A DNA stretch of 63,295 bases, counting the filler, from Stramenopiles sp. TOSAG23-3 (lineage: Eukaryota): NCBI GenBank assembly GCA_900128585.1. It is 9 parts of 9 records of this genome, joined end to end, with 100 filler letters (N's around TTAATTAATTAA, not from the genome) between each part and the next. Parts side by side here need not be neighbours in the genome. Positions count along the whole stretch, not along the records: positions 1 to 6,952 come from LT643223.1; 8 more parts are not named here. One strand, given 5' to 3'. Both the position numbers and the translations under genes were made by a program. Every line of letters starts with the position of its first letter. Position 1 is the stretch's first letter. Shown piece by piece: positions 1 to 63,295 of the stretch. A model generated the notes under the pieces. It saw nothing but the letters and a program-made list of their open reading frames with translations. It was not told the DNA's origin and did not search any database.

Positions 1-2
1 CG

Positions 3-523
3 ATGGGTTATTCTGGCTCGGCTTTTAGGCGTCGCCCTTCAGTACTACTACGGATGCACTGGAATGCTCGCAGGGCCCAAGTAAACAGGACCCATAGAAG
101 CGGAACCCAAGGAAACAGGGCCCAAGAATACAGTCCCGTTGTCGTTGAAACGCCGAGCTCGTCGCAATCGCAGCCGGCAATTAGCACAGCACACACCAGG
201 AACGCTGCATCCGTGACTGAAGAATCCAAGACAGAGCAACCGCGGCAAGTACACGCTTGCGTATACTGTGGAAAATCATATATCCAGGTAAAGCGCGTGC
301 GCATCCTACCCGCGCGCATTCCGTTTTGTGGACATTTTGTTCCATGCACACGAGTCTAACGCGGCAAACGCAGCTGTGCAATCTAAGATTGCATATCTAA
401 ACACATTGCAAATACATTGGTAAAAGACCATTCCAATGCCACGTTTGCGGTTGGTCCTATTCACAACTATCATATCTCAAGCGACACATTTCGGAGCACC
501 ACGTGTCGGATGCACCAGCGTGA
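3..523 (+). CDS. C2H2 zinc-finger protein, 5' partial, spliced join(<3..287,374..523), in-frame TAA at 398-400
   Basis: HACVYCGKSYIQ, then intron 288-373 (GTAAAG donor, CTAAC branch, GCAG acceptor), then LCNLRLHI*THCKYIGKRPFQCHVCGWSYSQLSYLKRHISEHH. This gives two C2H2 fingers with a TGEKP-like linker. Confidence 0.75.
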
Positions 524-879
524 CCTACAGCACTTTTTCTCCCGCCGACATAATCACACGCACAAGTATTGGTGCTACGCGGCATGGAGACCTAAACTCG
601 TCGTTTATTCAACGGATTGACGGCAGTTCACAAGGACAATTTTGAGTTGTTTAGCATTAGCACAGCAAGTTGACGGGAAAAAACACCTCCTAGAATTGTA
701 AGAATTGTAAGTGTACAGGCTCAAGTGTTTTTGCACTGGCAAGAGACACTAGGAATTTGAATGCGACAGAACGAAGACACATGTTTAGACATCTGCAATT
801 AGATTTCCGTTTTCATTTCGTTACGTGCAACTTCTGCTGTTGCATGCGAAAACAGGATCTGATATTGGTGTGCATAAAA

Positions 880-1620
880 CTAAGGACGCTTACCCACGCA
901 GAAGTGCTTGAGCCTATGCAGCATGTGGTCGTCAAAGTTGACAATCTCTTTGAGGTCCCTTTCGAATGCACGCAAGGATCGACCTTTTGCAAGGCGGAGC
1001 TGGTTGGTCTCGTCCCGAGCAGATCTGTGGAATCGAATGTGTACGGCTTCGTTGGTGAGGTACTCTGATATTGTACCCGTCCCGTCACCATAATTGGCCC
1101 ATCGAGCTGCGTCCTTGCTCTCATCGCCAAGGATTGTGGCGTCGGCACCGGCCTCAACAAGTACACGAACAATGAACATCTTGTTATTGAAAGCGGCAAA
1201 CATAAGCGGGGTGTTCTTCGACTTGTTGGCAATATTTACATCAGCCTTGCTTCTGATGAACAGCTCCACGATGTCCGTCTTGCCAAAGGCAGACGCCATG
1301 TGCAGCGAAGTATTCCCAGTGTCGTCCTGCCAATTGATTGGTGCCCTCCCGCGGATAAGTCTCTTGACTTTTGCTGTGTCTCCATTACGAGTGGCAACAA
1401 TGACTTTCTGGAGGATTGATGCAAAGTGCGGCAAAACGTTCTATCAGCAAAGGTAAATAAAGTCGTGTCGTGCCATGCCTCTCACCCTTCCCAAACGGTG
1501 GATCTCCTTTTCTGAAAAGCGCTGCACACAATGCTCAAGTGTCGAGGTTGTCAAGTCGCTCTTTCCATCGCTTTGTTCATGAAGAGGACTGTCACATTGA
1601 CGAGAAGGCTGCAAGCTCAT
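880..1620 (-). CDS. Ankyrin-repeat protein with uncharacterised C-terminal module; join(1486..1620,880..1407)
   Basis: ANK motifs GNTSLHMASAFGKTDIVELFI and KNTPLMFAAFNNKMFIVRVLVEAGAD. A phase-0 intron at 1408-1485 (GTGAGA...CTCCAG) joins EIHRLGR to KVIVATRNGD. Alternative start at 1635. Possible further donor (G/GTAAGC) near 893. Confidence 0.85.
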
Positions 1621-1721
1621 GGCTCCCTGCAGCATACTTCATAACAGCTCGCAAAGCCGAATATTTAAATAAAAGATCGGGCAAACACGGCGCTTTGGGA
1701 GCGCAGTTGGCCAGAAAAGGC

Positions 1722-2828
1722 ATGTCGCAAGGGGATGCTATGGCCACTAGGCAGCTTAAGCTAGAGCTAAAGGGGCACAGCAACTGGATCTACTCGGTCT
1801 CGTTTTCCCCAAACGGCCAGCACGTGGCAAGCGGGAGCTGGGATAGGACGGTTCGGATCTGGGATGCAGCCACGGGGCAGTTCAAGCAAGAGCTCAAGGG
1901 TCACACGCGTGAAGTCACATCAGTCGTGTTTTCTCCCAATGGCACGCACGTGATGAGCGGAAGCTGGGACAGGACGGTTCGAATCTGGAATACAGCCACG
2001 GGTCAGGTCCAGCGAGAGCTCAAAGGACATCTTGGAGGTATCTGCTCAGTCACGTTTTCCCCAGACGGCCAGAGCGTGGCAAGCGGGGGCGTGGAAAGGA
2101 CGGTCCGGATCTGGGACGCAGCCACGGGGCAGCTCCAGCGAGAGCTCAAAAGGTCTGGCAGAGCTGTCTACTCGGTCGCATACAGCCCGGACGGCACGCG
2201 CATGGTTATTGGATACGACGATAAGAGGGTGCAGATCTGGGATGTAGCCACTGGACAGCTCCAGCAACAACTCAAGGGACACCGCGGAAGTGTCCTCTCG
2301 GTCGCATTTTCCCCCGACGGCGCGCGCGTGGCAAGCGGAAGCGCCGATTACACGATCCGGATCTGGGATGCAGCCGCTGGACAACTTCAGCGAGAGCTCA
2401 AGGGGCATTCTAAGTGTGTCAATTCGGTCGCGTTTTCTCCGAACGGTCAGCGCGTGGCGAGTGGGAGCGACGACAGGTCTGTCCGGATATGGGACGCAGC
2501 CACGGGAAAGCTCCAACGAGAGCTCAAGGGGCACCAACAAAAGGTAACCTCGGTTGTGTTTAGCCCAGGTGGAACGCGCGTGGCGAGTGGGAGCTATGAT
2601 AACACGGTCCGGATATGGGATGCACATAGTCGATTCCATTCCACTACTCGCAATGAAAGTGGTCAATTGCACAAGCTTCAGGGCCGCGCTACGCGTGCTT
2701 TCACTCGCGATCTCATACAAATTACTGGTTTTGACGACCACATGATGCATCGGTTCATGAGCCTATGCGTCGGGACAAACTACGCGAGCGCAAGCCAATT
2801 GTATCTAGCGACGCTTGCCTATGCGTAA
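1722..2828 (+). CDS. Seven-bladed WD40-repeat protein with uncharacterised C-terminal module
   Basis: Seven 42-aa repeats LKGH..V.SV.FSP.G..VASGS.D.TVRIWDAATG. First plausible ATG at 1722 (or 1740). Confidence 0.9.
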   Translation: MSQGDAMATRQLKLELKGHSNWIYSVSFSPNGQHVASGSWDRTVRIWDAATGQFKQELKGHTREVTSVVFSPNGTHVMSGSWDRTVRIWNTATGQVQRELKGHLGGICSVTFSPDGQSVASGGVERTVRIWDAATGQLQRELKRSGRAVYSVAYSPDGTRMVIGYDDKRVQIWDVATGQLQQQLKGHRGSVLSVAFSPDGARVASGSADYTIRIWDAAAGQLQRELKGHSKCVNSVAFSPNGQRVASGSDDRSVRIWDAATGKLQRELKGHQQKVTSVVFSPGGTRVASGSYDNTVRIWDAHSRFHSTTRNESGQLHKLQGRATRAFTRDLIQITGFDDHMMHRFMSLCVGTNYASASQLYLATLAYA

Positions 2829-3005
2829 ATGCTCGAGCCGATGTAGCATATGATTGATGAAAACGCCATTTTGCTTGAGATCACGCTCAATTGCGGGCAG
2901 AGACCACACTTTGACGCGGTGCAGCTGGCTGCTTACATTTTGATCAAATAGTGTGGTTCAGATACTCTGTGACGTCGTGGTATCACCATCACCAATTGCC
3001 ACACA

Positions 3006-4617
3006 CTACGCATCGCGCAGAGCGGCCCCGCGTGTCTCTATCGGTAGTTTCAATGCCGAGAGCGCAGCAGCGCAGCACATAACTCCCATAATCAACTGCG
3101 CAGCCCATGGGTACCCATCCGTGACGAGATTGTGAGCGACAAAGGGGCAGAGCATGCCGCCAACGCGCGCCCACCCATTCGAGTATCCAAATGCAGTGGT
3201 CCGAAAAGTGGTCGGGTAGACCTCAGGTGTGTAGACGTATGTCACAGCAAACGACCCCGTGACCGCAACACGCGCGAGAAAGAGAAACGCAAGCACTGCC
3301 CCTGCTGTGGTGCCGACCGGAATGAGAATGAGCAGGAAGATCGCTCCCGCTGCGAAGAGTGTGGATTGGAGAGGGCGCCTGCCGATGCGATGGATGACAA
3401 ACATCGGAATGAGAATCCCCGGGATTTCGCCCAAAGTCGACACAAAAATGTCGATAAAGTCCTGGTCCGTCCAAATGCTATCCTTGGTGCACGGATCTGT
3501 GTCCTTGTACATGATTGTCGTCGTCATCACGACAACGCCGTAGTAGCAGAACGCGTTTGCGAACCACAGAACCCAGAGCCATCCGGTCAGCTCGCGCCAT
3601 TCGCGACTGAAAATACGACCCAAAACCTCAAGCGCTCCAACATCAGCGGCGGGTTCTTCCTTGAGCACGAGCCGGCCCGCGGGCAAACGCCTGCCGTTTC
3701 CCTCTGCAATACCTTTCAACACACGCTGCGCGCCGTCCAAGTCGCCTCCTATTGCCGACCACCGGGGGCTTTCGGGTAGCACCCACAGGCCTAACAGCAC
3801 ACCAACGAGGGGAATCATTGAGAGGCCAACCAGCCAGCGCCACCCGAGTCTCGGGAGCACAGCCCATGCCAGTCCCGCCAGCAAGATTGCACCCGCGCCC
3901 CAGCAGAGCTGCAGTCCAATCCCCCAGAAGCCGCGGGACCGCTTGGGAATGAACTCCATGAAAAACGAAAAAGCGACGCTGAACCCGCCCAAGCCGAAAC
4001 CCACCATGCACCTGCAGAAGCACAGCATCCCATAGTTGACGCTGAACGTCGTGATGAGAGAGAATGATATCGTGAATAGCGTGTCGTAGAGCAGGGTGTA
4101 CCAACGGCCCTGGACGTCGGCGAGGAAGCCCCAAAACCAGTTGCCTATCATCATGCCTAGAAACACCACTGTGGTTAGGAAAGCGACTTCTGTATTGCTT
4201 AGATTCCACCCGCATTTGACCGAAGGGCCCAGAAATGATAACAAAAGCATCTCCATCGAGTCAGCCATGAGAAAGAACCCGAGCACTGCCACGTACTTGA
4301 ACTGTGACGGACCCATGCCAGCAGCCGTAATGGCTTGGTCCATGGTGAAAGTCTTACCGACGCTGTGTGTATGCGTGCAGGGGGGGGCGACGGTGCATGA
4401 GTATGGGCGCGGAGCTGCCCTGCGAGCGCGCGCAACCCCAGTACGATCTATGAAAAGCCAAATCGCGACCCGAAAAGAGGCACACAGCGGGTGCACGCGC
4501 ACCCAAAGAACCACAGGGCCAATTTTGAAATCAGGATCCATGGGCGCCGTAGCAAGCGCGCATCACTGACAGTCCCTCCTTTTCATCCTCATTCCCGCCC
4601 AGTTCGAGCCCGCTCAT
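3006..4617 (-). CDS. MFS transporter, SVOP/organic cation type; probable join(4571..4617,3006..4362)
   Basis: About 12 TM helices; motifs WGFLADVQGR, LPESPRW, YTPEVYPTTFR. Predicted phase-2 intron 4363-4570 (GTCAGT...ACAG) gives the N-terminus MSGLELGGNEDEKEGLVGKTFTMDQ. Confidence 0.85.
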
Positions 4618-4853
4618 GGCGCGCTCCCTGAGATGGCGACGCGATGCGACCCCTGGGACCACTCCGAAAATCAAAATCACGAACCCGGGGATTCCCGGGG
4701 ATTCCTTTATTGGAGCAAATTAAACCACAGTACTTTACTAACAACTCCCACATCTCAAACCCTAGCCCCGCACGTTAGCACGCTCCGTGGGCCACACGCA
4801 CTACGTGTCAGAAGCCAAACATAAGATATAGGCACACCACGTATCCATAGAAC

Positions 4854-5969
4854 ATGCTTGGGCAGTGGTCAAACCTTTCCGAGCCTGTCGAGAAAATGCT
4901 TCCTGCGGTTCGACACACCATGGCCTCTCTACGGCCACCACCTCGACCTAAACGAGCAAGAACAGTCGGCGCAGAGTCGTCTGTGCCGCGGCAGCGCTCG
5001 GGAAAGGACATGACCAAGGGCCCCAAACCCAAGCGAAAACCCAAACAAACGCATCGGCCAAAATCAAAGTCAGGCTCGAAATTGACACCGAAACCCAACT
5101 CCTCCGACGACCCCCTAAGCCGCCTCGCCCGAACGCTCAACGGGCGAAAGAACTCCCTCGGAATAACCCTACGCGATGTGCTGTCCCCATCAGCGCTTGG
5201 CGCAGTTCTGACGGAGCAAGACCTGCAACGTGTGATAGTGGGCGGCAACGACCCTATTGGTGCGTATCTTCCCGAGGGTCAGCGGTCTGTTTCCGCGTTT
5301 CACACCATCCTGAGGTCCGTGCCATTTCTAGAATGTTTAGACGTGTTTCAAGGGCATATTCTAAACGCAGCGCTGGATGGCAACGAGGTGCTTGAGGCCC
5401 AGGTTCGGACATATGGCGCTGTGTCTACACCGATACACGCCACGCCCGGTGCCGGGGCCACCTCGACCTATCTCACAACCCATGGCCTGGCGACGCTTAC
5501 AGTCCCTAAGCTTCGCCGTCTCGCTTCGAGGCTTAAGCTCAAGTATAGAACGTGCAACAAGAAAGAAATCATCGAACTGATTACTGCGCGCGTTGAGCAA
5601 GAGTTCGGAAGTGTCGACGCTGGTACTGCTGCGCATCCAGCGACTAGCAGCAACACGCCGGCGCGCACACAGAAACCAAAAAGGCGAAAGCGCAAGAAAC
5701 GGTCATTGCGAGGCAATCGTACTGCCTTTAATTACTTTCAAACCGAAGAACGCGCCCGCATTTTGACTACGTTGGGCCCTGCAGCTACAGATGGCATCCG
5801 ATCGGAAATCAACGACCAGATACAGCGTATGATTGGCATGCGGTGGCGGACCCTCGGGCCCGATAAACGGAGCCGTTACGTTAATATGGCCGCAGAATAC
5901 AATGCTGCGAAGGCTGATGCCGCGGGCGGTAAAGAGGCGACAAAGAAAATAAAAAGTGCTGCATGTTGA
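4854..5969 (+). CDS. HMG-box protein with Rpn13-C/DEUBAD-like and SAP/Rho-N-like segments
   Basis: HMG box RTAFNYFQTEER...IGMRWRTLGPDKRSRYVNMA; helix-extension-helix LATLTVPKLRRLASRLKL...KKEIIELI; basic NLS-like runs. Start codon uncertain. Confidence 0.7.
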   Translation: MLGQWSNLSEPVEKMLPAVRHTMASLRPPPRPKRARTVGAESSVPRQRSGKDMTKGPKPKRKPKQTHRPKSKSGSKLTPKPNSSDDPLSRLARTLNGRKNSLGITLRDVLSPSALGAVLTEQDLQRVIVGGNDPIGAYLPEGQRSVSAFHTILRSVPFLECLDVFQGHILNAALDGNEVLEAQVRTYGAVSTPIHATPGAGATSTYLTTHGLATLTVPKLRRLASRLKLKYRTCNKKEIIELITARVEQEFGSVDAGTAAHPATSSNTPARTQKPKRRKRKKRSLRGNRTAFNYFQTEERARILTTLGPAATDGIRSEINDQIQRMIGMRWRTLGPDKRSRYVNMAAEYNAAKADAAGGKEATKKIKSAAC

Positions 5970-6181
5970 CCGACTGACCGACTGAGCCTTCCACGCATGC
6001 TGTGAAATACACGTGGTTTGTGTCTGTGCAGCAGCGTCAAAGCGTGCAAATATCTGCACATATTTGATTGATATATTTATCCTCTTATTTGGTTGCATGC
6101 ATCTAAACTGTTGCAGTTTCGCGTGTTTGGCAAGTATGGCATTTAATTAGACCTAGAATTCTGTATTCCTGATCGTACGAC

Positions 6182-6952
6182 TTATTGCGCAGCGCTGCAC
6201 TCTCCAAAACCATGTCGTTCAAAGCAAACAAAGCAGCGTGGGTTTCTGGTTGCGGCCGAACCAGTCGAGGTCGCACCCCTCGCCTCCACCGCAGGACTCC
6301 GCCGCGAAGTCCTGCCCTTCTTTTGCCCCCCTATCGACACCTGAGCCAATAGCTGCTGTATTTTCTCAGCCGATGTCGTAGTGACCGCAGCGACCCCTTG
6401 CTGCTTCTGTTTCGCCTTTTTCTTTCGATTTCGGCGTCGCTTGCTCTTTGACAGGGCTGCTGCTCCCCCCCCACCAGATGGTCTTTGCTGGCGCGAAGAG
6501 CCCAGCACCTGCGCGCTTCTTCCAGGTTTCTTTGTCGGTTCCGGCTTACATTTAGCCTCCTCTCGCGCGCTCAGGGCATCCGCCATTTCAATCTCCTCCA
6601 TCGCTTCTTTCGACGCCTCTGCCACGCGCAGCGCCGGCGCGGTGTTCCATTTCCCATCGTCGCCCAACATCATCCACGTTCCCGGCTTTACCATGCCTGG
6701 ATCTACGACAGACCCACCCGCTGCGAAGCGCGGGCCAGCCTTGAGTAAAAGCACCCAGGCGCACTTGGGTGGGAACCATCGAATATGCGCGTCGGCATTC
6801 TCTGTGTGGAAGTAACCAGGACGGCCCTGCCAAAAACAACGTGCAGCGTACACCCCATTTGCGCCCGCCCCCTCTCCTTCCGCACCAGAGACCTCCACGC
6901 CAGCGGCTGGGGGCAGCTCCGGCTCGTTGTCGGCCGCTGCTCCCGGCACCGC
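6182..6952 (-). CDS. Hypothetical protein, 5' truncated, C-terminal CxxC-x3-H-x4-C zinc-knuckle-like motif
   Basis: GC-rich 255-aa ORF running off the contig end; ends in RCFVCFERHGFGEC. Confidence 0.55.
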   Translation of the reverse strand, partial: AVPGAAADNEPELPPAAGVEVSGAEGEGAGANGVYAARCFWQGRPGYFHTENADAHIRWFPPKCAWVLLLKAGPRFAAGGSVVDPGMVKPGTWMMLGDDGKWNTAPALRVAEASKEAMEEIEMADALSAREEAKCKPEPTKKPGRSAQVLGSSRQQRPSGGGGAAALSKSKRRRNRKKKAKQKQQGVAAVTTTSAEKIQQLLAQVSIGGQKKGRTSRRSPAVEARGATSTGSAATRNPRCFVCFERHGFGECSAAQ

Positions 6953-7052
6953 NNNNNNNNNNNNNNNNNNNNNNNNNNNNNNNNNNNNNNNNNNNNTTAA
7001 TTAATTAANNNNNNNNNNNNNNNNNNNNNNNNNNNNNNNNNNNNNNNNNNNN
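6953..7052. other. Artificial contig linker (also 14004-14103, 21054-21153, 28104-28203, 35149-35248, 42188-42287, 49227-49326, 56262-56361)
   Basis: N44-TTAATTAATTAA-N44 with stops in all six frames; contig lengths fall from 6952 to 6934. Confidence 0.99.
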
Positions 7053-8140
7053 AATCGCTGTCTTTTGCCACGGCTGCTGGAACGTTTGCGTCTGCGCCAA
7101 TCATATTGGTTGCTGCCATATTCATTTACATCATCAGGGACACGGCAACGGGCGATGCCCCGTGGGATTGGATGCAACTGCAGGTCAAGCTATACGTGGG
7201 GATTGCTTCCATTTGTGCGGTCATATTGTTGGTCGCCCCCCTCATGTTCTCGTTTGCAGTGCAGCCAATCCGCAAGCGCTGGAAACTGATGGGGACGTAC
7301 GACATGACAAATATGCAGCTTGTACTGTTGGCGTGTGTGGGGCAGATCGCTGCACCGTCCGCCCTGCTTACGTGCTCTCAACATTCCAAAGACGACAATG
7401 TCTCTCAGTGGATCTTTGTATTTGGAGGCACGATCCTGTACCGTCTGAGCACCATGGGACTGGCATTGGGAATGCTGGCGTGCGCGGTTGGGGACATTGG
7501 CAGAAAGGAATACCGTTACAAGTGGATTCCTGTAGCTGTGGTGGGATTGGCTGCGTTGTGTTGTGTAATATTGCCCTTGTTATCCGACGGGGAAGGAGGA
7601 GACTCCCCAGCGGACATTTGTGAGCGCCCTTACCAAGCCGCACAGTTGTGGGTGGCCAGCATTGTCAACGCCTTGGGTGTTATTGTCTTTTCTCTTGCGG
7701 TCGTTGTAGGGGTAAAGGGGAACAAAAGCACAACCCAAGCGCACACAAACAAAGGGGCTTCGCAAGGAACACTTCTTCTCCGGTCGTCCCAAACACGCTT
7801 GGCTGCATCAAGTTTTCATTTTCACGAGACAGCAGATTACAACGCATTTTTGAGTGTGCAAGCTCCTTTCTTCTTTTACCAAGCTGTATCGTCTGCCATT
7901 TGCTGTGGGCTCAGCTTCATATCAATGTATGCTTTGGATGACCAATCTGGGCTGGTTCGTCTGATTGTGATTATTGAGGGGATTTTAACCTATGGTAGTG
8001 GAATTGTTGTTGCATGGTGTTGGAACATTTTGGGTGCAGGAAAGTTATGGGCCATGTTTGGCAATTTGCTCCGCCAGAAAAGCAGAAGTTCAAGCCGTTA
8101 TGATTCTTTTTCGTTGAGTGGTAGTGCATGCAGTGACTAA
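7053..8140 (+). CDS. Multi-pass membrane protein, GPR155/LYCHOS-like C-terminal half (5' partial)
   Basis: Frame is open from the contig start. FATAAGTFASAPIILVAAIF resembles the last helix of the PIN-like domain of GPR155 and is followed by about 7 TM helices ending IEGILTYGSGIV. Confidence 0.5.
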
Positions 8141-9247
8141 GAATATTAAGACTTGTTAGGGTTAGGCCGTTTTTATTCGGCAAATAGAGAGACGCACCGG
8201 CCTCTATTAGTATATTTGCCGTTTTAGCATAATATAAATACAAAGGCTTTTCATCACTTATCTTCACCCAGTTGTTTTTTTTCCAGAGGGCTAGTGTTTG
8301 AATTACTGTTTTTGATTGAAATGTTGGTTAATGTATTATCAGACCTAAAAAATAGGAATTTTCAGTACAGGAACACACCATTAGGGTGATTTTTAACTAA
8401 TACATAGAATTAGCATAGAAGTGTTTTTTTATTTTACAAAAATGGTTGTTTAGTTTATTTTCACTATCAATTAATATAGGTAAATGTACATTACAAGTAC
8501 GGTATTTAAAGTTTTTGCGGGAAGTAATAAAATTCAATGTTTTTTATCATTGGAATGGGATAGACTCAATATTTGACGTCTAGTAATAAGTGTATACGAA
8601 CAAAGAAGACAACAAAGAAAGAATTGAACAAAAAAAAAATTGTTTTTTATTTTTTATTATTAATTAATTAAAATATCTTCAGAGCTTCAGCAGAGCTTTC
8701 TATTATACTAAAATAATAAAAACTGGTATTTCCCCATTATTCTAATATTAAAATCAGGCGGTCTGGTCTTCCTTCGGTACGTAATATTATATTATATTAA
8801 TACCTGTACGTAATAAAGCATTCCAATTACTGTATTTTAAATACCTGGTGGTGGTGTTGCAGCAGTCATAATATCCTCGTAATTAATGTGAACTGTTAAA
8901 CTATACGACTATATATTATAACGTATTATATATAATAATAACAAGGAGATTGAATGACTAAATCCACTAAATACTACCAACCTATATAATAATAAACAAA
9001 AAAAAGACAACCGACCTGTTTGTTTATTTATTATTATTATTACAACAGTAGTATTATATTTTTATTTCAGTTTTTAGTTAGTTCAAAAGCAACCAGTATA
9101 GTTTTATTCAAATTGCGAAACTACTGTTCTTTTGCCCTGATGTAACGGATGGTATCGTCTCTAATGCAGTGGTTTTGAAAACAGTCTCGGGGAGAAATAC
9201 CTGTTGTTGGAGAAATTCGAGACCCTTTTGATTGCGTTTTCCTTCAG

Positions 9248-9931
9248 ATGAGTCGCCCATTCGGTTCGAGCCCGTCCCGTAATAAAAAGGTTACGGTTGA
9301 CAAGTTCAGGATAAGTCGGCAGGTTGAAATAGAGTGGAAGAAAGACTTTGATGAGAGAAGGAAAGTGCAGGCAGTGTTAGAGAGACCGTTAGACCCCAAA
9401 GAAATATTCGACAAGTATGATTTGGATGGCCAAGGGCGGTTAGAAATCGATGAATTCAAACCTTTCCTTTTGGACCTGGGCCTGACTAGGCGGAACGGCG
9501 AAACCGAGGAAATGCACGACTTGTGGGTCAACAGAGAGTTTAAAAAAGCTGATACGGGCGATCGCGGCTTTTTGGTTTTCAAACAATTCTTGGCGTATTA
9601 CGAGTCCTTGAAGAAGAAGGCGTATTGCAAGACTTTGACAACAAGGGAGCCAAAGCCGAAAATAAAGCGAATCGTGTACGCGAATGGAAAAATTGAATTT
9701 GTAAATAAACTAACGGGAAAAATTTCTCACACTGCGAAAGGGGAGGAATTGACACAGTTGGAATTTATCAACTACGAACAAGGCAGAGATTGGCATGTCG
9801 AGTACGATCCGGACCAAGGAAATGTCCCAGTATATATATGTAACAAGACCAAAGAACATTCACTAAGCCACCCAATGTCTTTCGCCGAAATTCGAAAACT
9901 GGAAAATGCACAAGCTGCCGCAAGACAGTAA
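9248..9931 (+). CDS. EF-hand protein with degenerate WW-like repeats
   Basis: EF loops DLDGQGRLEIDE and DTGDRGFLVFKQ; WW-like DWHVEYDPDQGNVPVYICNKTKEHSLSHP. Confidence 0.7.
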   Translation: MSRPFGSSPSRNKKVTVDKFRISRQVEIEWKKDFDERRKVQAVLERPLDPKEIFDKYDLDGQGRLEIDEFKPFLLDLGLTRRNGETEEMHDLWVNREFKKADTGDRGFLVFKQFLAYYESLKKKAYCKTLTTREPKPKIKRIVYANGKIEFVNKLTGKISHTAKGEELTQLEFINYEQGRDWHVEYDPDQGNVPVYICNKTKEHSLSHPMSFAEIRKLENAQAAARQ

Positions 9932-10295
9932 TAAAATGACGCGGCTTCATCTCGACAAAGATTCTGGTCTGAACATTTTTTCAGAAAATCTTCGAGCGGG
10001 AAAAAAGGTTCTGGTTCTATGTACCTGCTTCTTGACAAATTGAGTCATGGGAAGTGCACCATTAGATTATTTTAAATCTTTTAAAATACACTTCGTACTT
10101 CGTAAATATTTCTTTAAAAAAAAAAAACACTTATCTTAAAACAAAACACTTGTAGGTATAGAACTGTTTAACTTTTTTCGCGTAAAAACCTTTGCACAGT
10201 GAGAAAATATCGAGCCTCCCCTTTTCCAAAAACACACTCAGTTGGTAAAACTCAAGTGAACAGACGCACGGAACGGCGGGGCCCGGTTCCTCGAC

Positions 10296-21304: not shown

Positions 21305-23350
21305 TGTTGGAATCTAGTACTTAAGAGAGAGAGAGGGCGGTGAGCCGTCTGGGGAAGATAAAACACGCACGCCCCCTTCAAATTGTTGTGCACAGCACCG
21401 GGAACAAACAGCAACACCCCGCGAACCGTGGAGAGCGTCGTCTATTAGGCAATAATAATAACGCACTCAACCCCTTCAAAAATTACCTCGCCGTTGCAAT
21501 ATTAATAGGGTGGTTTTCAATCAGATTCGTGCTTTCTTGAAACACTTAAAAATGATGAGATAGATCCAAATGAATCCTATTCTCAATTATCAATTATCAA
21601 TTATCAATTATCAATTATCAATTGTCAATGCCAAGTGTGCTCAATCCCAAATATGCTCGGGGAAGCAAGCGAGGAGGTACCTTGGTGGTAGGAAGGAAGA
21701 AGGAGGGTAAAAAAAAAGAAGAAGAAGAAGAAGGACATCATATATTAAACATCAGCAGAGCAGAGGATAAAATAATTATACAGGCAATAGAATATAATTA
21801 TGTTATATAAATATGACATAGCATTATTAATATTTATTACGGAGGACATAGCAACGGAATAATGGATTGGATGAAATCAAATAGGTAATTATATTTTATT
21901 TATGGTATGTATTATGTATACATTTAACATTATTTCATTATCACTATAATATATAAGTACAATAATAATGATCTATTCTATTTAAAATTTAAATTAAAAA
22001 ACGGAGTATTCGAAGTGGTGGGAGAAAAGAAAAGAAGAAGAATAAAAGAAAGAAGAAGAATTAAAAGAAAGAAGAAGAAGAAAGAAGAAAGAAGAAGAAG
22101 AAGAAGAAGAAGAAGAAGAAGAAGAAGAAAGAAGAAAGAACAAGAACAAGAACAAGAAAGAAGAAAGAGAAGAAGAAAGAAGAAAGAAGAAAGAAGAAAA
22201 AAGAAGAAAGAAGAAGAAGAAAGAGAAAGAGAAGAAGAGATTTTTTATTTTTATTTGATTGATGCAAAAACAAAACAAAAAGAAGAAACAAAACCAGGAA
22301 AACAAGATAGAAGAAGGAGGAAAAAATAAAGAGCTCACGATATTAAATGTCTTTTTTACGTCTTCTTCGTCGTTGTGTTTTTTTGTTGGAATTCTTTTAG
22401 ACTTGTTATTATAGTTATTATAGACACAGGACACAGACACGTCTATAATAATAATAAAGATGGAAAGAAAACTATTATACAGTCCGTTTTTGTACTTCTT
22501 CGTGTTTAAATTCCCTCCCGCCTTATTATTATTGCAGCAACTAATTAATAATAGCAAGACAAGACTAGACTAGACTAATTAAACTATGCCCATGCCATCC
22601 CATCACATGCAAAAAGACAAGAGGAAGAAGAAGAAGAAGAGGGAACTCTTTGTTGTTGGTGGTTTTCTTCTTCTTTTATCTCTTCTTTCGATTTTTACTT
22701 CGTCGTGTTAGTATATATATAATACTGTATAAATAATGTAGAAATATTTTGTAACAGATAAATAAAAAAATTGTTTATTTAATTATTTTAATTTTACTGT
22801 ACTTATTATTATTATTATTTTCTTTTCTTCTTCTTTTCTTCTTCTTCTTTTCTTCTTCTTCTTTTCTTCTTCTTTGCTAATCATCTCCTTCCTTCCTCGG
22901 CGTTTCACCACAGCAGAGGAAGAAAAAAGAAGAAAGAAGACTGCATGCAATACAATACAATACAATTACAACCGAAGAACGAAGAACCCAGAACCCAGAA
23001 CCCATAAATAGAACAGACTATTATTATTATACCGTTCTTCTTCTTCTACTACTACTAAACATAACAGAGGAAGAAGGTCATCATTCATCAGTTATTATTA
23101 TTATTATAATATTGAACCACCACTCTACTACTATACACTACCCTTGGTATTTTATATTATACTCTACATATACACCACTTTATAAAACTAAATTTCATCA
23201 ACGCAACTTCCGTTGTTCATATATGTTTTCAAATACTTTCCCCCTTTGAATTTACATTCCTCAAACAAACGCAGTAGATCTCCTACACAGATACCAAGGA
23301 TCGACCATCGAGCACTACCAACGGAAATACAAGTAGATACCACCACCACC

Positions 23351-24481
23351 ATGTCGGACGAGCACAAACGTCTGTGCGAGATGACCCTCCAGGAGCGAGA
23401 CGCGTGGACGGAAGCGGAGCAGAAGAAGCTCATCGAGGAGGACATGAAGAGGGACAAAAAGTGGAAGCTTGGGCTGATTGAAGAGAGCGGTTACCTTTGC
23501 CTGGGCGACACCTACACAGAGCCGGGCAAGGCATTCAACGATAGCAGCCGCACCAAAGGCTTGAACATGAAAGTGCCTGGGATAAAACTCGGGTCCAGCG
23601 AAGACCCGAACAAATACTTTAGTACTGGGAAGCCGGTGTGCATTGGCGACCCCTTCATGAGCGCGCAGGACCGAAAATTAGTAGAGCGGCAAAAGTCTAG
23701 AGATATCGACAGAAAGAACCGCATCGATACAATCGTTGCAAACGGAAAGCGAAAGGGTATGGAGATGGACCCGAGTTCCGTGGACTTGGAAGACTTGAAG
23801 CCCTGGAACCCTTGCGGGCCCCAGATGAAATACGACGACCTGTACCTGTCCGAGTTCGACAAGACGACCAACGACAGCAAAATTATGGCGCGCCTCAAGG
23901 AGGACAAGGAAAAACGTTCGCAAAAAAAGAACAAGGGGGACGATGAGGTCGGCCCGAAAAACATCACCTGCAACCCCCTTCCAAGAGGAGGACCGGGCGT
24001 CGCGGGGACCTTCCCCGTCGCCGAGTGGATCCCGGAGCCTTACCGAGAGGACGAGGAGAAGGCGCGCATGGAAAGGATGAAACAGCGCAAGGAGCGAAGT
24101 GACGACAAAAAGCCGTTCCGCCCCGTCTCGATCATGAAAACGAACATCATAGACGCCGTCGAAATCCCGAAATGGATCCCCAATGGAGACAAGAGCGACA
24201 AGACCCAGGCCGAAATCTGCAAGGAAGCGCGAATCGCGGCCCGCACTGCCGATGTAAAGAAGCCGTTCCGCCCCTCCAACCCAATGAAGAAGGGTTACCC
24301 ACAGGGCTACCCTTCCCTGCCATGCCCCGACACAAACGATGGGCCGAGGAAGAAGAAAGTGGACGATGACGCGAAAGGGTGGAAACCCAGCAGTTCCAAG
24401 AGCACCCGACCCACCAGAAGCGTTGCCACCTCTCGGCGAAACCTTGGCGTCTTCAAGGCGAACTTTTTCAAGAAGTTTTGA
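23351..24481 (+). CDS. Cilia/flagella-associated protein, CFAP96 (C4orf47/UPF0602)-like
   Basis: LGLIEESGYLCLGDTY, KNITCNPLPRGGPG, EPY and repeated KPFRP motifs; strong start context CACCACCATG. Confidence 0.65.
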   Translation: MSDEHKRLCEMTLQERDAWTEAEQKKLIEEDMKRDKKWKLGLIEESGYLCLGDTYTEPGKAFNDSSRTKGLNMKVPGIKLGSSEDPNKYFSTGKPVCIGDPFMSAQDRKLVERQKSRDIDRKNRIDTIVANGKRKGMEMDPSSVDLEDLKPWNPCGPQMKYDDLYLSEFDKTTNDSKIMARLKEDKEKRSQKKNKGDDEVGPKNITCNPLPRGGPGVAGTFPVAEWIPEPYREDEEKARMERMKQRKERSDDKKPFRPVSIMKTNIIDAVEIPKWIPNGDKSDKTQAEICKEARIAARTADVKKPFRPSNPMKKGYPQGYPSLPCPDTNDGPRKKKVDDDAKGWKPSSSKSTRPTRSVATSRRNLGVFKANFFKKF

Positions 24482-26157
24482 TGTGATTTGAGACGACTAC
24501 ATATAGGAATATCATTCACTACAAATATCATAGTGTAATTGATAGATGATAAATATACTGTATTGTATAGTTGATTGAATAGCAGATTCGTTGCCGACAT
24601 TGAACGTCGAATTGCTTTGTCTACCATCTTGTATTTGTTATCGTATTTTCGTAGATAGGATACTTATACTTAATACGATACACTGTTCATCGAGTATAAA
24701 TGTCAATTATGAATACGACCTCGTATACCATGATATTATAGGCAATATGTTGGAATAGTGTGTCTATGCTATACGCAACAAGGTACCTCAAAATTTGTAA
24801 TCTTGAAAATTAACAAGTACAAACGCTCCTTTTTTTTGACTCCCCGGTTTTTGCCTCCTCGTTTGATTTTTTTTTACCCATCGAGCAATTCCCATTGTAT
24901 TCCCATGTTAACTGATTGGCCTGCGGAGAAATAAATGACAGAAAAGGACCAAGAAGAATGCACGCGCCGCTCGAATCGTTGTTCTTTCTATATTACTATG
25001 GTCTATTATACGGTCCATGTAAATGTATTCTTCAGATGCGATGACACTGTTTTCAATGCACACACGATGGTGATGACTTCGCCACCGCACTACTGTATTC
25101 ATGTTTCACGCATGACCCGACCGAAAGCCAAACGAAAAATGAAATGAACGACCACGACTAAAAACCATATACCAAAAGTGTTCGAACGTGGAACGTTTCT
25201 CCTCGCGCAATTCAAACAGCTCCCCTAAACATGCCACAATCGCCGTGCGCGGTGTATGGCAGGCACATCTTTATCGGTGAAAGTTCGCCATCACAGAAAA
25301 TTAGGCACCGGATCGATTTCCTCCGAAAACGTCATCGGTACGTTGAAATGACTGAAGTGAAAAAGAACTGGGACTTGCTCGTTAAAGTCTTGTCGAACGA
25401 TGATCATTTCGTACAGCTCGTTGAGAATTCAGTTTGGAAGGCGGTCGAATTGGAAAAGAAGTGGTACTACTTCAACGCGGAGACGTGGGACGTCCAGGAA
25501 ACCAACGCTTTTTGTTGAACCGAGAATGAGATCCCGTAAAGGATTCAACGGTTGATCAAATCGCAGAATTTGATTTGTAGGTTAATGTGTATTCAAAACG
25601 ATTAATTTTTATATTTTTTTCTGAATGAGGGTCTAAAATAATTTATCTATAATTCCTTTCCCCTCCCTTCCACCCTTCGCTGCTTTTCGTCCACTTTGGT
25701 TGTTTTGGTTTGGTCTCGCTCTGCGTTAGAGCGTCGTTATGGCGGTGCGTTTAGCAAGTGATGAAAGAATATTACTCGATCCAGGAACAGGTTGATACCC
25801 ACAGGAACGCGCCACGCAAAAAAGTAATACTCTCACGCGCAGTGAATTAATTGTCAGTTATTATTTTACCGAAATGTTTTCGCGGGTACTGGGCGAGAGA
25901 AAATGCTATCCCCAGGAGTTACATGAGGAGTTGATTCGGTGCGGGGTTATTTTTCTGTTGGGTAAGTATTTTTACGTAAATGACCCATTGTGTACGAGTT
26001 AAGAGTTAATAAAATTCATTTAACTCACTAAATTATACGAAAGTTCCAATCTCAAACTAGCTCATTGTCTCAAAAGAATAATGCTCGCAAAATTTAGTAT
26101 CAAAAGTGCGGCCCTTAGCGGGCAGACGAGCAACGGAGGAGGGGGAGGTGGGGGCGT

Positions 26158-26868
26158 TCAAAAATTAAACAGGGCATTTACCCAATTCGATGCGTTCAGG
26201 TCCGGGTGGTGAACCGTCCATATGCCCTTGGACGATCGCACTACGAAATCACGGTTGACCATACGCTTTCGCATGCTCGCAAGTGGGTGCTGCAGATCTC
26301 CGTTCAACTCCCCAATGATCTTTGAAGGCACCATGATATGGAGCCCGTCCTCCGTCCATGACCCCGATTCGAACATTGCTCGCACCCTAAACCGAAAATG
26401 GGGGCGGCGCTTCTTTTTCCATTTCTTTTCCGTCTTGCGTCGTTTTGCTGCGGGGGTCTGTGCGTCTTGTTCTTTCTTTTCTTGCTTGTTGGTATCGAAG
26501 ACCGGGGTCAGCGACCGCTTCCTTGTAGAAGGTAGCAGCAAGGTCTTATCCTCGCCCAGAGTCGCCCAAGGCTCGTCCATTCCGTCGCCGAACGCTTCCT
26601 TCAATAACTCCATAGTATCGCTTCTTTCGTACGTTTTCGACCCCTCCGTCTGTTCTGTGCAGGCCAGCAAGGTTTCCTCCACGAGCGCCCCGTTCCCGTC
26701 TGTGGGTTCCATGTTCATCAATTTTTTCAAGAGTCCCATGTGTGAACGTTCTACTTTCTTAAGCTGCTCCTGGTGGTTGATTAAAACCTTCTGGTACATC
26801 TTCACATCGCTCAGGAACTTAATGATGGCCCCTGACAAGGTGGCAATCTTTGATTCCGTGTAACTCAT
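26158..26868 (-). CDS. Coiled-coil protein with C-terminal degenerate HSF-type DNA-binding domain
   Basis: PHFRFRVRAMF..SWTEDGLHIMV...HPLASMRKRMVNRDF...WTVHHPDL parallels the HSF DBD; NLS-like AKRRK. Confidence 0.5.
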   Translation of the reverse strand: MSYTESKIATLSGAIIKFLSDVKMYQKVLINHQEQLKKVERSHMGLLKKLMNMEPTDGNGALVEETLLACTEQTEGSKTYERSDTMELLKEAFGDGMDEPWATLGEDKTLLLPSTRKRSLTPVFDTNKQEKKEQDAQTPAAKRRKTEKKWKKKRRPHFRFRVRAMFESGSWTEDGLHIMVPSKIIGELNGDLQHPLASMRKRMVNRDFVVRSSKGIWTVHHPDLNASNWVNALFNF

Positions 26869-28025
26869 AGTTCTTGGAGTGTTTGAAACGTTTCCTGTAC
26901 GTGTGAAATATCAAAGACGTAAATACGAAAAACGTGGAAAGAGGTGTATGAAATCTGTATACGCTTCGAAGTATAGATGGTGGATTTCGGGTTTGGGTTA
27001 TATATATAGAGTATTACGTCGTAATAAACAGGAAGAAGAAAAGAATAGAAAAAAATCTCATTTTTTGCGTTGTATGTTGTATGTCAAAAAATGCATTGAA
27101 GGGAAATAGTGGGGGGTTTTGTTGTAAACTGTAGCAAAGTTGGTGAATTTCGTGTCTGTTGGGATTGTTATAACATGCGACAGCATTGTTAAGGATAATA
27201 ATTCTGTTGAGGATCACATAGTATTTCATGTATATTTATTATTCACTCAAAATAAAATTAATTATTCTTCGAATAAGTTATAGGAAAATTAACAGGTAAA
27301 TAATAGCAAGAAAAAGAATTTATAGCCCAGCACAGATCGAATAATGAGCCGATCGATACCAATTGGACGCGTCACGTCACGTATCCACTAAAAATAAGCC
27401 TAACTGTGATGGTGCTGATACACTGGTACCTACCGATTCGATTACCGGGATTTTTTATTATTTTTAATAAGAAAAAAAATTCTAGAATCTTTCTAGAATA
27501 TAAATATATTATTCTATTGGAATTATTCCTAATAATTATACAGGGAAATACAATTATCAGTCGAACAAGAAATTGGTTCAGTCCTACAAGAAATTAAAAA
27601 AGGCAAAAAAATGGTCTTCAAAATACCGATATTAGACCAATTTTTTGAACATGTATAGTATAGAGAAAGAAAAAGAAATCGGAATTTCTATAAAATTTCT
27701 AGAAAGTAATAATAATGAATCTTCACACTAGTCACAATTTGTGATTATTTGGCCATTTTCTCAATACTATTTCAATGCTAACACATTTTGTAAAAAAAAA
27801 ATAAAGAAGAAGTTTTTATTTCGGAATTAATTGAAATGCACTATTATTATATATAAACACAGCACAGAGTAAATTTTATATACAAAAATAAATGAGTGAG
27901 TCAGGGCAAAATATGATGTTTATTATTTTGTGATGCTATGTAGCTATTAAATCTTCTATTATCAACAAATAATTTTCTCCTCTTTTCTTCTTTCCTACTT
28001 AACTTCTTTCTTATACTTTTCTTTC

Positions 28026-28073
<48 letters not shown>

Positions 28074-28865
28074 TCGACTCTTTCTTTCTTTCGACTCTTT
28101 CTTNNNNNNNNNNNNNNNNNNNNNNNNNNNNNNNNNNNNNNNNNNNNTTAATTAATTAANNNNNNNNNNNNNNNNNNNNNNNNNNNNNNNNNNNNNNNNN
28201 NNNGAAGGAGAATGAAAGAAAGAAGGAAGGAGAAAGAAAGAAAGAAGGAAGGAGAATGAAAGAAAGAAGGAAGGAGAAAGAAAGAAAGAAGGAAGGAGAA
28301 AGAAAGAAAGAAGGAAGGAGAAAGAAAGAAAGAAGGAAGGAGAAAGAAAGAGTCGAAAGAAGGAAGGAGAAAGAAAGAAGAAATAATTAAATAATTATAT
28401 TGTCTATACTATTACCTGTATAATAATAATAATAATAGATTGATTTTATTTTTTTTTGAATTTACTTTTATTTTTTTGGAAGAAAGAAAGTACCGGTACC
28501 CTTTTCCTGTCTGTTCTCTGTACTCTGTTCCTTGGTATTATTATTATTATGAGATCTGTGATTGATGATCGATGATCGATCACAGATGGAAGATATAAAT
28601 AGTAGATGAATTATTTTATGAGAAGAAACGAATTTAATAAATGTTTGTATAGTAGTCGTCTATGTATATATATAAATGAACATTCACCAAAACAAAAGTA
28701 TATATGCGTTTAGAGGAACAGCACGGTTTACTCCCATTTACGGTTTTTATTACAAAAAGTAGAAGTGGTGTTATAGACAACTGACTATACAACACTAGAT
28801 ACGAACGAACGAACGAACGGACGGACGGTTACGTAGAGAGAGAGAGAGAGAAAAGAAGAATTATT

Positions 28866-29387
28866 ATGGCAGGTATTACGGGAAACATGGCCGAGGTGAC
28901 GGAAGGTGCACTGAAAGCGGAAATGACTGAGGCGGAAGCTCGTGAGAAGGCAGCGGAGATCAAGGCTGAGGGAAACTCGTTGTTCGTCGCGAAGGATTTT
29001 GAGGGTGCTGCGAAGAAGTACACCGAAGCCTTGAAAGTCATCAAGGCCGTGACCGGGGACGGGGACTCCGTGCTGTACGCAAACCGGGCGGCAGCGTACA
29101 TGGGCGCGAAGCGCTGGGTGCCAGCGTGCAGGGACGGGATACTTAGTGCAGATGTGGACGAAGACAACTGGAAAGCATACTGGAGGCAGGGGGTATCGCT
29201 TATGAACATGGTCCCCAAGCGCTTTCGCACGAAGAACGCGATCGAGGCTTTCGAAAAATGCCTGAAAACTTCCAGCCTGCCAGAGAAGAAGCGGGACGAA
29301 GTTCAGCGGGAGTTGCAACGGGCGCATGAGCTGTACCAGAGGCAGGAGGAGGAGACGCCCATGCCAGAAAACTGCACGGTCCAGTAA
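28866..29387 (+). CDS. TPR-repeat protein (three TPRs, co-chaperone-like)
   Basis: KAEGNSLF...A.KKYTEAL, LYANRAAAY, KAYWRQG. Confidence 0.85.
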   Translation: MAGITGNMAEVTEGALKAEMTEAEAREKAAEIKAEGNSLFVAKDFEGAAKKYTEALKVIKAVTGDGDSVLYANRAAAYMGAKRWVPACRDGILSADVDEDNWKAYWRQGVSLMNMVPKRFRTKNAIEAFEKCLKTSSLPEKKRDEVQRELQRAHELYQRQEEETPMPENCTVQ

Positions 29388-29668
29388 GGAGAGGAAGGGG
29401 CACAGAGAATTATTAAAGTATAAAAAAGGATATAAAATGAGAGTCTTAAAGCATACTATATATAATTTGTTTTTTTTTATAAAAGATAAAAAAGAGACGC
29501 TCAAAAATGCTTCTCTCTTTGAAATATCATTTTATAAATTACCGTAGAAACTTTAAATTATTTTTTCATAATGATTGCTTCGTACCTTACGACAATGCTT
29601 TTAGTTTAAACTAGACAAAAAATGAATTCTATATGTACATCGCAACAAAAACGACCGCACCACTTACT

Positions 29669-31261
29669 TTACGAGGTGCCCTCTTTCTCGGTCTCACGGA
29701 ACATCCGGGTCAGGTCGTGCGCCGTCAGATTGTGTTCCTTTGCATACTGCGCTACCTTGTCAAGCTCCTCGCTCGCTCGCTCCTCGCCCCCCGACGTTCG
29801 ATCGCTCCCGCCGCCCACCGTCTTGCCGTCGCCTTCGCCCCCCCCCCTCTTCCGTCCGTCCGTTCGTGCGTTCTGGTCGCTTGCCCCCGCCGCTGCTCCG
29901 TCGCATTCGCGGGGAAGAAAATCACCCGCAAGCTTGTCTGCAACCGCCATCGCCTCCTTTCGGTCCGTGCACTTCAGCACGACAGCGATCCCCTCCACGT
30001 CGCGCCGAACTTCCTGCCGCATCAGCTTGAACTTTTCAATTATTTTTGCAATGTTCGCGGCCGACATCGAGCTGCCGTCCACGCCGGTGCCGTGCCCGCG
30101 ACGGTCGAAGCACGCCGTGAGGAGCTGCCGCGGCGTGTAGAAGTCCAGGTCCACCGCGACCACCGTTTTCACCTTCATCTGGGCGGCGAGGCCCGTCCAA
30201 GTCTCCCGCTGGGGCATGTTCATATTCGTCCGATCGACCACAACGCTCATGCCGCTGTTCAGCGACTGGATCATGACACGCTCGCACTCGTCCTTCGAGC
30301 CCAGCTCGTCCTGGCAGACCCGCACGAACTTGCGGTTCCTCCGCAGGCGCTCGGCAAACGTCGACTTTCCGCTCCCTGGGGGCCCCATCAGGAGGACTAC
30401 GACGGGCCCTTGGTCGCCGCCTTCCCCCTCCTCCTCTTCCTTTTTCACCCAATTGATAGCACCGTTTCGCAGACGTGCGGGCAGGGCCGTCCCCTCCGAA
30501 CCGCAGTACAGGGTGCTCTTTGACACTGCAAACTCGTCCAGCCCCCCGCTGAAGAATTGGGTCTCGTCGTAGAATTGCAGGCCCACGCCCTCTGCAAAGT
30601 TGGAGTCTGCGTCCGAGTGGTCGCCGCGTCTCCCCGCCGCGTCGCCGACGTAGAACGACTGCTTCACGTCGGGGGCGACCGTCGAGCAGTACTTGACGTA
30701 GTGGTGCCAGAACCCGAGCCCCCCGCCCTTGCCCTTCTGAAGGTCCGCCGTCGACTGCTTCCTGTACTTGTCGAACTTGGTCGCGACCAAAACCCTTATC
30801 GGGACGCCCTTGACCTGGTCGCAGAAGGCCTTGGCCCTGTCAATTTTCTGCAAGATTGCGTTCCGGATGGCCTCTGGGTTCTTTCGCATGCCTATTGTCG
30901 CACCGTTCGTGAAAACGACCAAACGGTACCCGCTCTCGTGGAGGGCGCGAAAGGTCGCCGGTATCGACGGGTGAATGAGGTCCCGCGGAAGGCGCATGGT
31001 CCCGTGGAACGTCGTCAGGGCCAGCGTTCCGTCAAAGTCGAACGCGGCTACCTTTCTTGACGTTTTGCTATCTTTTCCCGCCGGGAGGGAGTTCAGAATA
31101 AGAGAGTTTCGTACCGCAAACCACCCCTCGGGAAGTTTTACCCCAAGGTATTTGTTGAAGGCTTCCTCCTCGGGCTTGGGCCGTTTCGTGTGGGGACCAA
31201 GGGCCGCCGAGCCGTCACCCCCGCCGCCTGGCGGATCCTTTCGCTTGACGAAACGGAACAT
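29669..31261 (-). CDS. PNKP: Bifunctional polynucleotide 3'-phosphatase/5'-kinase
   Basis: HAD motifs AFDFDGTL, VFTN, RK, FYVGDAAGR, DHSDAD; P-loop GPPGSGKST; VVDRTN. Confidence 0.9.
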   Translation of the reverse strand: MFRFVKRKDPPGGGGDGSAALGPHTKRPKPEEEAFNKYLGVKLPEGWFAVRNSLILNSLPAGKDSKTSRKVAAFDFDGTLALTTFHGTMRLPRDLIHPSIPATFRALHESGYRLVVFTNGATIGMRKNPEAIRNAILQKIDRAKAFCDQVKGVPIRVLVATKFDKYRKQSTADLQKGKGGGLGFWHHYVKYCSTVAPDVKQSFYVGDAAGRRGDHSDADSNFAEGVGLQFYDETQFFSGGLDEFAVSKSTLYCGSEGTALPARLRNGAINWVKKEEEEGEGGDQGPVVVLLMGPPGSGKSTFAERLRRNRKFVRVCQDELGSKDECERVMIQSLNSGMSVVVDRTNMNMPQRETWTGLAAQMKVKTVVAVDLDFYTPRQLLTACFDRRGHGTGVDGSSMSAANIAKIIEKFKLMRQEVRRDVEGIAVVLKCTDRKEAMAVADKLAGDFLPRECDGAAAGASDQNARTDGRKRGGGEGDGKTVGGGSDRTSGGEERASEELDKVAQYAKEHNLTAHDLTRMFRETEKEGTS

Positions 31262-32166
31262 GAGATGTGCAGAGAGGGAAAAAAAAACCAAAAAACCAGA
31301 AGGTCGACAAAAACAACGCTCAAAACCTGATTTAGACAAAGTGTATGAGATACGATCAATCTATTTAACAATTTGTAATGATAAGGTCATGTGTCTGTAT
31401 GGATTTCGATTAAATCACTTTGCAATATTATTATTTAATAATAATAACCACCAAATAGAATTATAAAAACTATTATTATTATTTGGAGTAATACTCCATC
31501 TCCAAAAAGAAGGAACACAGCAGTTGTTATAGTGTATCTAAAATTATTTGACTCGACCAAAAATCCAGAGATACATATACGTATAGGGGAATACGATATT
31601 AGTGTGGCTCAATTTTGTATTTCTTCGAATATTTATCAATATAGACACACCATAGGGGTATAGCACGAAAAGGGGCCCCCTTAACAATGCCATTATCTCT
31701 AGTAAATGACAGTCCTCTATATAGGAAATATTCATCAAATGGTACATCTGTATGGTAGTGTATTATTGTAAAGATTTTAGACCTGAAAGACAATCGACCA
31801 CAAGGTATTTTTATATAGGAACTCTCCATCAAAAAGCACTTCTGTTTGGTAGTGTATTGTCGTACGAAATTGGGCTACGACCACCTTGGTAAAAAAAATC
31901 ATTCTTCTACATATAAAAAATTATTATTAATAGCAGCAGATTCATGGTGAACCATGACTCTATCAAATGAATTCATTTCAAAGGTGATGATATGTCGATG
32001 TTGATATACACTTACAAAGGCTCTATTATAATATATTGACTGTAATTATTACATATCCCAATTTTAGTTCAAGAAACGTTCACGAAACATTTTAGATAAA
32101 AAAACTTACGTAAGAGAAACAGAGAACAGCAATAAAATAAATACATTATAAATAGCGACAAGAAGA

Positions 32167-33362
32167 TGAAACAACCCCAACAACGACCGTCCACGAAAAA
32201 CCCTATCTTGCAAAGCAAAGAAGAAAAGGCAAGAGAGGGGTTGAGGTTGAAAAGAGAAATCAAAGCGGCTGTACGGTTGCAACGACTTGAAAAAGACTAT
32301 ATTGAAAGATAAGAAAAAGAAGGTGTTTATAAACGGTGTTCTTATAACCATGTTATTATTGCAAATCGTATCGATTCTTATGTACGCGTATACGCAATAT
32401 GACCCTGCACTTGCTGTCGCAGGCTTTGACTTGTATTTGTTACTAATGGTTTGGGCGGCAACAATACCCTTGAACATTGGCAATTGGCAATTAACAATTG
32501 GTGCGACTTTACCTTGGCTACAATACATATTATACGGTATTGCTAGTATCGAAAATACCATTGCAATAGCAGTGCTAATCGTAATGTTTGCGTTCATACC
32601 AGCATTTACCTTGTTGTTGCAACGAATGGCCAAGGTATTGCAATTCAATTATTCCACCGATATACACGGTTTAGCGACACGTTTGAGCACAAAAATTATT
32701 GCTGGGTTACCAGTCGCATGTTATTTGGCAATGACGATCATACAGTGTCAAATTACGATAAGAATTTTTCAGCAAACGCAAGAGAGGTGAAAGGAGGTTG
32801 GAGGAATTGTACAGATCCAGAACAATTTGATAAACATTATCCAGAATTACCGAAAACAGTCAATGAAATGAAGACGGAACAAGGAATGGAAGAATATGTT
32901 GCAAACGAGTTGAAAAATTGGACTAGTGCGTACCAACTACTAGAAATGATTCTCCTTATTCTAACATCCCAAGTCTTGCTACGTATGTGTCGATTGACGG
33001 TGAATGATATTTTAAATGTAAATATCAGTAAATGGGAATTAGGACTTACAGTAGTCACTGTAATTCGTATTGCAGCGGTTTTTGTGTACGGGGGAATAAG
33101 TTTAAGAGTGATGTCGATGTCACAATACCGAACTGTACAACAGACATTTGCTTTCAGTTATGCTGGAATGCTATTTATTACCATATTTCTCATCATCAAA
33201 CTTGTTCGTGACGCGTCCGTGGTTATTGATTTGGAAAAAGAAACGCGTGAGAAGAAAGCATTCAAACATAGTGCTTCCATTGAAATGATTCATAAACGTT
33301 CCCGTCGGTTTAGTTCCATGGGAGGGAATGAAAATAGTTCGTTCGGTGACGATATTGTGTGA
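32167..33362 (+). pseudogene. AT-rich multi-pass membrane protein gene broken by frameshifts
   Basis: Three consecutive frames (32167-32310, 32287-32790, 32718-33362) read as one hydrophobic protein; apparent frame switches near 32290 and 32760-32790. Confidence 0.5.
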
Positions 33363-33702
33363 AAGCGCATTTAAAGTAGCCGATTTAGTAAGAGGTATAT
33401 ATAAATCAATATATTACATCTTACATTTCCTCGCTCATTACTGTCGAACGGAATTTCGGTATTGCAAGCATTGATTCAACTACAATTTAAAAAAATATTC
33501 TCTATGTTACTGTAATGATTTTATTTCTTGTTGTAATTTTTCTACTAGGAGATAGCACAGTTGGCGACGTTCACGTGCGCCTCAATCCTGGCACACGCTA
33601 CGCACATGTAGGACCCCCCGTGCATCCTAACGTATGTACACAGCTTCCTACCAGGGTTCCAGAAGATGGGACGGTGGCAGAACGAGCAGGACGCGTACGG
33701 CC

Positions 33703-33792
33703 CTCTGCCTTTTTGTAGAATTGCCATAGGTTGTCGTGTTTAATGGGGAATAGTACGAATCGGTTGGGGTTGTCTTGTAAGAGTACAGCCAT
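33703..33792 (-). pseudogene. N-terminal 30-aa fragment of ribonucleotide reductase small subunit
   Basis: MAVLLQDNPNRFVLFPIKHDNLWQFYKKAE matches the class Ia R2 N-terminal motif; similarity ends before the expected ASFWT. Confidence 0.75.
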
Positions 33793-33854
33793 TTTGTAAT
33801 ATAAATGATACATACTTATATACTATTTTTATGACGCCAATGTTTGGGTGGCTC

Positions 33855-34838
33855 TTAAAGATGGACGGAGAACACCGTAAACAGAAGCGCGCTGGTGATA
33901 ACTGACCATGGTACCAGGCTGGCACCACCGCATTCCTGGCAGGTGTCTTCGTTTCCAGGACATTCAAATTGCTGGAGGGCTTCCACCGTACACCCATCCT
34001 CTCCGCATATTGGGTTGCACGCTTTAGGATGGTCAGAACCACAGTCTTTATTACAACGCAATTTCCCGCTAGTTTCTCTAAATGCAGACTCCCCTATCGA
34101 TTCCACGCCCTCTCCAATCTCCACCGACGTAAGACTGGTGCACCCGTCGAAAGCCATGTCTCCTATCGAAGTCACACTGTTCGGGATAGTCACCGACGTA
34201 AGGCTGGTGCACCCCCTGAATGCTTCGTATTCTATCGAGGTGACACCTTTCCCAATCTCCACCGACGTAAGGCTGGTGCACTCCTGGAATGCATGCCCTC
34301 CTATCGAAGTCACACTGTTCGGGATAGTCACCGACTTAAGACTGGTGCACCCAACGAATGCGTGGCTTCTTATCGAAGTCACACTGTTTGGTATGGTCAC
34401 CGACGTAAGACCGGTGCACTCATCGAATGCGCCGTCTCTTATCAAAGTCACACTGTTTGGAATGTTCACCGATGTAAGGCTGATGCACTTCCTGAATGCC
34501 TCGTGTCCTATCTCAGTGATGTTGTTCGGTAACGTCACCGACGTAAGGTCGTAGCAGTATTGGAATGCATACCCTCCTATCGAAGTGACACTGTTTGGTA
34601 TGGTCACCGACGTAAGACCAGTGCACTGACTGAATGCAAAATCCCCTATCGAAGTGACGTTGTTCGGGATCGTCACCGACTTAAGACTGGTGCACTGAAT
34701 GAATGCAAAATCCCCTATCGAAGTGACGTTGTTCGGGATCGTCACGTGTCCGTTAGAGTCAGGTGCAATCCAACACCCCGCATAAGCAGTTTGGAGGCAG
34801 AGCAAAGCCGCAACGCATACAAGCATACCAGCAGACAT
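33855..34838 (-). CDS. BspA-type (LRR_5/TpLRR) surface protein with signal peptide and C-terminal GPI/TM anchor
   Basis: About ten 23-aa repeats VTIPNSVTSIG..AF..CTSLTS; hydrophobic N- and C-termini; Cys-rich stalk. Confidence 0.9.
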   Translation of the reverse strand: MSAGMLVCVAALLCLQTAYAGCWIAPDSNGHVTIPNNVTSIGDFAFIQCTSLKSVTIPNNVTSIGDFAFSQCTGLTSVTIPNSVTSIGGYAFQYCYDLTSVTLPNNITEIGHEAFRKCISLTSVNIPNSVTLIRDGAFDECTGLTSVTIPNSVTSIRSHAFVGCTSLKSVTIPNSVTSIGGHAFQECTSLTSVEIGKGVTSIEYEAFRGCTSLTSVTIPNSVTSIGDMAFDGCTSLTSVEIGEGVESIGESAFRETSGKLRCNKDCGSDHPKACNPICGEDGCTVEALQQFECPGNEDTCQECGGASLVPWSVITSALLFTVFSVHL

Positions 34839-35289
34839 GTTGAATCGACCCTTTCTCTTCCAAAAGGGTATGTTTTTCAAAAACTATATTCTTTGCGTTT
34901 CGTTCAGTCTCCGCCTCTTTTTCTTTGATTTTCAAATTATTTAGTATTATTTTTTTATTTTTTTATTAACTAATGATATCTTCGCTTATTACTACTTATT
35001 TAATCGTGGTTTATTATAGCATTTTTAAAACAACAATTTTGTTTTGTTTTGTTTTGTTCATTCTAGACCTATATTATTAAATTGTATTTTTTTTGGCGCG
35101 AGTCCTTCTTCTTTCTTTTATCTTCTTCTTTCTTTTTCTTCTTTTTTTNNNNNNNNNNNNNNNNNNNNNNNNNNNNNNNNNNNNNNNNNNNNTTAATTAA
35201 TTAANNNNNNNNNNNNNNNNNNNNNNNNNNNNNNNNNNNNNNNNNNNNCATCGACATGGTTTGGAATGGAGCGTCGGCTGCGGTTTACC

Positions 35290-36993
35290 ATGCTTCGTCT
35301 CTTTTTGTTCGCTAGCTTCGTCGGGGTGGCGCTGGCCGGGGAGTGGGACTGTGCTTCTACCACCGGGGTATTTGAGTTGAGTACGGACTGTACGGTGAGC
35401 AGCCAAATTGTCGTCACCGGCTCGTTGAATATCACTGGAATCCCAGATGCCAACGGTATCTTGCCAAAAATCATCGGCGGCGGGTCGAATCGTTTGTTCA
35501 AAGTGGAGAGCGGCGGGGAGCTTTATATTGGTTATGTCAACATGACCAGAGGTGACCTCACAGATGGGTCTCTAACTGGTCTAGACAGATACGGCGCTGC
35601 TGTTTTTGCAGATGGAACATCTGGTGGAGCAAAATTTGACGCTAGGCATGTTGTCATTTCAAGTAACAGGGCTGTCTATGGAGGTGCTGTATATGGCCAT
35701 CAAGGTGCTATCGTCATTCTTTTCAATTGCAAAATTAGGCATAACGAAGCAACAGAAGGAGGGGGCTGTTGTTTTGCAGACAAGGGCAATTCACGGTTAA
35801 CAATATCTGGCGGAACTGTAATTGAACATAATAGTGCAAACAGTGGGGGAGCCATTTACTGTTATCAGGCTATATGCACTGTAGAAGATGGTACAATAAT
35901 CCGTTTCAATTCCGCATCCAGCAGTGGGAGTCAACAAGGAGGGGGAGCCATTTTTACGTATCGAGGGAACACTGTTACATTGCGCGATTCTTATATCTAT
36001 GAGAACAACGCAGTTGCTGGTCGAGGAGATATCATTTATACATTGAAGAATAATGCCGAACTGCCAAATATTTACATATCCAACGTGGTATTTGGTGTTG
36101 ATGAAACAAATGGATTTGGAGGTGATGGCTGTGCAGGAACAAGCAATTATTGTAACACAAACATATGCAATCAACACCCAACTTACTGTGACTATCTACC
36201 AAATTCAACTTGCATTGACCGTGCAAATAATTTAGGAGTGATATGTGCTCAAAACTGTTCCGTAGGCTACCAAAAAGCTGGAACATTAAACCACACATGC
36301 GCAGCATGCCCCGCAGGCAAATTTTCTAGCTCATGGAATCAATACAGTTGCCAATCGTGGTCCGATTGCACCGCCGGCCAGTACATCTCTACCAACGGCA
36401 CAAGCAGCACCAACCGTGTATGCAGCAGCTGCATTACCGGGACGTATTCCACCACCGCCAACGCATTCTCTTGCACCGCTTGGTCCGATTGCGTAGCGGG
36501 TCAGAAGATAGTTGCCAACGGCACGAGCAGCACCGACCGTACCTGCGAAGCATGCCCCACTGGAAAATTTTCTGCTGCAACGAATCAAAACGCTTGCACA
36601 AATTGGACCACTTGCAACGCTACGACCGAAGTGGAAAGCAGTGCGGGTTCTGCGACAGCGGATAGAGTCTGTGCGGCCGCTGGAAGTCCCTCGCCATCGG
36701 GTGATAGCCCGTCACCAGCAGGGAATTCGCCGTCACCATCGGGTGATAGCCCGTCGCCGGCAGCAGATTCGCCATCGCCGGCAGGAAGTTCGCCATCGCC
36801 GTCAGGAAGTTCGCCATCGCCGGCAGGAAATTCGCCATCGCCGGCGGGAAGCTCGCCATCGCCGGCAGCCAATGCCTCCACCACCGATGTGCCGAATGAA
36901 TTGAGCGCTGCTCATCGGTACCGGCCAGACCTTTCCCTGTTCGGGGTGTGGATGGCATCGACGTGCATTCTGGTAACGAAGATGGGATTGTGA
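35290..36993 (+). CDS. Secreted adhesin-like protein: PMP-type beta-helix, three TNFR-like Cys repeats, SPSP mucin stalk, GPI-like tail
   Basis: Signal MLRLFLFASFVGVALA; N.A..GGAI/V repeats; C..C..G.FS...N...C..W..C repeats; nine 7-aa xSPSP(A/S)(G/A) repeats. Confidence 0.85.
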   Translation: MLRLFLFASFVGVALAGEWDCASTTGVFELSTDCTVSSQIVVTGSLNITGIPDANGILPKIIGGGSNRLFKVESGGELYIGYVNMTRGDLTDGSLTGLDRYGAAVFADGTSGGAKFDARHVVISSNRAVYGGAVYGHQGAIVILFNCKIRHNEATEGGGCCFADKGNSRLTISGGTVIEHNSANSGGAIYCYQAICTVEDGTIIRFNSASSSGSQQGGGAIFTYRGNTVTLRDSYIYENNAVAGRGDIIYTLKNNAELPNIYISNVVFGVDETNGFGGDGCAGTSNYCNTNICNQHPTYCDYLPNSTCIDRANNLGVICAQNCSVGYQKAGTLNHTCAACPAGKFSSSWNQYSCQSWSDCTAGQYISTNGTSSTNRVCSSCITGTYSTTANAFSCTAWSDCVAGQKIVANGTSSTDRTCEACPTGKFSAATNQNACTNWTTCNATTEVESSAGSATADRVCAAAGSPSPSGDSPSPAGNSPSPSGDSPSPAADSPSPAGSSPSPSGSSPSPAGNSPSPAGSSPSPAANASTTDVPNELSAAHRYRPDLSLFGVWMASTCILVTKMGL

Positions 36994-37017
36994 CATGTTG
37001 GTGAATGAGCTTAGGAT

Positions 37018-37356
37018 GGGTACGGGAAAACGGGATTTTTTGCACGGTTTGTATATTTCAAATTCTTAGCGGAGTGCATGTGCCAACTACCGGCAGGTGG
37101 AAGATATTGTTCCGCTCGTGTGAGGGTATATACGCATCGTGCATTGTTTCACGTTTTTCCGAAGAATATATTTTTTATATCTGACCGTGGAACATGGAAA
37201 AAGAATGGGTACGGGAAAACGGGAAAATTTTCACGGTATGTATATTTTTATATTTTCAGAAAAACATATCTACCAACTGCCGGCAGGTGGAAGATATTGT
37301 TCCGCCCGTGCGAGGGAATATGCACATCGTGCATTTTTTCACGTTTTCCCGTAACC
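37018..37356. mobile_element. Two tandem copies of a ~150-bp MITE-like element with terminal inverted repeats
   Basis: Copy 2 (37207-37356) begins GGGTACGGGAAAACGGGAAAA and ends TTTTCACGTTTTCCCGTAACC (19/21 inverted match). Copy 1 starts at 37018; period 189 bp. Confidence 0.6.
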
Positions 37357-38002
37357 TATGTTTTGATTTTACGATTTATATTTTTATAAGTACAGGGTAA
37401 CAAACATAATATCCTTTTATTATCATATATGTTAAAAAAATACTCCACAGACATTCTCGTTGCAAAGGCTTTGCGGGAATGCGCATATTCCACGCCCCTG
37501 TAGCAATCCCTGCTACCGGGCGCGTGCTCAGTCTTCACGCATGCAGGCGCTCGCTGCCAGCACGTTCTTCCGCAGCAATGTGTTCCGCCTGCTTTTTGCG
37601 AATCCATTCCACGGCTTCGGCGCAGACCGCCTCTTTGTCATCGACTTTGAATATTAATATTGTAATAAATATAATACCAAGGGTAACTATAAAAGCAAAT
37701 CCTTTTTTGTTCTAAAAAATAATTCTTTACTTTTATTAAATGCTGTGTCTATACTATTATAATAAAAATATAATAATACTATTGAATACACACCACTACA
37801 TAAAAACAAACCGCTCTCTCTCTAACATTTTTTCCACGTGGTTTATAGAGTGCCCAATATTTTCTTTTCCAGCACGAATATGCAATGAGGGTCACAAAGG
37901 TAACTGTGGTGGCGCCAGCAGCAATCGCTGCCGAGCCCAGGACAGGCGCCCGCGAATAGAACATTAATAACTCTTGGCATAATAGTTATACATAGGGACA
38001 AT

Positions 38003-38938
38003 TCAACTGATTGCACGCCTTACCTTGGTGCTTTTCGAGGGCGAATAAACGATTCCTACCTGCTTTAAATCTTTCATGAACACTTTGTTTTTGGTCCACT
38101 GCCGATGTTCTAGACTTCCGTGTCTGCGCTTGCCCACCTGATTCTTATAAACTATTTGATCACTGATGCTATAAAGATCACGGCCGGATGTGCCCTTCTC
38201 AGTGTAGATCGGCAAAAGGTCGGAGGTGTCCGCACGAAACGATCTGCTTTGAAACGCGTAAATTCTTAACGTATCAAACAATTCGTGCCGTTCGGCTTCG
38301 TACGTATCCCTCGACTCTTGGCTTTTTAGGAACATAAAACACGCTAGTAGAGAGGGATAAAAGTCTTTCTTGTATCCATTCTCTATCACCTCATGAGCAT
38401 GCCGCGCAAACATAGAGTTGAATTTTCCATAGTACGCTTCTAAAGATTTGCAAAAGCCTGGAAACTGCTTTGGGCGCTTGAAACAATCGATTCGGGCCAC
38501 AGATCCGTGGGTTAGCGCAAGCCAAACTGTGATTGCAGTTTGGTGGTCACCGTTAGCAAAAGTGCATTTCATCAAGTTAAAAAAAAATCGAAAGTTTTGT
38601 TTGATTTCGTGCGTTTTGGACCTTTCACTATCGAATGACAAGATTGCCTTTACTGTGTTCAAGACGGCGCTGTGCAACATGGCCTCAGCAGTCCCGTCCT
38701 TCCTATCAGACCCTTTTTCGTCAACCCCAACGGAATCTTCTTCGCTCAGCACTAATGCATATAGCGCTTTAGAACATTGAAACATTTTATCTTGCATAAA
38801 CTCTAAATGGTCATCGTAGCCCGTGTGAAACAGCGAGCACACTAAGTTCTTCAGTTTATGCCGCGAACGCATCTTCGGGCACATGCCGAGCAAGAACAAT
38901 CGTTTTCCCTCTTCGCATAGTGGCGCAGTCGTAGTCAT
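38003..38938 (-). CDS. Divergent RasGEF (CDC25-like) domain protein
   Basis: FRFFFNLMKCTFANGDHQTAITVWLALTHGSVARI and FYPSLLACF align by eye with the CDC25 conserved blocks. Confidence 0.5.
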   Translation of the reverse strand: MTTTAPLCEEGKRLFLLGMCPKMRSRHKLKNLVCSLFHTGYDDHLEFMQDKMFQCSKALYALVLSEEDSVGVDEKGSDRKDGTAEAMLHSAVLNTVKAILSFDSERSKTHEIKQNFRFFFNLMKCTFANGDHQTAITVWLALTHGSVARIDCFKRPKQFPGFCKSLEAYYGKFNSMFARHAHEVIENGYKKDFYPSLLACFMFLKSQESRDTYEAERHELFDTLRIYAFQSRSFRADTSDLLPIYTEKGTSGRDLYSISDQIVYKNQVGKRRHGSLEHRQWTKNKVFMKDLKQVGIVYSPSKSTKVRRAIS

Positions 38939-39966
38939 GTTGGTGGGGGGGGGGGTTGATAAATTTGATAAGGCTATCGCTTTGTGGTTGATCAATTCTC
39001 CTTTCAAAAAATCAATTTTGTTCTCTCGTTCTTTTATTTCAATCGTTAAAACCCTTTTTGTCGTCTTCCCTTTTTTGTCGTAGAGAGACATGTATAGATC
39101 TATCAACAAATCAAATGATGAAGAAGAAGAAGCAGAAGAAAGAGCGCGAGGAGGAGGAAAAGAAGAACGAAAGAGAAGAGGAAAAAAAACTAAAAAAAGA
39201 AAAACAATCCAATGCTGTGTACGTAGTATACTATTAATATTTATGTTTTGAATTCATGATTTTTTTAATAATAATTTATTTATTATTATTATTATTTCTT
39301 CTTCTCTCTTCTTCTCTTCTTCTTTTTTTTTTTTGCGAAGAAAGATGAAGATGATGATTGAAGAAAGAAGCGAAGAGAAGAAAGAAGAGAAGATGATGAT
39401 ATTCTAAATTATCCATAATTAAGGTTTAATATTTCGATAAGGAAGTTATTTGTCCCTTCTTCCGGTTTTATTATTCGTCCCTTCTTTTTTAGGAATAAAT
39501 CCTTTGTTCTACATTCTATTTATATATATTTACATCTACAATTGACACCAATTTTAGTTAAAAAACAATTAATTTTTTCCCCCTATATCTATACAGACAC
39601 ATATACTATATTTCCTTAATAATAATTGTGATTGACATTTGATTCTGAGCTTTTCCCGAATGCTATTCGTACCGTACGGGCGTACGGGTACTAAATAATT
39701 AAAACTTTTCATAATAAAGAATAATAATAAATAATGGTGATGGTTAGAAGTCATCAGCAGAGTCAGTCCATTTTATAATAAATATTAACTTTTTCTCTTT
39801 TGGAGTATTTTCTCTTAATGAATAATTAGAGGACGGTGAGAGGAAGCCTTTGTGTTTGTTTTGATTTTTGTGTTGTATACCCATATTTTTACACGGGTGA
39901 ATAAATAGAAAAAAATTAAGCAATACAAATTCAAATTTTCTTTCTCCGTCTTGCACGTCGTGGATT

Positions 39967-41871
39967 ATGAGAGTTTATTATGCCGCAATCGTCGTCGTTG
40001 TAATCGTTGTCTCCAGCAGCACAGAATGCCTGGGAACAGCGGCAAAGTCTCTTGTGCTGCCAGCTAACTTGCCGGACGTATGGGGTGGGAATACGTCTGC
40101 TCCACCTGGAGGGGTATTAGGGGGATGTTCCGGGTGGCTGTTTGGATTTTCAGGACTGGACGGTTTGGGCTCGGAAATACATAATTTTGCGGCGTTGGTA
40201 GAAGGGGAAACGGTGAACAGCTTCGACTTACGATTCTGTGGGCTGCAACGGTCGCCGTCGCCAGTCCTAAGCCTTACAGCGAGTGTCAACCTCCACGACG
40301 ACGACACAATAAAGGTAGCGACGAACGATCTGCTTATACTAGGCCATGCCTCTACAGCCTTGACGTTTTCAAAGTGGAACGTGCTGGTCGGGACAGGCTT
40401 TGACACGGCCAGCTTAAAAGAGGGGGTCCCGAGCAAAGCGGACAAACACTGCTTCGGGGTTACGACACGAGACGGAGCAATATCGCTATGCCGCTCGCCG
40501 GGTACTAGCGCCTTTGCGCTTGCCTTCAGCAATGTAAGCTCCATCGATGCCATGAAGACTGCTGACAAGACACTGTCTGAACTTGACATGACCTCCCTGA
40601 TACAGGAAAGGCTACAGCAGTACAATGACACCCACGGCCTTCCCAAAGTCTTGAAGGGTCGAGAGAAACTTCGCAACAAGTGCGTGAGTATAATGAGGGT
40701 AAACGCCCTTGCCCCAGAGGGGCTGATTAAACAGCATTGGTCAACACCGGACCGAATGCCGCACACGTGGATGTGGCTTTGGGATAGCTGCTTTCACTCG
40801 ATCGCCATGAATTTAATGCCGTCTATTCCTTTACTCGGGGGGATTCCCGGGCACACGATTGGGTGGGAGTACCTCAAATCTGTGCTGGATGCAGCGGGGC
40901 CAAACGGTGCAATCTCTATCAAGCGCACTCCTACTAGTGCAGGCACCAAGGTAGACCAGACCCAACCCCCTTTATTATCGTGGGCAGTATGGCAAAATTA
41001 CAAAGCAGGCAAAGCGGCATGCGGAAAGAGCTCGCAGTGTACGATAAATGTGCTTGACCGGTTGAAGTACGCCTTTCCGCGTCTCGAAGGGTACTTGATG
41101 TGGGACAAGACCAACCGAATCGACCCAAACCACAAAGTACTGGGGTTTTCGTGGATAAAAGGCACCGAGTCCGGGATGGACAACTCCCAGAGGTTTGACG
41201 ACGACGTAACGAAAGGCGACATCCGTTCCATGATTGCAGTTGACTTTTCCACATTTTTTGCACTTGATAGTTCGCACCTCAGCCAAATTGCCTTGGAACT
41301 TGAAAATGCCGACGCACACAGCAAATGGTCGCAGCTGAGCGAGAACGTATCGTCCGTCGTCCACAACTACCTTTGGGACCACGAAAAACAATTTTATTTC
41401 GATCGCAGTTCCAGCGATGGGCAATTTTCAGAAATTGCCAGCGTTGCCTCCTTCCTTCCCATGCTCTTGGACGATTTCCCGGCGACCAAACGGCTGGCCA
41501 GCTTGACAAAGGCACTGGCGAATGAGAAAACGTTCAACACCCCCATCTCTATCCCTTCCGTCTCGTTGCAAACGAAGGAGTTTTCGACGGACATGTGGCG
41601 CGGACCAATGTGGATCAACACAAACTATTTTGTCATACGGGGGCTGCGAAAGCATGGCCAAGACGAGTTGGCATCGAAAATTCTAAAAACCACTATAGCG
41701 TGCGTTGAAAAGTGGTACCAGGACACAGGGGTATTTTATGAGTTTTACGACGCTACAGGAAAAGCAGACCCTCGGACCCTTATGCGAAAGGGTGCTAAAA
41801 CGGGTGGGGTTCGGGATTACCATTGGACGGCTGCGTTGATATTGCAGCTTCTTGTCGACGAGAAGCCGTGA
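39967..41871 (+). CDS. Secreted (alpha/alpha)6 glycoside hydrolase, GH63/MGH1/trehalase-like
   Basis: Signal peptide; WLWDSCFH, TQPP, ESGMDNS.RFD, WRGPMWINTNY, EFYD. Confidence 0.85.
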   Translation: MRVYYAAIVVVVIVVSSSTECLGTAAKSLVLPANLPDVWGGNTSAPPGGVLGGCSGWLFGFSGLDGLGSEIHNFAALVEGETVNSFDLRFCGLQRSPSPVLSLTASVNLHDDDTIKVATNDLLILGHASTALTFSKWNVLVGTGFDTASLKEGVPSKADKHCFGVTTRDGAISLCRSPGTSAFALAFSNVSSIDAMKTADKTLSELDMTSLIQERLQQYNDTHGLPKVLKGREKLRNKCVSIMRVNALAPEGLIKQHWSTPDRMPHTWMWLWDSCFHSIAMNLMPSIPLLGGIPGHTIGWEYLKSVLDAAGPNGAISIKRTPTSAGTKVDQTQPPLLSWAVWQNYKAGKAACGKSSQCTINVLDRLKYAFPRLEGYLMWDKTNRIDPNHKVLGFSWIKGTESGMDNSQRFDDDVTKGDIRSMIAVDFSTFFALDSSHLSQIALELENADAHSKWSQLSENVSSVVHNYLWDHEKQFYFDRSSSDGQFSEIASVASFLPMLLDDFPATKRLASLTKALANEKTFNTPISIPSVSLQTKEFSTDMWRGPMWINTNYFVIRGLRKHGQDELASKILKTTIACVEKWYQDTGVFYEFYDATGKADPRTLMRKGAKTGGVRDYHWTAALILQLLVDEKP

Positions 41872-42055
41872 AATAATTTGTTTTCAGTCTGGGACAATAT
41901 ATTTAAAATGTACTTCGTACTAATTAAATTATGATTATACGCCTACGCGCCGCATGGAAAGTTTTCCTAATTCGTGAGCTTATCTCATAAGTAATTTAAT
42001 TCCTTATCCATTAAAATATGACATACGTACTTAACATATGTTATATTGATATCAT

Positions 42056-42135
42056 AAAAACAAGAAAATTGGCTGTTATTTAAGTAATTAAATTTAGCTT
42101 CGTCGTATCCTAATCCTAACTTGGTTCTGTAATTT
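42056..42135. repeat. Dispersed intergenic repeat copy
   Basis: About 45 nt identical to 61394-61439, followed by the shared CCTAACTTGGTTCTGTAATT. Confidence 0.85.
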
Positions 42136-42287
42136 CGTCTCATTGATGGTTGTCAATCATCATTTTTTTTTATAGTGGAGTCCATGANNNNNNNNNNNNN
42201 NNNNNNNNNNNNNNNNNNNNNNNNNNNNNNNTTAATTAATTAANNNNNNNNNNNNNNNNNNNNNNNNNNNNNNNNNNNNNNNNNNNN

Positions 42288-42923
42288 ATCCCGGCGTTCC
42301 TGGTGTTCTCGGTCAATGTCATCGAGTTGCTGGATCATTGCCCCCTTCATAATCAAAAACATAAGCACCACCCCAATAACGATCCCTATGGACAGGTTCA
42401 AAAATGCGGGCATGGGGGCGTTCTTGTACATTTGTACCATGACCAGGAGAATGTCCCTCCACACGATTCGCCACACCACTTGAACGACGGTAAAATCTAA
42501 TGGGATGGGGACGGGCCTGCTGAACTTGAACCCGCCGTCCGCGAACGCTTGGACCTCCGCGAGCGTTCGGTGCTTGCTCCGGTACGGGTAAATTTTTCCC
42601 GCGTGAAAGACCATGACGGTCGGAAACTTTTCAACCGAAAACCGCTCGGCCAGCCTTGGCTCTTTCTTCACGTTCACCGTCGCGAAAGACAGCTTTCCGA
42701 AAAGTCGTGAAGACAGTTTGTTGAACGTCGGCTCGAACTTTTTGCAGTGCTTGCACCAAGGGGCGTAGAAGAACACGATCCAATCCTTCTTGCTGCTGAT
42801 GTTCGTAACCTGGGTGACCCCTTCAAAGTTTTCATACCGAAGCGGGATAACGTTCACGACTGACGTCGCCGGGGTGGCCAGCTGGACGGCAACCATCAGG
42901 GGCACCCACAGAAGGGCGCGCAT
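42288..42923 (-). CDS. Thioredoxin-domain transmembrane protein (TMX-like), 3' truncated
   Basis: Signal peptide, FYAPWCKHCK, C-terminal TM helix. Confidence 0.85.
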
Positions 42924-44264
42924 TGCTTTCTTTGAGCGTGGACGGGGTGGGGGCGCCCTCTTTTCCCTTTCCTGGAACCGTTTGTGTTGGATTGAAACTG
43001 AGTGAGAGATGAATGAGCACAATGAGAATTAAATCGTGTCTTTGTTTATGGTTGGTTTGAATACAAGTGTGGATAGAAAGAGGGGAAGATTGTATTTTGT
43101 TTGTTGCTGAAAGAAGAGGAGAGAAGGAAGTGTGAAAAGTAGAAGGAGGAATAATGGAGGTTCTCTGGGCTCAGGGCTCAGGGCTCTAGGAAATTATTAT
43201 ATAATTATTTTATACTGGTATAATTATATTTAATAGGAATAGATTTTAATGTGTTGGCTTCATTGTTAGATATTTATTTGCATTAGTATTTGGGTTAATA
43301 GGTATATTGTATTTTAATATAGTGAAGCAGTACAAACTCTTGATTTGGGTTGGTTGTTTTCTTTTCCTTTTTTTCTCTTCATTATTATACAGTATCTTCC
43401 TTCTCTTCTTCTTCATTCAAAATTTATTTTCAGTTTCAGTTTTTTTCCCTGTACAACGAAACTCTGTAAGGATAATTGGTCCTTTGCCAAGAGCTTATTG
43501 AGTACCAACTTTTGGTCGTATTAGCTTTGATATTGATGCAAGGGGTTTGTGCCAACTAATAACCGAAGAACACACGAAACATCTCACAACTCCGTTTATA
43601 TGTTAAGGAGGGGGGGAGCAAACTCGAACTGCTTCAAAAACCGTTGTCTATTTGAGTACAGAGTACGGTACAGGAATGCAGGTAGGTACAAAGGGATTTA
43701 ATAGACTGCAGAGGCACGGGAAGATCAGATGCTGGATTTCCTTACGCGGGTAATCGGAAGTGAAATAATGCTGGGATTAACAGTGTAGTACTGGTTGCAT
43801 CCAGTGTGTGCTCTATAATGTTAAGGAAAAAGAGTTTTATCGATGGTCCCTTGTTGTCTTATTAAAAAAGGGAGAGATATAGCACGAAGTGTGCCCCAGT
43901 ACGGTACCATTAAATATTTGAAGACACTGCAATGCTATCATCTTGCTCGAACAACAGCTGTATTTTATGTTACCTTCCAACTTCCGAGGCCTGCACCGTT
44001 CTGGAATCTTTCAACAACGAGAAAAATTAGCTCGTATGAAGCAGGCGGTATATTTTGGACCAAGAATTCTCAGAACAACGTGCCCTCTTCCTTGGGTACA
44101 AGAGCAACGAAATTTGAGCGAAACGGAAAACTAACTTGGCAGTCGCTTGTGAACCCAGAGTATTTGCCAACGTGTGTGGCACTTCGTGGAGCGTTTGGTG
44201 TTCCCGGTAGTTTGAAAAGACGACTTTTTGGTAATTAATTTTTTGATAACTTAGAACTGTTATA

Positions 44265-47200
44265 ATGCGAAAGGCGACGAGACGGGGTAGTATGTACTGG
44301 TTGTTGGCTGTCTTGTGCAGTTTGATCTTTCTGTATAGGGTTAGAGGTTTGCTCGATGGTGGTGGGGTTAATGTTGGTGTGACGTGCACAGTCGAATACC
44401 TGGAACTTACATGCCCTAGTACAACTGGTGATACTGCCGGTTTGCACGGCATGCCGGCCGGAGGCGACAAGGTGACAGAAGGTTGTACAAAACAATTTTA
44501 TTTTGGATTGTTGGCAACCCCCACTGATGGTATTGGGAGGGTTAATGTAAAGGTGGAGACTGTACCAAATGTGTGCACAGTCAAGGACCTTGAACAAGAT
44601 AGGTATGTAAGCAGTAAAACATTCTCACTAACCCGAATTGGGGATGATTTTTCTTGCGCACTTCTTGATATAAAAGCAGTGGATAATGACATAGATGAAG
44701 GAGTTGCTGGCCTGGCTTGTCAACTTACGGTTACTGTTACCGCGCAGTCCGGGAATTATTCGCAACTTGACATTGTATACACACTCCAAGTTGAAAACGA
44801 CGATACTGCAGGTTTTTTCATGTCTACGATTGAACGTGAAAACTATGCTGCAACGTTACCAAACGAAGCCCAAGAAAATAGTGAATTTTTTCAAGACTCT
44901 TACGAAGTTCAATTCTTGAACTTTTACATTGAAGAGGGTGAAATAGCAGCGTACGGTGTAAAGCTTAACTCTGAGCCTACAGCAAACGTCAAAATTATAC
45001 CGAACGTTACCCTGCTGCAGGACGGAAACAGCACCCTCCTTGAGCCCCCAAGCCTCACAGTAACTCCCTCCGAACTTACATTCAGTAGCACAAATTGGAG
45101 CATCCATCGAAAGGTCACGTTAGAAAATGTAGACAACAAAGTTCACCACGGCATGAACCGCTTTGAGATTCTCCACAAGATGGAGACAATGGATATGACG
45201 TACAACATGAAAATGTTCAATAAAAAAGTCCTGGCCGTCGTCGAGGCCGCGAACGATGACACGGCCGGGGTGGAGCGGGCCGAGACTGGAACACTGACAT
45301 TGAAGGAGGGGGTCACTGGCTACAAGTATGTAAATATTACCAAACTCAGTTCCCAGCCGGTTGCAGACGTCACTATAGTTGTGGACGTCGATTCAGTTGA
45401 CCACCAAAACAAATTCAATCTTAGTAGCGGGAGCATCACCGTGTTGAAAAGTGATTGGAAAAGCGTCGGGCAAACCATCGGTTTCCAGGCATTGGATGGT
45501 GCACCAGATGGGGACCCGCAAATTAAGCTAAGAATCGTCTCAGACGATCCAAACTACAATAACCTGGCCAGCATTCCGGTTGCAGCGAACGTGGTGGCTA
45601 CAATGGGGACAATAAGTGGATCCCCAAACGGGATCGTTGAATTGAATGAAGGGACCGGTAACATGGATGATGTTGGGCCTGCCCTTGCGTACACGGTTAA
45701 GATAGCAGATGAAAGCCCTGTTCCAGCCCACGATGTAACGATTGAATTGCAGCTGACAGGTGAGTGTACATTACCTTTCAAAAGTTTTAATCTGAGTGAT
45801 GCTAAACGGCAGGAGATAGTTAAGATTGGGTATGAAGGCGACGACATAGACCAGGGGGAGGAAGTGTTGGGGAAGGAGAAACAGGTGGGTTTTTGTATCA
45901 TTTCTCACACGGTCAGCAGTCATGACCCCAAATACAATGACCTGGATGTCGCCGATTTGACAGTGAAGATTATAGACGACGACACCGCAGACGTAAACCT
46001 GTACACCCTTTCCCCGGACAAGTACGACAAAATTTCCCTTCAACCTAGCGATTGGGATGGCTCTTACAAAGTCAAATTTTTGAACTTCTTCTGTCCAGAA
46101 GGGGGCATGGTCGCGTACGGGGTAAGGCTGGACACGCAACCCACCGCAGACGTCATCATCAAGCCCAACATAACGCTGAATCAGCCGGACGAGAACAGCA
46201 CCATTCTTTTCCCGCCAAGCCTTCAGGCCGACCCGGCCGAGCTCACGTTCACTTCGGGAAACTGGAACGACTACCAGCGTGTCAAACTAACGTGCACACC
46301 AAACGATGTCGACCACGACAACAACCGGTTTCAAGTAGTCCACGATATCGAAACGACCGACCTGCAGTACAAGGCGCTACAATACGAGATCCTTTCAATG
46401 GTGGACGCCGCCGACGACGATACAGCGGGGGTGGCGTTGGTTTCAAACGTTGCGCTTTCGTTGCAAGAGGCTGCGGCTCAGTTTGCATATGCCCCTATAG
46501 CCCACTTTGATTCTCAGCCGGTCGCGGACGTCACCGTAATTGTAAATATCAGCTCTGCGGAGCACAGAAGCAAAATAGCAACCGATCCTGCCGACGGCAC
46601 TATCACCATAGCAAAAGAAAACTGGGACACCCACACCGGGCAAATAGGCTTCAAGGCCTTGTCGGGAGCCTTGCCGAACGACCCAGGGATAAGCTTCCGA
46701 ATGGTATCGGATGACCCAAAGTACCAGTACCCTGCGTTGCCCGAGGTAACGGTGGCTGCCAACATAGTGGTACTAGCAGCCAACAGCACTGGGCATATGG
46801 AGTTCAACGCCCAGTCCACGGGTTACAAGCAGTACCCCGGCGACTTGTCCGTTAATGAAAACCAAACAGTCAAATACGAGCTGCGATTGGCGCAGAGCGT
46901 GATTCGAACCAAAGACGTCACTGTCGACATAAGCGTAGCGCCGACGAACGGCTTCAGCTGTTCCGTAAGCCCGTCCGTAAGTCGCCCCCTTTTCGCCTTT
47001 GCCCATACATACTCCTCCAACACTCCCGCTAACCTTTACCTTTTCTCACCATTTTCGACCAACACAGTCGTACACGTTTGAACACAAGGGAAACGATACT
47101 TCGAACAACGCAGACTCTCAGGAAATTACGGTAACGACGGACGGAAATTCCATCGACGATGCCACCGACGTTCTGTTCGGGTGCCCAATTACCCACACCG

Positions 47201-49226
47201 TCACCTCGGACGACCCTGGGTACATAACCCACAATGACGTTTCGTTCACTGTCAACGTCCTGGACGACGACCTGGCTGACGTTTTTTTGTGGACCATCAG
47301 CCCCGACGAGTACGAGACCAGCACCGTGGACTACAGCGAATCGTACAGCGTCAAGTTCTTGCCGTTTTACAACGAAGAGAACGGCACGGTGGCGTACGCG
47401 GTGCGGCTGGAGACAGAACCCACCGCAGACGTTACGGTCCAACCAAAAGTTACGCTGCTAAACACCACAAACCTTCTGGAACCTCCGACCCTGTTCGCCA
47501 CGCCGGAGTCGCTAACATTCACCTCCTCCAATTGGAACACGCGCCAACGCATTTCGCTGCGTTCGGTAGGAGACAATGTTGACCACGATATGGAACGGTT
47601 CCAAATCGACCATACCATTACCACAATCGACTCGGTATTTCAGGCCAGGGCAGACCTGAAAGCCATTGTGGCCGTGTGCGACGTCTCCGACGACGACACG
47701 GTCGGGATCGTATTGGAGGAAAACGTTGGGGTCACCCTTCGGGCCGGAAACTCCAAATGGATCAAAATCGTTCGCCTGGCGTCGATGCCTACCGACGATG
47801 TCACGATCCGTGTGGACATTACGTCGACGGGCCACGTTGGTGACGTCACGGCGACCCCCAGCGAATTTCTCGTGCCGCAGCACGCTTGGAACAACGTGAA
47901 CCGTACCATAACGCTCTCCGTCGTCGCCAGCGCGCCGACAAAGGGGGACCCGAAGATCCAAGTTCGCGCGATTTCGTCGGATGCCAAGTACAACACGATG
48001 TCCCGTGTAAACATCATCGCAACGGTTGCCACGGCGGAGGACAAGCCGGAGGTCAGCATTTTGAAAGGGCCAGCAAAGCATTCCCCAGAGAAAGCCGACT
48101 GGCATTTTACGGTGTCCTCGAACGACACTATAAGTCGACTGATGGGCTCCTTGGACGGCGCCCCCTCTAAAGAACTGGACTGTTCGTCGTTCACTTCCTG
48201 CGGCCACAGCATTTCCCAATTCCTGAGGGAGGGCTCGCACACTTTTGGGGTCCGGGCAATTTCCACTATTGGGGTGGAAGGAGACGAAGAGCGGTACGAG
48301 TGGGAGGTGGCGCACTGCAACGATGCCGTCAAAGCCGGTCTCGTGGACCAGTACGCAAAAATAGAGGGAGACGGGACCCTTACGTGCATCGACTGCCCAC
48401 ACCAAGTCGGCGCGAACTGCAAAACGATGGACGCCAAATGGGAGGACGTGTACGCCAACGTTGGCTGGTGGACCGCTGGCACGCGGGCCGACACCTTTTA
48501 CAAGTGCCCGTACAAGAGTTCGTGCATTGGGGGTCTAGCGTCGACGGAGAACGGGACCTCCAAGAGCAGGTGCGAGGAAGGGTACAGTGGCCCCGTGTGC
48601 GCCGTGTGCGCCAAAGGGTACTTTCTGTCGGAAGAAGTATGCCTTACATGCCCAGAGTCCAGCGGGGCATCGACGACCACGGTGGTTTTGGTGTTTGGGG
48701 GGGTGCTGGGGGGGTTCTTCCTCATGCTGCTGAACCAGATGCGCGTAAAGACCTCCACGTACTACTGGGTGGCTGTGAAGCAGAGTGGGGGGAAAAAGAA
48801 GAAAACGGGGCTGGACCGGAAAACGATGAAGAAGATTCGTATCTTTGCAAGGTTTGCCAAGACGACGGTGAAGACGTTCATTACGTACTTGCAAATTTTG
48901 AGCGTGTCGGACAGCGCGTTCAAGATCCCATGGCCGAAAGGGTTTTTGACCTTTCTCCGCTACCTGGTGCCGATCAACCTTGACTTTTTCTCCCTTTCCG
49001 GGCTCGGGTGCATCATGGAGTACAAGTTCTACGACAGCCACCAATTCATGATGTTGGTCCCCCCCTTTATTTTGACGTTCGTCTACCTGGCGTACTTCAT
49101 AGGCCTGCAGCGCCACCGAAAGTACTACAAAGGCAAGTTCACCAAAGGGATGCAAACCGCGTACGCGAACCAAGTTATTCAGTTCACGATGTGGATCACA
49201 ATCCTTGTGTACCCGGCCTTGAGCAG
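44265..49226 (+). CDS. Large cell-surface protein (>1600 aa): three ~390-aa beta-rich repeats, Cys-rich region, multi-TM tail; join(44265..46976,47068..>49226)
   Basis: Repeated DDTA..., Y.V.L..(E/Q)PTA.V and P.(E/S)LTF.S.NW motifs (Calx-beta/cadherin-like); CEEGYSGPVCAVC; TM segments. Intron 46977-47067: GTAAGT...GCTAAC...ACAG. Confidence 0.85.
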
Positions 49227-50139
49227 NNNNNNNNNNNNNNNNNNNNNNNNNNNNNNNNNNNNNNNNNNNNTTAATTAATTAANNNNNNNNNNNNNNNNNN
49301 NNNNNNNNNNNNNNNNNNNNNNNNNNAATTGGAATCTTGACCAGAACTTGGGGAGGATCTGCAATAGGAGGAGACATTGTTCTTGAACTGACACCTTCTT
49401 TTTTTTCTTTAATTTTTTGGTTTTTTTTTAATTACTATAAAATAACAGCCATTTTTTCTTGTTTTATCTACAGGTACTTCCGCTGAGTCTAACCGAGTGA
49501 TTCACCTGCCGGAGTTTCCAAAACTTGGACCGAATTTCAGGGACGCTGATCAATCTATCCCCCCAACATCGCAAGAGTCGAACAGATCCAGGCAATCAAA
49601 AAACAATTCTAGCCGCTGTTTGATTTTTGGTAATAAAGGGGAGATTGATTCTTCAAGTGACTCTGGTGGGTTTGGCAAAGAAGTAGTCTACTCGCAAGAG
49701 TCTCCAAAGAAAGATGAAACTTTCAGGGACTTTGACTGGGAGAAGAATCGATTTGTTGAATTCAGATCACCTCTATATCAAAAACAAAAACATTATATCA
49801 CTTGGTAAAAGTTCATTCGAATATAACACTCGACACACAACGAAAAAAGAAAATAATTGTGATATTAAAGAGAGCGTCTTAAATCACACTATTTATAATT
49901 TGTTTTTTAGAGTAATTAAAATTTAGCTTCCTCATATTACCGCGAAAATGAATCTACTCAGACTCGGCTTTTGCCCATTATTAGAGGTTTACATTCCTTC
50001 ATGTACTGCACGAATAAGTTCAAAATTCTTTAAAAAAGACTTCTTGGCATTTTTATTCTCGTAAGATTCTTAAGTTTTACGAATTCTTATTCATAAGATA
50101 ACTTTTTTAAAATTTATAAAACCCTAAAATTCTTAATTT

Positions 50140-51396
50140 TTACGAAGTAAACACTGTCGCAAATGTTGTCTCGTCTCGCTCAATAAGTGGAATCGACATA
50201 CTCTCCTCCCTTCGATTTCCTTCGCTATCTGGAGACCTTGTAAGCGGCGCTGGATAAACTGGTTGCCGTGCATCTTTCCACCTGTAAAAGTGCAGCGGGA
50301 CTGACGGGAGGCACCCGCTCTGTTTGTCGGTCAAATCTACCAAGGGGAGTTCGTTGGCAATCATATCGTACTTGGTGGAAGGCCCATAAGCGCCATACAA
50401 GTGGGCTAACCGCAAGTTGCGGTTGAAGAACGCAACCATTTCAAAGCAATTTTCGTCTTCGCCCAAAGGGTTGGTAAAGGTCTGCCCGACTCTGAGCGCG
50501 CCAATGTACACAACAAACTCCATGACCGTAAATAGTGGGAACAGGAAGGTTGGCTCGTTTGACTGGTTTTGCTGTGCAACCAAGGCTACCACAAAATATG
50601 AGTAAACCACGAGCGTCACCAACTGGCTCAAGAGAAGAGGGAATGGAAAGTAGACCTCAAACAGCAAGCTACCGTACTGGCTGCGGTAATCGTGCAGCGC
50701 CTTCATCGCCAATTCAACAATAGTGGGGTAAGCCTCTCCTGCACTTTTGTTCGGCATAACCTGGTTTTCTAAAAATGCTCTCCTGAGCGTCATTGTTGCC
50801 CAAGCAATTGGGACAAAGCTAACCTCTCCTGGGTACGGGTACTCCGATATCCGGTCCCGCATTCGCTGCGTCTCTTCGCTCGTCAATAGGCCAAGCTTGA
50901 CCATAGACTCCCAAGGCTTCGGGTATCTTCGTTGAAACATTTTGCTCGAAGCGTGATAACACTGGAACGTTGTAGCAAGAATGTACCGAAATATGGTTTG
51001 CTTGAGAAGGTGCCCCCTGGCCCTGTCTTTTCCGCTGCTGCCCACAACAGAATTGATGGCAATGAACGTAGAATCAGGAAACGGGATCGCAAAGAAAATG
51101 CGCCGTGCTCTGCTGTATATTTCTTGGTAATAGTAAACCAGCATAAATCCAAGCATAACACGAATTGACCCCTGGTACAACCTGAAACTTTTCACGTACT
51201 TGTCGAAGTCGGTGCTCTTTGCCACAAAATTAAAATTCGAGGACGCTCCCCACACTATGTACCACATCAATATGAAGGCTGCCAGTTCGACGCCAACAAG
51301 CTTGTAAATCCCTCCCGTCCATCGGCAGACAACCGTTTTCCACCACCCCAAACTTGAAAACCGTGGCGGCACCTGATTTGCATACGGGACAGTCAT
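50140..51396 (-). CDS. Bestrophin, animal-type family
   Basis: MTVPY, RWTGGIYK, LGF, IFRY, GLLT.EE, PFPLLLSQLVT, FPLFTVMEF, NPLGED...FE. Confidence 0.9.
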   Translation of the reverse strand: MTVPYANQVPPRFSSLGWWKTVVCRWTGGIYKLVGVELAAFILMWYIVWGASSNFNFVAKSTDFDKYVKSFRLYQGSIRVMLGFMLVYYYQEIYSRARRIFFAIPFPDSTFIAINSVVGSSGKDRARGHLLKQTIFRYILATTFQCYHASSKMFQRRYPKPWESMVKLGLLTSEETQRMRDRISEYPYPGEVSFVPIAWATMTLRRAFLENQVMPNKSAGEAYPTIVELAMKALHDYRSQYGSLLFEVYFPFPLLLSQLVTLVVYSYFVVALVAQQNQSNEPTFLFPLFTVMEFVVYIGALRVGQTFTNPLGEDENCFEMVAFFNRNLRLAHLYGAYGPSTKYDMIANELPLVDLTDKQSGCLPSVPLHFYRWKDARQPVYPAPLTRSPDSEGNRREESMSIPLIERDETTFATVFTS

Positions 51397-51965
51397 TGCG
51401 AAAAAGAACAACCCGTACGTAGGTAGATCAAGATAGTTCTTGAACTGACACCTTCTTTTTTCTTTTTATACATATTTTAAATACATAAATAACCGCCAGT
51501 ATTTTGTTTTTATAAATTCAAGTTGCTGTTTGAACTCGATTATGGTCTATAATACGTACGTTCAATCATTATTTCTTCGACGAAAAAAAGGGAAAAAAAA
51601 CAAGAACAACAATTAAAAAAAAAGGCAAAAAAGGCGCAGGAGGGAGGAGGGGAGGGGAGGGGAGGGGGAGGGGTAATAATAAAATAATTTAAAATATTTC
51701 CTTTTCTCTTCTTCTTCTTCTTCTTCTATTCATTCGTCTATTTCTATTTCTATTTTTTCTTCCTCCCTTTTTTTCTTCTTCTTCTTCATTGTGGTGGGGG
51801 TGCAGGGACTTGCAAACAAAGAATTATTTGTAATATGTGACATTGCTTTTTTTTTATTTTATTTATGATTGAACATAATTGGTGGTGGTAGTAGTTCATG
51901 GTGCTGGTGGTGAAATAAAATTATTTTTGAACCGTTCTTTGGAGGTTTTGAAGGGTGGACGGACG

Positions 51966-53447
51966 ATGTTTGTTGCGTTCTATTTACTGGTCCTGGCCAC
52001 GCTTTTGGGTGTATGCAGTGCGCTGCATGAGGCCGAAATCGTCTCCCCGTGCCCTTTGAAATCGAAGGAACGTTTGCTGAAAAATTGTGCGACGACAAAA
52101 AAAGTTCTTGAGTTCAGGGTGTTCTGGGACGAAGACGCGGAAGAGGAGGACGTGTGGGAGTCCGAAGAGGACGACGACGACGACGTTTTGGCAGAGGACG
52201 ATTTTTCCCTGGAAGCGCCGACTTTTCATTTTTACCTGGATGGGCACCTTATCCGAAAGTTTGACTACGCGGTGTTTCGTTCTAAAAAGGGTAGGCTGGG
52301 GCAATACCGGTACTTGCTTTTGCAGATCGAAAACATGGCAATCGGCCGACACAAATGTGAAATTTTTCTCATCAGCTCCGTGGGAGGCAAGGGGCGAAAA
52401 ACGCTCGCCCAAGATAGCCTTGACTTTAGCATTTTAGAAGTCTTTGACGCGAAAGCCCTTGAAGAGCTGGATGTCCCAGTGGATAGTGGGGACGGGTATG
52501 GAGGAGATGAACAGAGTGCTGCAGAGGACGATGAATTCAACAGGAGCATGGTGGAAATCGTGTATCCAACCCACGGGGCATGGGTTTCCCATCACAACGT
52601 TATTGTGCGGTTCAACCTGGACGATGCGAAGATTGGCAAAGGGTCCGTCAAGCCTCGGATTTTCGTTGATGGTACGTTTCACGATGCGGGAAAACTCAAG
52701 AATGGTGTAGCGACCATCGACATGAACGCCCATCAATTGCTGGTACGAAACTTGGAAGTCAAGAAGCACAACGCGTCTGCATATTTGATCGACACGGCAA
52801 CAAACGCCGAGCTTGCGTCGCACCACATTACGTTTTTCACCAAGCTGAACCCGCGGTACTCGGCACACGCGGGCGTGTTTTCAAAAGAGGAGTGTCGAAA
52901 AATCATAGCTCTGGCGAAAAAGTCAGGTTTCAAGGATGCTACGGTCGGCGAAGGGAACAATGGGAATGGGCAGCCAAACGCACGTTACCGCAAGGCGAAG
53001 GTTTCCTTCCTTAACGTTCGCAGCGAAGCCTCACGGTGGGTTTACGAACGCCTCGAAAATGTCGCCAAGGCGATCAATGGGGTGAATTGGAGGTTCAAGC
53101 TTGGCCCATCTGTCTTGAGCCGAACGGCGTGCAGGATGATGGAGACCATACAAGTCATGAAGTACACTGGTACGGACGGGGGTTTTTACGATTTTCATAT
53201 CGACAGTGGGCTTTACACCTCCACTGCGTTTCGCAAACTGAGTCTAACCGTGCAGCTGTCGTCGTCGACTGCGTACGATGGAGGGCGCCTCATCCTCAAG
53301 TACGGCCGGGAGGACGAAACAATGCCTACCCAGCGGGGGACAGGGGTGCTCTTTCCGAGCTACATTCTGCACCGCGTTACCCCGGTAGAGCGTGGCACTC
53401 GGTACGCTCTCGTGACATGGTTCAGGGGTTGTGAGAGTTATGAGTAG
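51966..53447 (+). CDS. Secreted protein with C-terminal 2OG-Fe(II) oxygenase (PKHD/PiuC-type)
   Basis: Signal peptide; FYDFHID (HxD), RKLSLTVQLS, YDGG.L, FPSYILHRVTPVERGTRYALVTW. Confidence 0.85.
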   Translation: MFVAFYLLVLATLLGVCSALHEAEIVSPCPLKSKERLLKNCATTKKVLEFRVFWDEDAEEEDVWESEEDDDDDVLAEDDFSLEAPTFHFYLDGHLIRKFDYAVFRSKKGRLGQYRYLLLQIENMAIGRHKCEIFLISSVGGKGRKTLAQDSLDFSILEVFDAKALEELDVPVDSGDGYGGDEQSAAEDDEFNRSMVEIVYPTHGAWVSHHNVIVRFNLDDAKIGKGSVKPRIFVDGTFHDAGKLKNGVATIDMNAHQLLVRNLEVKKHNASAYLIDTATNAELASHHITFFTKLNPRYSAHAGVFSKEECRKIIALAKKSGFKDATVGEGNNGNGQPNARYRKAKVSFLNVRSEASRWVYERLENVAKAINGVNWRFKLGPSVLSRTACRMMETIQVMKYTGTDGGFYDFHIDSGLYTSTAFRKLSLTVQLSSSTAYDGGRLILKYGREDETMPTQRGTGVLFPSYILHRVTPVERGTRYALVTWFRGCESYE

Positions 53448-53681
53448 CAAACGTTCAACATGTGCCAAGGGATACACTTAACAAATTTTATTTCTGGATT
53501 TTGAAATTCCACACCTCCAGTACAGGGAAAACTTTAAACGGAGTAAATTTTTTAAAGAGGGAGGAGTGCTCGTATGGTGTTTGTTTGGCATTTTTATTCA
53601 GGGAGAGATTCATTTTTAAATAAGAACTTCTTAGTACATTATGGTATAATGTTATGACAAAACTGACATCCGAACGAACTC

Positions 53682-54461
53682 TCATATGAGTTTTGCGTTG
53701 AAGCTTGTCACCTCCTTCGGACTACGGTACGTTCCCAACATTCTGTCCCAGTACATAAAGAGGTGCCCGTAATTGTAGCGGAACAGCTTGTGGTGGACGT
53801 GGTGGTCGCCTGCCGTCCCAATCCCGAGCATCCGAAACACAGGATCCCACGGGTGTGAGTACTCGCTGTGAATGAGGCACAAATAATTCCCGTAGATGGT
53901 CCCAAAAGCCATGTAACTCCACACGTTGCAATGCACCAGGTTCGCCGTAAGGAACAGGGGGATCAGTATCATGAACAGGGTGTCGAAAAACGAACCGTTA
54001 AAGGCGTCGAACAGGACCGGGGCTTTAAATACGTGGTGGGGTTTGTGGCTCTGCTTGTACAGGCTGCTTAGTTTGTGCTCCGCAAAATGCATGATGGTTT
54101 GACAAAAGTCGACCAAAAGCAGCTGAGACAGCACGTGAAGGGGGCTGACGCCCCCCTCAAAAGAGTAGTACGACGCGGGCATCAAGTTGAACATCCACGT
54201 CCCCGACAAGTACGAGCCAAGGAGCACAAATCCCTCCGGCTGCGAAAGGTGTTCCAGCATTCCCTCAAAAAATGGTTTGTTCAACTGGGTATCCTTCGAC
54301 GGCTTTTGGATCAAAGGCCGTTTTATGTAACCTGACCGAAGCATGTAGTAGTACGGAATTATAATAAATATTTGCCCCAAAGCAACGGACAGCAACCCCA
54401 AGGACAGCCCGTAAGGCGACGGCCACTCACGTGGGGAAGCAGTTACACCGAACGGCGACAT
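53682..54461 (-). CDS. Fatty acid hydroxylase/sterol desaturase superfamily
   Basis: His boxes HFAEH, HKPHH, IHS, HHVHH; NYG...WDRMLGT. Confidence 0.9.
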   Translation of the reverse strand: MSPFGVTASPREWPSPYGLSLGLLSVALGQIFIIIPYYYMLRSGYIKRPLIQKPSKDTQLNKPFFEGMLEHLSQPEGFVLLGSYLSGTWMFNLMPASYYSFEGGVSPLHVLSQLLLVDFCQTIMHFAEHKLSSLYKQSHKPHHVFKAPVLFDAFNGSFFDTLFMILIPLFLTANLVHCNVWSYMAFGTIYGNYLCLIHSEYSHPWDPVFRMLGIGTAGDHHVHHKLFRYNYGHLFMYWDRMLGTYRSPKEVTSFNAKLI

Positions 54462-54677
54462 GTTACACCAACAGATGTGCCAAGAAGCAGAGAATTCAAT
54501 TTCGGACTAGAAGGCTTCCTTTTCTCTAAGTTGCTCCGCAAAAAAGCATCATAATACTATTCAAACTTGCAGTACTTTGTATATTTTTGTTAGATATTAA
54601 CTACCAAGGTATATATAAGAAAAAAGAAGAAAAAAGAGAAGAAGAAAAAAAAAAAAGAAGAAAGAAAGAAGAAAAAA

Positions 54678-54716
<39 letters not shown>

Positions 54717-54759
54717 ACGAAAGAACGAAAGAAAGAAAGAAAGAAAGAAAGAACGACGA

Positions 54760-54803
<44 letters not shown>

Positions 54804-55169
54804 AAAAAGAAAGAAAGAAAGAAAGAAAGAAAAAGACACCGACAGAGGAGAATGGGAAGGGGAAGGGAGAGAAGGGAGAAGGCAGAAAGGAAGAAGAAGA
54901 AAGAAGAAGAAGATAATAATTATTATTATTCATAGGAGATTTATTAGTAGACTATACCTTGGTATAAATAATATATTTAACTATTACGTAAATCTTATCT
55001 TCTTGTCTTCTTATTTTCGACGTTTTTTTTAAACTTTATGATTTATGGTGTTGTTGTTGTAAGCTTACTCGTACTTCGTACAGTGCGTATACGTAAAATT
55101 TTTAAGTTAATTAAAATCCCTTTTGATTCAGATGGTTTAAGAAGCTGTTCTATGAGTATCGTACAGCCT

Positions 55170-56261
55170 TTACTGCTTTGACTTATTGATTTTGGCCACT
55201 TTCGGCTCTCCGTACTTCTGAAACAATGCGCTGTTTCTTGCGTTGCTTGGCTTGGTGTAGGCGGCAAACCCATCTTCGGATGACTGAAGGGAGACCATGG
55301 AAGAAACGCTGTCGTTGTCGTCGTCCTCCTCCTCCTCGCCCAGATCCTCCTCTACGGCCGCATTTTCCTCCTCATTGGGGGCCAAGGACTTCCGGTCCCC
55401 GCGGCTCCCGACCACCGCCTCCTCTTCGGAGTCGCTCCCCTCGCCGTCGTTGGCGGCTTTGATGCCTTCCCGGAGGGACTCGATCCACTGGGCCTCCAAC
55501 TTTTCGGTCTTTGAGTAAAAATAGTAGACGCGGGCGGACGTGTCATTCGGTTGAAACAGCTTGAACGTCCATGGATGTGTCTTCTTTCGCTTAGAAGGGT
55601 CTGCGCGGGTGCACCACATACTCCTCAGGGGCACGACGCCGTTCGGCGACTTGCTGTCTGGCTGGTCGTAGTAGAGAAGGCTGGTCTGCTTCCGCACAAA
55701 CCACCGGCGGGCCCACTTGGCGTTGATTATGTCGTGGCCCTTCTTGTGCAGCCATCCCTCCGAGATGGTCGGTGCTTTTGCCGGAGGCTTCTTGACTTCC
55801 GTGACGTTTGGGCCCACGTCCAAAAGCACGGCCTCGCATTGCTCCTCCTCCACCTGCGGGGTGGCGCTGGCCCGTTTGATTCCGCCCCGAATCCATTCCA
55901 GCCACGTCCGCTCCTTCTTCGCCGTCCGGGCGTAAAGGTAGTACGTCCGGGCGGTGGCGTCCTCTAGGCTAAATACCTTAAAGGTCCACGGGTGGGTCTT
56001 CTTTCTCTTCGAAGACTCTGCCCGGGTTGCCTTCATGTCCTTGAGGAAAATTTCCCCGTTGGGGACGGAGCTTTCTGGCGTTTCGTAGTACTCCAGCCGG
56101 TCGTCCCGCATGACGAACCACCGCTTCTTCCACTTGGCGTTGAACTTGTCCGTGCCCTTCTTGTGGAGCCACCCGTGCTCGCTCCGTTCGCTCGTCACCA
56201 AGGTCTCATGGACCCCGTCGTCGCTCATCTCCAGCAGAAGCGGGGCCAAATACTCCCCGAG
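55170..56261 (-). CDS. Tandem PH-domain protein, 5' truncated
   Basis: Two near-duplicate domains GWLHKKG....AKW.(K/R)RWFV...L.YY...PNG. Confidence 0.85.
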   Translation of the reverse strand, partial: LGEYLAPLLLEMSDDGVHETLVTSERSEHGWLHKKGTDKFNAKWKKRWFVMRDDRLEYYETPESSVPNGEIFLKDMKATRAESSKRKKTHPWTFKVFSLEDATARTYYLYARTAKKERTWLEWIRGGIKRASATPQVEEEQCEAVLLDVGPNVTEVKKPPAKAPTISEGWLHKKGHDIINAKWARRWFVRKQTSLLYYDQPDSKSPNGVVPLRSMWCTRADPSKRKKTHPWTFKLFQPNDTSARVYYFYSKTEKLEAQWIESLREGIKAANDGEGSDSEEEAVVGSRGDRKSLAPNEEENAAVEEDLGEEEEDDDNDSVSSMVSLQSSEDGFAAYTKPSNARNSALFQKYGEPKVAKINKSKQ

Positions 56262-56419
56262 NNNNNNNNNNNNNNNNNNNNNNNNNNNNNNNNNNNNNNN
56301 NNNNNTTAATTAATTAANNNNNNNNNNNNNNNNNNNNNNNNNNNNNNNNNNNNNNNNNNNNCTTCAGCATGACCTTCTCGTGCTGCAGTGCGCGCACGCG
56401 CTTCATCGCCTCGATGTTC

Positions 56420-58133
56420 TCTACAACGAGGTCATCAAGGACCTTCTGAACCCGTCGGACGCCCACTTGAAAATCAGGGAGCACCCAGACATGGGCATAT
56501 ACGTCGAGGGGATCGCAGAAATAAAGGCGAACGCGGCGGGGGGACATCGAAAAGTTCATCGAGCAGGGAAACAAGGTACGGACGGTCGCCGAAACGAAGA
56601 TGAACGCCCGGAGTTCCCGCTCCCACAGCTGCTTTACCATTCGAATTTCGCAGAAAACCGTGGAAGAGTTGGACGGCGGGGTGACTCGCGAGTCCAAGTT
56701 GGACTCGAAACTCAACCTTGTCGATTTGGCGGGTTCCGAGCGTGCAGGCAAGACCGGGGCGGCCGGAGACCGGCTCAAAGAGGCTGGGGCGATCAACATG
56801 TCCCTGAGCGCGTTGGGAAACGTCATCAATGCGCTGGCCAAGGGGGGAAAAAGTTTTGTCCCCTACCGCGACAGCAAGCTGACCCGCCTGTTGCAGGAGT
56901 CCCTTGGGGGGGAACGCCCGGACGGTCATGATCGCGGCGCTGTCCCCCGCGGACGACAACTACGACGAGACCCTGGGCACGTTGCAGTACGCGTCCCGGG
57001 CGAAGAAAATACAGAACAAAGCTACGAAGAACGAGGACGTCAACGAAAAGGTGATCCGGGAATTGAAGACGGAAATCGACGAGCTGAAGGCACAGCTTGC
57101 TGCCATCGCCGACGGGAAGCCTATGCCTGGGTCCATGGACTCGAGCGTGCAGCAAGATTACTTGAACAAAATTGCGATACTGGAGCGCGCGCAAAAGGAC
57201 AGCTGGGAAGAGAAGGAACGGCTGAGCAAGCAGTTCGAAGAAGAGCGAAAGAAAATATTAGAGAACGAGAACCACATTCGCGACGTGATGCAAACGGTCA
57301 AAGTAGAGAACATCGAGGCGATGAAGCGCGTGCGCGCACTGCAGCACGAGAAGGTCATGCTGAAGCGGGAGTTTGCGGGAAAGATGAACGAGCGCGAGGG
57401 CCTGAAGCAGTCCCTGGCCAAATCAATATCCCAGCTGAAGCACATGCGGGGGCTCGAAGCGGAGGGCAAACCGCAGGACCAGAGGGTCATGAGAAACTTG
57501 CTAGTCTTCATCGACACCAAGCGAAAGGCACTGGAGGTGAACAAGGAGGAGTTGGAGGAAATCCAAACCTTTATCAAAGAGAACGAAGAGCGCACGACGG
57601 AGGAAAGGGCCGAGATTAGCGCGCACAAGATGGTCTTGTCCCAAGACCACAAGCTGCGGGCGGCCATCGCCGAGGAAGAAAAGCAAAAATTTTTGAAAGA
57701 GAAAGAGCAATACTTAGAAAGCATCCTGTCCAAAGAGCGGGAGCGCTTGAAGGCCGAGGCCGAGGCGGAAGTGGCCAAGGTCAAGGCAAAGTACCGCCGG
57801 AGCGGGGGGGGCGACTCGTCCAAGCACAGGGAGTTAGAAATAAACGCCATTCAATCGTCCGCCGACAACAGCTCCTTGATCTTAGAAATAAAGACTTTGA
57901 AGGAAAAGCACGAGCATGCCGTCGAAGTCATTGAGAACCAACACAAGATTGCGTGGGAAAAACGCAACAAAGAGACGGCGGACATGGTAAAACTTATAGT
58001 CGAAGGGTTTGAAACAGAAATGAAAATGGTGCGCAAAAAGTTTCACACTTGCTCGAAATTGTTAAATCAAGCGGTGAAGGACATTGATTACCTGACCAAA
58101 CGGAACGCGGAGCTAGAAGAAGGGAAAAAATAG
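56420..58133 (+). CDS. Kinesin (motor C-terminal half plus coiled coil), 5' truncated, two +1 G frameshifts
   Basis: [70 protein letters not shown]; frame switches in G runs at about 56538-56543 and 56906-56912. Confidence 0.9.
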
Positions 58134-58722
58134 AATACAACTTAATATAATAATCTAGTAGTTGTATATTTTATTAGACTACTACATTAAATAGATTAGC
58201 GTACGTATAATTATATAAGATAGGAATAGTAGGTAATCAGAGTATTTCACCAGAAAAATTATTACTTTTTTTTTCGCGAAGAAGAAGAAGAAATAATCAA
58301 CACGGTACAGTACCACACCATCATAATCGATCTGTTTTTTTGTTTTTGTTTTTGTTTTTGTTGTTGTTGTTGTTGTATTGTTCTCTTTCTATTATTTTTA
58401 TATTTTATTATTTATATCTTCTTCTCTCCGTCGCTTGCCACCCACCATTAAAAACAAGTAAACGCACACTATTGTATATACAATAGCAGATAAGAAAATA
58501 AAGAAGAAGTGAATGTTATACAGATCTTCAGGAACACTCAATATGCGATTAGAAAGGGTTGCGTTTAAAGGAAGAGCAGCAAGCGCATATTTTCTTTTTG
58601 AGGTAGTAGTGTTGGAAGGGAGGCGTATTTAGCGATACGCACGGGACGTGGTTAAGAGGCAAGGCACGCGCGGTGGGGCAATCGGGTAGTGTTGAAGAAG
58701 GAAACAGTACGGAGTAGACAAA

Positions 58723-59358
58723 ATGCGGCAGTTTACGATAGGACTTTTGAACAAAACTGACGGTAGCGCAAAGTTGGTGAATGGGGACACGGTGGTGATT
58801 GCATCTGTGGTTGGTCCGAAGGAGACAACCAACGACAGCACCAGCGCTCAGGTTGTCGTGAAGTGGTCTTCCGAAGGAGACGTACGGGACGAGACGGACG
58901 CCGAGCGAAAGCGTATTATACAAAAAGTGATAGAGTCCCTGATCGTGAAGTCGGCCTACCCCCGGACCGTCACACGAATTGGAGTGACCGTGCTGAGAGA
59001 CAACGGGTCTTTACTTTCAACCGCCATAAATGCCGTGATGATGGCGTTGGTGGACAGTGGGATAATGATGAACGGTTTAGCAACTGCCTCTACTTGCGCA
59101 GTTCTGGAAGACGGGGAAAGTGGCAGGGTGATCCCAAATCCAACCAAAGACGAAGAGGCGAGCAGCCTCGGCAGCATCTTTTCTGTCTGGCATAGTACAA
59201 CGTTTGAGGTCCTGTCCACTATTTCTCGTGGGAACTGCGGGACCAGCACCGATCAGTACATGAAAGTCTTGGAAGCAGGGCGCCAGGCCTCGAACGAAGC
59301 GCTGGCATTTCTGAGGCTCTCGTATGACAACGCCTGCAAGAGCATGAGGAGAGGATGA
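58723..59358 (+). CDS. RRP46: Exosome RNase PH-like subunit Rrp46/EXOSC5
   Basis: GLLNKTDGSA, GDT.VIASV.GP, YPRT...I.V.VL.DNGS..STAINA...AL.DSGI.M. Confidence 0.8.
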   Translation: MRQFTIGLLNKTDGSAKLVNGDTVVIASVVGPKETTNDSTSAQVVVKWSSEGDVRDETDAERKRIIQKVIESLIVKSAYPRTVTRIGVTVLRDNGSLLSTAINAVMMALVDSGIMMNGLATASTCAVLEDGESGRVIPNPTKDEEASSLGSIFSVWHSTTFEVLSTISRGNCGTSTDQYMKVLEAGRQASNEALAFLRLSYDNACKSMRRG

Positions 59359-59627
59359 TTTTATAATTTAAACAAGAAAATTGGCTGTGATTTTATAAAA
59401 AAAGGCACTCCTGTTATTACATTCAGGGTTGTAACCTGGGATGGACAAGACAGAGTTCAATGCTTGGGTGTAATTAATACTCGTAATATTATCGTAAAAT
59501 AAGAACAGTTTTTCAGAGAAGTTTGAAAAAAAAGTCTTTTGCGTACACTTGCCATACCATTCTTCTTGACCTTGCACCCCTTTCGTTTCTAAAAGGGCAA
59601 AATTAAATTCAGGCGCCCTTTTTTAAT

Positions 59628-60920
59628 TCACATACGCTCCACACTACGCCCCAGAGGGTCTTCGATTTGCCATCGGTGTTCGCCAATATCAAGATTTTCC
59701 CGGGATGCCCCTTGCTGAAAGAATTTGCTGGCTGTATTCCCGTTTTGGTCCTTCAAACGCAGTTCGTCACGGTTCATTAATGAACTCAAGAAAGTCATGA
59801 TATCTCTGTGGCGGTAAAATGCGGCGCACATAAGCGGCGTAACGCCCCGGTTTGTTCGTCCAGCGATCCATTCGCGAACGACACCGTTTCCGTTTTTATT
59901 CATCTTTTTATTGCTCAAAAGCAAATTTCCATACGTGCTCGTTCCACCGCTCCCAGCCAGTTTTAACCTGCCGTCCTTGAGAAGCTTTTTCACCAGGTAC
60001 TTTACAACGTCCAAGTGTCCACGGTAGCAAGAAGCATGAAGCGGCATTACCCCATACTCATCCTTTCCCATAAGCTTTGACCCTCCTACTTCTACGAGCA
60101 ACGCGATGGTTTCGGAAGAACAATTCTCGTAGCATGCTAAATGCAGCGGCGTTGTCTTTTCGTAATCCACCGCGTTCGCACTTGCCCCATGCTTTAGTAA
60201 TATCTCTACAATAGCTTTGTCCCCAAAATATGATGCAATGTGTATCGGCTGCCTGCCGTTGATGTCTTTGCAATCGACACGAGCCCCCAAAGTCAACAAA
60301 AACTGTACACATACAAAGTACCCTTTATAGGTCGCACGGTGCAACAGCGTACGACCATCCCCTACTTTAGCAACTATGGGACGGTTAATAATGTCATTCC
60401 CATTTCGTCGAAGATAGAGGGAGGCCATTCGACGATCTTCGGCAGCTATTTCTCCTTTAGTTTGGCATTTCTTAATCAATGGCCACAGGTCATCATGAAG
60501 CGTGTTTTCTTTCTTTGCCTGGTCATTCAGGTAATCTTTATGCTTTTCTATGTTCAGTAATTCTACAGTTTTTTCAAACAAAACGTGGTTTTGCTTCAAC
60601 CTATCGTCTAAATCGTGCTTCCCAGTTGATCGTAGCAAGTAAGCAACCCTCTTTTTGCTCTTCTTGAAGTGCTCTGCGTTTGCTGCGATAAAATTGTATT
60701 TTTCCTGCAGTGCCTTGGCTCGCCACTTTGCTTGCCTCACACGAAAAATGGATTGCAGCAGGATTGCAGCTTCTTCTTCTTCCCGTTCTCGCTTTTTGCG
60801 ATAAAGCTCAACTCTGCGTTTTCTTTTTAATTCTAGCTTCTCTTCTTGGGTAAGATCGTTCTTTGTGACCAACTCTGCATTGGCTTTCTTTATTTGTGCT
60901 GCAATCAAATTAAGACTCAT
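59628..60920 (-). CDS. IQ-motif and ankyrin-repeat protein
   Basis: IQ-like AAILLQSIFRVRQAK; about five ANK repeats (GRTLLHRA, GRQPIHIA, TTPLHLA, GVMPLHAS, GVTPLMCA). Confidence 0.85.
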   Translation of the reverse strand: MSLNLIAAQIKKANAELVTKNDLTQEEKLELKRKRRVELYRKKREREEEEAAILLQSIFRVRQAKWRAKALQEKYNFIAANAEHFKKSKKRVAYLLRSTGKHDLDDRLKQNHVLFEKTVELLNIEKHKDYLNDQAKKENTLHDDLWPLIKKCQTKGEIAAEDRRMASLYLRRNGNDIINRPIVAKVGDGRTLLHRATYKGYFVCVQFLLTLGARVDCKDINGRQPIHIASYFGDKAIVEILLKHGASANAVDYEKTTPLHLACYENCSSETIALLVEVGGSKLMGKDEYGVMPLHASCYRGHLDVVKYLVKKLLKDGRLKLAGSGGTSTYGNLLLSNKKMNKNGNGVVREWIAGRTNRGVTPLMCAAFYRHRDIMTFLSSLMNRDELRLKDQNGNTASKFFQQGASRENLDIGEHRWQIEDPLGRSVERM

Positions 60921-61345
60921 TTTTCACCTCCCCACCACGAACGATTACAGGCACCCTTCACTTTCGACCCAAGAACTATTTAGTATAATACGACAATTTA
61001 TCAGATGATGATGCCACTTAAGGACAAGACTTTTGAACAAAAAATATCTGGTTAATGGCGGAACACACAAAGAAAATTTAATCCATTTTCTTTCTCATAT
61101 CAGCTTGAGTAAATCATCATCTTTGACGTTTTCATCATACACTTCCCATTGATTACATGAATTCCGGAGAAGAATGACTTCTATTTATATATTCTTCATT
61201 GATTGAACAACAACAACAACAATGCCAAATTATTTTTTTTCATTGAAGAGCACTGTTGTTCCTTGTTTCCGTTATAAAGTAAATTTCGCCTTTATATTTC
61301 TACGTTTTTTCATAAAGAATATTCAAAATTTAGATTTTATATTAA

Positions 61346-61520
61346 AAACAAAAAATTGGCTGTTATTTATAAGTATAATAATTAAAATATAAAAAAAACA
61401 AGAAAATTGGCTGTTATTTAAGTAATTAAATTTAGCTTCCTCATACCCTAACTTGGTTCTGTAATTAAAATATATCTTCCTCATGTACCGAGAAAATGAA
61501 TCTGCTCCTTTTGTCCATTA
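61346..61520. repeat. Longest dispersed intergenic repeat copy, internally duplicated
   Basis: Two AAAATTGGCTGTTATTTA blocks, two CTTCCTCAT blocks and ACCGAGAAAATGAATCT. Confidence 0.85.
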
Positions 61521-61577
61521 AAGGCCAATTTTTCGTTTTTTAAAGTATGTAATTTTAAATTATTTTTAATTGTTTCA

Positions 61578-63295
61578 CTAATACGTTCGATATTTCCCTG
61601 GGGTGAACGGTTCATTCTTTTTATCGTTGTCATAATCTTGCCCCGAATGATTCAATAGGTCGTGCACTCTTTTCAGTTCCACCTCCGCAGCCTGCTCTTC
61701 GCTGACAAATGTCAAAAGACTACGGTCAATTTCGTGCAAACTTTTTTCCACCTCCTTCGTCAGATTCATTGACATTGACTCGCCTTCTAGCAATCTATCT
61801 ACCTTGTCCACAATGCCAACGGACTGCAAGTCTTTTGTACTGAGCCGTAAGGGCGAATGGGTAATTGATTTGGCCATTTTTAAATCGTCTAAGATTTTTT
61901 TGTGCAGTGTCCGGTCCCTTCGAATAGAGCTTTCCAGGGCCACTTTCTCGGCTGTCTCCTTCTGTTTTTCTGACAACGTGCGGCTGAGCGTTTGCTCCAT
62001 ATCCGTGTATTTACTTTCCCACGCCTTTTTATGCTGTTGATGCCGTTCTTCCACGGCTACTAAATCCTTTAACACATTCGCTTGGTTCTGTTTCAGGGTA
62101 GTCATGCCTTTTTTAAGCATTGTGTTGTTTGTTTTGTGCTCGTCTAATTCTCGACGTGCCAAGTGATGCTCAGTCCGTAGTTTGACAAACGCGTTTCCCA
62201 CACTTTCTAACTCCTTCTTTGCCCGCGAAAATTTGCTCAGTGTTTCTGCGTTAGATTTCAGTGCATGGGAGTGGTCGTCTAACAAAGCTTTGTGCTCGCT
62301 TCTGCTCCTGTTCAGGTCCCTTTGAAGATTAACAAATTCATCAGAGGTTTTTTCTTTATACATTTCGAATCCTGCAGTTGCTTCCGCGTACGCTTTTGCT
62401 CTACCATCAAGTTCCTGGATTGTCCTGTCCCTTTCCTGACCAAGTTGTTCGAGCTCCCGGTTTGAATGTTCAAGGTGCAAGACCGTCGCATCCAAGTTGA
62501 CCTTGGCCTCTTTCCACTTGCTTTCCATGATTAGACTTTCTTCATGAGCTTCTTTCAAAGCCTCTTCAACACCTTCTTGATAATGGATGGTCCTATGCAG
62601 CTTTGAAGCAAGGGCGTCATGTTTCTCTGTCACTGTTTGGATTTTTACCCGGGCAGCAGATAGTTCAGACTTTAATTTCTGTTCTCTTGCAGACAAATCT
62701 CTGTGGCCAGCATCCAGCTGTTCTGCTCTCTGTGCATGGTATTCAGCCGATTGCTGCACGCGGCTCAGTTCGTCTGCTCGGCTTTGGAAATATTGTTTTT
62801 CTTTCTGAAGGGCTTTCATTTTTCCATTCAGTTCTCTCAAAAGTTCCAGCTCGTCCTTAATAGTTTGAGACAAGTAAACATGCGTCACAGACCTTTCGTG
62901 CGAAATCTCGTCGTGCAAAGCTATGCAAAGATCTTCAAACGTGGATGAATCTGCTCGCTTTGTTTCCGCATGGTACACAAGATCCAATGGCCTTGAGTTG
63001 ATACGAGAACCCTTCTTTGGAGAGGATGAGCGGGCGCGGACGGTACTTGTACCATGAAAATGGTGGCGGTACGCTGACCCTAGCACGTTTGTTTGGAACT
63101 CATGCCAAGTCAGCGTCTCACACCCGGACCTCTCTATTTCATCCAAAACATGGAACGTAGACTTCTTGCTACCATCCGATCCATTCACATTCACAGGCAA
63201 ATGAAGTATTTCATTAGCTTCGTGGTCCCGCTTTAGTGCATACGATAATTCTTTCACGTTCACTTCTCCATTGTGATCAGCATCAATTTTATTAA
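61578..63295 (-). CDS. EF-hand plus long coiled-coil protein, 5' truncated
   Basis: Frame is open to the window end and contains DADHNGEVNVKE; heptad-rich remainder. Confidence 0.75.
   Translation of the reverse strand, partial: NKIDADHNGEVNVKELSYALKRDHEANEILHLPVNVNGSDGSKKSTFHVLDEIERSGCETLTWHEFQTNVLGSAYRHHFHGTSTVRARSSSPKKGSRINSRPLDLVYHAETKRADSSTFEDLCIALHDEISHERSVTHVYLSQTIKDELELLRELNGKMKALQKEKQYFQSRADELSRVQQSAEYHAQRAEQLDAGHRDLSAREQKLKSELSAARVKIQTVTEKHDALASKLHRTIHYQEGVEEALKEAHEESLIMESKWKEAKVNLDATVLHLEHSNRELEQLGQERDRTIQELDGRAKAYAEATAGFEMYKEKTSDEFVNLQRDLNRSRSEHKALLDDHSHALKSNAETLSKFSRAKKELESVGNAFVKLRTEHHLARRELDEHKTNNTMLKKGMTTLKQNQANVLKDLVAVEERHQQHKKAWESKYTDMEQTLSRTLSEKQKETAEKVALESSIRRDRTLHKKILDDLKMAKSITHSPLRLSTKDLQSVGIVDKVDRLLEGESMSMNLTKEVEKSLHEIDRSLLTFVSEEQAAEVELKRVHDLLNHSGQDYDNDKKNEPFTPGKYRTY

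Follow-up and report, generated by a model that had tools for sequence, protein, structure and literature searches.

A C-terminal module shared by ankyrin-repeat and WD40 proteins of uncultured marine eukaryotes

Short terminal boxes of repeat-scaffold adaptors work as docking ends. In animals, ASB proteins join ankyrin (ANK) repeats to a SOCS box and WSB proteins join WD40 repeats to a SOCS box; the box itself is made up of a BC-box motif and, behind it, a Cul2/Cul5 box. Fungal NLR-like (STAND) proteins carry sensor arrays of ANK, WD40 or TPR repeats. ANK-PRANC or truncated F-box proteins are found in poxviruses, Rickettsiales and some wasps (PMC4353913, PMC4148323, PMC6161386). Poxviral F-boxes are described as C-terminal and truncated to two helices, most contacts come from the first helix and the preceding loop, and in CP77 the F-box amounts in effect to its first helix, with Skp1 binding retained (PMC4353913).

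We analyzed a window of 63,295 nucleotides from Stramenopiles sp. TOSAG23-3 (GCA_900128585.1). The window joins nine unconnected contigs, each about 6.95 kb long, through N (TTAATTAATTAA) spacers, so the true context of the gene pair described here is 1-6952 only. As the preliminary description had stated, an ANK gene and a WD40 gene lie head to head with start codons about 100 bp apart, at 1620 (minus strand) and 1722 (plus strand), and the divergent spacer (1621..1721, 101 bp) contains the AT-rich box ATTTAAATAAAA at 1663-1674. A second in-frame ATG of the ANK gene at 1635 was absent from that description, and its suggestion that the two genes are co-expressed from a bidirectional promoter found no support in our results. 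The WD40 gene is a single exon (1722..2828, plus strand, stop TAA at 2826-2828) whose product has seven WD40 repeats followed by the module and then a tail of 17 aa, and its N-terminal 'MS..A..QL' recurs in the WD40-linked relatives P0009, P0010 and P0053. The ANK ORF (880-1434, minus strand) ends with a TAG at 880-882, three codons (KRP) beyond the C-terminus quoted earlier, and its main exon (883..1407) encodes approximately three ankyrin repeats with caps followed by the C-terminal module. Both proposed hosts were borne out by Pfam, with Ank (2e-16) and Ank_2 (4.7e-16) matching ORF 880-1434 and WD40 (2.8e-96, in seven stretches) matching the ORF from 1722. The ANK protein is about 220 aa long and the WD40 protein 368 aa.

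The 5' structure of the ANK gene was read from the sequence. A putative in-frame intron (1408..1485, minus strand, 78 nt, GTGAGA...CCAG) contains TGA TAG at 1441-1446 and follows a putative exon 1 (1486..1620, minus strand), and ORF 1444-1635 shares its frame with ORF 880-1434. The putative exon 1 ends in '...EIHRLGR', and P0008 and P0003 have a similar stretch, '...EINKLGRVR' or 'NKLGRVR', before their ANK repeats. The acceptor at 1408 would disrupt the conserved 'I.QK/EL' cap motif of relatives; the TAG at 1441 is followed by an alternative acceptor. A possible splice donor at 893, raised in the preliminary description, finds no support in the family, in which 63 of 69 proteins end no more than four residues from the equivalent point. 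We also considered a reassigned stop codon behind the conserved 'stop' after GKR, and rejected this because ORFs of up to 979 codons are open under the standard code.

In both proteins the module follows the repeat array closely, as had been claimed; it starts two residues past the final 'RIWDA' of the WD40 protein and directly after the C-terminal capping helix in the ANK protein. The ANK-linked copy (892..1041, minus strand) has a type A last helix (see below) ending in ...FCVG, followed by KRP and the stop. The WD40-linked copy (2625..2774, plus strand) is closest to P0061, another WD40 protein, with which it shares 66% identity. Translation of the two segments reproduced both 50-aa sequences of the preliminary description exactly, with 27 of 50 residues identical and no gaps. 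Shuffling never reached 27 identities in 100,000 trials (maximum 13), and the two copies found each other by tblastn within the window at E 6e-17. At the nucleotide level 89 of 150 positions are identical, divided among codon positions 1, 2 and 3 as 29, 36 and 24 of 50, and this order (2 > 1 > 3) is the pattern expected of coding sequence. We calculated a dN of 0.39 with saturated dS (undefined by NG86; 1.27 by LWL85, ratio 0.32). A family HMM matched the ANK-linked copy at 886-1074 (99.7 bits) and the WD40-linked copy at 2604-2777 (83.8 bits).

A third, decayed copy (2808-2957, minus strand; tblastn E 6.2e-8), which the preliminary description did not include, is a relic of an ANK-type paralogue. 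The family HMM matched it at 2811-2942 with 40.0 bits. Tail to tail with the WD40 gene, it overlaps that gene's 3' end. Its frame is that of an MFS transporter ORF, whose stop (3006-3008) lies just upstream of the copy, and a further stop precedes it at 2958-2960. The conserved residues G31, R32 and R35 have become V, W and P, and about eight residues (the RFH.SAR segment) are absent. Its best matches are P0006 and P0007 (67-69% identity) and not the copies in the window. Three module copies of three different subtypes (ANK gene, WD40 gene and decayed relic) thus fall within 2.1 kb.

The core signature of the module is RF...L....GR..RA..RDL. Across the family G31, A36 and R39 are invariant, and R14, F15, L26, R32, R35, D40 and L41 are conserved in at least 90% of members. 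The last helix has two variants, type A 'FDDHMLHRL..FC.GKR' and type B 'LP.GPLSIIKEFATGKR'; type B members have 'LP.GP.SIIKEF', and type A modules, including those of both window genes, have 'FDDHML..L..F'. The last helix usually ends in a short basic tail, which the window WD40 copy lacks in contrast to most relatives. Modules contain 6-14 K+R versus 4-10 D+E. An AF2 model of the module built with 29 sequences (pLDDT 78.9) placed a short beta-bridge ahead of two predicted helices, which span 32-44 and 49-60. In that prediction the first helix carries an arginine ladder (GR..RA..RDL) with its hydrophobic residues toward the second helix. A model of the full ANK ORF returned the same module elements at pLDDT 61-73 versus approximately 96 for the ANK domain; the lower values are consistent with a separately mobile end, and the placement of the module in this model is of modest confidence.

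No match to the module was found in Pfam, NCBIfam, PHROGs families, PDB sequences or known folds; a match to a described Pfam family would have spoken against the preliminary description. With hmmscan, the two window modules matched no family at E≤1, and 29 modules searched against Pfam-A at E≤10 yielded only five unrelated single matches (best E 0.053). Fold searches used the two-helix model, which is too small for such comparisons to be decisive: Foldseek against the PDB recovered nothing at E≤0.001 (best E 7.0), BFVD likewise had no match at E≤0.001, and a VIA-align wide search reached a best Z of 2.9 with no F-box protein among its 32 rows. Full-text literature searches found no description of the module. 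Derivation of its 'SGQL...KGR' from the WD40 inter-blade sequence 'TGQLQRELKGH' was unconvincing, since a PSSM of ANK-linked modules scored 4.6 for one repeat and -11 or lower for the others, against shuffle maxima of 2.9 (95% level) and 11.7 (99.9% level).

The preliminary description had proposed a family with many members, and this was confirmed by profile searches. A profile of the three window copies, run against 1,835,955,588 representatives, obtained 34 matches at E≤1e-3 (20 at E≤1e-10), 32 of which are true relatives and two low-complexity repeats. A second search with a 29-sequence profile gave 40 matches among proteins of 133-2000 aa and added 26 relatives. The resulting 58 representatives comprise 43 with ANK repeats, nine with WD40 repeats (eight by Pfam and P0031 by eye) and six without a recognized domain, five of which are fragments of 70-98 aa. 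All come from metagenome or assembly sources and none is named. Pairwise identities within the family go down to approximately 30%, and because of this a family restricted to a few near-identical assemblies is unlikely. The module ends within four residues of the C-terminus in 63 of 69 proteins. No relatives were found in JGI metagenome contigs (sub-alignments A4 and A5), in IMG/VR viral contigs (P0028, A5 and A4) or in GTDB prokaryote genomes (A4); two GTDB loci matched by A5 are chance hits, since neither scores above -2.7 bits with the family HMM. An ESM Atlas feature search was uninformative (best score 0.77). Relatives are encoded on contigs of up to 60 kb; the long ones include those of P0043 (60 kb), P0030 (55 kb), P0037/P0039 (about 45 kb), P0066 (31 kb) and P0054 (31 kb).

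We conclude that the module is a genuine, undescribed domain at the extreme C-terminus of a gene family in uncultured marine eukaryotes. The family consists mainly of short ANK-repeat proteins; in one offshoot a seven-bladed WD40 propeller replaces the ANK repeats. In a tree of the modules, those linked to WD40 repeats group, apart from one outlier, in a single starred clade of eight (97/80) nested among ANK-linked modules, and therefore scaffold swapping is rare; the tree needs two ANK/WD40 label changes, only one of which is forced by starred branches. Mean pairwise identity over 595 pairs was 0.498 for the ANK part versus 0.505 for the module. With an ANK domain as conserved as the module, these proteins resemble units that evolve together, not a constant box attached to variable scaffolds. 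The earlier idea of interchangeable scaffolds is thereby weakened: ANK and WD40 proteins both carry the module, always at the C-terminal end, but just two scaffold types are involved, with one or two swaps and an equally conserved ANK part.

A comparison with fungal NLR-like receptors, or with paired immune sensors, was also suggested in the preliminary description. As in those receptors, ANK and WD40 arrays alternate within one family and the WD40 repeats of the window protein are highly similar to each other. In contrast, NACHT, NB-ARC and N-terminal effector domains are absent from the window proteins and the 58 relatives, and no match has any other accompanying domain (by Pfam on the window proteins, precomputed domain lists for 40 relatives and scans of 17 further relatives). 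The proteins are also small, the relatives reaching at most 653 aa. These results lend no support to an NLR-like or paired-sensor reading.

The best explanation, which we consider on balance probable, is that the module is an undescribed C-terminal domain of an ANK/WD40 family that serves as an autonomous docking end. The repeat domain (ANK or WD40) would bind one thing while the module would tie the protein to a common ligand, which it would contact by its conserved arginine face together with the hydrophobic last helix. Candidates for this ligand are a protein adaptor, nucleic acid or some other acidic surface. Autonomy is suggested by the presence of one module on two unrelated folds and by the nesting of WD40-linked among ANK-linked modules, and selection by the dN with saturated dS, by the ordering of identity over codon positions and by a relic that lost conserved residues and gained stops. 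Our best guess is that ANK and WD40 hosts share this docking end. Against this reading, profile and structure searches found no similarity of sequence or fold between the module and any known docking box, the ANK domain is as conserved as the module, just two scaffold types with one or two swaps occur, the placement of the module in the full-length model is of modest confidence, and the window WD40 copy lacks the basic tail. A complex prediction pairing the ANK module with the WD40 module scored 0.02 versus a mark of 0.34; the tool issued no verdict, so the score carries no weight either way.

The module might alternatively be a nucleic-acid- or chromatin-binding tail, a basic HTH-like mini-domain that tethers nuclear ANK and WD40 proteins to DNA or RNA. 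The net positive charge and the invariant or nearly invariant arginines 14, 32, 35 and 39 point this way, and 'GRS.RAI.RDL', a turn and '...HRL' resemble helix 2-turn-helix 3 of transposase- or resolvase-type HTH domains. By eye, the basic N-termini of the full-length ANK members P0004, P0008, P0042, P0029 and P0033 ('RKRG...K.PR.DP') are NLS-like, but WD40 members have no such N-terminus. Weak matches to sigma-70 (E 0.0085), RecX_HTH2 (E 0.053) and IS6 transposase (E 0.081) each came from a single member of the 29, and no HTH family was significant. Two helices, not three, are predicted after the beta-bridge, and the top structural matches to HTH proteins (Z 2.0-2.4) are within noise. We judge this reading unlikely.

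Another possibility, named first in the preliminary description and rather unlikely in our estimation, is that the module is the substrate-receptor box of a cullin-RING ubiquitin ligase, whose last helix would sit on Skp1 or Elongin C while the ANK or WD40 domain presents substrates. Its architecture parallels both described systems: a short helical box lies at the C-terminus of ANK and WD40 proteins alike, as in ASB and WSB, and of ANK proteins encoded in multiple copies, as in ANK-PRANC. The last helices of both types hold a hydrophobic position with Cys or Ala four places further on, and L55 and C59 fit the L...C core of a BC-box, although the residue before L55 is R or K. The type B helix opens with 'LP' and spaced hydrophobics, resembling the start of an F-box. 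Truncation to one or two helices also has a parallel in the C-terminal F-boxes of poxviruses (PMC4353913).

Against such a box, none of the 29 modules matched a SOCS_box, F-box, F-box-like or PRANC profile at E≤10, and searches of the PDB and BFVD with the small two-helix model gave no fold match. The candidate helix, including that with 'LP', is the last element and not the first; the protein ends 2-4 residues past the Cys in 63 of 69 cases, which leaves no room for a Cul box, and F-box helices 2-3 are missing as well. The most conserved residues are instead the arginines of the preceding helix, which are not known as a feature of SOCS, F-box or PRANC boxes. The hosts differ too: this family is from marine eukaryotes and not animals, and, unlike ANK-PRANC, it includes WD40 proteins and is absent from the IMG/VR viral contigs and GTDB prokaryote genomes searched. 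A fuller version, to which we give slightly less credence again, would make the module a previously undescribed adaptor-docking box of marine protists, in which a minimal one-helix F-box- or BC-box-like element is buttressed by the arginine ladder, ANK and WD40 domains act as substrate receptors and the divergent pair is co-regulated.

It is improbable that the module is a pairing or oligomerization domain, in which the two-helix hairpins of family members (for example, those of the divergent ANK and WD40 genes) form a helical bundle. The head-to-head arrangement of module-bearing genes, the three subtypes in close proximity and the broad hydrophobic face of helix 2 (F47, M51, L52, L55, F58 and C59) would suit pairing, but a like-charged arginine face dominates conservation and would disfavor self-association unless bridged by an acidic partner. 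Three neighboring copies, one of them decayed, might suggest that the similarity arose by chance, or through a recent local duplication or a repeat element that has no function at the protein level. This is refuted by the shuffles, the divergence (dN 0.39 with dS saturated), the 58 relatives in other assemblies with identities down to approximately 30%, and the different subtypes of the window copies, and we regard it as extremely unlikely.

If the module is a docking box as we favor, marine eukaryotes that are abundant but uncultured would have a modular adaptor family of their own, defined by this box, and it would be the second independent case, alongside animal ASB and WSB, of one short terminal box on both ANK and WD40 proteins, which would bear on the repeated invention of adaptor systems. 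Whatever its function, the module aligns cleanly over about 50 aa, is known from 58 representatives and has a sharp signature; it could be registered as a new domain family and serve in the annotation of marine eukaryotic MAGs.

We surveyed RNA evidence in Logan contigs from three metatranscriptome runs. No RNA contigs in these runs lay on 233-1624, which includes the ANK gene. The WD40 repeats drew only short matching pieces, which were 90-95% alike and contained many joints between repeat units; such pieces derive from a large repeat family and say nothing about this WD40 gene. RNA contigs did cover the adjoining MFS gene (3055-4362) and 6155-6952.

The ankyrin (ANK) and WD40 genes of the window encode two C-terminal 50-aa peptides exactly where the preliminary description placed them (892-1041, minus strand, and 2625-2774, plus strand), and these are identical at 27/50 positions without gaps. 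In a shuffle test, 0 of 100,000 trials reached 27 identities, the maximum being 13. At the nucleotide level 89/150 positions are identical, with 29, 36 and 24 of 50 at codon positions 1, 2 and 3, an order (2>1>3) that is a signature of coding sequence; dN was 0.39 and dS was saturated. The duplication behind the two modules is old, and constraint has preserved the sequence since. The hosts were as described, the minus-strand ORF matching Ank (2e-16) and the plus-strand ORF seven WD40 repeats (2.8e-96) in Pfam, and neither 50-aa segment matched a Pfam family.

We searched 1.84 billion representative proteins with a profile of three module copies from the window, the third being a relic at 2808-2957 (minus strand), and obtained 34 matches at E<=1e-3, 20 of them at E<=1e-10. 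Sorting left 32 of the 34 as true; P0027 and P0034 are low-complexity repeat proteins. A search with the A3 profile (29 module sequences) retrieved 40 proteins of 133-2000 aa and so added 26 to the family. No member is a named protein, and all come from ENA, Logan and NCBI assemblies; the longest has 653 aa. ANK repeats precede the module in 43 of 58 representatives and WD40 repeats in nine (eight by Pfam, the relative P0031 by eye), and six have no recognised domain, five of these being fragments of 70-98 aa. Domains other than ANK and WD40, including NACHT and NB-ARC, were absent from all matches. When cluster members are included, the family HMM matches 69 proteins, and in 63 of them the match ends at most four residues from the C-terminus, typically as F-C-[TV]-G-K-R followed by the stop; the six exceptions carry 7-52 extra residues. 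The module is thus a real, undescribed domain family of marine eukaryotes. In broad terms the earlier suggestion, a lineage-specific family whose members carry a new terminal domain on ANK or WD40 scaffolds, is upheld, and it now extends beyond the original pair.

G31, A36 and R39 are invariant in the module and R14, F15, L26, R32, R35, D40 and L41 are at least 90% conserved, giving the signature RF...L....GR..RA..RDL, followed by a last helix that is either type A, 'FDDHMLHRL..FC.GKR' (with the subtypes 'VFVNHML' and 'FDRDMMGLL'), or type B, 'LP.GPLSIIKEFATGKR'. The modules are basic (6-14 K+R against 4-10 D+E). AlphaFold2 with the 29 sequences (pLDDT 78.9, pTM 0.44) predicted a beta-bridge between residues 20 and 26 and helices at 32-44 and 49-60; a model of the full ANK ORF repeated these elements at pLDDT 61-73, with the ANK domain at about 96. 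R32, R35 and R39 are predicted to lie on a single face of helix 1, and residue spacing, rather than coordinates, suggests a packing face formed by A36, L41 and the hydrophobic residues of helix 2. Two relatives are unusual. P0066 (394 aa, WD40-linked), one of the six exceptions above, has about 45 extra residues within the last helix, between 'FDDHMM' and 'MLRRLVQLCT', which look like an in-frame insertion and could come from an intron left unspliced; in that case some members have an intron inside the module. P0070 (158 aa), the sixth representative without a recognised domain, has a type B module nearly identical to that of the ANK protein P0068 behind a 100-aa N-terminus that matches neither Pfam nor ANK repeats, and may represent a third scaffold or a gene-calling artefact.

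Scanned at E<=10, the 29 modules matched no Pfam family beyond five unrelated single hits (top E 0.053), and no match was found in NCBIfam, PHROGs or BFVD, among PDB sequences (top E 0.057, 21 residues of a globin), with Foldseek against PDB (top E 7.0), with VIA-align against 48,161 chains (top Z 2.9, zero at Z>=5) or in the ESM Atlas (top score 0.77). A full-text literature search did not find a description of the module.

The module is a conserved, terminal, basic mini-domain common to two unrelated repeat folds. On a modest balance of probability it would be an autonomous docking end, through which the repeat domain is tied to a shared ligand. That it is more specifically a nucleic-acid or chromatin-binding tail seems unlikely to us, even with the arginine ladder, a pattern that we take to be helix-turn-helix-like and the NLS-like N-termini of full-length ANK members in its favour. 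We are likewise doubtful that the module is a cullin-RING adaptor box, the role in which ASB and WSB proteins provide the parallel. A further parallel is ANK-PRANC, and one paper states that Skp1 is still bound by a C-terminal F-box cut down to one or two helices (PMC4353913). Two features agree loosely with such a box, the 'LP' that opens type B and the L...C/A spacing in the last helix, but the profiles gave no match, the best-conserved residues are arginines, and the candidate helix stands last in the module and not first. A pairing or oligomerisation domain is improbable, and a chance or non-functional repeat, which we give next to no credence, is refuted. The roles put forward earlier, as an E3 receptor, an immune sensor pair and a bidirectionally co-expressed pair, are hypothetical.

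For the module and its scaffolds, a maximum-likelihood tree was built from 56 modules, without the cluster members P0035-P0045, P0001 and the partial or interrupted P0018, P0066 and P0071; many of its forks are unresolved because it rests on 53 columns. Eight of the nine WD40-linked modules form one starred clade (97/80), where P0061 is the partner of the window's WD40 module (99/90). The clade sits within the ANK-linked modules, its successive neighbours being P0015 and P0019; the ninth, that of P0031, is on a long branch next to the type B clade. The tree requires two changes of scaffold label, of which the starred branches force only one. Across 35 ANK members (595 pairs) conservation is the same in the ANK part as in the module (mean pairwise identity 0.498 vs 0.505). 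The family is best seen as one coherent lineage of ANK-plus-module proteins, in which ANK gave way to a WD40 propeller once or twice, and the module does not look like a freely shuffled box. With one or two label changes and an equally conserved ANK part, the earlier proposal of interchangeable scaffolds is weaker than it was put.

The relic copy was detected by tblastn (E 6.2e-8) and by the family HMM (40.0 bits); over the whole 63 kb, nothing beyond the three copies scored above -2.7 bits. It lies directly downstream of the stop of the MFS gene and in its frame, with stops at 3006-3008 and 2958-2960 intervening, and a 'GDGD.TT.S' upstream of it echoes the 'GDGTGTIS' before the ANK-gene module. 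It has lost the RFH.SAR segment and has V, W and P in place of the family-invariant G31, R32 and R35. Its top matches are P0006 and P0007, relatives from other assemblies (67-69% identity), rather than the window's own copies, and we take it for the decayed end of another, third paralogue. The ANK and WD40 modules fall into different major groups and the relic into a third subtype, so the local cluster is not a recent tandem duplication. The relic and the 3' end of the WD40 gene now overlap tail-to-tail, a possible reason for the atypical 17-aa tail of the window's WD40 protein.

Both start codons (1620 and 1722) and, between the two genes, the AT-rich box (1663-1674) were found as described, and the ANK gene has an additional in-frame ATG at 1635. 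Its putative intron (1408-1485, minus strand; 78 nt, in frame) holds TGA TAG at 1441-1446. The putative acceptor at 1408 would lose the 'ILQ' of the cap motif 'I.Q[KE]L' conserved in relatives, and an alternative directly after the TAG at 1441 would keep it with an intron of just 45 nt. The end of putative exon 1, '...EIHRLGR', resembles the '...EINKLGRVR' before the repeats of the relatives P0008 and P0003, which supports exon 1 as part of the gene. The donor suggested at 893 (G/GTAAG) is unnecessary, because the F-C-[TV]-G-K-R-stop end is conserved in relatives.

The window comprises nine contigs of about 6.95 kb each in decreasing order of length, separated by N44-TTAATTAATTAA-N44 (6953-7052, 14004-14103, 21054-21153, 28104-28203, 35149-35248, 42188-42287, 49227-49326 and 56262-56361), and is not one locus. 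Their GC content differs (0.39 to 0.55), so a single organism of origin is not required for all nine. Microsatellites of the (AGAAAG)n/(CTTTCT)n type at several contig ends (14104-14130, 21030-21053, 28080-28230 and 35120-35148) are probably assembly break points. Other contigs encode CFAP96-like, kinesin, bestrophin, TNFR-type cysteine-rich and BspA-type LRR proteins. The ninth carries an ankyrin-repeat ORF without the module (59631-60923, minus strand; Ank_2 3.8e-29), so not all ANK genes of the assembly belong to the family.

Contig 1 (1-6952, GC 0.546), which holds the ANK/WD40 pair, is eukaryotic in style. It also encodes an ORF with a weak HMG-box match and, at about 246-520 (plus strand), a C2H2 zinc-finger gene with a GT..AG intron at 288-373. 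Splicing gives finger 1 perfect spacing (C-x2-C-x12-H-x3-H), with an in-frame TAA (398-400) between its two histidines, which could mean that the gene is a pseudogene, that the assembly has an error or that the splice model is wrong. A reassigned stop codon seems unlikely, since the standard code leaves ORFs of up to 979 codons open. The MFS/sugar-transporter gene (3006-4541, minus strand; Sugar_tr 4.2e-33) is covered at 3055-4362 by metatranscriptome contigs from two studies, as is an unannotated contig-end ORF (6155-6952), and the 5' end of the RNA contig (4362 or 4343) suggests that translation starts at an internal Met near 4343 and not at 4541. Public runs belonging to 12 studies, each labelled as a marine, seawater or plankton metagenome, contain at least part of contig 1; in runs of three studies at least half of its sampled words are present, and the source sample may be among these. 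A DNA contig from sequencing run X1 is identical to 2726-3341 with zero differences, so that assembly likewise joins the 3' end of the WD40 gene, the relic and the 3' end of the MFS gene. The WD40 units (1785-2550, plus strand) recruit very many short marine metatranscriptome and metagenome contigs, 90-95% alike, with a summed depth of 22,300 at 2089-2320 in one run and many repeat-to-repeat joints; repeats of that type are thus part of a very large, abundant family in those samples.
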